Assembly (NCBI GenBank): GCA_964270895.1
Contig: OZ185444.1
DNA length: 64,000 bases
Reading direction: 5' to 3' (one strand)
Source of the DNA: Podarcis filfolensis
Taxonomy: Eukaryota
Shown here: positions 1-64,000 of the stretch, in pieces
How the letters are laid out: each line of letters opens with the position of its first letter
Numbering within the stretch: the stretch's first letter is position 1
The notes under the pieces: model-generated
What the model was told of the DNA's origin: nothing
The model's database searches: none
What the model saw: only the letters and a program-made list of their open reading frames with translations
Position numbers and translations under genes: made by a program

Positions 1-545
1 TATGACTGGGAAAGATGGCTGCCTGAATAAAACCCCAGAGCGCAGCTAAATGAACCAGGGGTCTGACTCAGTCTGACTTTTTAAACAGCTTGCACCCAAA
101 CTACCTGCACAATGTATAAATATGACCCTGGGGGTTATTGCTGATTTTCTTTTGATTAAAAGCCACCATCTGAAAGGGGCTGGGAGAAGGTACAAAGCAG
201 AAACCAAGGCAGATGAGCAAATTTAAAAGCTAGAACTATTATTTCCTTTATTCCAGCACCCTTATAGCTATAGGTTGAAGATGCTCAGATCTGGTAGAGC
301 AATTCCATTTCCCCATCCAAGTTTTTTCCTTAAAGTAATATGGAACAACCGTAATCAGTCTGGGGTGGGATGTGGAAGCCAAAGTGCCTGGATAAGTAGA
401 AGAGCACATTCCAAAGCGTTCTGGTGGGACACACCAAGTGGGTCAATGTCGCCAGAAGTTTCAGATAACTGGCCTAGATCAGGATGCGGAATTTACTGCT
501 GATGTCATTAAGCGTCTGACAGCCAAACTCGTTCTGTGTTTGCAG

Positions 546-712
546 ATTTCCTCTGGTGCCTTCACTGGCTTGGGCCCACAGATAAGAAGTCTGTATCTTG
601 AGAAAAACAAAGTGCGCAGTCTGCCGAACTTACACAGCTTTACAGCTCTGGAGGTCATCAGCCTGAGTGATGTTCCTTTCTCTTGTGACTGCCAACTTCT
701 CCCGCTACGCAA
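546..712 (+). CDS. CHADL: Chondroadherin-like, internal exon (last LRRs and start of LRRCT)
   Basis: ttgcag|ATT..CGC AA|gtgagc; ISSGAFTGLGPQIRSLYLEKNKVRSLPNLHSFTALEVISLSDVPFSCDCQLLPLRK resembles the recalled CHADL LRR/LRRCT; convergent with L3MBTL2 as in mammals. Confidence 0.93.
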
Positions 713-1400
713 GTGAGCTGCTAGTTCCCACTACTGCACAAGGGCTTGTAGAACAGCAGTGGGCAGAACGTTTGTCTCTCTTTCTTATTTGGCAGGGCTT
801 CAAACGCATCCTATTAACATGCTCAGACTAGCACTCTTGCCAGCCATCTCAGCAAAGCGATTATGGGCACTGTTCTAGTTTCTGTTGCCTAGTCACAAAA
901 TTGTACAGTAATTCAACATGTTCCTCTTTATTGCCAATAAACCAAATATGGGATGGGGAAGGCCCAAGAGCAGCAAATACGAAGCAACTCTTTCATTATA
1001 CCAATTCACTTCAAATGCTATTGCATCTGCCTTCAAGCCAATATGCTTTAAGCTGACTCAAATGCTGCAGTGTATCTAGACTAAAGCTAGGTAAGAGATA
1101 GGCAACCCAACACAATCAGAAAAGGTGGTTCATTTGTTTATGCATCAAGCTGATCAGCTGAGCTCCATAGTTGCCTAGGCTGACTTAGATTTTTTTAAAA
1201 TTAATTTTTAAATTAATTCATTAAATGAAATCATCAAGTCTCCATACCTTCCTTTCTCCTCCTCTGTGTTTCACAATAACTGAAGGTCCTCTTGTATCAA
1301 GAAGCAAGCTCTCAGAAATGTAGGAAAGTGTGTGACTGTGAAGATACAAAGGCTTATCACTTAGGCTGATTATATTGCCTCACTTCTTCCTCCTTTTCAG

Positions 1401-1692
1401 GTGGCTTGACAAGCTGAATCTTAGAGTAGGAGCCACCTGTGGCTCCCCAGCAGAGGTACGTGGCCAGAAGGTGAAGCTCGTCAATATCTTCCAAAGCTGC
1501 CCAGGCTGGAATACCAAGAAGACAAAACGAACCAGTTCAACTAAAGCCAAAGCCAAGGGTGGAAGGAGCTCCAGTAAGAAGAGGCAGCAGCAAGCTGGGA
1601 ATATACGAGTCAAGAAAAGCAGGAAAAGCAGAAGCAGGAAAAGCAAGTTGCTGAAAATGCGCTTTCCCATTAATAGGGGGAGAAAGGCTTGA
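1401..1692 (+). CDS. CHADL: Chondroadherin-like, probable last coding exon (LRRCT end plus basic tail, TGA 1690-1692)
   Basis: ttttcag|G completes AAG; WLDKLNLRVGATCGSPAEVRGQKVK..SCPGW matches CHADL; an internal donor before the stop cannot be excluded. Confidence 0.85.
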
Positions 1693-4600
1693 GGGGGGGC
1701 ACATTTTTATGGCCTGTAAATCCCTCCATACTACAAAAGGTGCATTTTCAAAGGAATATTTGATAATTATACCAAAAGTCAATCTTAGATGTTAAAGAGG
1801 CAGGCAAGTGGAGCGGTATGCTATAGCTGTCTGCCTGTACAATCATGCACTGAGCATGGTTGAAATCTCCAAGATGCTTGTACTGTATAGGCAAATGTGC
1901 ACACTTAAATATTCTATAGTTTATTCTGCTAGTCTGGAAGTAGTGGCAGGTACCGAGTGCTCCTCTTGTCACCATGATTTAGCCAGACATATCCTGCACA
2001 CTTTCCAGTCTGTCTGTATTTAACAAGGGCTTAAAAAGTATTAAGAGCTTGCCATACATACATACGTAATGTAAAGCTTTCTCAAGGTTGCTGGATTTTT
2101 TGCCCACAGCTGAACTGTGTGCTGTTTCTGCATCTTTGCTAAATTGTAAAAGAACCCACAGTCTCAAGCAGGAGCATTTAGCTGAAGTCGAAACAGCACT
2201 TTCTGTTAGATGAGATAGTTAGAAAGTTGACTTTGTGAAGTATATTTAGTTATTAAAGTTAATGCTCTTGTGATGCTTTTTCTAAGCATTGGAATATTTG
2301 GGCTAAGCTACAATTTGGCTAAGTCTTTGTCTTCTGCTACTCATTGTATTCAGTTTGCCAAATTTATGCATTGATGTTCTACTATGCCAATAGCCTTTGG
2401 CACTATATACAGAATTTTGCAATTCAGAGTTGAGGAATTTGTTGTGAATTCTAGCATAGCTTACCACAGAAGAGCAATAATTGGGTAGTGCTAGGAGCTC
2501 ACCATCTGTAAGCAACCAATGCTCTTCCCAAGGTTAAACTGCCTCTTATCTCTGGTGTGTTCTGGAGTTATCTCTGGAGGTGGCAAACATTCTACAAGAG
2601 ACAAAATACGGGGGATTTGACGCAATAGCAAAAGAATGTGCATTGAAAGAACCATGGGATAAGATGGTTCCAAAGAACCAAGATGTCCCCAAACAAAAAT
2701 GAAATCAAGCGTTTCACAGCAGGAAACAAAAGCAGCCGTGGGGGCAAGTTGCAGCACAGCAGATTTACAGCCTTTTTCAAAAGCAAGTTCCTTTGCTTGC
2801 AAAATGACTTCTTTCTAAGTGTCCATGCTAAAGTTAGCAGCTGAAAGCCGCATATCAGGAAGCACCTTTTCACTGTAAGAAGCGTCAGACAATGGAACAA
2901 GTTGCCCAGGGAAGCAGTGAGATTTCCTCCTAGGAGCTTTTCAAAACACCGGGATGATGGAAAAACATGCATAAGTAATGGGCATGATTTAAATCCCAGG
3001 AAGCTGCCATTGCAGGGGGCTGGGCCAGTATTTATTCCAACCATTATTTCACAAGGTAACAGCTTAGCAGAATGAAAAGCGTCATTATTAATATTTTCTC
3101 AAATGGCAACCCTCTTCTGGCGATATACCACGACCCATCTGCTCTCGTGGTGAGAATTTTAAGACTGGTTCATAGTGGCAATGTGGCTGCTCCTCTGAGT
3201 GTAAATCAGGTAGTTGTTGCTTCACTTCTCAGAATAGATTCTCACAGGCTTAGGCCACTTTTAACCACACTTTTAACCTCACCAGGGACCAGTGCTGGAC
3301 TATGGCTGTCATCTGTATGGTCGGGGATGCTGGCAGCTACAGCAACAAAACAAGGAAGGAATTCATATTCTTAGAAGGAAGTGCATTGCCAGTGCAATGT
3401 AAGAGACAAATCTTAAATGTCACTCTAGTAAAGAATAACAGGAGGTACCACAGCTTAATGACATTGAAATCGAAACGAAAACTCCCCCACAGCTTCAGGG
3501 CTGTTTCCTACATGTAACTAAATGCACAAAGAATTATTTGTATGTGAAATATAATTAGAAGCAAGCTCTTTTTATATGGCTATATAAGTATCAAAAAAAA
3601 AAAGCTAAAATATAAACACTTCAGTTACAGCTCTAGCGTGTGTAGATTTACTTTTATTCTTTTTTACATTTATAAAAATGAGATTTACTTTCATTCCTGA
3701 TGTTAAAAAGCACAGACTTACTTTCTGCAAGGAGAAAGTTTGTAGAAGATGGGCAGAGTCTGTACAAAACATAGGGTTAGATCAGGACTCTCTCCGTACA
3801 GTCTACACATTTAATGTTGAGGAAGGAGATGAAAAACTGCCTCACCAGAAGCTTGGGAATGAGGAGGCCGACAGGGATGGTCCACACTTCTGGACTATTT
3901 CAGGTCCCCACCCAACAGCCTTCTTTCATTTCAGGCCAAGGTGGGAGAAACACGCTGACTTTGGGGCCCATCAAAATGCCCAGAGTCAGAAGAGTGACAA
4001 GGATGCTTGATAAAGATGCTTTACATTAGGGCAATGCAGAAGTTAGATCAGAATCCACAGACAGATCTCTGGCTGATTTGCAGAAGACTGACATGGAATT
4101 CTGACTCCCAATTGTTTAACAATGGCAACAACAAAATGAATTTTTCTACCTAAATTAAGCTTCTGTAAAGAGCTCAGCCCTGTTCTGGTCACATTCCTAG
4201 TCTCAAAATGTGCTCAAAGGGACCTTATTCTTTAATTCTTCCTATCTGTCATTTGCACCTGGCTATGGTTGTTAGGTCTTTTGAGTTCTAGCTAACAGAA
4301 AGAAAAAGGCTCAGCAGAACCAACAAGCCGTAAGTCTACCCACCCTGCTTTAGAAACGCAACATGCCATAATAGCACATTCCAATCCCTTTAGATTCCAG
4401 CTGTCACACTTTAGGTAGTTTGGGAATAAATGCAAATAGCAAAGGGGAAGGAGGGAAGAAACACCATTTTGGGGCAATGGCAGCAGAGAAAGAGGAGTTG
4501 AGTCAGAAAAGGAAAACTAAATGTCATTCCATGCATTATGTTCCTAGCACATGTCTATAGCGCATATGTTTAAAAAGATTTGTGTGTTCTTGTTTGGAAA

Positions 4601-4839
4601 CACTTTCTCTAACATATAGTATTATAAAAGTGAAAAGGATCATACTTTTGGTGTCGTGGTTTTGACCCTGGGGACCATTCTGCCTGAGAAGACAAAAGGC
4701 AAAACAATCCCCCCTGCAGACAGATGTACTTTAGAACCAGCAAACAACGCACAAGTTGCTTCTGTATGCCCTTGGTACCCATATTTTCTTGACCAGAGAA
4801 GACCAGAAAAGACTCCAAACACAAGGTATTCTGACTGAG

Positions 4840-4845
4840 TTTATT
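4840..4845 (-). terminator. Candidate poly(A) signal AATAAA of L3MBTL2
   Basis: TTTATT on +; about 20-45 nt downstream on the - strand lies a GU/U-rich element (TGTGTTTGGAGTCTTTTCTGG). Confidence 0.55.
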
Positions 4846-5144
4846 CAACAAAAGGGCAAAATAAACACATGCAGTTTTATTTACAGAAAGGGTTGCAATA
4901 CATTTTTCTCCTCTCATCATTGTCAAAGAATTGATTCACTCTGTTCATAGTACAAAAGGGGGGGGTGCAATTGTATACTCCTACTCCTCACAGAGGAAAA
5001 TGGGATGCTCCAAAGTGCATTGGGCTCACATGTAATTTGATTTCATGTGTCCTGTGCCTTCTTAGACTCTGTGGCCAAAATGGCAGGAAGAAACAATGTA
5101 GCACAGAGGAAGACAGAGATAATTTGGGAAAGCAGTTCCCAATA

Positions 5145-5359
5145 CAGTGGTACCGTGGGTTAAGAGCTTAATTTGTTCTGGAGGTCTGTTCTAAACCTGA
5201 AACTGTTCTTAACCTGAGGTACCACTTTAGCTAATGGGGCCTCCCGCTGCTGCCGCACGATTTCTGTTCTCATCCTGAAGCAAAGTTCTTAACCCGAGGT
5301 ACTAGTTCCGAGTTAGCGGAGTCTGTAACCCGAAGCGTATGTAACCTGAGGTACCACTA
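5145..5359. mobile_element. Tc1/pogo (Tigger-like) MITE
   Basis: TA|CAGTGGTACC...GAGGTACCACTa|TA: terminal inverted repeats with TA duplication. Confidence 0.85.
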
Positions 5360-5713
5360 TACCATGTAATGGATGTGGTTCTCTACTGGATTGGCACTTA
5401 TCTGGATTCTGGCTCAATTGATGCAAGTTTAGAATGACTGGAAGCACCTCCCTAAAGAGATCTGAAATGGAGAAGTTCATCCTTGACTCCTGCCATGCCA
5501 GGCAGAAAGGCATAGTGGGCTTGCCTTTTTACATACTTAAGGGGAGTTTGTTTTGAGAGCTTTTCCTTTTTTATTTTGAGGTGATCCATCAACTATGAAA
5601 AAACTACAGCTTTATAAACTGTGGTCCATGCCCCCGCAAATAAGGCCAGCATTTTCCTAATTTCTTCAAGGACTGTGGCAAAAGAACATCAAGTCACTTT
5701 GTTGCATGAAGCT

Positions 5714-5994
5714 TTAATCTACATCTTCATCCTTCAAGCAACTGATCAATACTGGGCTTGCTGGAGCTTCTGGTTCCATGACTTCATCCTTTAAGCAGCT
5801 GAGCAGCACAGAGGTTGCTGGAGCTTCTGGTTCAATATCCTTACCCTTTAAGCAGCCGCCTGGCATAGGACTCAGTGGGGATTCCGTGTCCATATCTTCA
5901 TCCTTTAAACAGCTGATTGGGACTGGTAGCGGTGGGGCTTCAAGTTCCATTGCTGAATCGTCAAGAATTTCTTCTTTTACCTCCACAGCAACAA
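5714..5994 (-). CDS. L3MBTL2: L3MBTL2 exon 17 (last coding exon, TAA 5716-5714)
   Basis: tttcttgcag|TT; IVAVEVKEE aligns with recalled human IIAVRVKEE; followed by 19-aa repeats. Confidence 0.88.
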
Positions 5995-6286
5995 CTGCAA
6001 GAAACAGAGAGGGGGGCTACATTGACATCGCAAGACACAATCCTCAGAGCATGCGCATACACATGTAAGAAATAAGCAATAGCAAAAGCTTGTGGTAAAT
6101 TGCATCCATATGTACCAAGGCTGGGAGACCTGTGACTGGAGTTTCCTACAACAGCAAGCAGATTCTGCACTGGAAACGGTGAGCAGGAAAATAGCTAAGT
6201 TACACAACCACCACCTTCCCATCTCCAATCCCACTGAAGGGGGGACAGCAAAAAAGTAGGAATAAGTGACACCCCTTTTAACTTAC

Positions 6287-6454
6287 TTTCATCAGAAGCT
6301 GGTTTCAGGGAGGTCTTGCTTGCAGTTTGTGTGCCCTCCTTTGCTTTAGGGGCAGCCCTTTTCTTGGCAGCCTGTGCTTTCTTCTTGACTTCGGGGGCAG
6401 CCGTCTTCTTTGCTGCTTGCTTGACGGAACGGGCTTTAGCAGTCATCTTCTTCC
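6287..6454 (-). CDS. L3MBTL2: L3MBTL2 exon 16 (Lys/Ala-rich)
   Basis: tatacaaag|GG AAG AAG ATG..GAT GAA A|gtaagt; phase 1 to 1, joins exons 15 and 17 in frame. Confidence 0.8.
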
Positions 6455-6799
6455 CTTTGTATACAGAAGAAAGGCAGTTATAAGAAAACCCACCTTTGTG
6501 ACTGTTTTGCTTTTTATATTAACATCTTGTTGTGAAGGGTTGTTTTGTGTGTTGTTGTTTTTTTTGGTATGGCAGCAGCATTCAGTCAAGTGAGCTCTCA
6601 GTGGAGCTGAAATTACTCAAGACACTGGCTGACTACTACAAAGAGAGCTAGAATTAAGACTCATAGGAATCTCGCAGGATAGGTTAGGCCACTCAGTGAA
6701 CCGAGCAGGATGCTGAACAATCAAACAATTCTCTAAACACACCGTTACAACCCTGACACAAGTGCTACTGATCGCCATTTTTGTTTAGTTTAAACTACA

Positions 6800-6890
6800 A
6801 GGTGAGCTTTATGGCTGAGTGAGGATTTGAACCCCTGTCTCCTAGATCCTAGTTCAGCATTCTAACCATTACACCACACTGGCTCTCATA
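6800..6890 (-). mobile_element. tRNA-derived SINE head fragment (MIR/CORE-like)
   Basis: GGATTTGAACCC B-box-like and ACCATTACACCACACTGG A-box-like motifs in reverse. Confidence 0.5.
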
Positions 6891-7688
6891 TGTTTAGTAT
6901 ATTTAGTTGGCGTTGGCCATCAGGCTAATGGTTCAATTAGCCCACTACAGTCATCTGATATTCAGCCAGAGCTCATTTCCCACCATGTTAACAGAGACCC
7001 TTTTAGTAAGAGACGTTCAGGGTTTCAAACACAATTGTTGTAGCCACAATTCTTGAAGAGCCATAGCTCATGTTCTGTGCAAACAAGGTCCCAGATTCAG
7101 TCACCTAGCACCTCCTTGTAGAATGATCTTTGGTATTACAGAGAAGGGCCCTATTCGGTGTTACCTCACAGCAAGCCATCCTCACCGGCAGCATAAGAAA
7201 GGCATGCTCCTTTAAGGCTCAGGTTGGGTGACAGAGGGACAATGGGATGATAAAAGGGATGGTGGGAATTGTAGTGCAACAAAATTGGAAGAATCACAGG
7301 TTCATCATCCCTGTCATAGAGCCAAGTCATATATGTGGTCCATCCAATCGAGAATCCCAATTCCAATAGTGACAGCTTACAGTAATTTGCAAGAATGCAT
7401 AGGACCAAGGCACAAGCTAATGATAAGGCAGTCCATTTCATGCCCTGTCAGACAGTCCCATCATCCACATTTCAAGCTACTCCATTTTGCAATGCCATCC
7501 TCACAGAAGATAGTCCAGGCAAATGTTCCACCCTCATCTTCTGTACCTTAATGTTCCTTGCATGTGCTCTGGTAGTTCTGGGCAGCATACTATCTGCAGC
7601 AGGCTCATGCCTTAGTATCAAACCTTGCAATATTTGCTTTGTTATTAAGATGAATCATGGAGACAAGGCTGTTCCAATTGCCACTCAC

Positions 7689-7787
7689 TTTTCCTTCCAT
7701 ATGGCTTTCGCTTCTTCTTCGGCACCTCCTTAGCTGGCACTGGTGACATAGGCTGTGCCACCGAGGAAACAGATCTACAATCAGAAG
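7689..7787 (-). CDS. L3MBTL2: L3MBTL2 exon 15 (NLS-like KKKRKPYGRK)
   Basis: The only in-frame AG is cctgtgtag|CT at 7787, with a strong pyrimidine tract and GCTTAAC upstream; donor AAA A|gtgagt. Confidence 0.8.
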
Positions 7788-8308
7788 CTACACAGGACAC
7801 AGGAGACGTTAAGCAGTAGCTAAGTATAAAGACACAGCTGCATGCAGTTTCCAAGCAGGAGGGTTCATGATTAGTTCCCAGTTTAACAGGCTCAGAACAC
7901 TTTGTATAAAAAGATAAGAGGAGACAGAGAAGGACAGTTTTCTGTCTAGTCTCCCACAAGCCGCCAAGTTTGCTACCTTTGTACATTTTATTCTGGGGCC
8001 TCACAATGATTTCATCTTGTAAAGAACGTCAGTGGCTCAGAGTAAGGTAATTCAAAGGTAGAGGAACAAAGCCAAAAGGCTGCTCTAGTCCTCACTGAAT
8101 ATGCTGCATGTATATGGAGCTGGTATTGAGAGCAGAATCAGTTTAACGACCATTTCTGCTTGAAAACATCCTCCCTCCCTCAAAATAGGGGGCTCCTGTT
8201 GTTTTGATTTCAGCTTCAGCTCCTCATCAGCTACTGAACCTGCCCATTCTGGTTCCCAGCCTTTAACATGTCCAGGTTTGCTATGCAATAAAGACATAGG
8301 GTGGGTCA

Positions 8309-8728
<420 letters not shown>

Positions 8729-8809
8729 TTATTTATTGAAGGCACTCAACGTTCTTGTTCTCAGAAATCCAAATTCTGCATGCTGCTCTCTGATTTTAAA
8801 TTTTTAAGT

Positions 8810-8819
8810 GTATGCGTGT

Positions 8820-8861
<42 letters not shown>

Positions 8862-8869
8862 AGAGAGAG
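8810..8869. repeat. Compound (TG)(CG)(CA)n(GA)n microsatellite
   Basis: Read directly from the sequence. Confidence 0.95.
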
Positions 8870-9341
8870 CTGTAAAAATTTTTTATTAAATAAATATTTT
8901 AATAAATAAATAGCTAATTCTACTGGGGAAACTTAGCAGTTTAAGTTGAGGGACAGTATGAGTGTCCAGAAATGATATTTGTAATGAGGCAAGGAAGGAA
9001 TTTAAACCGGGGGGGGGGGGGACAGCCCTACACATTTAAGTTAGCAGTACCAATGCCAAGGTTATAAATGAGAGATTTGACTCTGCTGCAGAGTGCAGTC
9101 TTCTTGGTCTCTTTTCAGCAAAGCACACTGTCAAGGGTGATCATTGAAATTCTACGTACGAAATGAACCTTACTTCCCTATCTAGACTAAAATATCCCAG
9201 ACACTTGGACCTTTCCACTTAGGGAAGCCATTCACAACCCTTGATAAATCTGATTGCCATTTTCTGTAGCTTCAGGGAAACACTTTACACAATATTTCCT
9301 AAGTATGCTTGCATCTGCACTGCATATAATGGCATTTCTCA

Positions 9342-9560
<219 letters not shown>

Positions 9561-10013
9561 TCATAAACACCACAACCAGAAGGAGCAGGAGAAGCATGCA
9601 AGTTATTGCCTATCCCCTTGCACATATTTGCCCAAGAAGCAGCCAATGCCAGCTACAGTGGGGCAAACAGAACACAATGCAATAGCTATTCAGAAAACCA
9701 AGTAGTTCTTGTTTCCAGAGGAGTGCAGAGGCAGGAAAGGATGAACACCAGCTTTTGTATAGCCCTCCGATGCCCCCAAAAGAGAAGCATGGAAACGGCA
9801 AGATTCAGAGGCAGGCATTCTATTCAGAGCAAATGCAGGAGGATAGCAAGACAGAAACTGAATTCCAGCCAAACTCCCAATTTTCTTGGGATGGAACAAC
9901 AACAGAGATCGCCATTTCGATGGCAAAGAAGAAACAGAGTATGTCGGTTTCACACTTATAGTCTAACATAAGCAAGGCTTTCTTAGCATTCTATTTTGCA
10001 GAGAAGGAGCTCA

Positions 10014-10262
<249 letters not shown>

Positions 10263-10599
10263 TCATAATAGCAGTTTCTAAACTCAACAGAGAGAAGAGC
10301 TGGAGCACTCTATGGTGTTAAGTGCCTAAATATAACATACTTGCCTCTTAATTTTCTCACTCATTTATTTCTAAAATATTCATAACTTGCTTTTCTTTCA
10401 AAAACCAAGATCTGCACTCACATGTGTGTGATTTGAACATCCCATCAACACTGTACAAGCATTACTAGATTTTTTAAAAAGCAGACTCATAGCACATAGC
10501 CGCTATTTTGTGACTGTTGCCTCCAACGTTTTCTCAAAATTCGAAATCTGCCCACTGGCCCAAATCAGTTGGCTTTAAGGTATATAAATTAGAGGCTTA

Positions 10600-11025
<426 letters not shown>

Positions 11026-11424
11026 TTAATTATCTGATACACGAGAACAGCAGTGACCTACGTCACAGCATGGTTGCAAGGCCAAGAAGGATAAGCACGA
11101 TAAAGGGAAAGACAACATCTCCCATTGCTTAAGCTTCCTCCAAGGTCTAGTCCTTCAATAGTGGAATGACTCTTTCCAACCACAGAAAGTCTTCCCCATA
11201 TTTTTGCTGCAAGCCATCCTTGTTTTGCTCTCAACTCACGTAGGTCCTGTATCCTATCCCCAATAGCTCAACATTGTAATTTGTTTATTCATATACTGTC
11301 TTTTAAAGAGCATCTCAAAGCACAACAGAAAAAAGACAGCAATCCATTAAGCAAAGTAAAACAGTGTTAAATCTTTGAAAAATAAAATGCAGCAGCAATT
11401 GAGGGCAAATTAACAATAATACCT

Positions 11425-11770
11425 CCACTACTACTACTACTACTTTATTTATTTGCTGCCCATCTGACTGGGTTGCCCTGGCCACTCTGGGCGACTTCCA
11501 ACAAATTATAAAACCACAGTAAAACACCAAACATTATAAACTTCCCTATACAGGGCTGCCTTCAGATGTCTTCTAAGAGTCAGATAGTTGCTTATTTCCT
11601 TGACTTCTGACAAGAGGGCATTCCACAGGGTGGGTGCCACTACCAAGAAGGCCCTCTGCCAGGTTCCTTGTAACTTCACTTCTTGCAGTGAGGGAACCAC
11701 CAGAAGGCCCTCAGAGCTGGTCCTCAGTGTCTGGGATAAACAATGGGGGTGGAGACGCTCCTGCAGGTAT
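11425..11770 (-). mobile_element. L2 LINE 3' end
   Basis: Reverse strand encodes RAFLVVAPTLWNALLSEVKEISNYLTLRRHLKAALY (L2 ORF2 C-terminus), followed by the L2 3' UTR and a (TAG)n tail. Confidence 0.85.
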
Positions 11771-12011
11771 ACAGAACTAAACTATAAAGAACTAAGCATC
11801 AGCAAAAGCCTGGGAAGAGGCAATTCAGAAGGTGCTGAAACACCAACAGTACTGGTGCCTGTCTCAGTTCCAGGGCAAAGTGATTCTATGGAGAGCCACC
11901 ACAGAGAAGCCCCCCCCCCCCGACTGGTTCATACAACACTGAGCTCCTTGGGCGCTACAACAGCTAGTCCCTTGCAAGGCAGGAGAGAGATTTCAAGAGC
12001 TCCATAAACTA

Positions 12012-12239
<228 letters not shown>

Positions 12240-12242
12240 TCA

Positions 12243-12782
<540 letters not shown>

Positions 12783-13269
12783 CTAGAGTGCAGCCTTGCA
12801 GTTCTTCTTAAACATGGGATGCCGCATGAATAATAATAAAAAAACCCAATTGCTGATGCCTCCATGTCAACATAAAAGCACTCGGCCATCCATTCAGACT
12901 GGATTTTTTTCAAACACTTTCAGTAGCTCAGGTCATACACCCATAGTTAATGGTTTAGCATGAATGCAGACATGGCTCCCACTTCATTCCTTCTATAGCT
13001 CGAGTGGGAGTCATGAACCATGGTCCTTGGCTTAGTGATACAACTGAATAAATTTTGGCTTCTGGACTAATTTGATTGAGTCCAGATCTGAATCCCCAGT
13101 TCAGATGCAGTATTAAGCCAGGGGTCAGGGTTTGTTGGCCCTGCTCAAGAAGAAGTAAAGCAGGCGCCTTCTCTGCATTCATACTAAACCATTAACTACT
13201 ATTTACCATGAAATGTGAATGCTGCCATTGCCACTTTTGTGTCGCCCAGAGCATTTAGATAAATAAAAC

Positions 13270-13420
13270 CACAATCTAACCTGATTTATTACATTTGTAT
13301 CCTGCCCTTTCTTCAAGAAGCTCAGGGCAGCATACATGGTTCTTCCTCCCTTTATCCTCACAACAACCCAGTGAGGCAGGCTAGGCTGGAAGAGAGAGAG
13401 AGGCTTGCCCAAGGTACCCT
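13270..13420 (-). mobile_element. CORE/MIR-like SINE fragment
   Basis: TTTATCCTCACAACAACCCAGTGAGGCAGGCT...TTGCCCAAGGT core motif. Confidence 0.6.
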
Positions 13421-13576
13421 AATACCACACTGACTGTTTTGATGTGGGGAGAGTCTCAGTCAAAATTCCAGAACCTTCCTTGGATTCATATTCTGTGTTA
13501 ATGGGTCATGCCCCACATCTCTGGCAGAAGCAGATTTAGCCAACAAAGTGCTGTAAACCAGGAGGCGGAGCTACAC

Positions 13577-13704
13577 CTGAAGGCAGCCCTGTTTAGGGAA
13601 ACTTTTAATGTTTGATGCATTACTGTATTTTAATATTTTGTTGGAAGCCGCCCAGAGCGGCTGGGGAAGCCCAACCAGATGGGTGGGGTATTATTATTAA
13701 TAAC

Positions 13705-13756
<52 letters not shown>

Positions 13757-13757
13757 T
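13577..13757 (+). mobile_element. L2 LINE 3' tail with long (AAT)n
   Basis: Reverse-complement match to 11457-11565 (GGAAGCCGCCCAGAGCGGCTGGGG..CCAGATGGG) ending in (AAT)n at 13699-13756. Confidence 0.85.
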
Positions 13758-13827
13758 TGCAACTCTGGCATGAACTCTGGCAAACCAGACTCTCGTGTCC
13801 CCTGCACAAATCTGCCATATGTGGATA

Positions 13828-14073
13828 CAGTCATACCTCGGGTTGAAGTTGCTTCAGGTTGAGCGCTTTCGGGTTGTGCTCCTCGGCGACCCGGAAGTAA
13901 CGAAATGCGTTACTTCTGGGTTTTGCTACTCGCGCATGTGCAGACGGTCAAAATGACGTCATGCGCGGAAGCGGCAAATTGCGACCCATGCACGTGCAGA
14001 CGCGGGTTACGTTTACATCAGGATGTGAACGGGGCTCCGGAACAGATCCCGTTTGTATCCAGAGGTACCACTG
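13828..14073. mobile_element. Tc1/pogo (Tigger-like) MITE, second family
   Basis: TA|CAGTCATACCTCGGG...GAGGTACCACTG|TA. Confidence 0.8.
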
Positions 14074-15107
14074 TATAACTGACCTACTTTACAATGCTAC
14101 TGGCTTCTTGAAAATTAATAAAATTATTTAATAATAAAAATACAATGTGACTGGTGGGGGGGGGATACCCAACTAACTCATACCCAGAGTGGACCTACTA
14201 AAACAAATGGACCTAAGTCCATTGTTTTCAGTGGGTCTCCTCTGAACATGGCTAACATTCGGTATTATCTGTTGTAAAGATTACTGAGATAATATATGAG
14301 AAGCACTCTGAACTTTAAAAAAAGCTCTAGAGGAAAAAAATATACAAAGCATTATTATTAAACAATGACCTTCTGCCTGATCCTACCCATATTTATTAAA
14401 AGCAGATCCAACAGATTGCAGTAGATACACAGGTGCAAATAATTGCAACCTTGATATCACCTAGAAGCAGTAGCTCACTGAGTCTCCCCCAAAAAGGAAG
14501 TCTCCTTGCCCCCAACAGCCTAATATACCATCTCTAGCCAAGGCAGCCTTGTAAAAGGGGGGAGGGAAAAGGAGGCATAATGAAATATAACACTAATTAC
14601 CCTCTCACAATGAACATTCTGAAGAGACTAATCAACACTGCTTAGTGATTCCAACCCTGAATCACTGGTTCGTGCCTGTTTGCCTGTTTAAATGTGGAAG
14701 CTAAAATTGCAAAAGCTCTTCCTCAATCCGCCATCTCACTATTTAGAGGCACAGATTATGAAGAAAAATCCCTTCCGGCCAAAGATCCCTTTCTAAAATG
14801 TGCCAGCAGGGGGCGCCCCTCTCCCTCCAGCAGCATATACAGCTAAACTGAGTTTTTAGGTGAGCTAGTGAAGGCAACAGACCAAACAGCAGGGTTTTAA
14901 TTGCTCTTTATTTAGTCTTTTAAACTGAAGGACATCATGTCACGAATGTGGGAGATTACAGCTAACACATTCTGTTCATATCAAACAATGCACTGGGCAG
15001 AACCCAAACACTCTGAAGAAAATTCTACCAACTTTATGCTATGCTGCTTATCCCAGACACGGCTCAGCCCTGAAACACATTGTGTGTTTCAATGCACTGC
15101 ATTCACA

Positions 15108-15322
15108 TCCACACTATGCATTTAAAGCACTGTCATATCACTTTAACAGTAACTTCTACCAGGGGTTCATGGGAACTGTAGTTTGTTAAGGGTTCTGGGA
15201 GTTGTAGTTCTGTGAGGGGTAATATCCTAACAACTCTCAGCACCCTCTCAGTTCCCAAAATTCTTTGGGGGAAGCCGTGAGTGTTGAAATGCTATAAGAG
15301 TGCTATAAATGTATGGTGTGGA
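15108..15322. mobile_element. Non-autonomous DNA transposon (MITE); related decayed copy at about 31631-31810
   Basis: Imperfect TIR TCCACACTATGCATTT / AAATGTATGGTGTGGA; internal ACTGTAGTTTGTTAAG(G)GTT..GGGA..TGTGAGGGG shared with the second copy. Confidence 0.65.
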
Positions 15323-15462
15323 ACTTGTAGAAGTGTCTTTCCCTTATCACCATGCCTTCCAGACAGAGGTGAGCTCCAGCACGGCTTGCAGGCCATATTA
15401 AATCTGAACGGGCTACTGCAGCCTCCGACTTTGTGTTCTCTGGATGTTTCGACTACAATTCA

Positions 15463-15777
<315 letters not shown>

Positions 15778-16393
15778 TTATCCATTATGACTGTCTTGGT
15801 TGTGTCTGTATCGGTGTCCAATACAGTACTGTTGTTTTATTATGAAAGTGTGATTTTTAACTGCTATAAATTGCCTTCACATTTGTGAAGGCTGGGATAA
15901 TGATCTTCATATATTTAAAAAATAAACTCAGCATGCCTTTCATTCCTGCAGAAGAATGAAACGCAGGGATTTCCTCATTTTTCTTCTTCTCTGGTTAAAC
16001 TTAAAGCCTCCTTTCAGCTTACACTCACCCCCAAAATTACCTGCAGCAACTTGCTTTGCTCCTTCAAAACACTGTAGTCTCTCAAAAAAAGCATCAGCAA
16101 CATCTGAGTCTCAACATACTACCACCCTGAACAGGCTCTAGATTTTTGATGGAAACTTTAGAGGTGACTACAGATTACCTTGAAGTGCAGTAAATTTCTT
16201 TACATTTTGACAAGGGAAAGTTCTGCACTACAAGCAGTTAAATTATCCGACCTGCAATAACTACTTATTATTATTTATTTCATTTACCAGTTGCTTTTTA
16301 CAGTAAAATGTCTCAAAAGTTTGTAGGGTCCAGGCTGGGAGAGAGGTGGTCCTTGAGGCATTGCGGTCCTGAGCCATAAAGGGCTTTAAAGGT

Positions 16394-16505
16394 CATAGAA
16401 TCATAGAATTGTAAAGTTGGAAGGGGTCCTCACGGTCGTCTAGTCCAGCCCCCGGCAATGCAGGAATTTCAACAAAAGCACCCATGACAAATGGCCACCC
16501 AACTT
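16394..16505 (-). mobile_element. CR1 LINE 3' end
   Basis: CATAGAATCATAGAATT = reverse of the CR1 (ATTCTATG)n tail, followed by GTTGGAAGGG..TCTAGTCCAGCCCC. Confidence 0.8.
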
Positions 16506-17219
16506 TTCAAAAATGAGGGGTGCTAAAAAGTTGTAACATGACTTGGTAATTCAAAAGACATTTTGGTTAAATTAATATAATTTAGCTTCACATGGTACAT
16601 AGAATGTGTGTAAAATTGCATAGAGGTAATTTAAAATGATTGCCAAGTACTTGTGGTTATATTATATGTTAATTTTTTTATTGTCATCATCATTATTATT
16701 AGGCATTACCTCACACTTTCAGAAGGTAAAATTAAAATTCTTTGGTTTTCTTAAAAGCCGTTTATGCGTTTTTTCATCAAACGTAGACTTACCAAGCTAC
16801 ATGTTGTCCAATCACGAAAATATTAGCAGATTTGAATTCCTCACACTCAAAAACATATTTTTAAGATTGCTTCCTGAAGAATTTTGCAAAAATTAAGTTT
16901 TACCCCCTAAAATGACACATCCTAGTGGGACAGTCATCTAGAACAAGGGGTTGTACTATTCGGCCTAGAAAGCCCCACTCCCTGATATCAATACACCCAT
17001 TTCTTGTTCATCTCTGCTTTCTCAGTCCCCTAAACAAAAATTGTCATATTGTAGGAACTCTCAAATTTACAAGCATACATGCAATCTGATAACTTTTTGC
17101 TAATGTTCTCAATGTATTCCAATGTGCAGCATTTAGGATTAATGGGCATGATCCAACTTGCGAAAAGGCAATGATGCAAATTGTGAGTTAAATAAACCCC
17201 CAAACCTAGGCAAGACTCA

Positions 17220-17423
<204 letters not shown>

Positions 17424-17730
17424 TCAAACACTGTCACCCTCCTTTTCTGATAACTATAGCACTAAGTTCCTTCAAGACAAACTCTATTCTCAGTGTATGG
17501 ACCACTGGATGCCCCCAACCACAGGGCTTCTACCACTTGTTTTAGGAAGCTGCTCCACAGCCTGAATAACTTTGCCAGCTGGAAAGATAGCCTAGTGTCC
17601 TAATTCAGCTCCCCAAATCTTTTACAGTTATGCCCTGTTACCAAGAATGCTCTCAAGGCCCATCTGGAACCCTGGGTTGGGACACAGCACAACATGGCAA
17701 GTCTGGAAGCCTATTCCACCAGTGCTCTAG

Positions 17731-18113
17731 CAGAACGCTTCCCAAACTGTGGGTTATGACCTGCAAATGGGTCACAGGCTTTATTATTTTTACTGGGATG
17801 TCTTAAGCCAGGCATAGGCAAACTCGGCCCTCCAGATGTTTTGGGATTACAACTCCCATCATCTCTAGCTAACAGGACCAGTGGTCAGGAATGATGGGAA
17901 TTGTCTTAAAACATCTGGAGGGCCGAGTTTGCCTATACCTGTCTTAAGCAGTGGTAACAAAATAGGCAAACATGTAGTTAGAATGCATGAAACTGATGGC
18001 TGCCAAAGACCTGAGGTCCAAAATTCATTTGACAATAAATCAATGGGTCACCTACCATGCCAGGTAAATTTGGGCTTGTGAGTTGCCATACCAAAAAGGT
18101 TGGGAAACCACTG
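17731..18113. mobile_element. Old hAT-Charlie MITE interrupted by a younger MITE
   Basis: Ends CAGAACGCTTCCCAAACT / GGTTGGGAAACCACTG, both flanked by CTCTAG. Confidence 0.6.
17809..17941. mobile_element. URR1-like hAT MITE with 8-bp TSD
   Basis: TCTTAAGC|CAGGCATAGGCAAACTCGGCCCTCCAGATG...CATCTGGAGGGCCGAGTTTGCCTATACCTG|TCTTAAGC. Confidence 0.92.
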
Positions 18114-18169
18114 CTCTAGCACTTGCACTGCCAAATGAATTTCCCTAGCAAACTGAAATCTACTAATAA

Positions 18170-18450
18170 GGCCTTGATACAGATTCCAACTACTGTGGAG
18201 GTGAGCATATTCTCTACAATAAGCAGGGCCTTCTCTGTTGCAGCCCCAATTCTTTGGAATGCCCTTCCACAAGAGGTGCATGCAGCCTCCTCTCTACTGT
18301 CCTTTTAAAAGACAAGCTAAAACCTCCCCTTTTGAAAAGGAAAAGAGAGCCTTCCATTGCTGTGTTGCTAATTCTCTGTTCTGTTACTTCTCTTGGGCTG
18401 CTTTTATCAATAATGCTTTTAATGTAAGTTTTCAAATTAAATTATGTTTT
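18170..18450 (+). mobile_element. Decayed L2 LINE 3' fragment
   Basis: ORF 18123-18308 ends RAFSVAAPILWNALPQEV, the L2 ORF2 C-terminal motif. Confidence 0.75.
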
Positions 18451-18541
18451 GCACAATAGATCTGAAACCTGCTTGAATAGCTGCATATCAGTGTTAAAAA
18501 GTAAGTACTGTACATAACATATTATAATGGTGTTGCTTTCA

Positions 18542-18841
<300 letters not shown>

Positions 18842-19165
18842 TCAGAATAATTTATATTTGCTTGTGTGTGTGTATGGATGTGCTATTGTGCACACGTGTG
18901 ATGAGCAGGTGAGGGAATTGCTTTTAACGAAGAACTTTGTGCCCTTAACTCTGTTAGCTTCCGTTTCTCTAGCACCTTTCTAGGTAAAAATGTGATTGTG
19001 GGAGAAAAGGGGGCATTACCTCCAACACCAGAAGTGTTTACACAGTTTACAACACAGTTTAGCACACAGTTTACAATATGGATATTCAAAGTCATCTTGA
19101 TTTGATATTCTTGTTTAAAAACAAAATTTAAGCTACTCTGAGCACTTTCCTGGGGACCCTTCTTA

Positions 19166-19330
<165 letters not shown>

Positions 19331-19822
19331 TCAACACAGAAGGTTCAAGGTTGGCAAACAGATTCACCACAATAGGACAAGGACAGATATGGGGACATCT
19401 TCTATTGGAGCATCATCCTCTTGGTGTAAGACACTGCGAGTTTCCGAAGAGCTCAGACATCTTTATCCAGTAGAAAGGAGAAAATAGCTAGATCTATTAT
19501 AGAGAGTGCAGAACAGTCCAGACGTTTTTAGGCTTATCCAAAAGCAGAGACTAGTTTACAAGGCCAACAAGTCTGAAACGCACCGCCAAAAAACAGGAAG
19601 GGGATGCACATCTCTCTCTCTCTCTCTGTGTGCCATGAAGGCACTCCTTCACCTTGCATCCACATCTATATAGTGGTTATACATTCATTCTTCTCTTTCA
19701 GCTGGCATATTCTATTCAACCAGAAATACTTTTGTGCATGGTTCTGATGAACTTCCTATTCACCTTGAGGTTTGAAGCAAGCAACAGCCTCTTACTTCCT
19801 CTGCCCACTTGCCAGCACTTAC

Positions 19823-19946
19823 CATCCTGGCCAGTTGGCGTTCCATCTGCCAGCTGCCCTGTCCCCTGCGTATGGAGAAAAGCCCCAATTTTTGCAGACC
19901 AGGCTGCCTTGTGCAAGACTTTGGCTTTTTTTGTAGGTGGTTTGCC
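19823..19946 (-). CDS. L3MBTL2: L3MBTL2 exon 4
   Basis: GKPPTKKAKVLHKAAWSAKIGAFLHTQGTGQLADGTPTGQD; tcacag| and |gtaagt. Confidence 0.97.
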
Positions 19947-20528
19947 CTGTGAAAGTGTGACAAGACAAAACAAAACAATAAGGAGATGTTAATTCCCAAT
20001 AGCCTTCCAGTGACACAAGGGACAGACAAATCTTGCTGCCTGTGATAGATTTGCAGGTTAAATGGATCAAACCAAAAGGGCAGCTTTAACGAGTACAAGA
20101 AAGTCTTGTGGCACTGAAACGGCTTACAAGTAGCTTTCCTAAATGAGAAGTAACTTTGTTATCTGTATATAAAGAGATGTGGCATGATATTGCTTCTCTC
20201 ATCAGACTATTGCTTCTCTCATCAGATGTATCTGACAAAATTACTCCTGGCCTAGGAAAGCTCATGCAACTGTATGTTTTGCAGTTTTCCAAAGGTGCCA
20301 GAGAATTCTTTTTGCCATTCAAACGGAAAAGGAGCGCAATGCAGAACTTTCTGCTACTTTCACAAGACGATGACAAAAACAACTATTAATCTTTCCCTTG
20401 CTTTTTATACACGTGCTCAGAGTGGTCGACATGATTTAACAGTTGGAAAATATGGAACTCTGTCCCTGAAAGGCTCACTCCAAGTTATGGAGAAGGAAAT
20501 GATATCAAGAACAGAAAGAACTAACTTA

Positions 20529-21078
20529 CCGTATTTTTCGCCCTATAGGACGCACTTTTTCCCCTCCAAAAATGAAGGGGAAATGTGTGTGCGTCCTATG
20601 GGGCGAATGCAGGCTTTCGCTGAAGCCTGGAGAGTGAGAGGGGAGAGCCCCAGTGCCAGCCCCACAAGGTCGGGGGACAGAGGGAGGCGGAACGCCGCCA
20701 TCCCGCTGTCTCCCGAAGTGGTTTGGAGGCTAACGGCGGGGAGACCCCGCCACCAGCCCCGCAAGCTCCGGGGACAGTGGGGAGGCGCAGCGCGTCTCCC
20801 CGCTGTCCCCGGACCTGATCTGAAGGCGGGCGGCGGGGAGAAGAGCGCTTCTCCCCGCTGCCTGCCCCGCAAGCTCCGGGGACAGCGGGGAGGCGCAGCG
20901 CGTCTCCCCGCTGTCCCCGGACCTGGTCTGAAGGCGGGCGGCGGGGAGAAGAGCGCTTCTCCCCGCTGCCGGCACCACAAGCGCCTGGGGGGGATATAAA
21001 TTTTTTTTCCTTTATTTCCCCCCCAAAAAACTTGATGCGTCCTATGGGCCGGTGCGTCCTATGGGGCGAAAAACACGG
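20529..21078. mobile_element. Young GC-rich Tc1/pogo-type MITE with internal 108-bp tandem duplication
   Basis: TA|CCGTATTTTTCGCCCTATAGGACGCAC...GTGCGTCCTATGGGGCGAAAAACACGG|TA; repeat units start at 20757 and 20865. Confidence 0.88.
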
Positions 21079-21810
21079 TATTTCCTAAAACCTACCCGAT
21101 TCCTTCATTTTCTTTTGAGGAATCCCTCTTCTCCTCCAACTCACTCTCTTATCTTTGAACTATGCTGTGTCCTGTCAACTAGTGGGACCATCCTTTTTCT
21201 CCCTTCTGGTGCCTCCTCTCATACAAGAAATGCTTGCAAAAGATCACACTCTTTTTATTCTAAATTTTGAAATAAACCACCACCCCTGGTGTCACATTCA
21301 CAATTTCTTAATTGTACAATATTAGAGATTCCAAATAAGGCTTACTTATACAAGATTGTGTGTTTTTGAGAGATTAGTCAATCTGGAATAACCACCACTC
21401 TGTGGTTTTTTCATTACAATCACTGACAATGTTTGCTTTTTAAATCACACTCCACAAAAGCAAGCATTGGAAAGGGCCTCTTCAGTAACCTGTTTGCAAA
21501 TATGAAACAGCATTTAAAGGGCAACTCTTCTGTGCTAAGTGATCTTTAATATGCTGGTGCATGTGGGTGTGCAATTCTATGGGGAAAGCATGGCTTTTCC
21601 AACCTCAACTCTCCCCTCCCCTGCCAAAAGCTGCTTCCAAATAATTAGTTGCCCAGTGTGGCTGTCTGCTAGGTGCCTCCTAGCACCTAAAGTCCCTGCT
21701 TCACGGGAGAATGGCTTTTCAAATATCCCTGCCAGGCCTCCAGCACTGCTCACTGTTATTTTCATGCCTCATTTAGCAAACAGCAGCCTCGTTAAGTGGG
21801 CCTTGCTCAC

Positions 21811-21944
21811 CTGCAGCCTTGCCAGGATGCTGGCCTTCTTGGAATTTGAAGAGTAGCTTCTGGAGCAGGAGACGCTGCAGAAACGTTTGGTCTTGGAGAA
21901 GAAGGCATCTTTTGTGCCCACAATCCCACACATCTCACAGACAG
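21811..21944 (-). CDS. L3MBTL2: L3MBTL2 exon 3 (FCS zinc finger)
   Basis: AVCEMCGIVGTKDAFFSKTKRFCSVSCSRSYSSNSKKASILARLQ; cctcag| and |gtgagc. Confidence 0.97.
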
Positions 21945-24296
21945 CTGAGGGGGCACAAATACAATAGGCCTCAGCAGCAGGAAGCAATTCAGTTCCACCA
22001 GAAAAGCCCAAGGCTACCAACAGGGATGATTAAACTTAGGTTGACTGGGAGCCACCTCCTCCTCCAAGCTAGGAGGAACTGTTTATGTCTCACCCACCCC
22101 CAAAGCAAGGGGTGAACCTAGGGGGAATCCTAGAGCCAGTTGGCATGTAAGAAGGGAGGCAGCAACAAAGGGGGAAGTAAAGGGGCATTTGTTGCTACTG
22201 ACACAAACTGCTCTTGTCCTGGCATTTCAACTAGCGGATCAGAAGGAGAGAGCAGAGCCCATAGTGTGCTTTAGGATCCCAAAGAGAGAGACCTGAAGGA
22301 GTTAGAGAGTGCCAGTTATTGCACTGGCCACTAGGAGCATCAACCAAGTTGGATAAAAAGCACAAAGCTGGCAGTACTGCATTGCATTGCATTGCATTGC
22401 ACAGTATTGACTATAAAGCAGAGAGATAAACTACTTCCATTAGCTGGGGGCATGGCACTCAAGAGGGAACCTGTACGTCCAATAGCAATTGCATTGGTTG
22501 ACCCAAACATCACACAAGCACACCCTATGAGGCTGCCCAAAAGCACCTCTGTATGGCAGTGCTCTAACACAGGAAATGTGTTACAATGCAGATAGGATCC
22601 TGATTGCAGAATTTTGTCTTGAAGCTAGACTTAAATAAATTCCACCACAAAAGCTGCGACCTAATGGACTGGAAAGAGCCTCTACTCCACCCTCTCATTT
22701 TGGACACAAAGGATGGCTAGCTTTTGGGTCCTCTGGGTATATGCACGCACACGCACACAAACACACAAACACACAAACATTCTCTTTCTCTCTCTTTCTG
22801 CCACCATCTTCTCTCTCTCCTGGGACACCCCACTTTCTCTTCTGGCCATTCCGTTTTCATACATGCACAGTCCCATAGCTCACTTCCTCTTCCTTCCTAC
22901 CCACTTGGTCACTCTACTTTCTAATTCTTTTAAATATTTATTGAATTTTATAACAATTAATGATACAAATCTTATTCATCATGTTATTTACAATTATTCT
23001 CCCTCCCCTCCTCTGGACTTCCCTCAACTCCCCCTCTGCTGAGATATTTATTTAGTTTTATTTGTCATATCCTTTCACAGCTTAATTTGAGTAACAGATA
23101 TTTTAGAGAAATGATAAGGGATTTTATTTTTGTGTAGGCCACTCTACTTTCTGTTCAGCTTCTCATTTGTCAATCTGAGTCTTGAAAAGCACACAGAGTA
23201 GAAAGAGAAAGAGAAAAGATTGCCATTCTTTCAACTTCCTCCTTTGCTTCTATGTACTTTCCAAGGGGGAAACCAGAAAGCATCTAAGCCACCTCATGAT
23301 GAAGGGAGCAGAGAGCAGGAGGCACCACTGCAACCTTGGGCACCATGCTGGTAACCCCAACTGTATCAAGCTCCATTGTGATATCACCATTCCACAATTT
23401 TCAAGAAAGGTTTGTAGTTCATCATGAGGAATTGCTAGATACGGTCTGGTACACTCAGCTGTGTACATATAACCCACCTTGTGGGAGCTGCACTGGTCCC
23501 GTTTCATGATTTTCGGACACACTACCCAAAATGTACAAGTCTGGCCCTGCACACGTCTCCTCTCAACACAAACCTTCTTACTAAGGAAGCTTAACATCAG
23601 GAATACGATAAGAACAAATTATCAAGATTGTACGTTTTTTAAAAAATGTTTATTTCTCAAATGGATTTTGAGTACAAAATTTGAATTTTCTGGGCAGAAG
23701 CTTTGCTTGCGAAACAATATAGAATAATTGAATTGTTTAATTTCATGGTTTTTTAATAAGACATATATTTTCAGGCTGCATTGTTTTAAAGCTACCATTA
23801 AAAACAAGTGTAAAAATTTAAACGCAATTTAATGTTCAAATTATAACATACAGTATTTCTACATACGAGTTTCCATAACTGCACTGAATTCATGGAAAAT
23901 GTATGTCAAAATCTTTAGCCAAACTTTTTTTAAAAAAACAACAGTTTGTTTGAAATTGTTTTCTTGGGGGCAAGGCCCCTGTAGATTTAAAAAGTGGGCA
24001 GAACTGCATGATAGTGAAATTCTGAATTCTTCCATCTTTACACACCACTGTTTTTTCATGCAATACCATATGGCTAGGCATACTCCGTATATGCAATACT
24101 TCCTCACCATGTCTGTATGAGATAATATATCACACACACTCTCCCTATTAAAAAGCTGGTATTATATTTATTTTTGGCTCATCCTCCAAGTGTAGTATAT
24201 TCCATCAACTATCTCTACCCCCCCCCACTCTAGAAAGACTAAAGCTGCTTTGTATTCAATCATTTACAGCCTTCCTTTGCCACAAAACACCAGTAC

Positions 24297-24555
24297 CTGG
24301 CTCAGAACCACTTTCATCTGGCAATCGGCTGGTAGGTTTTTGGGCCTGTGGAGGCAATGTAGGCAGTTCCCCAGCTTCTCGATCTGCTGCTTCATTCTCA
24401 CTAGAGTCTTCCAGGAAGGAGGTACTGCCACTCTCTCCACTGCTGCTGTAACGCCGGCAGCTATCATAACCCCCAAAGAGATCCAAGTCATCATCCACTT
24501 GCTCCTCATTCTTCTGCTCCAAGGATGAGGACTTGCAATGGGCCGGAGACTCCAA
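24297..24555 (-). CDS. L3MBTL2: L3MBTL2 exon 2 (acidic N-terminus)
   Basis: gctag|TTG; DDDLDLFGGYDS..DREAGELP..GSEP matches recalled human DDDLELFGGYDS..DREAGELP; donor G|gtactg. Confidence 0.92.
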
Positions 24556-27009
24556 CTAGCAGCAAAACAGACCGGAGTATATTTGAAACACCCACAGGCA
24601 TGATTGGTGGGAAAGAGGTATTCAGTTCACATATATCAGAGGCAGAATCATTTGAGCAGGCTATTTGCCAAGGAAGTGTTGGTACTTCCACTAATAATGA
24701 GGTTCCATACTCTCTCAATATGCTCCCCTTAAAATATTACATATTTATTTAAAATACTGTGATGTTTCCTTTAAGCCCAAGCAGCTAACAACAACAACAA
24801 CAAACTAGAACAATTTAAAACCAACACATATCAAATACAGTATCAAGTGAAAATATTTTTCAGGCAGTAAGTGGAAGAGTAAACTGGAAGAGCTGCAGAA
24901 AAGGACAAGCAAATTATCAGATGCTGGACTAGATAGGCCTTAGGTCTGACCCAGCAGAGATCTTCTTTGGTTCTTAACAAAAAGAAAGTTAATTGGACAA
25001 ACAAATAATATACGTTAAAATTCCAGGAGAATGGAAGCGTTTTCAACTGGTGCTAAAAAGGCAGAGTCAAGTCCAGCCAAGTTTGCTAGGTAAGGTGGGA
25101 TATATATGACTAACAACATGAAAATGCATCTCTGTTCATTTATCCTGTGCTTTAAAATCTTTAATCCTGAAGTCATGATAACTCTCAAAATTTTAGGATT
25201 GACTTTTTGAGGTCTTTAGTAAGCACCACATAAATTACATTAGGCACAATCAGAAAACAGTGATGTGGTAGTAGTGGGCAATTGCACAAAAACAAGAAGA
25301 AAAAGTAAAACTGATGTACATCCTAAGGAGTACACAAAATCAAGCTAGAATAATGGGGGGTGGTGATATAACTGTATATCATTTCAGTTTTCTTTGACGT
25401 TTCATAACTTCAATCTTTGCTAGCATTTTCTACTTTTTCTTTCTTTCAGGGAACACTGTCTATGTTGATGTATCTTCTCCTGCGAACTCCTGAGCATCTG
25501 CTGTGGAATTTCTGCATATTGCAGAGGATTCTGGGGAATTCTCAATAGCTTGTCTCAAGTCCATTTGAAGCTATACCCTGGTCCATTGGGCGTAGACGTC
25601 ACCCTGACTTCATTCCTGCCCCTCTCCTAGGCCGTGCATTATACGAGATAATCTCTAAGTGCAGACATGTTACCTTTCAGGATTGCCAGAATTGCTAAAA
25701 TTGCCCGGAGGGCCAGATCAGAACACACTTTTAAACCCACTGACCTGTGCAATCCTTTCTACACATCGGAAATTTAGGGGCAAAGCAGACAGAATGTTAA
25801 ACACAGTTGGCAAAAAGAGAGAGAGATAACTGTACATTTAGTCCCCCCTCCTACTTGCTGGATTCAAGCAATGTTAGGACACTGTAGGCAGAAATGTATG
25901 AGGGGAAACCCCAGTGAAGCAAACAAGTGAGTTAAAAAGACTTTGGGGGTATGTGGCCATGACTATAGCTCAGCCCTGTAAAGACAGGAGGTAAACAGTG
26001 AAGCACAAAGATGTTAAGCAACTTTGTGAGTTTAGCAACATACTGAGGAAGCCAGTGCAGTCAAACATCCTACCACCTTGGTTTTTCTTTCTAATTCAAG
26101 AAGATTGCAATGTCAAGCAGGCAGCAGATACCCATAGTATCTGCCCACTTCAATTTGGGGTGAAAACAATCTGACCACATCCAGTAGAGATTACTCCAAG
26201 CAGATTAGTCCAATCTTAACCACTTTTTGCAAGTATAACCATCAGGACATTTCCCACCTATGTTCAATGCATGTTTATGGGAGAATAAAAAACATAATCT
26301 AAGTTACAGCTTATGAATATAAAGCCCCAGCAAATAGCTATTATAGACTAAGTAGTTATTCAACAGGAAGGACATGTATTATTATTTTTTGCATATTTGT
26401 TGTGAGGGATCAAACAATATGCTGTATTGATTAAGTCCATTTACCCAACAAGCCACCAAATCACTACTGAGTTCATGAAGTTCTTTGCCTACAATATGAC
26501 TACTCATCCAGCCATAATGCACCCTACAGCTGGAACCACCACACCATAAATATCAAATTCCATTTCCTGTCTGAGCTCCACCCTCTTCCACAAAGCATTC
26601 CTTTAATCCCAAGAATCACCAGTTCTACACACCTAACCAATTAGCATCTTCCAATCAATGTTGCATTAGCAAATCCAACCCTTATTCCCATCTATTGTGT
26701 GATCAGATCCTACAATACATTTAAACTGTAAGTTGCCCCACTGTGTTAAGGGGCACTTGCTCTTAAATTTGCACAGGATTGCAGATTAGTGAACTCACCA
26801 ACCTTTGGGCCCAATCTGGAGAAACTGTCATGGTCAGCATGCAACAAAGCACACACCAAAACTAATTCTACTGACTACAGTCCAATTTCAGTGGAAGGAT
26901 GGGGCCATGTGGGGGCCAAGGAAGACCTATCCTGGTCCAGCCACAGGCACAAAACTGGCGACTCCTGAACTATACTGATGGTGCTCAAACAAATACCAGT
27001 AGCTGGATG

Positions 27010-27126
27010 CATGCACACGAAAGCTTACACCAATAACAAACGTAGTTGGTTTCTAAGCTGCTACTGGAAGGAATTTTTTTATTTTGTTTCGACTATGGCA
27101 GACCAACATGGCTACCTACCTGTAAA
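27010..27126. mobile_element. Penelope-like retroelement end fragment with 13-bp flanking duplication
   Basis: TGCACACGAAAGCTTA..CTAAG..GCTACTGG..GGCAGACCAACATGGCTACC; CAGTAGCTGGATG at 26997-27009 and 27127-27139. Confidence 0.75.
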
Positions 27127-28129
27127 CAGTAGCTGGATGTTACTCTTATTCTATTGATACTTAACTGTTCACTATGCAACCTGTCATTTAGTTTTAATAG
27201 CAGCCGATTACTAATTTAATAACCTGTTTGATAAGCAAGAAGCAGTGACATGCACACAGAGCAAAGCCAGGAGGTAATTAGCCAATATGCTTTCAACAGG
27301 TCTAACGCTGTCCCACATACATCTTTCAATACTTAAAAGAAACTTACACATGTGCAGGATCATTCACATAATAACAGTTGGGAGCATCAGTCACATGGAT
27401 TCAATTGGGGGCGGGGACCAACACTTTCAGCACTCAAAAATTTCAGTCTACTGTATTTTTATTTTTTGTCAAGGGCAGCAATACAAAGTAAATATAGCAT
27501 TGATACTAGAAACAATTCATACTGAGAAGAGCACAGAAGGAGTAAAATGCATTTTGGGGAGGTGGTGAGCTTTGTCCCACATGTTGGTTTTCTAAAAAGA
27601 GAAATAACAGTATATTTAAGTAACATTTGGCTCCCATCAAAAAAATATTTTCCCTAAAGGAAAACCTATAGATTTTTATTATTATTTATAATTATAACCA
27701 ATAAAGAAAATATAAAATGCCTAGAAAAGAAGAACCTCTATAACCTAAAATACACTTGTGTATCGACTTATAAAATACACTATATATAATCTGATTTGTA
27801 AAAAAAAATAGACATAGCATTACAAAAACCACCTTTTGATTGAGGAAGTAACAAGTATTCAGTGAATTGCTTCCAATATCCATATCTATTCATCTATCTA
27901 TCTATCTAGACTAGGAGCAACTGTCTTTGAAAGTAAAAGAGAGAAAAAGACAAGCGAGTTAACTTTCAAGGAAGCTTATTTGATACCGTTTAGGACTAAA
28001 GAAAAGTGCCTTTCCTTGCACACAGGGGTCCAGCAAGAAGGGCGGTGGGAGAAAGAGAGGCACGGGTTGTGGGGCGAGCTCCTTTTAGGGGGAAGGGGGC
28101 ACCGTCTATGAGGGAAATATACTGTATTC

Positions 28130-28620
28130 CGTTTTCACGTGGAACACCCCCTCCCCGCCCCTCGCCATAAGCGGAAGGCAGGCAGGTGGGATGTTATTAC
28201 GGCACCAGAGCAAGGAACCTGGGAGCCCTTCCTCACTGCCACCTCGCCGCTAACCGAGCAAAGCAACCACCACCACCGACCTACCGGGCCTCCTTCCCGC
28301 TCCATGGCTCTCCTCTTGCCCATGCAGACGCCGAGCAGCACAGCCAGCGACAAGACGCGGCCGGGCGGCGCGCGCTCCCTTCCCCCTACGGAGCGCACGA
28401 GTCACCAATAGCCGCGTCGCCTTCAGCGTCCTCCGCGCGCACCTCCAAAGCGCATGGGCTCGTTCGCGCTCCCGCCGCCGTCGCCGCCCAATGGGCAGAG
28501 AGAGAAGACGCGGCGCCGGAAGAGCAGGAGGGGGAGGCGTGCGGCGTGTAGACAGCCTTCGCTCCACAGCGCGCAGGGTTCTGGGAGTTGTAGTTCTTAA
28601 GGGGCGCAACGAAGTTTAAC
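28130..28620 (-). promoter_or_regulatory. CpG-island promoter of L3MBTL2 (CCAAT boxes, E2F motif, E-box, ZNF143/THAP11-type motif)
   Basis: Dense CpG; CCAAT at about 28405 and 28488; TCCCGCC 28470-28476; CACGTG 28136-28141; ACTACAACTCCCAG (-) 28581-28594. Confidence 0.85.
28285..28323 (-). CDS. L3MBTL2: L3MBTL2 exon 1 coding part MGKRRA-MEREGGP
   Basis: ATG at 28323 and GCCATGG at 28305 are in frame; donor CCG|gtaggt is phase 0, matching exon 2. Confidence 0.75.
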
Positions 28621-29599
28621 TCAGGCTGTAGACCCGTTGGGGAGAAAAACCAAAAACACACTCTTAGAACGCCTCTCCTCATGTTCTCAGTGGGGTGTTT
28701 ACTTTGCAGAGAATGCAGACCATGTGCCCAGTCCGTTCCTCGCAGGGAAAAAGGCACCGCCTCCCAGGCCATTGTCCGTCGGCCCTGCAGGCAGCAGCCG
28801 TCCCTGAGGGAAGCCCCCCAACCCGCTAACATTATTTGGCAGAGGAGCGCTCGACGCTACCCGCTCTCCTGTGCCAGCAGCTGCCCGCCAGGCAATCCTT
28901 AGTAAAGGCCAGGCTGCAGTCGGGCTCGCCCTGCGTTATAAGGAGGGTGCCTGAAAAGCGAAGCGCCGCCTGCATTTTGCATTCCCGACCGCTCGCGTTC
29001 TGGCACGTAGCGAGCGAGCGAGCAGGGCCCAGGTCTCCCTCTATATTGCCTCCCACAGCCCTTTGAATGTGGGGCTGATCACCGCTAGAGCAGACAGCAA
29101 CTCCTCCTCAGTCTATCCAGGGGGATTCAATGGGGCTTGCCAAGTAATATTTGGAAAATGCCCCTAAGGGCTGCAAGCAAGCAAGCGGCCACCTTCGACT
29201 ACAGAGCTAGGCAGAAAGTGGACCGGGATTTTACTGATAGATCTCTGGGTGATTTGAAGCAGGTCGCAAGGGTTTTTGACTCGTTGATAACAATGGCAGC
29301 GACAAAATTACTCTCTCCCTCCAAAATACATACATACAGATCTACTGAAATAAGAAAGAAGGCTGTGTGCGGGGGAAACCTGGAGTTTTGTGTAGAAGGA
29401 CTGTGAGTTCCGTTCTGTACCGACACTCAGAACAAATTCCTGGGCTGTGAGCTCAGAAATGACAGCTCTCACACTAGTTTGCACAAATTAGATACTGCAC
29501 AAATACCTAAATGGTATAACAGGACGCTTGTTGTTGATAGCTTTAGCAAAATGCTCAGAGTATATAATAAACTGTACATATATTACTAATATCTATTAT

Positions 29600-29662
29600 T
29601 ATACTAATACATCTATATCTATTATCTATCTATCTATATCTATCTATCATCTATCTATCTAA
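29600..29662. repeat. Imperfect (ATCT)n microsatellite
   Basis: Read directly from the sequence. Confidence 0.85.
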
Positions 29663-29993
29663 CATTACTAACAGTGAACTCATTCTCTTGAGTCTGAATC
29701 CTTATGTAGACAAAATGGCATTATCCTCACACAAGGAGCTAACCTCAGGGCTGAGGAAACTAGGAGGTTTGCAGAAACAGAAACAATATTTAGAAAAATA
29801 GAACTCTAAAAGCGGGCTGGGGCAGCAGATCACTGACAGAAGGGTGGGGCACTACAGAATCAAAAGCGTTTTAAAGGTGTTTTTTTGTTTGTTTGTTTCA
29901 TTTATTTATCTTTTAAACAAATAAAATGTTTATTTTGAGGAACTCTGAAAGACAATTACATCATCTTAATCATTCTTTCCTTCCAGTGTAGCC

Positions 29994-30168
29994 CACTGCT
30001 TTTTTCTGGGGGGGTATGCAGGGGTACGCATACCCCCTAAACATTTTGTGAATCTTTGTACTTTTGTCCATTTACTGTATTTATTTTTCATGATTTTAAC
30101 TATAAAATAGTGATTTTCTTGAGTCAAAATGAGAGTACCCCTCAACTTTTTTGGGGGGGGGAAGCACC
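29994..30168. mobile_element. Lacertid-type hAT MITE
   Basis: CACTGCTTTTTTCTGGGGGGGTATGCAGGGGTACGCATACCCC...GAGTACCCC..AAGCAC: degenerate TIR ends. Confidence 0.65.
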
Positions 30169-30504
30169 TCAAGTTAAACTAAATTCAGCGGCTGATTCGG
30201 GCTGCATTCTCTCTCCCCCTATATTCCAATTTTTGGGAATATAGCCAGACATCCCTCCCCCACATAATTGGGGTGTTTTCTCTCAGTTAAAGTGTTACAC
30301 CTAGAATTGCAACTGCCTATGGTTGTCTGTTAGCTCCTCCCTCCCCCTGTAAAAAAAGCGAAATGCTTGCCTCTTGCCACAACACAGAGAGAAAACAACC
30401 TAATGCTTGCTCAGTAGATCTCACTGTGTGAGGAGAAACTTGTTATCCAGCCCCATTCTCAATATAAGGCAGCCAAGAATCACGGTCACCACCTGATTTA
30501 TTTC

Positions 30505-30638
30505 AATTATGGGACCCTGAGGCCTTCCAGATGTTGTAGACTTCAACTCCCATGTGCCCAACTCCCATGGCTAATGATCAAGGATGATGGGTGTCAGAGT
30601 CCAACATCAACTGAAGAGTCAAAGGTTCCCAACTTCTG
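30505..30638. mobile_element. Decayed URR1-like hAT MITE
   Basis: CCTTCCAGATGTTGTAGACTTCAACTCCC..GATGATGGG..CCAACATC..AAGGTTCCCAACTTCTG, similar to 17809-17941. Confidence 0.7.
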
Positions 30639-30945
30639 GCTGATTGAGACTCTAATTCCTAACAGCCTGTGTTTGAACTGCATAACAGGGTTTTGTACTT
30701 TTTGGATACTACTCTCTTGTGTTGTAGTCTGAGCAGCCAAATTCTCACTCTCTTTCTTGGATGAAAAGTACTGAGATAAATTTCTAAATATGTGTGCTCC
30801 TTAAAAATAATTAATTACAATTTCTTATTTGAACTGTGTCTTGAGGGAACAGCATCAGCTTGCAATGGAATTAATGTGAAGGGGGAAGCAGTAGTAGTAT
30901 CCTACCAGCTTCCTTAAGTTTTTCAGAAAACCGCATGAGGTAGGG

Positions 30946-32350
30946 TAGTGCTTTTCAACCTTTTTGGTACGATCCACAGGTCCAAATTTACTTTGTATTT
31001 ACTGACCCAGTAATTTATAGTCACATGAATTTTGGACCTTAGCTCTTTGGCAGCCATCAGTATTATGCATTTTAAGTGAAGCTTTGCTGACTTTATAACC
31101 ATCCAAGCAAAAATTGTACTTGATGCCCCCATTAATGTGGAATTGTTTAACAATTTATAGTACTTACAAAGTCAATCAGTTTATTTTTTTAAATGAGAAT
31201 GTAAGAACACCAGTCATGACTTCAGAATATTGCTTCATAAACCATACAAATGTATTCTATAAACATACCAAAGTGGTGTTAAATTAAACTATAAAAAATG
31301 TTCAGTTTGTCATCTTTTCATTCACGGTCAACTCTGTTTTGGCAAGTATTGGTGGGATCCCTAAAGCTTGCATTTTGCCAATGTGTACTCAATGTGGGAC
31401 CTGAGATTTCATCTTCATAGCAGTCATTGCTTGAAAACCTCTGGCAAAGGTATGGGCTACCAAATGGCAGCAGCAAAGGTACTGTTTCATTAGCAAGCTC
31501 AGGACACTCACTAGTGAGTAATTTGGTGATATGAAACCAACATTCAGTTAATTTCAGTTCCCAAAAAATATTGTTGAGTGTCCTATCATATGACAATTCA
31601 AGAAGTTATTATCCTTTTTGCAGAGTGTCTGCAAACACCATAGAAGTTTAAAGCACATTTAAAGCATGTTCACAAAAAGAATCCTGGTAACTGTAGTTTG
31701 TTAAGGTTGCTGGGAATTATAGCTCTGTGAGGGGAAAACTAGTTTCTATTATTCTTTGGGGTAGTGTGTGTGCTTTAAATGTGTCTTAAATGTATAGTAT
31801 GTACACAGCTAAATACAACTTTGTGATATCAGTTGCAAATGTGCTTCACACACATTCACACTTCTGATTCTTCAGCAGACAATTTGTGGACAAATGTTGG
31901 CTAAGCAAACTCAAATTACCTTTGGCTAAACTATCAGTTAACTCTGGTGGTAGATCTGATGATGGTTCACCATAAGGTGCTCATACAAGTTGTTTTGAAT
32001 GAGTATTACAACTTGCCTCTGATGCAAAGGTGCCACAGGTTTTCTGACCTACTGGTTGGGAAATACAAGTAGGGAGTGATTCAACATACTCTTTTTTGCA
32101 GTGATGGCAAGCAAGGCAGACTTTTTAGCTTGCATAGCAATGCCTGTGATCCTGTTTTAGGGCCCATTTTGTCAGTGGATTTCTAAAATATGTAACATGG
32201 GGCCTCAAAATGGTTTGCTTGTCACATCAACTGATGTGTCAAAATATGGAAGACATTATTCCTAATTTTAGATATGTGGAGGATGGTTGTAATTATTTTG
32301 TGGTGCATATGATCCAACTTTCCCCCCCCCCTTCAAATATCTGAGGTTGA
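30946..32350 (-). mobile_element. hAT-Charlie transposon fossil (transposase pseudogene)
   Basis: ORF 31318-31596 has FW..ECPELANETVPLLLPFGSPYLCQRFS (hAT C-terminal dimerization motif); TIR-like TAGTGCTTTTCAACCTTTTTGG at about 30946; the upstream limit is approximate. Confidence 0.65.
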
Positions 32351-35300
32351 GCCATTGAGTTGAAAATAGGTTCCACTGCTAAGATGTGGTGGGCTTTCTC
32401 TTAAACTCCTATATTTTGTCTATAGAGCTAAAATAATTAGCCTTTTGGGTTTTAGAGAAGAGACTTGAGGTTGTTTCCAGCTTCTACTTAAGACATTAAA
32501 ATCAATGCACCTACATTAACAATATTAACCAATTTCAGCAAGTCTGCTCTGAATAGAACCAAGCTGAATGCAATCCTTGGTTTTGAGAAGTGTGTTTCCT
32601 GGCATGTAAGGTTTTGATTTTTGGCACTGAATGGGTGTGTTCCAATAAATGTGCCTTAATTATTCCATAATTAATTTCTAAATGAAAGATGCTGGAACTC
32701 ACCTTTGTCTGAAAGCTGTTTGTGCCCTTCCACCCCCATCTAATGAGGGGTACGAAACAGTTCCTTTTGCAGGAGGGAGGCTGAGGCACTCAATTCAAGT
32801 TTAAAGGGACATTTTCATTTGCTAATACTATTTCAGTTCTGATTTGGGAAAATGAAATGAAATTAAAAATGACAGGCCCTCCACTTCACTAGCTGCGACA
32901 CCGAGAATAGTACAATCCTAAATTTGTCAATTTAGAAGCCTCACTAAGTTCGGTTGCAGGTATATAAATGTGTATGGGATTGCAGCTTAAATTATGCAAA
33001 ATGCATGGATATAAATTACCGTAACCAAATGATATATTTCTGGCTACACATTACTTGCCTTGTTTTAATCCCCATTAGTTCCAAGGTAATCCACGAAGAC
33101 TACAATCATATATATACTTCCCTGCCGGTCCCATTTAGTTTATGACGGAGAAGACATGCACAGTATTGCTCTGCCAAGCAGCATTAAAGTTCAAAACACA
33201 GCTGGTTCTTCAGCTAAGTGGTCTCATTGGCTATAATGCAAGTTTGCAATAAATGAATGCCTTTGAAACTTGATCCCATTAAGGTTATTCATAGTACCCT
33301 AAACACAGGTACAAGTTGTCTGTCTACACATGTACAAGTGTTTGCGTTGATTCATGCCGCCCAGCTATTTACAGAGATTATACACTCATTGAAAGTAACA
33401 TGTAATCACCCTGTTATGTTTAATGATCCCAATGCAATTAGTAGGGTTAACTTTCACATAAGTGAGCATATAATGCAAAACTTGTAAAATGTGAGTTTCA
33501 TGGTTTTGTACTCTGTTATTCCTAAATCCAAATTAGGGTATTTTTTCCCTAAGGGCCAGTAAGTGCTGGTTTTTTGTTTTTGTTTTGTTTATCCTATTCT
33601 CTCTCTTTTGTCTCCAAGTATCTCAATTGCATCATAGCTCGAGCAGGTCAGTCATAACTTTGTAGTCCTACAATCATCAACAGACCCAGAGAAAGAAAAA
33701 ACCTGCCTTGTCTTGTGCTCTTTAGGAAGAATCAGAGCTCAATTGGAGCATTCATTTTGTATGCAGGCAGTTTCAATCCCCAACATCTACTGATAGGGCT
33801 GGGAGAGGACCCCACCTGAAACTCATGCTACAATGGTCTGACCCTGTTTAAGGCACCTTCCTAGGTTCCTGTGTTATTTCCTGCATGTCAAGTTTCTATT
33901 ATCAGGAGAAATGAGTGCATTCTGCATTTTTTTTGTACCAACAATTAGAGGTATCATTTGAAGCGATGACCATGATTGTCTACTGTTGCCATCTTTGTAC
34001 TGCCCTTACTCATTCACCTTTTAAGAACCTGATACAAAGAATGCCTCTTGTTACATGTACACACACCCCATCACAAGAAAACTGCAACAAGTTAAAAAAT
34101 GGCAGCTCTGCATGTCAAACACACCGATTCCCACGAGGTCCATGTGAGTAGGTATAGTTAAGGTTGAAGGAGTCCTTGAAAACCAGGTGGAGGTGGTACT
34201 CCTGCTCTGCAGCCCAGGTGTACAATAATTTTCACACATATGAGAATTTATGATATCCCTATTATGGATAGTATATTTTGCATTCTTGTACACAATGAGA
34301 ATTCAAGATTAGGAGCTGTGGTTATTTTTCTCAAGGTAACTAGCAAAAGCATGAGAATTAAGGCGGGCTGGATGGTTAGAGAAATGCTTGTGTTTCATAT
34401 ATTTTTAATATTTGAAGTTATTGCTACAGAAACCACCTATAGTTCAATCTCCAATGTAGGTTGGCCTTTTTTTTTAAAATGATGGCTTCTCTGAGTGTTG
34501 CTGTCATGGCTGAGGTGTTGCTAAATAATTTCAAGATTTCCAAGCTTGCAGCCTAGGTGAAAGGACCTTCTGGCCTTCCAGTTGTTGGTAAACTACAGCT
34601 CCCATCATCCCTGCCCATTGGCCATACTTGTGGGGGCTAATAGTTGAAGTAAATAAAATTAGAAAAGAACAGTCTTGGTATGGTCAAATGGCTTGTAGAC
34701 CAAGAAGATGTCTATGGTGGAAGCATATGCATTTCTGAGTTAGGGAAGTTGCATTCCTGACATTACTGCAGAAGAGAAGGAAAATGCACTTTATATTTCT
34801 GCATGGCAAGAAGAGAGCTGAAGTCAGTCAGAGGTGCACACTGGAGACAGGGAGTGGGCTTCTGGCTTTGCTTAGGTTTTTCCCAAGAAAGAACTTCACA
34901 TTTAATAATCACCTTCCTACTTCTTCACCCTTTTCTGCCTAAGAGATAGTAACCTCATTCTGCCTAACTACAGGACACAACATTTTAAATTCTGGGATAG
35001 TGTTTATCATTGCGGATTACAAATAAAACATGACAGGCTGCATGTTGTGAAAGCTAGACCCATCTGCATACCAGATAGATATGAGAATTTTCTGTTTTAA
35101 TAAGATGTAGACCCAAAGTATCTTTTAATGGCAGTATACCTCCACTGATTTGCAGAGCTGTAAGCTCTTATTTCCTGTAAAAGCACTGTAAGTTCGCTAC
35201 AGAAGAATGCACTGAGTGTCAGATTAACTCACCCCCTTTTTTAAAAAGAAAGGATGAGGCAAGTCAGTCTATAGAAACTTGATGTAATTTCTATCCTGAA

Positions 35301-36924
35301 ATTAAGAGGGATATTTTTCAATCCACTGAACTGTGGATCTGCTATATGGCTTTAGGGACACTGTGTTTCTCTGTCATTTTACTCTGTGCTTCAATTCTTA
35401 TGCAGAAATCTGCTCACTGTTTTTATAAAATCCTGGCTGGATTTCATTATACTTAATATTTTGTTTGCAAGCATCTGTTATAAATGCTGTAAGTGAGTGT
35501 TAGTTCTAATTCATCAGTTTTGAATGAGCATTTGGCTCAAGAACTGGAAAGCAATTTCATTTTATACATGTATGTGTGCGATATATGTATGTGTGTGAGC
35601 ATGCTTGTGGGAAAAGGATTTAAGTTAATAAATTTAAAACAACCTAACAAGGAGACAAAGAATGATGCATAGAGTGACAGTACAAAAATGCAGTGATGAT
35701 GAAAATCCATAGAAGATAAAAATAAAAGCTGTAGCTGGTGATGTGTCATCAACAATTGCAATTTAAAAATGGAATTTTGTATCTGCAAAATCTACTGAAG
35801 AACTACAATTCCAAATTTATCACACTGAGCGCATTGCAACTTTGCACCTTCACCCAGACAGGAAACACTCTAAATACTCATAGGACTGTAGATGCAGAGT
35901 TCATCCTAAAACTAAAGCCTCTGGCAACGTTATTACCTAAAACAATTTTCTATGAGCCACTTTTATTGTATTTTTGCAACACAAATAATTGTACATTATC
36001 CTGAGTTTTATCATCTGTGATAATATGTATTAAATTTTACTTCTTTCACTGTACTTTCCATCCAACCTGCATTGCCCTGTTTATCTACTATTCTAAATAG
36101 AGTTTGTCAGGGCTAAGGCTAGACCCTGACTTTGAAACTAAGCCAATCCAGAAACGGCTATAACAGGCGGAGAAACATTTAGAAGACCTTGTATTTAGTA
36201 GCTCAGATAAGCACCAAACTGACAGGAATTCTGTAGTGCTTAATAATGCAAAACCTTCCTCAAACTCTCAGGACTATCCGCTTCAGCAGAAACAAAGATG
36301 CATCTACAGTAGTTAAATGTTAACTACACAAAACACTGTATGTGTAGCTAACTATTTCTCCATCTAAGCTTGTGGGCATGACCAAAATCGGACCACCAAA
36401 TTGCTGCCCCTGGATGGCACTCATTTATAGAGGGAGGCTCAGTCTTCACAGCACTCATCTAATTAAATTAGAACTGCTGGTGTCAGAGCAGACTGACATG
36501 CTTATAATTTGCCTGCAATCACCACAAATTCCTCAGGTCGCCTTGCATGCCAACCCGCTGAATTGTGGAATGGTGTCTTGAGACTTCTGTTCCGATAGTC
36601 AAACCCTGGGCAGTATTCTGGACTCTGGAGGTTCTTTTGAGGATCAAGTGCTGTCCAGGTCAAATATGCAGACAGCATCCCACCTAGATATGAAGAAAAG
36701 TTTCCATAGCACAAGTAGAAGCAAATATAGTGTCACAGCAAAATGGACATTGATCATCTTCATTACAGCCCAAAATACGCATGTTTCAAAAACACACATA
36801 ATGGTATGTTACTATACATCAAATTGATCGCCGTAGTTTTTTGTTTTGCAAAAGCATACCATCTTCTTTCCCCAGTTTAAAATAAGCACCAATTGAAGGG
36901 GAAAAGAAGAAGGGAAGCATAAAA

Positions 36925-38055
36925 AAATCAGTCTGTCTCACACAGTTTATTTAACAATAGGTAATAAGAAATCAATTAACAGTCTATACAGTGATCGAAA
37001 GTTCATATTTATAAGTAATCAACTTTAATTGCATGATTTACAACATTTGAGGGTTTTTTGCTTTCTATTTTCAAGTTTTACAGAAAATGGAAGAGGAGGA
37101 AATGGGAGGGGAGGGATAGAGAAAGCAAGCATAAAGAAGAAACCCCAGGGATTTACTCTCAGGTTAAAATTATACCCTTGGAATAGTTTCTTACCCTCTT
37201 TATTTTTTCCTTTGTTAGATGTAAAAATAACGAAAAAAATTCTTTCAAGAAAACAAAACCACAATATATATACTACATCCATTTGGCAGCTGCCCCGTGT
37301 ATTTGCAAAAAGTTGTCTTCTCTCTACATGTACAAATTTTAATACTTGAAGTTTAAGCTCAGACTCTGGTATAGAAAATTCTTGGAGGACAAAAGTAGAC
37401 TTCAGGAGGGAGACTGGGTTACTTAATAATTTTTACAGTTTTTAAAAGAATTGACATCTTTCCAACCAAAGAGGAAAAATTGGTATTTATCTTTAATATA
37501 TATTTTTATATATTTATATATATGCACTGTATTTTAAAGCAACATTCACCCTTTTTGTCCTCCAGTTTTAGGAAATGTTCTGTTTTTTCTGTTTTTCTTT
37601 TTTTCTTTTTTTGCAGTAGGCATGAGAAAAACCAGAATAGGGAAAAAAGTTAACCATCTGCCTCAGTCAATTATAACTATCAATATTACATATTTTCATT
37701 AATTTAAAAAAAAAATAAAACCTATTGGAGGCTAGAGAAGGAAGCCATTTGGTCAGCAGCCAAATAACTATCCCCTCCCAAGCACCTCCCCAACGCACGC
37801 GAAGGGAAAACAAAAACAAGTAAAAGGACTGGTTATGACCCCAGCCATAACAAAAATATATTTTCTTTGTATTCTATTGTCCCTCAGGTTCATTTTGTTG
37901 GTTTCTCATTTTTAAAACCACAAACTACTGCTGCAGAGTTCAGATGTATTCCAGGGAAAAATGTTCTGCTAAGAAAGATTCAAAAAAAATTGTCTTCAGT
38001 ACAAAAAGTCTTGAGAAAATAAGTTTTTTTTGCTCCCAAAATGCTACAGTGTGTC
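36925..38055 (-). other. EP300: EP300 3' UTR
   Basis: From the stop to AATAAA at 36951-36946; terminal TTTCGATCACTGTATAGACTGTTAATTGATTTCTTATTACCTATTGTTAAATAAACTGTGTGAGACAGAC matches the recalled mammalian EP300 3' end. Confidence 0.85.
36946..36951 (-). terminator. EP300 poly(A) signal AATAAA
   Basis: TTTATT on +; U-rich downstream element on the - strand (TTTTTTTATGCTTCCCTTCTTCTTTT). Confidence 0.85.
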
Positions 38056-38627
38056 TTAGTGTATGTCTAGTGTACTCTGTGAAAGGTTTGAATTCAAGTC
38101 TGAATTATCTGAGCCGAGTCCCAGTTCTGTGGCACTTGCACCATGGAGGCCTGCCATGCCTGGATTGCTAGCAAGCTGAGAAAGCATTGCATTCTGGTCC
38201 GGGCTGGCAAAGTGCCCTTGATCCATGGGGTTAGCCTGGGCAGCTACCAGTCCTGGATGAGGGGAGCTGGTCTGCGGGGAGACGTGATGTGGAGAAGGTT
38301 GTGGCTGCATCCTAGGGGACGGACTGGAGTGGGGTGGCTGGGACTGGGGACGTGGTGAAGGGACAGGCTGTGGAGAACGCACTTGATTGGTGAGCGATGA
38401 CGGAATCTGCTGGCCTTGTAAGTGTGGGGACTGGGCCTGGCTAGGGAGCATGTGCTGTTGGGGACTCATAGGATTGGGCTGAGCTGGTGATCCCATCTGC
38501 TGCTGAAGTAGCCTCTGCTGGAACACTTGCTGCAAACTGGATCCCGTCTCCGCACTCATCGCTTGTGGAAGCTGGCTCATTTGTCCCATATTCCCTTGTT
38601 GCATTTGCTGCATGTGATGCTGCATCC

Positions 38628-38659
<32 letters not shown>

Positions 38660-40290
38660 TGAGGGTACCCAACTCCCTGGGGCTGCTGAAACTGATTATG
38701 GTTGGCCATGCCAGGCCCCAGCCCTGGTCCTGCTCCCTGACGCTGCTGCTCCATCAGCTGCCGTCTCATTAGGATTTCCCGAAACTGGGGAGACATGGTT
38801 GCTGCAGGATTCATATTCATTTGCTGTGCCTGAGGATTCATCCCGCCCATGGCCTGCTGGGGTGGTGGCTGCTGGGGTGGCGACTGCTGGGGCATGCTGG
38901 GCCTCTGCACACCTGCTTGCATCGGATTCATATTTTGCATGCCTTGATTGGGATGCACACCTTGCTGTCCTGGCATGGCCTGCTGCTGCATCCCTGGTTG
39001 CCCTTGAGGCATTCCAGGCTGTCCCGGCATGCCCTGTGGATTCTGGTTCCCAACATACTTGGCAGCCCTCTGCTTGATGAAAGCAGCTAACAGCTGAGGG
39101 TTGGAGTGCAGGATGTTAAGCACCTGCTGCTGCTGCATGGGAGAGCTGGGGGACCTGAGAGTCCGCAGCAGGTTTTGTAAGGCTGCCTGGGGCACAGAGC
39201 TTTGCTTTGACGGAGCAGCGCCAGGGACCTGACCCATTCCTGGCTGCTGCGGTGACATACTCATCTGCTGCCCAGCCTGGCCCATTGACATCATTGGTCT
39301 CTGCATTCCTGACGGCAGCTGCTGAGGTTGAGGCAAGCCTCCCTGGGCCCATGCGGGCTGCTGCTGAATTCCTGATGGTCCCATCCCTTGATCTATATGG
39401 CCCCCGGGACCTCTGGCCATCTGAGGTGGTGTTACACTCATAGGCTGTATTTGATTCATCTGGGGCATCTGGTGTTGAATTGGCCTCTGGAAAATTGGAT
39501 GGGCCATCTGCCGCTGGTGGTCAGCTACTCGCTGGATCTGCATGGCTATTTCCACGGCAGCTGCAGGGGGCCCCGGCATAGGTGGCTGAGTAGCCTGAGG
39601 AGTTGTTGGAGGAGTTACCTGGCCACCTGCCTTGCCTTGGGAGACAGCACCAGGAGGCTGAGTTCTTGACATGCTATACGGAGGCATGTTATTGGGAGGT
39701 ACGGGCTGCGGCTGCGAGGCATGCTGGGGTGGAGGCTGCGGCTGTGGGGTCTGAGGAGTTGGTGGCTGCTGGCCTGTCGGAGTTGTTGGTGTGGCTGGTG
39801 TTGGCGAGGGCAACCCTTGCTGCTGGCCTACTATGCCGGTCCTCTGCATGCTTGCCACCCTCCTCCGGAGCATCTGGGCCTGCTGCAGGCGGTGCTGAAG
39901 CTGCTGCTGACGAAGCTTGTGTTTGATGTTGAGGCAAAAGGGCACTGGGCACTTGTTCTCCTGGCAGTGCTTAGCATGGTAGCAGCAAAGAGCAATGAGC
40001 TGCTTGCAAATGGGGCACCCTCCATTGGTTTTGCGCTTGCAACCTTTGGTGTGCTGGACGACCCTCTTCATCTTCTGACAAGACGGCAATGAGCAGTTGG
40101 CATTGCGGCACTGGCAGGCATGGACCAAAGACTGGATGCAGCGCTGGATGCTCAGGCGACGTGAATCACCAGGACTCTGCGTAGTGGCTGTCTGTTGGTT
40201 GTTGCTTTCATCGTCAATACCAAGGCCCAGTTTCTCCATCTTGTGCTCATGGTTTTTAGAGTTATAGCAGGTGATACATAAGTCATAATC
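38056..40290 (-). CDS. EP300: p300 exon 31 (ZZ end, TAZ2, NCBD/IBiD, Q-rich tail; TAA 38058-38056)
   Basis: tttttag|GAT TAT GAC; [23 protein letters not shown]; [17 protein letters not shown]; C-terminal [10 protein letters not shown] is diagnostic of p300 rather than CBP. Confidence 0.99.
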
Positions 40291-41713
40291 CTAAAAACAG
40301 AAATGATCAGTCAGATAACTGGCCTTATTCCCTGACAGAAGCACACATCTCTAAAAAATTAAATAGCTGATAAAAGATAGTCTTAATTAACAATGCAATC
40401 TCAAAATGCTAATGATGACCTGTCCAAGAAAAAAAATCATGAAACTTGGAAAGGCATAAACAAGCATTCACTGAAAACTATGCAATGACTATCAGCCAAA
40501 GTGGCTCAAGTGTCAGTTCTTAGGGGAAGAACAGCAAGACTGATATGGTGAGCAACAAAAGTGAAAGGCTGTTCCCATCTCAGACAGATGCAGACTTGAA
40601 ACAGGCCAGGAGTCACCAACCAGTGACTCCTAAGGTCCTAAGTTCTGAGTTTTCATATATTTATTTTTAAAAAGAAATTGCTTGACAGCCTAGAAAGTTA
40701 ACGAGGAAAAAGTGCAGATATGTTGCTAAGCAATTTCTGTGAATAGTCAGCCTGACTTCTGCCACCTGTCAATGTTTTTATTTTTTAGCCAATAAGTGAA
40801 GCCAGCTGTGATTAGTAAGTTAGGTAACAAGAACTACTTGGGTTCTGAAGAGCTGTTGTTTCCCCTCTCCCTCAGAGCACTCTTCATGCTTATTTTCTAG
40901 TAGTCCTTGGAATCTCTGTACTTTGCCATTTCTTTTCCCCTAGAAACCATAATGCATCTTTCCTATGGTGAATTCATCTGAGGTCAGGTAATCCCTAGAA
41001 GTTGCTTTCTCAAATACTACTACACAACAAATGTGGGTTGAAGAATGCCCTTGTCTCCAAAAGGAAAATCTGAAATCTTTGCAAAGTGGCTTAAGCATGT
41101 CTTCTGCTTTGCAGGAGCTAAAGAACACCTACTAAGAATGGCAGAGTCAGAAGTTTGAGTCCCTTTGTGCTTAATGGGCTTTACTCCCAGGTAAGCTGGT
41201 ATAGGATGGCAGCCTAGGCTTTGGTCTAGGGTTGAAAAATGGGGGGAGAGAGCACTGTTGTGCCTTTAATAGCTTTATGGTAGGCAGAAATTCATCAGGA
41301 AATACAATTATAAGAAACTTCACAATTACTGTACTTTCTCTAATCTTGTGTTATGACATGCTCCCATGGCTGCCATTTTGTCACTGGTACCCACAACACT
41401 CTCAAAATTTGAAATGTGTCCATTGTTCCAAAAGGAGAGTACATTTTCATCACTTTTTTTGGCTGTAATATCCTAAGAATGCTCTTTACTCTGAAACAGA
41501 GCCATGTTAAAATGGAAGTGTAAGCTATACGCTTCAACATAAATATCAAGATACTGGAGTAGGATAGCAAGGAACTTTTAAAATGTCCTAAGATAAAACC
41601 TAATATTACAGTAAACACTAATGAAACCCTCCACTTCAGTTCCAAAAACCTCTTCATGATATAAACCTCTGAATATTTGTATAACAAATTATTTCACCAG
41701 TGGCGAGACATAC

Positions 41714-41995
41714 CTCACAGACTGTGCAGTGCCACCTTGTTTCCACGTGGTGTTTGCACTCGTTGCAGGTATAAACAAAACGATCCTGGCTCTGAGTATG
41801 CAGCTCTACCAGCATGCACATGGTTGACCACATTGCCCTTCGTAGTGAGGAAAACTCAAGGTGTTTGTCTCTAGCAAGGGTGAGGAAGGCATCACGCCCA
41901 TCCATTAAGTCGCACGGAATGAGTGGGTCAGGTTCAATGATGGGAGGCAGGGAATTGGCTTGAGGACCAGCAATGAGACGGATCACAAAGAATAC
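41714..41995 (-). CDS. EP300: p300 exon 30 (HAT end, ZZ)
   Basis: VFFVIRLIAGPQANSLPPIIEPDP..HVETRWHCTVCE; 282 nt. Confidence 0.98.
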
Positions 41996-42180
41996 CTGAA
42001 AAAGAGAGTAACGGATTTTAGGCTTTATTCCAAGAGGTTTGATTCATCACCCTTAACTATACAATGCCTTCTGTTCTCTGTCTTTCAGTCTCATTGTGGA
42101 GTCTGAAGCAGTCAACATGCTCCGAACATCAGGAACAAGCCACAACTGCTCCATATTTTGTCAAGTTTACTGCAGGATGG

Positions 42181-42183
<3 letters not shown>

Positions 42184-42231
<48 letters not shown>
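42184..42231. repeat. Pure (CAG)16 repeat, (CTG)16 on the EP300 sense strand, intron 29
   Basis: 48 uninterrupted nt counted. Confidence 0.97.
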
Positions 42232-42233
<2 letters not shown>

Positions 42234-43318
42234 TTCTAGCCCCCCTGTACTTCCTTGGCCCAGCGTTGTAGAGAAAAGAGCTGGGCATTAGGCAACAAGT
42301 GCCATCAACCTTATTCTCAATGTCTCTGGGCCCCACCCTGCTGTACATATCAGGGGCCAGGCCCAGCAGCATCGAGAGTAAGAAGTTAGGGGACAACTAG
42401 CTGTCAAATTTGGCCTACAAGGGGTTGGAGAGATAACAATTTGGCTCTCTGCGCTAGAATGTTTCCCACCCCTGCCCTAAAAGATACCTGAAATAGTAAA
42501 ACACCTAGTTATAATACTTTGTGTTATACAAATCAAATTCAGATTATTTGGTTTATAACGCTCCAATCTGTATGTTTAACTTCATTTACCACAACAAAGT
42601 CAACCCAAAATCACTTGGCCACAATGCAACCTCAGCCTGATTGCATGCCCCTATTGAGCATTTTCTTCAGTGTTTTTTTTCCAGGGGGTCCTCAAGGGTA
42701 TGCAGTACCAGCACCTCTATTGTTGTTGTTAAAAAGTGTGGCACTTACTATAACAACTTCATGGTGAGTACTGGTACCTATTTTTCTAGAAAAAAGCACT
42801 TGTTTTCTTTCACAGTTTTCCCTTACTCTCACATGTGTTTGATAACATGCTCATAGGTTTACAGTATGCCTTATGCTTCATTGTGCCTTAGAATTTGGCA
42901 AAAAAACTCAACTTTCCAATTTACAATACAGACCTTAAAATAGCTATATAGGTTTATTAGATAAGAAAAGATTTTGTTTTTGTATATTATCTAAATACCC
43001 AGGAGAAATAAGATTTTAAAAAACCTTTTTAACACAAATAGAAACATGTATGCAACTAATTTCCACAATGTTCCACAGAGCATGTATGTGTGCAGTCTGC
43101 CGCTCATTTCAATACATTCCCTCAGAAGCCTCACACCACTGGATTAAATTAACCATGCGTCTAACTTGTGTGGCAAATGAAAAGAAGATTATTATTTGGT
43201 CATGAAGTTCCCTCAGTCAACATGGAAGTAATAAACCCCCTACTTTTACAGTCCAAGGATATATTTCACTTGCACTTAGATGCTGCAGCCATTCAGATAC
43301 TTTAAATATTGTTCTTAC

Positions 43319-43480
43319 CTCCTTATGCTTTTCCATAGTGGCATACAGTTTCTGGGAAAGGTCATTGGAGACATTAGGCATTCCAGGTTTCTTTTTATTA
43401 CCACGACTCAAGCTGCTCTTATTTTTACTGGTCTTCTTATTATTTTTCTTTTTGGCGTTTTTGCTATCTCCTTTGCTGAC
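43319..43480 (-). CDS. EP300: p300 exon 29 (autoinhibitory/activation loop)
   Basis: VSKGDSKNAKKKNNKKTSKNKSSLSRGNKKKPGMPNVSNDLSQKLYATMEKHKE; 162 nt. Confidence 0.98.
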
Positions 43481-43902
43481 CTGCAATGTGAATGGAGAAT
43501 TGAGTCTAATTTGAAAATGGCAAGACACATTTGGTTCCCAGGAGAATAAACAAGCAACCACCAAGAAGTCATTACAACACATCAATTATCCATCAGTCCC
43601 AAAAGCAAAGGTGGCAACTTAAGCCAGGTAAGGCACATATTCATGTCTTGATCTTATCCACACAAGAGGCAAAAACTATGGCAGCTAGAATGTTCTTCAG
43701 GCAATTTTAAGAAGTAATTCCTGAATGAAAACAAAATGTTGTGGGTTGGTTCCTTGTTCCTTTCCACCAACAAACGTATTAGAAATTAATAAATAATTCT
43801 AGAGAGGATTCCTGGATCCTGGGTCCAGTTCAATATGCCAGTTGTAGATTTTAGGAAATAAAGTGATGAATGACATTTGTTGGGAAAACATGACTTCCTT
43901 AC

Positions 43903-44067
43903 ATCAGTGCTCTCATTGCTAGTGTTCTCTTCTCTCTTTCGCTCCTCTTCCTCTTGCTCTAGCTCCTTAATGCTCTCTTCTAAAACATTAGGCCAGAAGT
44001 CCCCTTCAAAGTAAGGCAGCTCTTTTGCACTTGTCAGACGGTCTTCTGTTGCCTGCTTAAAAATATC
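43903..44067 (-). CDS. EP300: p300 exon 28 (HAT)
   Basis: DIFKQATEDRLTSAKELPYFEGDFWPNVLEES..NESTD; 165 nt. Confidence 0.98.
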
Positions 44068-44500
44068 CTGCAACACAAAATGTTTCTCAGTACACATCAC
44101 ATTGATGACAGGAGCAAAAGCAGAAATTCTCATGCAGAAGGCCTCCTAGTCTCTCTTGAACATTAATAATAATAGTAATAATAATAATAATAATTCGTAC
44201 CCTGCCCATCTGACTAGGTTGCCCCAACCACTCAGGGACACTTTAATTCTTCAAAGTTGTTTTTCTTCTAGGCTTATTTTTAAAAAATAGTGCTGTTGTT
44301 TACGGTGCAAGTTTTTTTCTATCCACCAAATTTGAAATGCTTCATAAGATCCAAATGCTTCTCGGACATTACCTTTTAAGTACTGTTAGCTAAGCAATAT
44401 TCTCAAAAATATTTCGACATTTTTCTCAAAATAAATTCCTGTTCCAGTATACATAAGGTGCAAGAACTAAAGGTGATATTTAAACTAATTCACAACCAAC

Positions 44501-44666
44501 CTTGTAATCATGCACTATGCGCTCTGACACAGATTTATCCAGCATCTTTTTGTACCACTCTTGCAGTCGTTTGGGTTTGGGTATCTTTTGGTCAGGAGGA
44601 TGGCAATGGAAAATATAATCATCACCTTCACTAGGTGGGCAGGCCCATATATGTCCCGTTGTATAC
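44501..44666 (-). CDS. EP300: p300 exon 27 (HAT catalytic core)
   Basis: YTTGHIWACPPSEGDDYIFHCHPPDQKIPKPKRLQEWYKKMLDKSVSERIVHDYK; 166 nt. Confidence 0.98.
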
Positions 44667-46587
44667 CTAATAGGAATTAAAGGAAAAGTCAATACCATTA
44701 GTTCTGTTATTCATTATAGTGTTTCACCCTGTTGCCCACTTCATTTATCCATTTTTTCAGGAGCAAGAGTTTCTTTTACAACATCCAAGCAGAGCCAAGG
44801 TCAGCCTAGAAATATTGCATCCAAGGAGCAATGTATAAATGATGCAGATGACCTCCCCATCCAGGTTAACTGGTCATACCCAAAACTGCTTCCCTTCAGA
44901 AACAGAACTGATTCATATACCTTTAAACTATTCTAAGGGATTGAGAAGCCTGATGCAGTAGCCAATGGAAAGAGCTTATTGTCCAACTCTACCCACCCAA
45001 TCTCTGTTTGAAAACAGTTACAGGCTATGCTCAATAATACTTGCAAAACTGGGAGAAATCTGAGTTTTTAATGGTTTTATTAATATTGTCTTATTGAATT
45101 TAGGCTCCTTTTCTTTGGGGATGGATAAATAGGTCAGATTTAGAATGCTCACCATTCTTTCTAAACTATTTTGCCCTATATACCCTCCCCAACCAGATGC
45201 TGGGTAGTTCTTTATCCCTTCCATTTATCTATAATTCCTTGTGCAACTGCTGCACAACAGCCTTGTAAGGCAGACCAGCTGCACCTGAACTATCTGATAA
45301 TCACTGCCACCACCACTCCTTTTCAACACTTACGACTCCCCCACATGGGAGGAGATTCTGGGGTGCTCAAGGAAATGCTAGGTCCTGAAGTCAAGTTGTT
45401 CAGAATCTACCGCCTATGCTTCTTCCCCTTGAAGCAACTTGACCAATATTTCCTGCTGCTTTATCAGCCAATTTCTACTTTAGCTTTTGCTTGTGAGCCC
45501 ATTTCTACCATTATAGTTACAATTTAATGGCAGAATGCACCCTTTACTCAGTCTTCTACAGCTTATCTTCTCAACAACCAATATGTGGCGGTCAGCAGCT
45601 TATATATCTGTGACAGTTTATTTTGGGTAGCCAACTTTATCTGCTTCATTTGATAGCAAAGAACATTTAAGTAGAGAAAAGGGTTACTTTACCCAGGCAA
45701 GAATTATGTAGCAACGATGATTTTAAAAAAACCAGAGAGAAACAACGAAACCCCATTGATACAGATCTTAAACTGTCCCTTTGCTTAGATTTCAAAATTT
45801 GTATAATCAGACACCTTTTTCACAACAACAGGGATATTTGTGGGACCTCTTTTTATAAGCATATCACTAATTATTCTACATTTTCTTCAAATCCACTCCA
45901 CTTCCTCTCGCTTATTTCACTTTGTTATTTACTTAGTTTTGTCTACAATTTGGTTAAATTAATTCAGGTTAATCTAGTTAAATGAGACCTCTCACATCAT
46001 GCTGGTTTTATTTATTTTCAATCAATCCGCCCTGGTTTCTTTTCTCTCCCCCTCCCCCAGACAAATTATCTCCTGCATCAAAATTTCTACTCAGTGCTGG
46101 TGACTATCACTACATAAAATGAGACAAAGGCTCTGCCCTCAGATATACAAACTTTAAAAAAGAGACATTAAAGAAAATAATTCAGGGAAAAGGTAGAGAC
46201 GGAAAAAAAGTTTTACACCATAGGTGGGTTATTTGACAGCAATTACAAGAGACTGTCACATCACTGATCAATACAATAAAAGACAACAACATTTAAGACT
46301 ATCTTTATTTTTGTAAGTCAGCATTGCAGGAATTGTTCTCCTTTAAAAACACCCAGATCAGACTTGTCAAGCTGGAACTTCTCTATATACTGACTTCTGC
46401 CCATACATTGAAGGGACTCAAAATGTACTGTACGGTTGCCACAAGCAACCTAACTGTATACTCTCCCTCATTAAGGTTAATTACTAATTGTGGGCACATC
46501 TATACCCACAAATTTACTTCTGAAGATCTATCATTTTCAATCATTTGGGATACTATGGAGTTTATTGCAGAAGAACAGAAAGCTTAC

Positions 46588-46701
46588 CCCAACTTTTTAA
46601 CGTATTCGAGGTATCCTATTAGGATTTCATGATATACAGCAGTCCTCAGGCATTTGGGGCGGAAGAAGTGAACACTGTCAAGGTATGATATGTATACTCT
46701 C
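46588..46701 (-). CDS. EP300: p300 exon 26 (HAT)
   Basis: [38 protein letters not shown]; 114 nt; tctag| and |gtaagc. Confidence 0.97.
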
Positions 46702-48104
46702 CTAGATAAAGAACAGAGAACATTCATAAATCCAGGCCATAATCAGAAACATTATTCAAATACCTCACCATTCCTTTCCCCCCCCCCCATTATCAAGGAA
46801 AAAATGTCTGTTGGTGTTTGAATTAAGGTACTTTCAACACTTGAGTAATTCGTCTTCCTTCACATTTTTTTCTTTACATAGCTATCTCAATTATATTGCC
46901 ATTTCCCTGCCCAAACTTTTTCTCTATTTGCCATGTAATATTCTATACACCATGGTGTCCTCAAACACCCCCTTAGTGGCCACCAATATCCCTTGCCCTT
47001 CAGTTCTAATATTTCTTTAAATGAGCTTTTGGGGGGCTTGCTTATCTTGTATTTGTTCTGGGGAAGGTTGCCTATTTTAGAGGGTATGTTAACTGCTTTT
47101 TTAATCTGATATTTGTTATCAGAGATGTATAGGTGTTTTGTCTGTTGGGGGGGGTATTCTGAGCATCACTATTTTCTTCTTCTCTGAAACTGATATCTTG
47201 GGGTGCCCATGACAGTTTTAGATTTCCAAAGGCGGCCTTAAAACTCCAAAGGTTGGGGGCCCTTGTTTTATATTTTATTTTACAGCACTCATCTCTGGAA
47301 GAAATTAAGGTCAGGAAGGTTCAGTCACAATGTCAAACCTTGGTTTGGTGCTACTAGAATGAACCTTCAAGAAGCTTTAGGCTTGCATGCTGTGATTTTA
47401 TGTGAACTGGAAAACTAGGATTTGTCTTTGGCCAGAAAACGGGATCAAACTTTTGTTTCCAACACTGGCTCGCAGGTGAAGTACTAACTATAGTTTGACA
47501 GTTCAGACAAAACAACTAACTCTGACTTGCCTCAGACCAGAAAGGGAACTGTCCTGTGCAATGGAGGGCAAAAAGTGCACATGCAAGCCAAAAGCTCCTT
47601 GAAGGTTTGTACTTATAGTATCAAGTCACAGTTGATATTTAAACTAGTCCTGCAAACTTGTTGGGCTAGATCTCTCTCTGGCATGCAAGCCTCAGACGTT
47701 GGATGTTCTCAAGTGTTTTGTAAGGCGAGTCTGTTACAGTAACAAACATATATAGTCTCATTAACAATGCAGCATAATAAATAGAAATAAGGTCAGGAGA
47801 AAAAAATGTGGTACTGGTTTACATGGTGCCACTTCTAAGTAGTATTAACACCTCTCAAATACTGAGTACTTAGCTTGCATTAAAACTTTAGGCATTACTT
47901 GACCTCTATAAATAGGTCACTCATAGGCTACTTTCCCCCATTCAAGAGATATGGGCACATTATGTGGCTAGCACAATAGTCTCAGGATACATCTCCCAAC
48001 AATTATTGCAATAGTTTAACAATCCATCCCCAAGTAGAAGACCAATATGAGCAGATGAGCTTATTCATTTAATTCTGTAGAAAATACTGAATTTAAGGGG
48101 AAAA

Positions 48105-48112
48105 CATCATCA

Positions 48113-48146
<34 letters not shown>

Positions 48147-48175
48147 TACTACTACTACTACTACTACTATTATTA
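48105..48175. repeat. Compound (CAT)(TAT)n(TAC)n trinucleotide microsatellite
   Basis: Read directly from the sequence. Confidence 0.95.
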
Positions 48176-48917
48176 CATATAAAAGATAAACAAGCTTCAA
48201 CAATTATGCTTGCCATGGGGAGTGCCATGGGGAGTCTTCTGCCCAACTCTGATGCTCCAAAGATGGGTGGAGATTGTCCCCTGGAAGCATTTTGATGATC
48301 CCTGCCCTCTCCCCAGTTCTAAGGTTAGGAAGAAGGTGTGGGTTGGTTAGCATCTTCATTGCTCCAAGCCCCCACTTTGAACATACAGGCTCAAAACCAA
48401 CACCGATCTGCTTTGAGGGCTTCTTCAGTGGCTGCTCAATGGTGACATTCCCTCTCCCCCATAGAAGGGGGGCAGTCTTTGGCCATTACTTTGAGCTCCT
48501 TTGTTAAGCACTGGTGAAGCCAGAATGGTCCTGGCCTGCCTTTCCCACGGGACTTCTTTTGTTGCTGAGTGGAGGCGATTGCCTCCATCAAGCCACGAGG
48601 GGATGGGACAGGGTGGGAAGAGCAAACCTGGCAACCACAATTTTTGGCTTTGCTAGCAAAGCTATCCAAAAACCATAAAACCCTGAAGATAAAAACACTC
48701 CAGCTGCTTCTATGAACCATCAAAACCATCAACCATCAGAAAGGAAAGTCAGAGATAGAAAAGGAGTAGAGGGTAACTAGACATTTACAACGAATTTTGC
48801 AGTTTTCTTTGGGGCAAATAATTCAACCTCTCTTAAACCTTCAAAATGGCATATCTAGCAACAATCCAAACATAACTACCATCAAAATAATAAAACTTCA
48901 TCAGTGTAGTTCTTTAC

Positions 48918-49064
48918 CTCTGATTGGGTTGAGGGCAATCTGATCCATACTCCTGAACATGCATACCAAAAAAGCACAAATCAACACCATCAATCTCCTC
49001 AAAAGCAAAGAGGGCTTTTGTTCGATAAGGGAACTGTTCTGCCATCTCTCCACTATCTACAAAC
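48918..49064 (-). CDS. EP300: p300 exon 25 (HAT)
   Basis: [49 protein letters not shown]; 147 nt. Confidence 0.98.
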
Positions 49065-50018
49065 CTGCAAAATGTAAAGGCATAATTTAAAGGCAATCTT
49101 TGAAGACAAGTACAACAGAATGAAGGTAACAGAAATTCTAGTCATGTGGTACAGTTTCAAAAATGCAGATATTGTACCCAAAATAAAAATTAGTAACTAC
49201 TGCTATTTATTTTATAATGGATTTGTTTTAACTGCCTTGTTCTGTTGTAGTTTAACCTTAATGATGAAAACACCTTTAAGTGTCTTGATAGCATAACTGC
49301 GTGTCCAATTAATAAACTACACAAAACCTAAATGAGCACACCCGTAACTATGGAGAGAATTAGAGCCATCTCCGATAAGAATTTAACAATAAGAGATGCC
49401 TGTTCAGTCTCCTTAATGTGATTAATTTACTACCCTTCATTTCCTAGTCTTTCCCAACATCTCCCACATACCTTTTCTCCTCACCCTTACAATTCATTGT
49501 ATGAAATCTAAGTAACAAGATATGCAACCAACAGTGAATGCCCTAATTGTTATAATCATTCATACTATAATAGCAGCATTAAAAACACTTCACATTATGA
49601 CATTCCATGGGGAGTGTGGGGAAGCGAGGAAATATCTTAATATTAGAAGAGATCTGACCACCTTAGCCTGCAAATGAAAACTTAGCAGTTCAGGGTATCT
49701 ACAGCCTACTGAAATATTATGTTTTACTCCTTAAATTTTATTTTTTAGCTATAAATTATGAAAAGCCAATACTCTATTTAATCCCTATGATCAACATTTT
49801 TGAATTAATTCACCTTACTTAAAAAAACACTGTTATAATGGGAAAGTCATAGAAATAACAGTTTGAAACTCATAAATGTGAGATACGATTGATGGCAAAG
49901 ATATTGCCAAGTGCTCTTTGATTACGGAAATGATATATTATGCATTGCTTTAACACACATAGTAACTGTGCAACTAGAGGATTCATAAGGAAACTCAAAG
50001 ACTTGAGGAAAAACATAC

Positions 50019-50169
50019 CTTGCTTTCATCCCTGGCTTTACCTCTACAGTTTTCTCTGAAGTATGAACCACCCTAACTATGACTTCGCCTGACTCAGGGT
50101 GATTCTGTCTTCTCAGGAACTCATTCACTCTGTTCTCTAAGAATGTACCAAGTCTTGTGGCTGGTAACC
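50019..50169 (-). CDS. EP300: p300 exon 24 (HAT start)
   Basis: LPATRLGTFLENRVNEFLRRQNHPESGEVIVRVVHTSEKTVEVKPGMKAR; 151 nt. Confidence 0.98.
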
Positions 50170-50599
50170 CTGTATAAAACAAAGAACTCTCAGTATACTA
50201 TTACAGTAAACATCAACACCAAAATCGCCTAATATAAATAGGTATAGCTTTACCTTGAGACCCACTGATTAAAATTTGCACGCTTTTGCCCTTGATGTTA
50301 ATCTAAAACTTCTGCCTATTAATCTACCAACTGAATGATGTAGAACTGAACTAACCTGCTAACAGTTTTCAATAAAGCTAGTAATTAACATCTGCATAAT
50401 GTTCTCCCCAAGAAAAGAGGATAGCATCAGGCATATATATCGCCTAAATGAAGAAAATGGAATTCATCTAGAAACATGATTCCAGTACTTTTTGACCATA
50501 TGCTTGTCATGATGTCCCTAGCAGGGCACTAGAGCTCTTTTAAGATCTATCTCCAGCATCTTAAACTGTCCACCATACTAGCAAGATTGTTCCTGAACG

Positions 50600-50870
50600 G
50601 ACTACTCAGGAAAAAGTTATCTGTGTATAGCTCACTAAAAACACTGCATGCAGCAGCATAGAAAAAAGGCAAACAGTATTGGGAATGATTAGGAAAGAAA
50701 CTGGAAATCAAGTAGCATGCACAATACAACATCCCCACCCCCACCCCAATTCTCAAGCAATGATCCCAATAAATCCAGGAAGCTTTAATTATGGGGGGAA
50801 AGCAAACAGATGTTGAGACTTTAAGTATCAGGCTCATATAGTGGCTTGGTTTCCATTTTAGGATAATGGG
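50600..50870 (+). mobile_element. Decayed CR1 LINE ORF2 fragment
   Basis: GCAGCAGCATAGAAAAAAGGCAAACAGTATTGGGAATGATTAGGAAA resembles the CR1 motif AA.KKAN..LG.IRK. Confidence 0.55.
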
Positions 50871-51590
50871 GAAAACTCCAAGTGTTTGGCTGCAAGTTAA
50901 TGTCTTCCATATTTCAAGGATGTGCAGCGATCTGGGCCTCCTAATTGCACTTTGTCAGCGCAAGTTACCAGGCGGTTACTGATAGGCAAGGACTTCTATA
51001 CTTGCCTAATTTCTAATTATAAAAATGACCAAAGATTCAAAATTCCACCTTAAAGGCGGAGTAACGTTAGGATCATGTTCCTGATAGAGGAATATTGTCA
51101 GTACCCAAATTGAACTGATCTGGTCAATAGACTACCTCAAGTTAATTTCTGTGGCTCAGTGAAAAAAACAGCATGTAATAACAACAGTTCTCAATGTATC
51201 ACTTAGCTATAGGATCTTCTGAAATTAGTAAGATTTATTTCCTAATCGGTAAGTGAGCATCAAGTGGATGCTCTGACCCCTGAAATGCATCTTTGTTGGG
51301 TCCATGAGATCTTCTCAGGTTCTGTGTCCAGCCTCTGCAACTCCCTGCCAAGGGAAACGCTTCTTTTTATGAAGGCTCTTGGACTTTAGAGTTTTAATTT
51401 TGCTAAAAAGTTGTAAGTGGGCAATTGGGACTGTTATTTTAACTTGCTATTCTATTTTTGTTGTACTTGAAATTCTCTATTGCATTGATTTTTAATGTTG
51501 TTGTTAGCCATCTTGAAGGAAAGACAGGATTAAAATGCTTGAAATAAAGCAACCAAAGGGTTGAGGAAGACAAGGAATATCTTCACTTAC

Positions 51591-51658
51591 TTCGAGCACA
51601 AAATTTATTTTCTCTCCGGGTTCGCCCAGTTTTCTTTAGGCAACCATCACAAACAAAG
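51591..51658 (-). CDS. EP300: p300 exon 23 (PHD end)
   Basis: FVCDGCLKKTGRTRRENKFCAR; 68 nt; tttcag| and |gtaagt. Confidence 0.96.
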
Positions 51659-52488
51659 CTGAAATAGAAATGGGGAAAAAAGAGATTCAAAATATATTCT
51701 TAACACAAAGGTGAATAATCTCCACAAAAATATTCCTTTGCTATTTTCTAACATCCTGATACCCAGTACTTATTTCAACCATTATTTCTTTTTTTAAAAA
51801 AGGATAGCATATTGGATTTGATCAATGTTTTAGTATGTATCAACAATAAATTAGGAAATCACTAAAAGGTCTTATTGCCAAAAATATGTTTTATCAATTA
51901 ACTTCCCTTTTCCGGTTTAAGATGAGCACTAATTTTAAGCTGATCCAGTGATTAATGTACACTATACTACCACTTCAGCCGTTTCCCTACAGCACTTTCT
52001 TCAAAGGAGAGCATAAATCCCAACTAGGACAATATACTGGATGGACAGAATGGAGGATGCTGTGGAGAATGTTGGCCTGCCTTCTGAAATACTGCATCAT
52101 GGACCATATAAATGATGCTCTTTGTGCATTCTGTGATCTGTGGCAGCAGTAGTAAGGTTATTGGAACTAGAAAATCAAGCTTCCTGGGATCTGAGTTGTA
52201 GAAAGTCCCTCTAAAGGCAGCATTGATATTACATAGGAGTACGTTAACAAATGTCTATTAAGAGGGCAAGTTTATCAACTGACTTGAAAATAGTGACTTA
52301 ATGCCAAGCGTTTTAGAAAAACAATTTTAAGCTGGCATGGTTGCTGTTTTAAATTAGACCACCAGCACTCTTTCCAGATAGAACTGTAGTCATTCTGTCA
52401 TTTTTTTTAATTGTACACAAAAAGCACATCATCAACAAATTACCATCTTTGTAAGAAAAAAGGAAAGAAAAAGCGGGAAGCAACCCAC

Positions 52489-52566
52489 CCAGATGGCCAG
52501 ATTGTCTCATTGTGAAGCACACAAATCTGATGCATTTTTCTTCCACATTCTATACATTCAACAAAC
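52489..52566 (-). CDS. EP300: p300 exon 22 (PHD)
   Basis: FVECIECGRKMHQICVLHNETIWPSG; 78 nt. Confidence 0.97.
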
Positions 52567-53255
52567 CTGGAAGAGAGAATCAAAGTATAAGCAACACAGG
52601 AAGTTGTTGAAGATAACTGATTTAGAAAAAATGTGTTGGAACTGAAGATTATGTAGCCCAAGTACAAAATATTCAGAACTGTACAATTTCAAACCTGTTG
52701 ATCTGCTGTACATGTATCTTTTCTCAGCAACAGTCTAGTGTACTATGCCCAAATGCAAACCACTACTCCCCATATGGTCTACATTGATTTTAGTTATGCA
52801 TTATATAGCTTCTCTTTTCTTGCATTCCACTACTAAAAGAATTCACAGCAACTAAGATTCCTGTACATCTAAGTCTGAAGGCAGAACTAGGTACATGACA
52901 AAGCACAGTTAAATGTTTACAAAGAGGATTGGGAGGCTTTTGAAAAAGTGAAGTCAATTTTTTATACTTCAAAACAAATATATTCAATATAAATTTGTAA
53001 TATTGACTAAAGTAATCAAAGGCTTTTCTACCCCAAACTCAGATTATGTGGCTATACTTAGGCAGGCAAATATTTGCTTTCTTAAGGTACAACACATCAT
53101 CAATATTGCAGGTGATAAACTAAGAGATTAATGCTAAAGCCTTCCACTCACCCCTCCCACCCCCCTGCAAAAATAAATAAATGAATAAATGGTGAAAAAA
53201 ACTTTATTTCATTTTTAAAATGACAAGTGATTTGAGCTGCTCAAGCATGACTTAC

Positions 53256-53312
53256 TGTTCAGGGTCCAGTGTATCATTTTTCCTTTTAGAAAACTGGTCT
53301 TTATTTATTGTG
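53256..53312 (-). CDS. EP300: p300 exon 21 (RING end)
   Basis: TINKDQFSKRKNDTLDPEQ; 57 nt; cctcag| and |gtaagt. Confidence 0.96.
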
Positions 53313-53949
53313 CTGAGGAGAAAAATTGATAATCACAGTTGTAACAAAAATAAGTAGCGGCTCATAATAATAATAAATCTTCCTAGCACCTACAGGAAAC
53401 CCTGCTACACAGCCCAATAGGACTCCATATGCATTCTGCTTCTTAAGAATAAAAAAATTTGAGAGAAAGGAAAACTACAGGTGAATTCAAATAATTAGGG
53501 CAATGTAGTGGCTACTTAAAAGCTTATAAGACACCAGAGTTGCCATTCATAACCTGTGACCACACACTTAAGCACTCCTCCCTCTCTGCAAATGCTTAAA
53601 AATCCAGAAAGTCTTAGGGTAGGCACAGGGCTTAGCAGTGTTGTCAGAAGCTACAGATAATTTCTTCCTCACTAGGTACAGGAACCATGCAGCCACCATG
53701 CAGCTTCTAACCATCCAAATTCAACCCTCCATCACAGATTGGGGAGCAGACAAGCACAAAGAGGCTACTAGGAAGTACAGAACGTACTATTTAAACACAT
53801 TCTACAGTTTGACGTATCATGAAACCCCATTTTATAAAACACATCATCTTTAAAGACTGACATTTATTAATATACAACTTATGACTAGCTTTTGGGTTAG
53901 TGAGACCTCCTTATCTTCTCTCAACTGTAATACTTGCTTTTACTATGAT

Positions 53950-54300
53950 AGCCTAGACATAGTTTTCCACCCTCTGGAAATTTCAGAGCTTGACTACTGT
54001 TATATGTTGTATATGGGGTTGCCTTTAAAATTGGTTCAGAAACTTCATCTGGTTCCAAACACAACCAATAAACTGTTAAGCAGGACACACTAGTTTCAGC
54101 ACCTCTGCAGTATTTAATAGTTCTACAAAGTTACCCAATATTTCCAAGTTCAATGCAAAGAGTCATTTTTATACCTTTAAAGCCCTGAACAGCTTGACAC
54201 TAGAGTACTTAAGAAGGACCATCTTTTCTTATATGCACCAGTCCACCTTCCAACACCCTTTTCCAGGTGCCCTCTTTTAGTGAGAGCATCTATGGTGCTT
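53950..54300 (+). mobile_element. Decayed L2 ORF2 fragment
   Basis: LDYCYMLYMGLPLKLVQKLHLVPN resembles L2 SRLDYCNALY.GLP..KLQLVQN. Confidence 0.75.
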
Positions 54301-54464
54301 TGTCTTTGAATAGTCTCTCTAGACATAAATATGGCAGTTACTTCTACCTTGATTCAGCTCAATTTCCTTTTTACCAAGGCTTTTAATTGAATTGCTGCAG
54401 CAATCTGATCTATTATTTTAGTGACTGTCATATTTCTCCCCCTTGCTGCTTACTTGAGTTTATT

Positions 54465-54596
54465 GTTACCAGACAGGTAGTAGCCATGTTAGTCTGTTAC
54501 AGCAAAATTAACAGGGTCTTGTGGCATCTTAAAGACCAACACATTTTATTATGGCATGTGCTTTCACGGACTAGAGCTTACTTTATCAGATACATG
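54465..54596. mobile_element. Penelope-like end fragment
   Basis: GGTAGTAGCCATGTTAGTCTG..TGGCATCTTAAAGACCAAC..TGCTTTC, reverse-similar to 27010-27126. Confidence 0.6.
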
Positions 54597-55169
54597 ATTT
54601 TGTTTATCGCAATGTTGCTAGCTATTTCATTCTTTTCTACTATGGTAAGCTATTCCAAGGAGGCTTTGTTGAAAAGCACCCTTTTAGAACAATATCAAAC
54701 TAATTAAATTAGGTTAGGAAATTATTGTTAATAACTGTTGTAGCACGTGCTTTTGTAACTTCTACCACTGAACTACTGCAGTGTGCTGTCTATAAAGCTG
54801 CTTTAGAATTTTTTTCAGAAGTTGATCCAGAATGTAGCAGACTTTTGCTGGCCATAAGAATTATGCTACACTTAATAGGATCGATTACTGGTTTGCTTCC
54901 AACCACAAACTCAAATTTCTGGTTTCAGCTTTTAAGGCCTTACCTGATCTGGGCCCTCATAACATGAAGGAATATCATAGGTACCCCATATGGAACTGAA
55001 ATTTTGGGAGGTGGTGTTATTACTGTATCCTCTCAAAGAGGTATGGACAGCAGCTGTAAGATATAGGCTGGGGTCCCCAGTGTGACACCTGCAAGTATCA
55101 CATTGCCCCCAGGCACCCACCTTGGTACAAGCCAAGACCCTCTGCCCCCCTTTTTAATGGGGAGTTGTG

Positions 55170-55560
55170 GTCACTCTACAAATATGTATAATCACATTGT
55201 GATATTTAGAGTTTTCCCCAGTCTCTTTACCAAAGATTCCAAACATGGAATTTGCCTTTTGCACAGCTGCCACACAATAGGTCAACATTTTCACTGTGCT
55301 ACCAATGATTTCAAGATTTCACTCCTGATGAGTAACCATCAGGTCAGACTCTATAAGCATATATGTGAAGTTAGGATGCTTTGCCCCGTTGCACATTACT
55401 TCATACTTGCTTACACTGAACAGCATTTGCTATTTTAATGCCCATTCATCCAGTTTGGATTCTTTTGGAGCTCCTCACAATACTCTTTTGGTTTTACCAC
55501 CTTAACAATTCAGTATCATCAGTAAAACTGGCTAATACACTGCTCGTGCTTAATTTCAAG
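55170..55560 (-). mobile_element. CR1 LINE reverse-transcriptase fragment
   Basis: Reverse strand ..CAGTTTTACTGATGATACTG (FADDT-like) and GGCAAAGCATCCTAACTTCACATAT, typical of CR1 ORF2. Confidence 0.75.
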
Positions 55561-57686
55561 TGATTTATGAACAAGTTAAAAAGCACCAGTACTAACCCAA
55601 ATTCTTAGGGACCCCACTTCTCAAATCCCTTCATTATAAGTTGTTGTTCTTTTTTACTATGTATTTTGTGGTTTTTATATTGTAATTTAATGTTGTGAAC
55701 TAACTGCCCTGAGATCTGTGGATGAAGGGCAGTATACAAAATGAATAAATGTCAAGTTTGGGGAAGGACAGGGGAGTAGCAATTGTTTGTATTTTTGTAT
55801 TATTACTATTTGTGGGGGAGAGATATTTTGCCTGCTTTAGTGTGTGTGTATCTAAGCATTACCTGTTAACCTTCTGTGATGTTTATTTAACAAAGTTTAT
55901 ATACTGCTTGATTCTAATAAATCTCTAAGTGGTTTACAAGACATAATGTTAATGTAATGTCAACAAAAAAGTTAAAACAGGTACTTTAAAATGTTCAAAC
56001 ATCAAATGTGCATATAATGAGGTAAGGTGATCTCAAAAGTAAATGGATCCCAAGCTGTTGAGGGCTTTGTATTAATATATCAATAGTAACGCCTTGAACT
56101 TGGCCTGGATATGAAAGGATATTTTGTAGTGCCTATAACAGTTTCTCAGATTTCAAAGAGTGCTCTTGGACTGGGGAAAAAATCTGGACATCTAGGATGT
56201 TCTTGGTGGTGATCTTCCAGTTATGAAATTGTTGCCTAGAGAAGCTTTTCCTGGCTAGCTCCCTTTCACCTTTTGAAGGGTAGGAAACTTTCCTTTTCTG
56301 GAAGACATTTGCTGCCTCAGTATCCAACCAGACTAAAAATTATATCTCTTGAGATCCAGTGTATTTTAGCATTAAAAATGTATTTAAAAGCATTTTAGGC
56401 ACTTCTTCTCCAAAAATCTACTACATATTTTCTCCTGTAGGTTAAATTAGTGGTGGACAAGACTGAAGACTAAGTTTTTAGCTAAGTCTCCTTCCAAGCG
56501 CTTCTTGTTTAATCCTTGGCATTAGGCTCTTTCCTGCTTCCCAAACCTTCCCTGTTTATATATTTTCACATATAACCAGAATCCATCAGGCAAAGGACCC
56601 CCACTTACTGCAATTAAGTAATCTATTTCACATATTATGGAACTATCAGAACAACATTACAAATATTGAAGTTGAAGCAAGGGAGCCTTACACACTGACC
56701 CAGTCCAGATTTCACGACAAGTCACACATCAGCATGACAAGAGTGAGCCACAAGCCTTGAGCTTGTGCACTCCCCTCCTGACAGTTCCAATGGTTCCACT
56801 TCTGGTTTAGATTAACAGCAACATCATGTCATCTGAACTTAACAAACTGTGGCTAGCATTAACTATGGGTTGTTTGAAACAAGCATGCTTCATAACACAT
56901 GGTTTGAAGTTGAGTTGTTGCAAGCCATAGTTAAGGTTAGTCACAGTTTAGGGTTCGGACAACATGCAGTTCTCATCTCATCCTTGCAGCTGTGCCTAAG
57001 GAGAAGAGGATGTGGCGTTCAAATATGGCCAATATGTAAAGGCACATAAATATTCTAAGTGTCAGAACATGGTTGCAACCTCCAGCAAACAATTCCTATG
57101 AACACTCTGCTCCAACATAACCCTATTTTGAGCAGGAAAATCTGTCACCCGTGTTTTCAAATTTAGGCCTGCTTTCAGTTAGGTACCTGCCTGAACAATT
57201 CCTTACTGGATCTCCTGCTCAACAGGTTAAAGGTAGTCATGGTGTGTATGTGTGTGTATGCACATGCACAAAATAGTTAAAAGTTAAAGCAAGCTGTGAA
57301 GTCTCTTTTCTACAAGCAGAAGCAACAAAAAAATTTGCAGGCTCAGGTGGGACTGGAATTCTTAAACATTAGGTCTTTATTAAATCTAGCATATAAACTG
57401 GAAGAATGCTTCTACTTTTCAAAAGTGGTTTTTCATATTCTCACCAAAATATGAATGTGTTTTAAAAGCTAAAGCTCATTCTGAAACATAAGGTTTGTCT
57501 TGTTTTCAAATAATATTCCTGTCCTCTGTTCCTCCCATAATTGCACAAGGCCTCAGCATTAAATAAGGAATTTTACCATAAATTTGATGTAAATTGTTTA
57601 ATAGTATTTAGAGTATGAGATTGACTAATGCTATGATAAATGTTGTAAGAAATTTAAAAATAATTAGAAAGGAGATAGCTACTCAC

Positions 57687-57767
57687 GTTTGAGGCTGTGA
57701 TGGGTCGTCCCCCAAAGAAACGCTCTCTCCTTGGATTTCATTGAAGCACTTCTCACAGAAATGATAC
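57687..57767 (-). CDS. EP300: p300 exon 20 (RING), canonical 81-nt form; alternative acceptor at 57797 gives 111 nt
   Basis: ccgacag|G TAT CAT..YHFCEKCFNEIQGESVSLGDDPSQPQT|gtgagt. Confidence 0.97.
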
Positions 57768-58127
57768 CTGTCGGCAAGAAGGCCATATTTGGGTGAACTG
57801 TTCCGTCCACACAACACAGCCCAAGCCAAGCAACGGAGCCACCAATCACAGCAGGCCAAGGAGGGGGGCGGGAGCAGAGAGCAGGTCATCAACGGCGACA
57901 GGGACATTCAATGATGAAGATTTATGGGACCCAGAGTTTGTGTTTGGTTTTGTTTTTTTGTTTGGGTTGGTTTTTTTGCAATCAAAGCCAAGTGCAGACA
58001 ACGACAAGCATGAAGGAGAAATAAAAAAACAACACACACACACGAACAAAGAAATAGGGATTTGCAGGACGAAAAACAAAAACACAGAAGCAAGACAGGA
58101 CAACACAAAGCAGAAAGCCAAGGCAAA

Positions 58128-58140
58128 GCACAGATTAGCA
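58128..58140 (-). promoter_or_regulatory. Candidate distant branch point (TGCTAATC, branch A at 58135) at the 5' edge of an AG-exclusion zone
   Basis: Matches YTNAY; followed by a long U/C tract; no AG from 58146 to 57800. Confidence 0.6.
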
Positions 58141-60254
58141 TTAAATCTCTCAAATGGGATCACAAGCAGCAAATTATAGCAAATAAAAAGAGTATTCCAT
58201 TTTAGTATGCCCATGCCCTCCTCATTTCAATAATCAATGCTACAATAAAGCAGAGAATCAAAATGAAGAAAGGGTAAGAGCAATTGCTGCTCTGACATCT
58301 GCATCAGGGTAGCAACTCTTTTCACAAGAACATCTGCCAGGAGAGGGCTGGAAAGGGGTGAAAACAATCCATCTTGAGAATGCTCAAATGTTGACAGGCC
58401 AGTCCTTCCCCTCAAAGCATTTTTTGTTTGCAACATCTGTTTAAAGCAGCAGTAACCACCCCCAAAACAATTTCTATGCAATTGTTCATGATCTGCCAAA
58501 ATGACAGGTGCTTTAAGGCATCTGACAATCAGCCGTGCATATGTATGTTCTTAATATGTGACATACTGATGCTCCATGCCTCCAAATTGATGTATAATTG
58601 ACATATTAAAAGGATTCCATCTTCATCTAAATTAATGTTGAATGCTTTACTCAAGATGTTTTTTTACCCGCAAGAGTGCACAGAAACTGCAGCCTTTCCA
58701 TTGCTAAGCAAGTTAATTTGAGTGCAAACATACAACAAAAAGAAACAAAAACAAAAAACAAAACTGTGACAGTATTATAAAGCAAAGCAAAACCAACACT
58801 AGAGGAAATGTAATTGCTAAGGGACGGATCACTTCTTCACCACCTATGTTTCCTATCTATAACAGGTTAGTTTATTTATTACACTGATACAATGACAAAC
58901 ATTGATTTGGACATTCAAAAGACCAGTGTCCAAAGAACCACTTAGTGTTATCTGCTTGGTGGGGGGGGCTTTGCCTTGCATGTTTTGGACTGCAACCTTC
59001 CATTCCACATTGTTTTTGAAACTCCTCTTAATTTCAAAAGCTGTGATATGGCATGACAGTCTGCTGATTAAAGGTAAAAAAATCCAGTAGCAATGCCCTA
59101 GCCCATGTACACACCTACAGCAGTTCTTTGGATCCCAGCTCATATGTATACATATGAAGATTTCTTTACTCAAGTTGGCATTTGTGATAAAAATGGCTTA
59201 TGGCATGAAGCTGTAAAGTTATAGAAATAAATGAAAGCTTAGCTTTAGATTTGTTAAAGAACTAGTTGTCTACTTCAGCAACCCACCCAAAGCACGATTT
59301 GCAGCAATACTCCTGACAAAAAACGTGAAAAAGTTGTGTTCTCAGTTTTCCTTCCTCCCTTAGAAGAGCTCCAAACACAGTTTTTCCTATCAGATGTTTT
59401 CCGACCCCAAAGCAGAACATAGAACCATGCTATCACAGAAAGCAAGTCTTCAGAAAGACTGCCATCATCATGCAGGTGCAGGTGGTAAAATTAAGATGCA
59501 CGGTGATGCTTATTTAATCAAACAACTCCAGCGTTCACTCCTCAGTTAATTTCCACTTCAGAAAAGGGCTATTGAGAACAAACTGAAGGCTGCAGGTCCA
59601 GTGGAGTACAGAGAAGTTGCTGGTTTACTGAAATTCCCATAAATGATGCCGGACCAGGTAAATCTTGGTCTGATGCAGTGCAAGATTTAGCTTCTTAAAC
59701 AAAAGTACATACTCAGGAACACTTGACAGTTATGCCTCAATAGTTAAGAGATCCCAAGCACACACACAGGAGTGCTACTAGCATAGAAATTCTAGCTGAG
59801 AGTGAGAGGCTGTAAGAGGCCATGGCAGAGTCAAGTCAGCCCCTCTCTGACCTTGCTTTTCACGCAGCTCAAACAAAACACAGCTTTACAACTACAGCTT
59901 TGGTTGAAATAATTGTGATCTAAAACAGGAAATATGTCTCCCTTAGGACAAGACTGAATGTTAAATGCAGTGAACTCAAGATGCAAACATGCATGCTTTT
60001 CTGTGCACTGTTTCATACAGAGGAAAAAATGATGGCTTTACTGCAAAAGCTTTGAACTTATCTAAAGCATATGGAGAGTTTATATTAACATCCTAATTTC
60101 TGAAACAGGAAGAAAAAGTCAATTGATGCAACAAGGCACTTGGCTTGCATGGGAAGTAATCTGCTGAGTATGCTATAAATATAAGTGCATGCCTGCCTAT
60201 ATCTAATATAATTTTTCACAGCAGGTGCAATGCTGTACCCAAGCATTTTCTTAC

Positions 60255-60343
60255 CTGTTTTGGTAACTGTAATATGTAGCATCTCGTGGGATTGTGCATA
60301 ACTGTTTGCCATAGCAACATAAAGTCTGTGGTGAAAACTCCAA
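60255..60343 (-). CDS. EP300: p300 exon 19 (RING start)
   Basis: LEFSPQTLCCYGKQLCTIPRDATYYSYQN(R); 89 nt; ttttcag| and |gtaaga. Confidence 0.97.
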
Positions 60344-61091
60344 CTGAAAAGAGAGGGGAACGCAGGTTGCTTACAGGTATCCAAGAAATAAGACACTTTA
60401 AAGCAAAGTTTCAAAAGCTGCTACAAAAGCAGCAGAAGCACAGATCCCACCCAATGAGGGCATGCACACTATCTCCAGAGGGCAGGCTGGGCACCAAATT
60501 TTCCTAATAGATAAGCTCTAGAAGGTTCCAGACACTGTCCTGAAGAGGCAGAAAGCCCATACTTGGGATTGCACAGAAACCTCAGGTTTTTGTTTATAAG
60601 TATTCATGAAGTATTATTCATGAATAAGTATTCATGAAGTATCAGTGGTGGTAGTTCAGTATCAACACTGTCCGCCCCTCCCCAAGCTCCTAGAATCAGA
60701 GCACAACCTACAAATGTTGTGGTGCTAATGATGATTCCTGTACAACATAACATTTATTAGGCAGTAGTTTTATCCATTTACCCCAAAGAAAACCTTGCCA
60801 TCAAACTATTTTGTACACAACTACATGTAGGGGTAGACCAGGGACAATAAACTTCTTAGCCTTGGAGGACCATCTGCTTATATGCAGTAGGAAAACAACT
60901 GAATGTTGTATTTAATGATGCACATTAAGACTCTGGAGTAAGTACGGAACACAATTTAAGACAATCCTAAAATAGTTCACCATACTTGATTTCTATATTA
61001 GCATTCAAAACAGACTTAAGGGATCCTTAAAATTAGACATTGAAGTGTTTGGGTAATTTCCTGAAATTCAGCTTAAGATGACTCTCCTTAC

Positions 61092-61331
61092 CTTTCGTCC
61101 ACAACAATAGCCAAGGCTCTGCATAACTGGATCAATTTCCTGCTCAAACACCTCTGCCAGCTTGGAACAGTACTTATATACTCTAGATGTTTTGCGGTTG
61201 TAAAGCCAGGCATTGTTGAACATGAGCCAAATATCATCGACATACTGCCAGGGCTCCTGGTACTGTCCTGTGTCAAGCTTCCTCTTGATTGTAGAAAGAT
61301 CCATGGGGTTCTTTACTATATCAAAGTAATC
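61092..61331 (-). CDS. EP300: p300 exon 18 (bromodomain)
   Basis: DYFDIVKNPMDLSTIKRKLDTGQYQEPWQYVDDIWLMFNNAWLYNRKTSRVYKYCSKLAEVFEQEIDPVMQSLGYCCGRK; 240 nt. Confidence 0.99.
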
Positions 61332-61625
61332 CTGAAAAATAAATAAATAAGAATTCTGAACCCTTGGATGCAGACCTGGAATGTCTTTGCTTATCTCATC
61401 TACAAAAGCCTGAAACCCCATCTCAGAAAGTAATGGGTAAGACATTTGCTTTCGGTCAGACAAATTTAAAAATGCCCAATACAGAAGACAACTTTGCTCT
61501 GAAGGAGACTAATCTGAAAAAAAGAAAAAGGAAAAAGATGGAGCTACAGGATTTTGTTGTTACACACCAAAGCCCTGGAAAAGTAGTTACGCATTGAGAG
61601 AAATGTTTCTTTTCAATACACTTAC

Positions 61626-61744
61626 AGGAATTCCTAGTAGTTGGGGATCCACAGGCTGTCGGAAGGGAAGGGACTCTGGGTCCTGACGGTAAAGTGCCTC
61701 CAAAGTTGGCATAAGTGCCTGCCTCAACTCTTCTGGCTTGAAAA
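61626..61744 (-). CDS. EP300: p300 exon 17 (bromodomain start)
   Basis: IFKPEELRQALMPTLEALYRQDPESLPFRQPVDPQLLGIP; 119 nt. Confidence 0.98.
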
Positions 61745-62136
61745 CTTGTGAAAGGAGACACATAACAGAAAATTAACCAAAAAAATTAGAAATATGATTA
61801 ACATCAAGACAATGCTTCATTTCCAGTTTCCCCACTCATTATCCAATGGTGAAGTGTTAGGCATTGACTAATTTACAATAGTCAGAACAGGAATCTGATA
61901 CGGAACAACAGTAGGAATTAAAAATATTTTACTCAAGAGCTAATGTGCACAGTAAATGTAAAGTTTGGCTAATAGTTAAATTTCATAGGCCTGCCTCCTA
62001 ACCAGTGTTTCGTTAGATAAGGCACATCATTCTATGGATGTCCTATTACCAAAATGTTAACATGTGAAGATCAAGTCTCAAACTTAAGAAAACTACACAG
62101 GTTCTCTATGTAGCTGAAAAGAAACAGTAAACTTAC

Positions 62137-62293
62137 TTTTCCTCTTTGACTGTCCTGAAGCTGGTGAAGACTGAGTACCTGGAGTACTAGGTCTTTCCTC
62201 CTCTTCCTTCACTTCTTGCTTCACTTCTGGTTTTTTCTCTTCTTGCTCTGTTGATTCAGATTTGCATTCCTCAGACATGGATTCTACCTTAAC
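62137..62293 (-). CDS. EP300: p300 exon 16 (CRD1 SUMO region); earlier exons lie beyond the window
   Basis: VKVESMSEECKSESTEQEEKKPEVKQEVKEEEERPSTPGTQSSPASGQSKRK; ttccag| and |gtaagt. Confidence 0.92.
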
Positions 62294-62422
62294 CTGGAAA
62301 AGCAAGAAGACATTTATGAGCAAAAAGCAATTAATAATAATAACAACAATAATAACAAATGATCACACCTTCAAGAATAATAATGAAGAAAGCGGCTGGG
62401 TGACACTGTATGTACTCCATTA

Positions 62423-63444
62423 CAGTGGCGGCGAACCTATGGCACGCATGCCAGAGTGGGCACTCAGAGCCCTCTCTGATGGCACGTGCACCATAGCCCT
62501 AGCAGGGCCGTTGCTAGGGGTTGGCAAAGGGACAGCCACTCCCCCCATGCCAATGCGGGTGGGAAACGCTCCCTAAGACGCGCACTGCCCTCAGCAGCAT
62601 CAGGGAGAGTTGTGTGCCGGCCAACCAGCCCCACCCCCATGCTGCAATTTAAAACAGACAGGGCGCTGGGTAAGGAAGCATGGAAACAGTGGGTTGTGAT
62701 GGTGTGGGTTTGGATCTGAAGCAGGTTTGGATTTTTATATTTTATTTTGGCCTGGAGCGACAGCTCAGCTAGCCATCGATAAACCGAAAGGTCTGTCTCT
62801 TACTCTTGAGGACAAACAGCAGGCTCGGGCTGTGCTGCTGTTTTCAAGATCCATGATGCAGAGCAGGGTGGGGGTGGAGGAGCCTGCCCTCCGACGCCAG
62901 GGAGGGGAGAGCTACGCTGGGCCACACTTGGGCAAAGCAAAACACACACACAGGAGAGGGGGCAGCTTTGCAATGTGCCACATCGGGATGCTTCTGCCTG
63001 GTTTTGCATAAGCCTGATTTCCCTGCCTTTCCCCCCTCCTTTTTTTGAACTCAGAAGGAGGTTGCTCTTTCGCCTGTGTTGGACAGCGCAGACCGGGTGG
63101 GGAAGAGGGAGAACCAGTGAGAGGGTGGGCGAGGCGCAGAAGGAGTGAATGTCATGAAGCGGGGCTGGAAGAAGTGAAGGGGTGGAGGCGAGCTGCTCCT
63201 TGAAGACACCTTCACAATAGGAGACCTTGCTGCCTGCATGCTGCGAAGCCAATGAGCCTCAGTTCTCCTTCCTGCCCACCCAAAGCCCAACCCAACAGAG
63301 CGACTCCAGCTTCCCTGGTGAATGGGTCGGTCAGCCAGCTCCGGGTTTTCCCGAGTTCCACGCTGAGTCCTCTGTCTGTGTCTGTCTGTCTGTCTGTTTC
63401 CTCTCTGCTTTTCTCTTGTTCTCCAATGCCCGGGAGAGAAGCGC
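62423..63444. mobile_element. hAT element end plus GC-rich repeat-like sequence running into the assembly gap
   Basis: CAGTGGCGGCGAACCTATGGCACGCATGCC is a typical squamate hAT TIR; no partner TIR is visible; the internal extent is uncertain. Confidence 0.45.
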
Positions 63445-63580
63445 NNNNNNNNNNNNNNNNNNNNNNNNNNNNNNNNNNNNNNNNNNNNNNNNNNNNNNNN
63501 NNNNNNNNNNNNNNNNNNNNNNNNNNNNNNNNNNNNNNNNNNNNNNNNNNNNNNNNNNNNNNNNNNNNNNNNNNNNNNNN
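63445..63580. other. Assembly gap (136 N)
   Basis: Run of N. Confidence 1.
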
Positions 63581-63790
63581 GCCAGAGCCGGGCTCAGGGC
63601 GGCTAACACCAATAAAACCACAGTAAAAACATAATAGGGGAAAAAGAGAGGGGGGGAAAAACAATTTAAAATACAGGTTAAAATAAAATTTTAAATGCAG
63701 CCTCATTTTAAAATAGCTGATAAATCAAGACAATAAGGGGAGGGAAACATAAGGGTCGGACCGAGTCCAAACCAAAGGCCAGGCAGAACA
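63581..63790 (-). mobile_element. L2-type LINE 3' tail adjoining the gap
   Basis: GGGCTCAGGGCGGCTAACACCAATAAAACCACAGTAAAAAC..AAAGGCCAGGC resembles reverse L2 tails. Confidence 0.5.
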
Positions 63791-64000
63791 TGCAGGGAAA
63801 GTATCCCGAGAGTGCTTCACAACACACACAAGTGCTGTCAAATTAATAGTGCAGATGAATTTACAGCAAGGCCACTGGGATCAGCACTTCCAGAAAGCCA
63901 AATATTTCACCACCAGCATGAAAAGAAGCCACAGATAAATTATTGTTCTCTGCAGGTGTGGCTTGCGCTATAACCATAAAACAATTTTTCTAGTCTGGGT

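Follow-up and report, generated by a model that had tools for sequence, protein, structure and literature searches.

Exons spliced from distant branch points, with long AG-exclusion zones upstream of them, form a described class. In the work of Gooding et al. 2006 (PMC1431707) the zone measures 381 nt for PTB exon 11, 438 nt for nPTB, 590 nt for Fugu PTB and 287 nt for GABBR1 exon 23; alpha-tropomyosin exon 3 is also covered there as a distant-branch-point exon. EP300 is not mentioned in that paper, and a full-text literature search returned no paper on an EP300 alternative acceptor or intronic element. The initial annotation of the DNA analysed here had proposed an undescribed system upstream of EP300 exon 20. 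That description was overstated, as the class is known and the isoform with 10 additional amino acids is present in many gene models; we found no paper on the splicing event or on the element.

Both p300 and CBP belong to the central co-activators of transcription, and their genes are disease genes (Rubinstein-Taybi syndrome, cancer). We report that the ∼350 nt at the 3′ end of EP300 intron 19 are probably a selected AG-exclusion zone starting at a candidate distal branch point. The zone is very probably tied to an ancient alternative acceptor, displaced by 30 bases, through which the RING domain gains 10 amino acids. As read from the sequence, EP300 is a strongly selected further case of the known distant-branch-point exon class, with a predicted branch site.

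An AG-free zone at the 3′ end of EP300 intron 19

The sequence comes from Podarcis filfolensis (GCA_964270895.1, contig OZ185444.1); the whole stretch analysed, called the window below, has 64,000 nt, and the sense strand of EP300 is the (-) strand. Translation places an 89-nt exon (LEFSPQTLCCYGK...YSYQN plus 2 nt) at 60255..60343 (-) and the 81-nt RING-domain exon ((R)YHFCEKC...PQT), which the initial annotation had numbered exon 20, at 57687..57767 (-), with intron 19 between them (60254-57768, (-)). The AG of an upstream acceptor, the -30 acceptor, was located at 57798..57799 (-) from sequence and orthologs. It is followed by an in-frame exon extension of 30 nt (57768..57797, (-)), which codes for SSPKYGLLAD according to translation, orthologs and annotated proteins. 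Within the extension lie TTCAC, which is a weak branch-point motif in a proximal position (A at 57794), a brief run of pyrimidines and the AG of the canonical acceptor (57769-57768).

Between the AGs at 58148-58147 and 57799-57798 the (-) strand has no AG; these 347 nt (57800..58146, (-)), identified by AG count and ortholog comparison, make up the AG-exclusion zone of the -30 acceptor. The AG-free run initially annotated from 58146 to 57800 is therefore exact; seen on the (+) strand, the CT-to-CT gap is 349 nt. Among 4,517 sense-strand AG gaps in the window this one is the longest, the runners-up being 180 and 172 nt. The number of AGs expected in the zone is ∼24 at the window-wide AG frequency (0.0706), 11.7 by zone base composition and 7.6-8.7 under block shuffles (25- or 50-nt blocks), with zero observed. 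Shuffles without any AG were found once in 20,000 with 25-nt blocks and never with 50-nt blocks, which puts P(0) at ∼5e-5 or less. The depletion is specific as well as strand-specific, given that the same strand of the zone carries GA seven times and CT 37 times.

To compare EP300 acceptors, a turtle protein was aligned to the whole window. The other 14 acceptors have AG-free stretches of just 15-73 nt, and the canonical acceptor of the RING exon (exon start 57767) has one of 30 nt only; the long zone belongs to the -30 acceptor. Unlike the other 14, the -30 AG is preceded by G/U-rich sequence and has no adjoining pyrimidine tract.

Close to the 5′ edge of the zone lies TGCTAAT (58134..58140, (-)), a candidate distal branch-point sequence by motif and conservation, with its yUnAy branch A at 58135. 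Against U2 snRNA all six pairing positions are pairable, two of them as G-U. Measured from the 5′ edge of the zone this A lies 12 nt in, and its distance to the G of the -30 AG is 337 nt, in agreement with the initial annotation. Just 3′ of it the sequence runs for 71 nt with U, C and G only (58064..58134, (-)), a candidate extended pyrimidine tract. The alignment delimits a 47-nt core (58096..58142, (-)) that holds the branch-point motif and the start of this U/G/C-rich tract.

A mid-zone A/C-rich tract (57936..57977, (-)), recognised by its sequence, has no AG because G is absent from it, though it is rich in A; an A-rich tract is also present in the bird, anteater and frog zones. Tandem repeats were considered as the cause of the zone and rejected, as just a weak 18-nt repeat, on the (+) strand, was found in the A/C tract. 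The open frame 57907-57686 was likewise rejected as coding: its openness reflects the scarcity of A in the sequence, and in orthologs the frame is broken by indels. No Rfam family matched the intron at threshold; the only hit, which resembles SNORD91 and lies on the other strand, reached 25.5 bits where the gathering score is 51.

Conservation of the zone and of the candidate branch point

Eight loci were compared: the window, the EP300 loci of turkey, barbet, anteater, frog, Astyanax and Lampris, and CREBBP of Tauraco; the seven loci set beside the window do not include turtle, lizard, shark or bichir. A check proposed with the initial annotation was to determine zone lengths in orthologous EP300 and CREBBP introns. 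AG depletion was seen in all seven, with AG-free zones of 328 nt in turkey, 360 nt in barbet, 340 nt in anteater, 324 nt in frog, 409 nt in Astyanax, 414 nt in Lampris and, at the same place in CREBBP, 253 nt in Tauraco. In seven of the eight loci (44-81 kb each) no AG gap anywhere in the locus exceeds the zone in length. The exception is frog, where one longer gap is a tandem repeat, and the zone is the longest non-repetitive gap in every locus. The eight zones together contain 70 GAs and no AG, if one leaves aside the single AG that both birds have 3 nt ahead of the -30 AG; counts per zone on the sense strand are 27-51 for CT and 4-13 for GA. In the amniote-plus-frog alignment at least 157 substitutions have created no AG (p ∼1e-9 if 12.3% of random ones create AG). 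The earlier claim that selection maintains the AG-free zone is thus borne out both by its presence in seven of seven other vertebrate EP300/CREBBP loci and by these substitutions.

TGCTAAT is kept in the window, the two birds, anteater, frog, Lampris and Tauraco CBP. In six of these seven loci it follows the last upstream AG at a distance of 12-14 nt, which places the claimed site at the 5′ edge of the zone, the CBP paralog included. The 47-nt core is near-identical in seven of the eight aligned sequences, from teleost to mammal and in CBP (95.7% identity over 47 nt with the Tauraco CREBBP intron). In Astyanax CTAAT is gone from the core and two AGs come after the core; not every locus, then, has the distal site.

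A blastn comparison of 57790-58282 gave identities of 86% with anteater, 85% with barbet and 79% with turkey, with alignments extending to 58272-58282; the remainder of intron 19 does not align with these three. The stretch 58147..58282 (-), which contains 5 AGs, thus appears by blastn as the upstream part of the same conserved non-coding element of ∼490 nt, conserved in amniotes, and the 5 AGs fall in the conserved 135 nt upstream of TGCTAAT, with none on the downstream side. Since this whole region is a conserved element, the amniote sequences are not independent, and independent support for conservation comes mainly from frog, the two teleosts and the one CBP locus. The teleost zones are mostly unalignable with the window sequence, yet AG-free. 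In a moth locus the AG-free zone is only about 108 nt long.

The alternative acceptor and the 10-residue insert

The extension is in frame in all eight vertebrate loci, where it is also conserved, and in the moth locus (L008), which has the same 30-nt acceptor spacing at the same intron position. Of the annotated CBP/p300 proteins at least 80, with insects and mammals at the two ends of their range, contain the insert, so that public gene models already include the long isoform; the majority of isoform annotations come from automated pipelines. A single species can have both forms annotated, one with the insert and one lacking it, e.g. Dendrobates (2438/2428 and 2431/2421 residues). The initially annotated +30-nt acceptor is, on this evidence from annotated proteins and orthologous loci, a real and deeply conserved alternative 3′ splice site. 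Isoforms skipping exon 20 were absent among 195 annotated proteins.

Vertebrate transcript contigs for p300 (P0302) and CBP (P0324) carry the short form, and judged from them the short isoform appears dominant. The long isoform may be minor, and in that case it is less evident why a 350-nt zone should be under such strong selection.

The extension codons TCA, CTT and CTT are invariant in seven of seven orthologs and paralog, while 17 of the 22 codons for invariant residues in the adjacent exon vary synonymously. Invariance at TCA and CTT CTT is consistent with the extension harbouring a second branch point, a proximal one, along with its pyrimidine tract. In mammals an extra AG (in a CAG codon for Q) is tolerated at a distance of 5-6 nt downstream from the A proposed as proximal branch point; scanning rules predict that it would be skipped.

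Proposed mechanism

We propose that the distal branch site is TGCTAAT (A 58135) followed by the 71-nt U/C/G tract. With U2 snRNP at this site, or at other conserved branch-like sites in the zone, the first AG met would be that at 57799-57798, and exon 19 would then be spliced to a RING exon lengthened to 111 nt, with SSPKYGLLAD added to the protein. The short exon (start 57767) would be served by the weak proximal TTCAC (A 57794) and the short pyrimidine run. Because these lie within the coding extension, 4 nt 3′ of the upstream AG, that AG would not be seen. With two branch sites, each having its own acceptor, the choice of isoform would amount to a choice of branch point; no AG would be tolerated in the vertebrate EP300/CREBBP zone because a new one would capture splicing from the distal site. 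The branch adenosines used, the isoform ratio, and regulation and its regulators are what we infer rather than observe.

A broader reading can be put forward tentatively. An intronic element of ∼350-500 nt that predates the duplication and has been kept in EP300 and CREBBP from fish to mammal might be a dedicated splicing switch, made of a distal branch point and an enforced AG-free runway. It would set the share of p300/CBP with a 10-residue insert, as old as bilaterians, at the tip of the RING β-hairpin. The RING domain is reported in the literature on the p300 core structure to restrain acetyltransferase activity; if the element is such a switch, it would for this reason tune acetyltransferase regulation in particular tissues.

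Alternative explanations

Two further branch-like sequences lie closer to the acceptor. The TTGAT and pyrimidine tract initially annotated near 57890 are both present: TTGATGAC (A at 57889) is followed by a tract that is C-rich (57851..57893, (-), from sequence), and this block is kept in tetrapods and can still be discerned in teleosts and in CBP. The GTGATTGG block (57835..57850, (-), from sequence and alignment; A at 57846) is found in most of the eight aligned sequences and is degenerate in frog and Tauraco CBP. It also resembles a reverse CCAAT/Y-box.

These nearer sites could serve the -30 acceptor, with the rest of the zone acting as a binding platform for repressors or activators and AGs avoided only as cryptic acceptors beside branch-like or pyrimidine-rich elements. 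The two blocks are among the best conserved columns across the eight sequences, and at 48 nt (GTGATTGG) and 91 nt (TTGATGAC) from the -30 AG they stand at more usual distances and could act without the distal site. A single strand that binds proteins is also expected to be little folded, and folding predictions give the zone less structure than its shuffles have (z-scores between -0.4 and +2.7, above zero in seven of eight species). The region from the tract to the -30 AG is G/U-rich with GGG, like the G-tract elements that bioRxiv 10.1101/363804 describes between the pyrimidine tract and the 3′ AG. Nearer sites leave unexplained, however, why in six lineages the 5′ limit of the zone stands 12-14 nt upstream of the TGCTAAT A, and why the equally conserved 135 nt upstream carry AGs. 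Against a platform, the MBNL, CELF and PTB motifs claimed for the zone are not enriched: counts of YGCY/UGCU, UGU-rich and UCUU/CUCU motifs equal the dinucleotide-shuffle expectation in eight of eight species, and that claim is not supported. We consider this explanation unlikely, though it is the strongest competitor. A hairpin of the U/G-rich with the A/C-rich tract, bringing the distal branch point near the acceptor, was tried separately and rejected, as energies in the eight species are not below those of dinucleotide shuffles.

A single distal branch point might instead serve both acceptors, the AG being chosen at the second catalytic step or through factors that mask the first AG. The distal branch sequence is strong and the proximal TTCAC weak, and a short isoform that appears dominant alongside a strongly selected zone would suit one site for both. 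Scanning rules (PMC1431707) favour the first AG when the spacing exceeds ∼12 nt, though, and the invariant TCA and CTT CTT are easier to account for if a branch point and its pyrimidine tract lie inside the extension. We regard such an arrangement as improbable and prefer two branch sites with an acceptor each.

It is very improbable that the ∼490-nt element acts as DNA, for example as an intronic enhancer or internal promoter with NF-Y at ATTGG/CCAAT, and lacks AG as a side effect. In each of the two teleost zones ATTGG/CCAAT occurs six times against 1.2-1.3 expected (p<0.002), and one copy is kept in most of the aligned sequences. The depletion is, however, strand-specific, with 0 AG against the CT and GA counts given above, which a double-stranded DNA element would not produce; moreover, the zone adjoins the acceptor and starts at a branch-point consensus, and the tetrapods carry only a single intact box.

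Finally, a by-product of chance or of T/G-rich and A/C-rich low-complexity composition, to which the rarity of A in the 5′ half of the zone, the lack of G in the A/C tract and the long window gaps of other dinucleotides (TA 386, TT 319) might point, is effectively refuted by the zones of orthologs, mostly unalignable teleosts and the paralog included, by the locus-wide gap ranks and by the AG counts set against GA and CT, as shuffles of local composition still expect 7-9 AGs and GA is not depleted.

Implications

The pair of isoforms differing by 10 RING residues, found from insects to mammals, is apparently unstudied, and the vertebrate AG-exclusion zone beside it is unusually long, unusually well conserved and present in both paralogs. 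Intronic variants that create an AG up to ∼340 nt (EP300) or ∼250 nt (CREBBP) upstream of the exon are candidate splice-disrupting mutations, and in the zone they would be ignored by standard diagnostic filters. The locus also offers a clean natural model for how branch-point choice selects among nearby acceptors.

Comparison with known systems

EP300 shows the features of the distant-branch-point class in the length of its zone, the branch motif and tract at the 5′ edge, the orthologs and the alternative splicing, the last resting on isoforms annotated in many other species. As in the exons of PMC1431707, an AG-free stretch of hundreds of nt adjoins the 3′ splice site with AG at normal frequency upstream, the 5′ end of the zone holds a branch-point sequence of consensus type together with a long tract rich in pyrimidines, zone length is kept in orthologs despite sequence divergence, and the exon is alternatively spliced. 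Those cases are cassette or mutually exclusive exons, whereas the EP300 zone serves the upstream one of two acceptors 30 nt apart and its proximal branch site appears embedded in coding sequence. The EP300 zone further differs in being common to both paralogs from teleost to mammal, and its branch point is here predicted from sequence.

EP300 likewise has what marks tandem in-frame 3′ splice sites, namely two in-frame AGs, a conserved extension and both protein forms annotated. It resembles the alternative 3′ splice sites of intermediate spacing treated by Akerman and Mandel-Gutfreund 2007 (PMC2018619), in which in-frame acceptors lie tens of nt apart and the extension, holding codons and splicing signals together, is highly conserved in nucleotides. 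Compared with the pairs described there, the EP300 pair is far older, reaching to moth, and in vertebrates it is coupled to an AG-free zone of 250-410 nt.

A likeness of layout exists with REPA elements (bioRxiv 10.1101/363804) and SRRM3/4-dependent microexons (bioRxiv 10.1101/2024.09.17.613571), and a role of hnRNP H/F or SRRM3/4 in EP300 is not implied. In these layouts too, the branch point and pyrimidine tract are displaced upstream, and G/U-rich sequence with GGG and UGC stands just before the regulated AG; in EP300 the distance is an order of magnitude larger, and the product is an exon extension, not a microexon.

Gene context

Six-frame translation places EP300 on the minus strand of the window, with bromodomain, RING, PHD, HAT, ZZ and TAZ2 exons in order and a last exon of 727 codons; the encoded p300 most closely resembles turtle and bird proteins. 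The RING-domain exon, encoding (R)YHFCEKC...PQT, lies at 57767-57687 (−) and the exon preceding it at 60343-60255 (−), so that intron 19 runs from 60254 to 57768 (−), ∼2.5 kb. Downstream of EP300 there is an open frame with MBT-repeat-like sequence (12240-12743, −) that looks L3MBTL2-like by eye, which would be the neighbour order of human as well. A run of 136 N at 63445-63580 is an assembly gap or masked sequence.

AG-free zone at the 3′ end of intron 19

Sense-strand AGs at 58148-58147 and 57799-57798 are separated by 347 bases without AG (58146-57800, −), exactly as the initial annotation had it. Of the 4,517 gaps between successive AGs on the window's sense strand, this zone is the longest, followed by gaps of 180 and 172 nt; the other 14 EP300 acceptors of the window have ordinary pyrimidine tracts and AG-free stretches of 15-73 nt. 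The expected number of AGs is ∼24 from the window-wide AG frequency, 11.7 from the zone's own base composition and 7.6-8.7 from shuffling inside 25- or 50-nt blocks; of the 20,000 shuffles in 25-nt blocks only one was free of AG, and with 50-nt blocks no shuffle was. On the same strand GA, for which base composition predicts as many copies as for AG, is found seven times, and CT, which is the AG of the opposite strand, 37 times; it is thus AG alone, and only on the transcribed strand, that is depleted.

The AG-free stretch before the canonical acceptor is only 30 nt long, owing to the AG at −30 (57799-57798). In the terms of Gooding et al. (PMC1431707), an AG-free stretch beyond the nearest AG is a ‘second’ zone, and such zones may owe their length to composition alone. 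The finding thus hinges on the AG at −30 being a functional acceptor.

The upstream acceptor and the 10-residue insert

The 30-nt segment between the AGs (57797-57768, −) is in frame and encodes SSPKYGLLAD. Full-length sequences from protein searches show this insert at exactly the same junction in at least 80 annotated CBP/p300 proteins. The vertebrate p300 carriers, with the pattern SSP[KQ][YF]GL[LIV]A[DN], include teleosts, frogs, a snake, polar bear, horse and anteater; the vertebrate CBP carriers include a turtle, a bat and teleost CBPb, and CBP-like proteins of skates and a shark have the insert as well. Among invertebrates, we found SLKAYGLGSD in beetles, SLKAYGVVSD in Lepidoptera, SLKEYGVASN in flies and a shorter version in a clam; one beetle lineage has 11 residues (SSLKAYGLASD) vs 10 in other beetles. 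Insert-free forms are annotated in the same groups too (e.g. other Lepidoptera, a mosquito, chelicerates), and both forms occur within single species, such as the Dendrobates isoforms, which differ by 10 residues. In the CBP/p300-like gene of the moth Cydia splendana (L008:17266-17298), the intron position is the same and two AGs 30 nt apart flank an in-frame SLKAYGVVSD. Judged by these comparisons, the AG at −30 is a real, ancient acceptor, and the tandem pair is older than the insect/vertebrate split.

Public gene models already include the long isoform. In vertebrate transcript contigs it is the short form that appears, and the long one may accordingly be a minor or tissue-restricted product. 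In two birds (turkey and barbet EP300) the upstream acceptor is a tandem AG-C-AG, a NAGNAG-type pair 3 nt apart (L001:41222-41227 and L002:43953-43958), which could add one further Ser. An AlphaFold2 model of the long-form bromodomain-RING-PHD segment (51-sequence alignment, mean pLDDT 71) has the insert as a low-confidence loop between beta-strands at model residues 150-155 and 167-171; the insert would therefore be predicted to lengthen a hairpin tip of the RING domain.

Conservation of the zone

The initial annotation had proposed comparing AG-free lengths in orthologs. Upstream of the AG at −30, all seven fetched vertebrate loci have a long AG-free stretch (253-414 nt; n = 8 with the window): 328 nt in turkey, 360 nt in barbet, 340 nt in anteater, 324 nt in frog, 409 nt in Astyanax and 414 nt in Lampris EP300, and 253 nt in Tauraco CREBBP. 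It is the longest sense-strand AG gap of the whole 44-81 kb locus in seven of the eight; the frog zone is second to a tandem repeat. A 416-nt AG-free stretch in an EP300 intron of Nanorana (L005:49654-50070) consists of ∼29-nt C/T-rich units in tandem, and repeats are thus able to mimic AG-exclusion zones.

In block shuffles every p300 zone has a probability of zero AG of at most 2e-4; with the CBP zone it is 5e-3 to 8e-3. Summed over the eight zones there are 70 GA and no AG, the sole exception being an AG 3 nt before the AG at −30 in the two birds. The amniote-plus-frog alignment holds at least 157 substitutions in the zone, none of which created an AG; ∼12.3% of random substitutions would do so, giving a probability of ∼1e-9. 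Since the teleost zones can scarcely be aligned with the window, they are largely independent observations. The sequence facts and their conservation are established, and the zone is a real feature under strong selection. The moth gene has only ∼108 nt free of AG, with TTACTAAT ∼70 nt upstream, so the very long zone appears to be a vertebrate feature; it appears to have existed already when EP300 and CREBBP duplicated, or shortly afterwards.

Candidate branch sites

Positions 57790-58282 align over ∼490-520 nt with anteater (86%), barbet (85%) and turkey (79%), while almost nothing in the rest of intron 19 aligns to birds or mammal, except one 76-nt piece common with barbet. By alignment this is a deeply conserved non-coding element that is more than the AG-free stretch. 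It reaches ∼135 nt beyond the zone (58147-58282, −), aligning there with bird and mammal; these conserved 135 nt upstream of TGCTAAT hold five AGs.

The best-conserved piece is a 47-nt core (58142-58096, −), with 95.7% identity to the bird (Tauraco) CBP intron and near-identical in frog and Lampris. TGCTAAT at its start is a candidate branch site (yUnAy adenosine at 58135), in which six of six U2-pairing positions can pair, two as G-U, and which is directly followed by an A-free run of 71 nt. The last upstream AG lies 12-14 nt before the adenosine in six of the seven motif-bearing lineages and ∼54 nt before it in Lampris. Astyanax has the core without CTAAT, then two AGs, and ∼40 nt further on TTGAT with a very long pyrimidine tract, which looks like turnover of the distal site.

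The extension itself starts with TTCAC, followed by a short pyrimidine run; A 57794 lies 4 nt past the AG at −30, with the G of the canonical AG 26 nt further on. In all seven orthologous or paralogous loci compared, TCA is the only codon used for the Ser and CTT the only one for the two Leu residues, and in the adjacent exon 17 of 22 invariant-residue codons vary synonymously. Mammals have Gln (CAG) for Lys, which places a further AG, out of frame, 10 nt inside the extension (Tamandua, L004:60620-60630; also Ursus and Equus proteins). An AG so near a branch point is normally bypassed (PMC1431707), and this one, which follows the putative proximal branch A 57794 by 5-6 nt, would be expected to be. 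The invariant codons and the tolerated mammalian AG are consistent with the extension containing a weak proximal branch point and tract that serve the canonical acceptor.

Proposed mechanism and alternatives

On balance we favour branch-point choice as what decides the isoform, a reading that is plausible but unproven and draws on eight vertebrate loci. A distal branch site at or near 58135 would lead to the first downstream AG, the acceptor at −30, and the form with 10 additional residues; the proximal site inside the extension would lead to the canonical AG and the short form. An AG newly arising in the zone would capture splicing begun at the distal site, and AGs would be excluded for that reason. 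Adenosine usage, isoform proportions and regulating factors are inferred here.

The acceptor at −30 could instead be served by conserved branch-like sites that lie nearer to it: TTGATGAC (A at 57889, −), in a conserved block with a C-rich tract, and GTGATTGG (57841-57847, −, A at 57846), an ATTGG/CCAAT copy conserved in most of the eight aligned sequences. The final 45 nt ahead of the AG at −30 are G/U-rich and have no pyrimidine tract.

A role at the DNA level is unlikely to have caused a depletion that is confined to one strand; as an additional function of the element it may exist, given the ATTGG/CCAAT boxes enriched in two teleost zones. These boxes (reverse Y-box or NF-Y-type; L003:32818-33227 and L007:23058-23472) number six per zone vs ∼1.2 expected (p<0.002), and could be either recurring branch-like UGAU sites or NF-Y sites that act at the DNA level.

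The MBNL-, CELF- and PTB-type motifs named in the initial annotation are present, but are no commoner than in dinucleotide shuffles in any species. An RNA fold bringing the distal site near the acceptor is not supported: the zones fold no better than shuffles in every species, and mostly worse. No Rfam family reached threshold in intron 19; a weak SNORD91-like match there, on the strand opposite to EP300 (60018-60107, +; 25.5 bits vs a gathering score of 51, E = 0.33), is probably due to chance.

Relation to known systems

The case had been put forward as the best candidate for an undescribed system in the window. Literature searches found no paper on the long isoform and nothing about this case. 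Its classes are already known: distant-branch-point exons with long AG-exclusion zones and, likewise, conserved alternative acceptors with coding extensions. In verified distant-branch-point exons the zone opens, at its 5′ end, with a branch-point sequence and a pyrimidine tract, and AGs further upstream are as frequent as usual (PMC1431707); the EP300 zone is alike in having TGCTAAT and an A-free tract at its 5′ end and AGs upstream, with branch use here being predicted. It joins both classes, is unusually well conserved and occurs in two paralogous genes, EP300 and CREBBP, of high biomedical interest.
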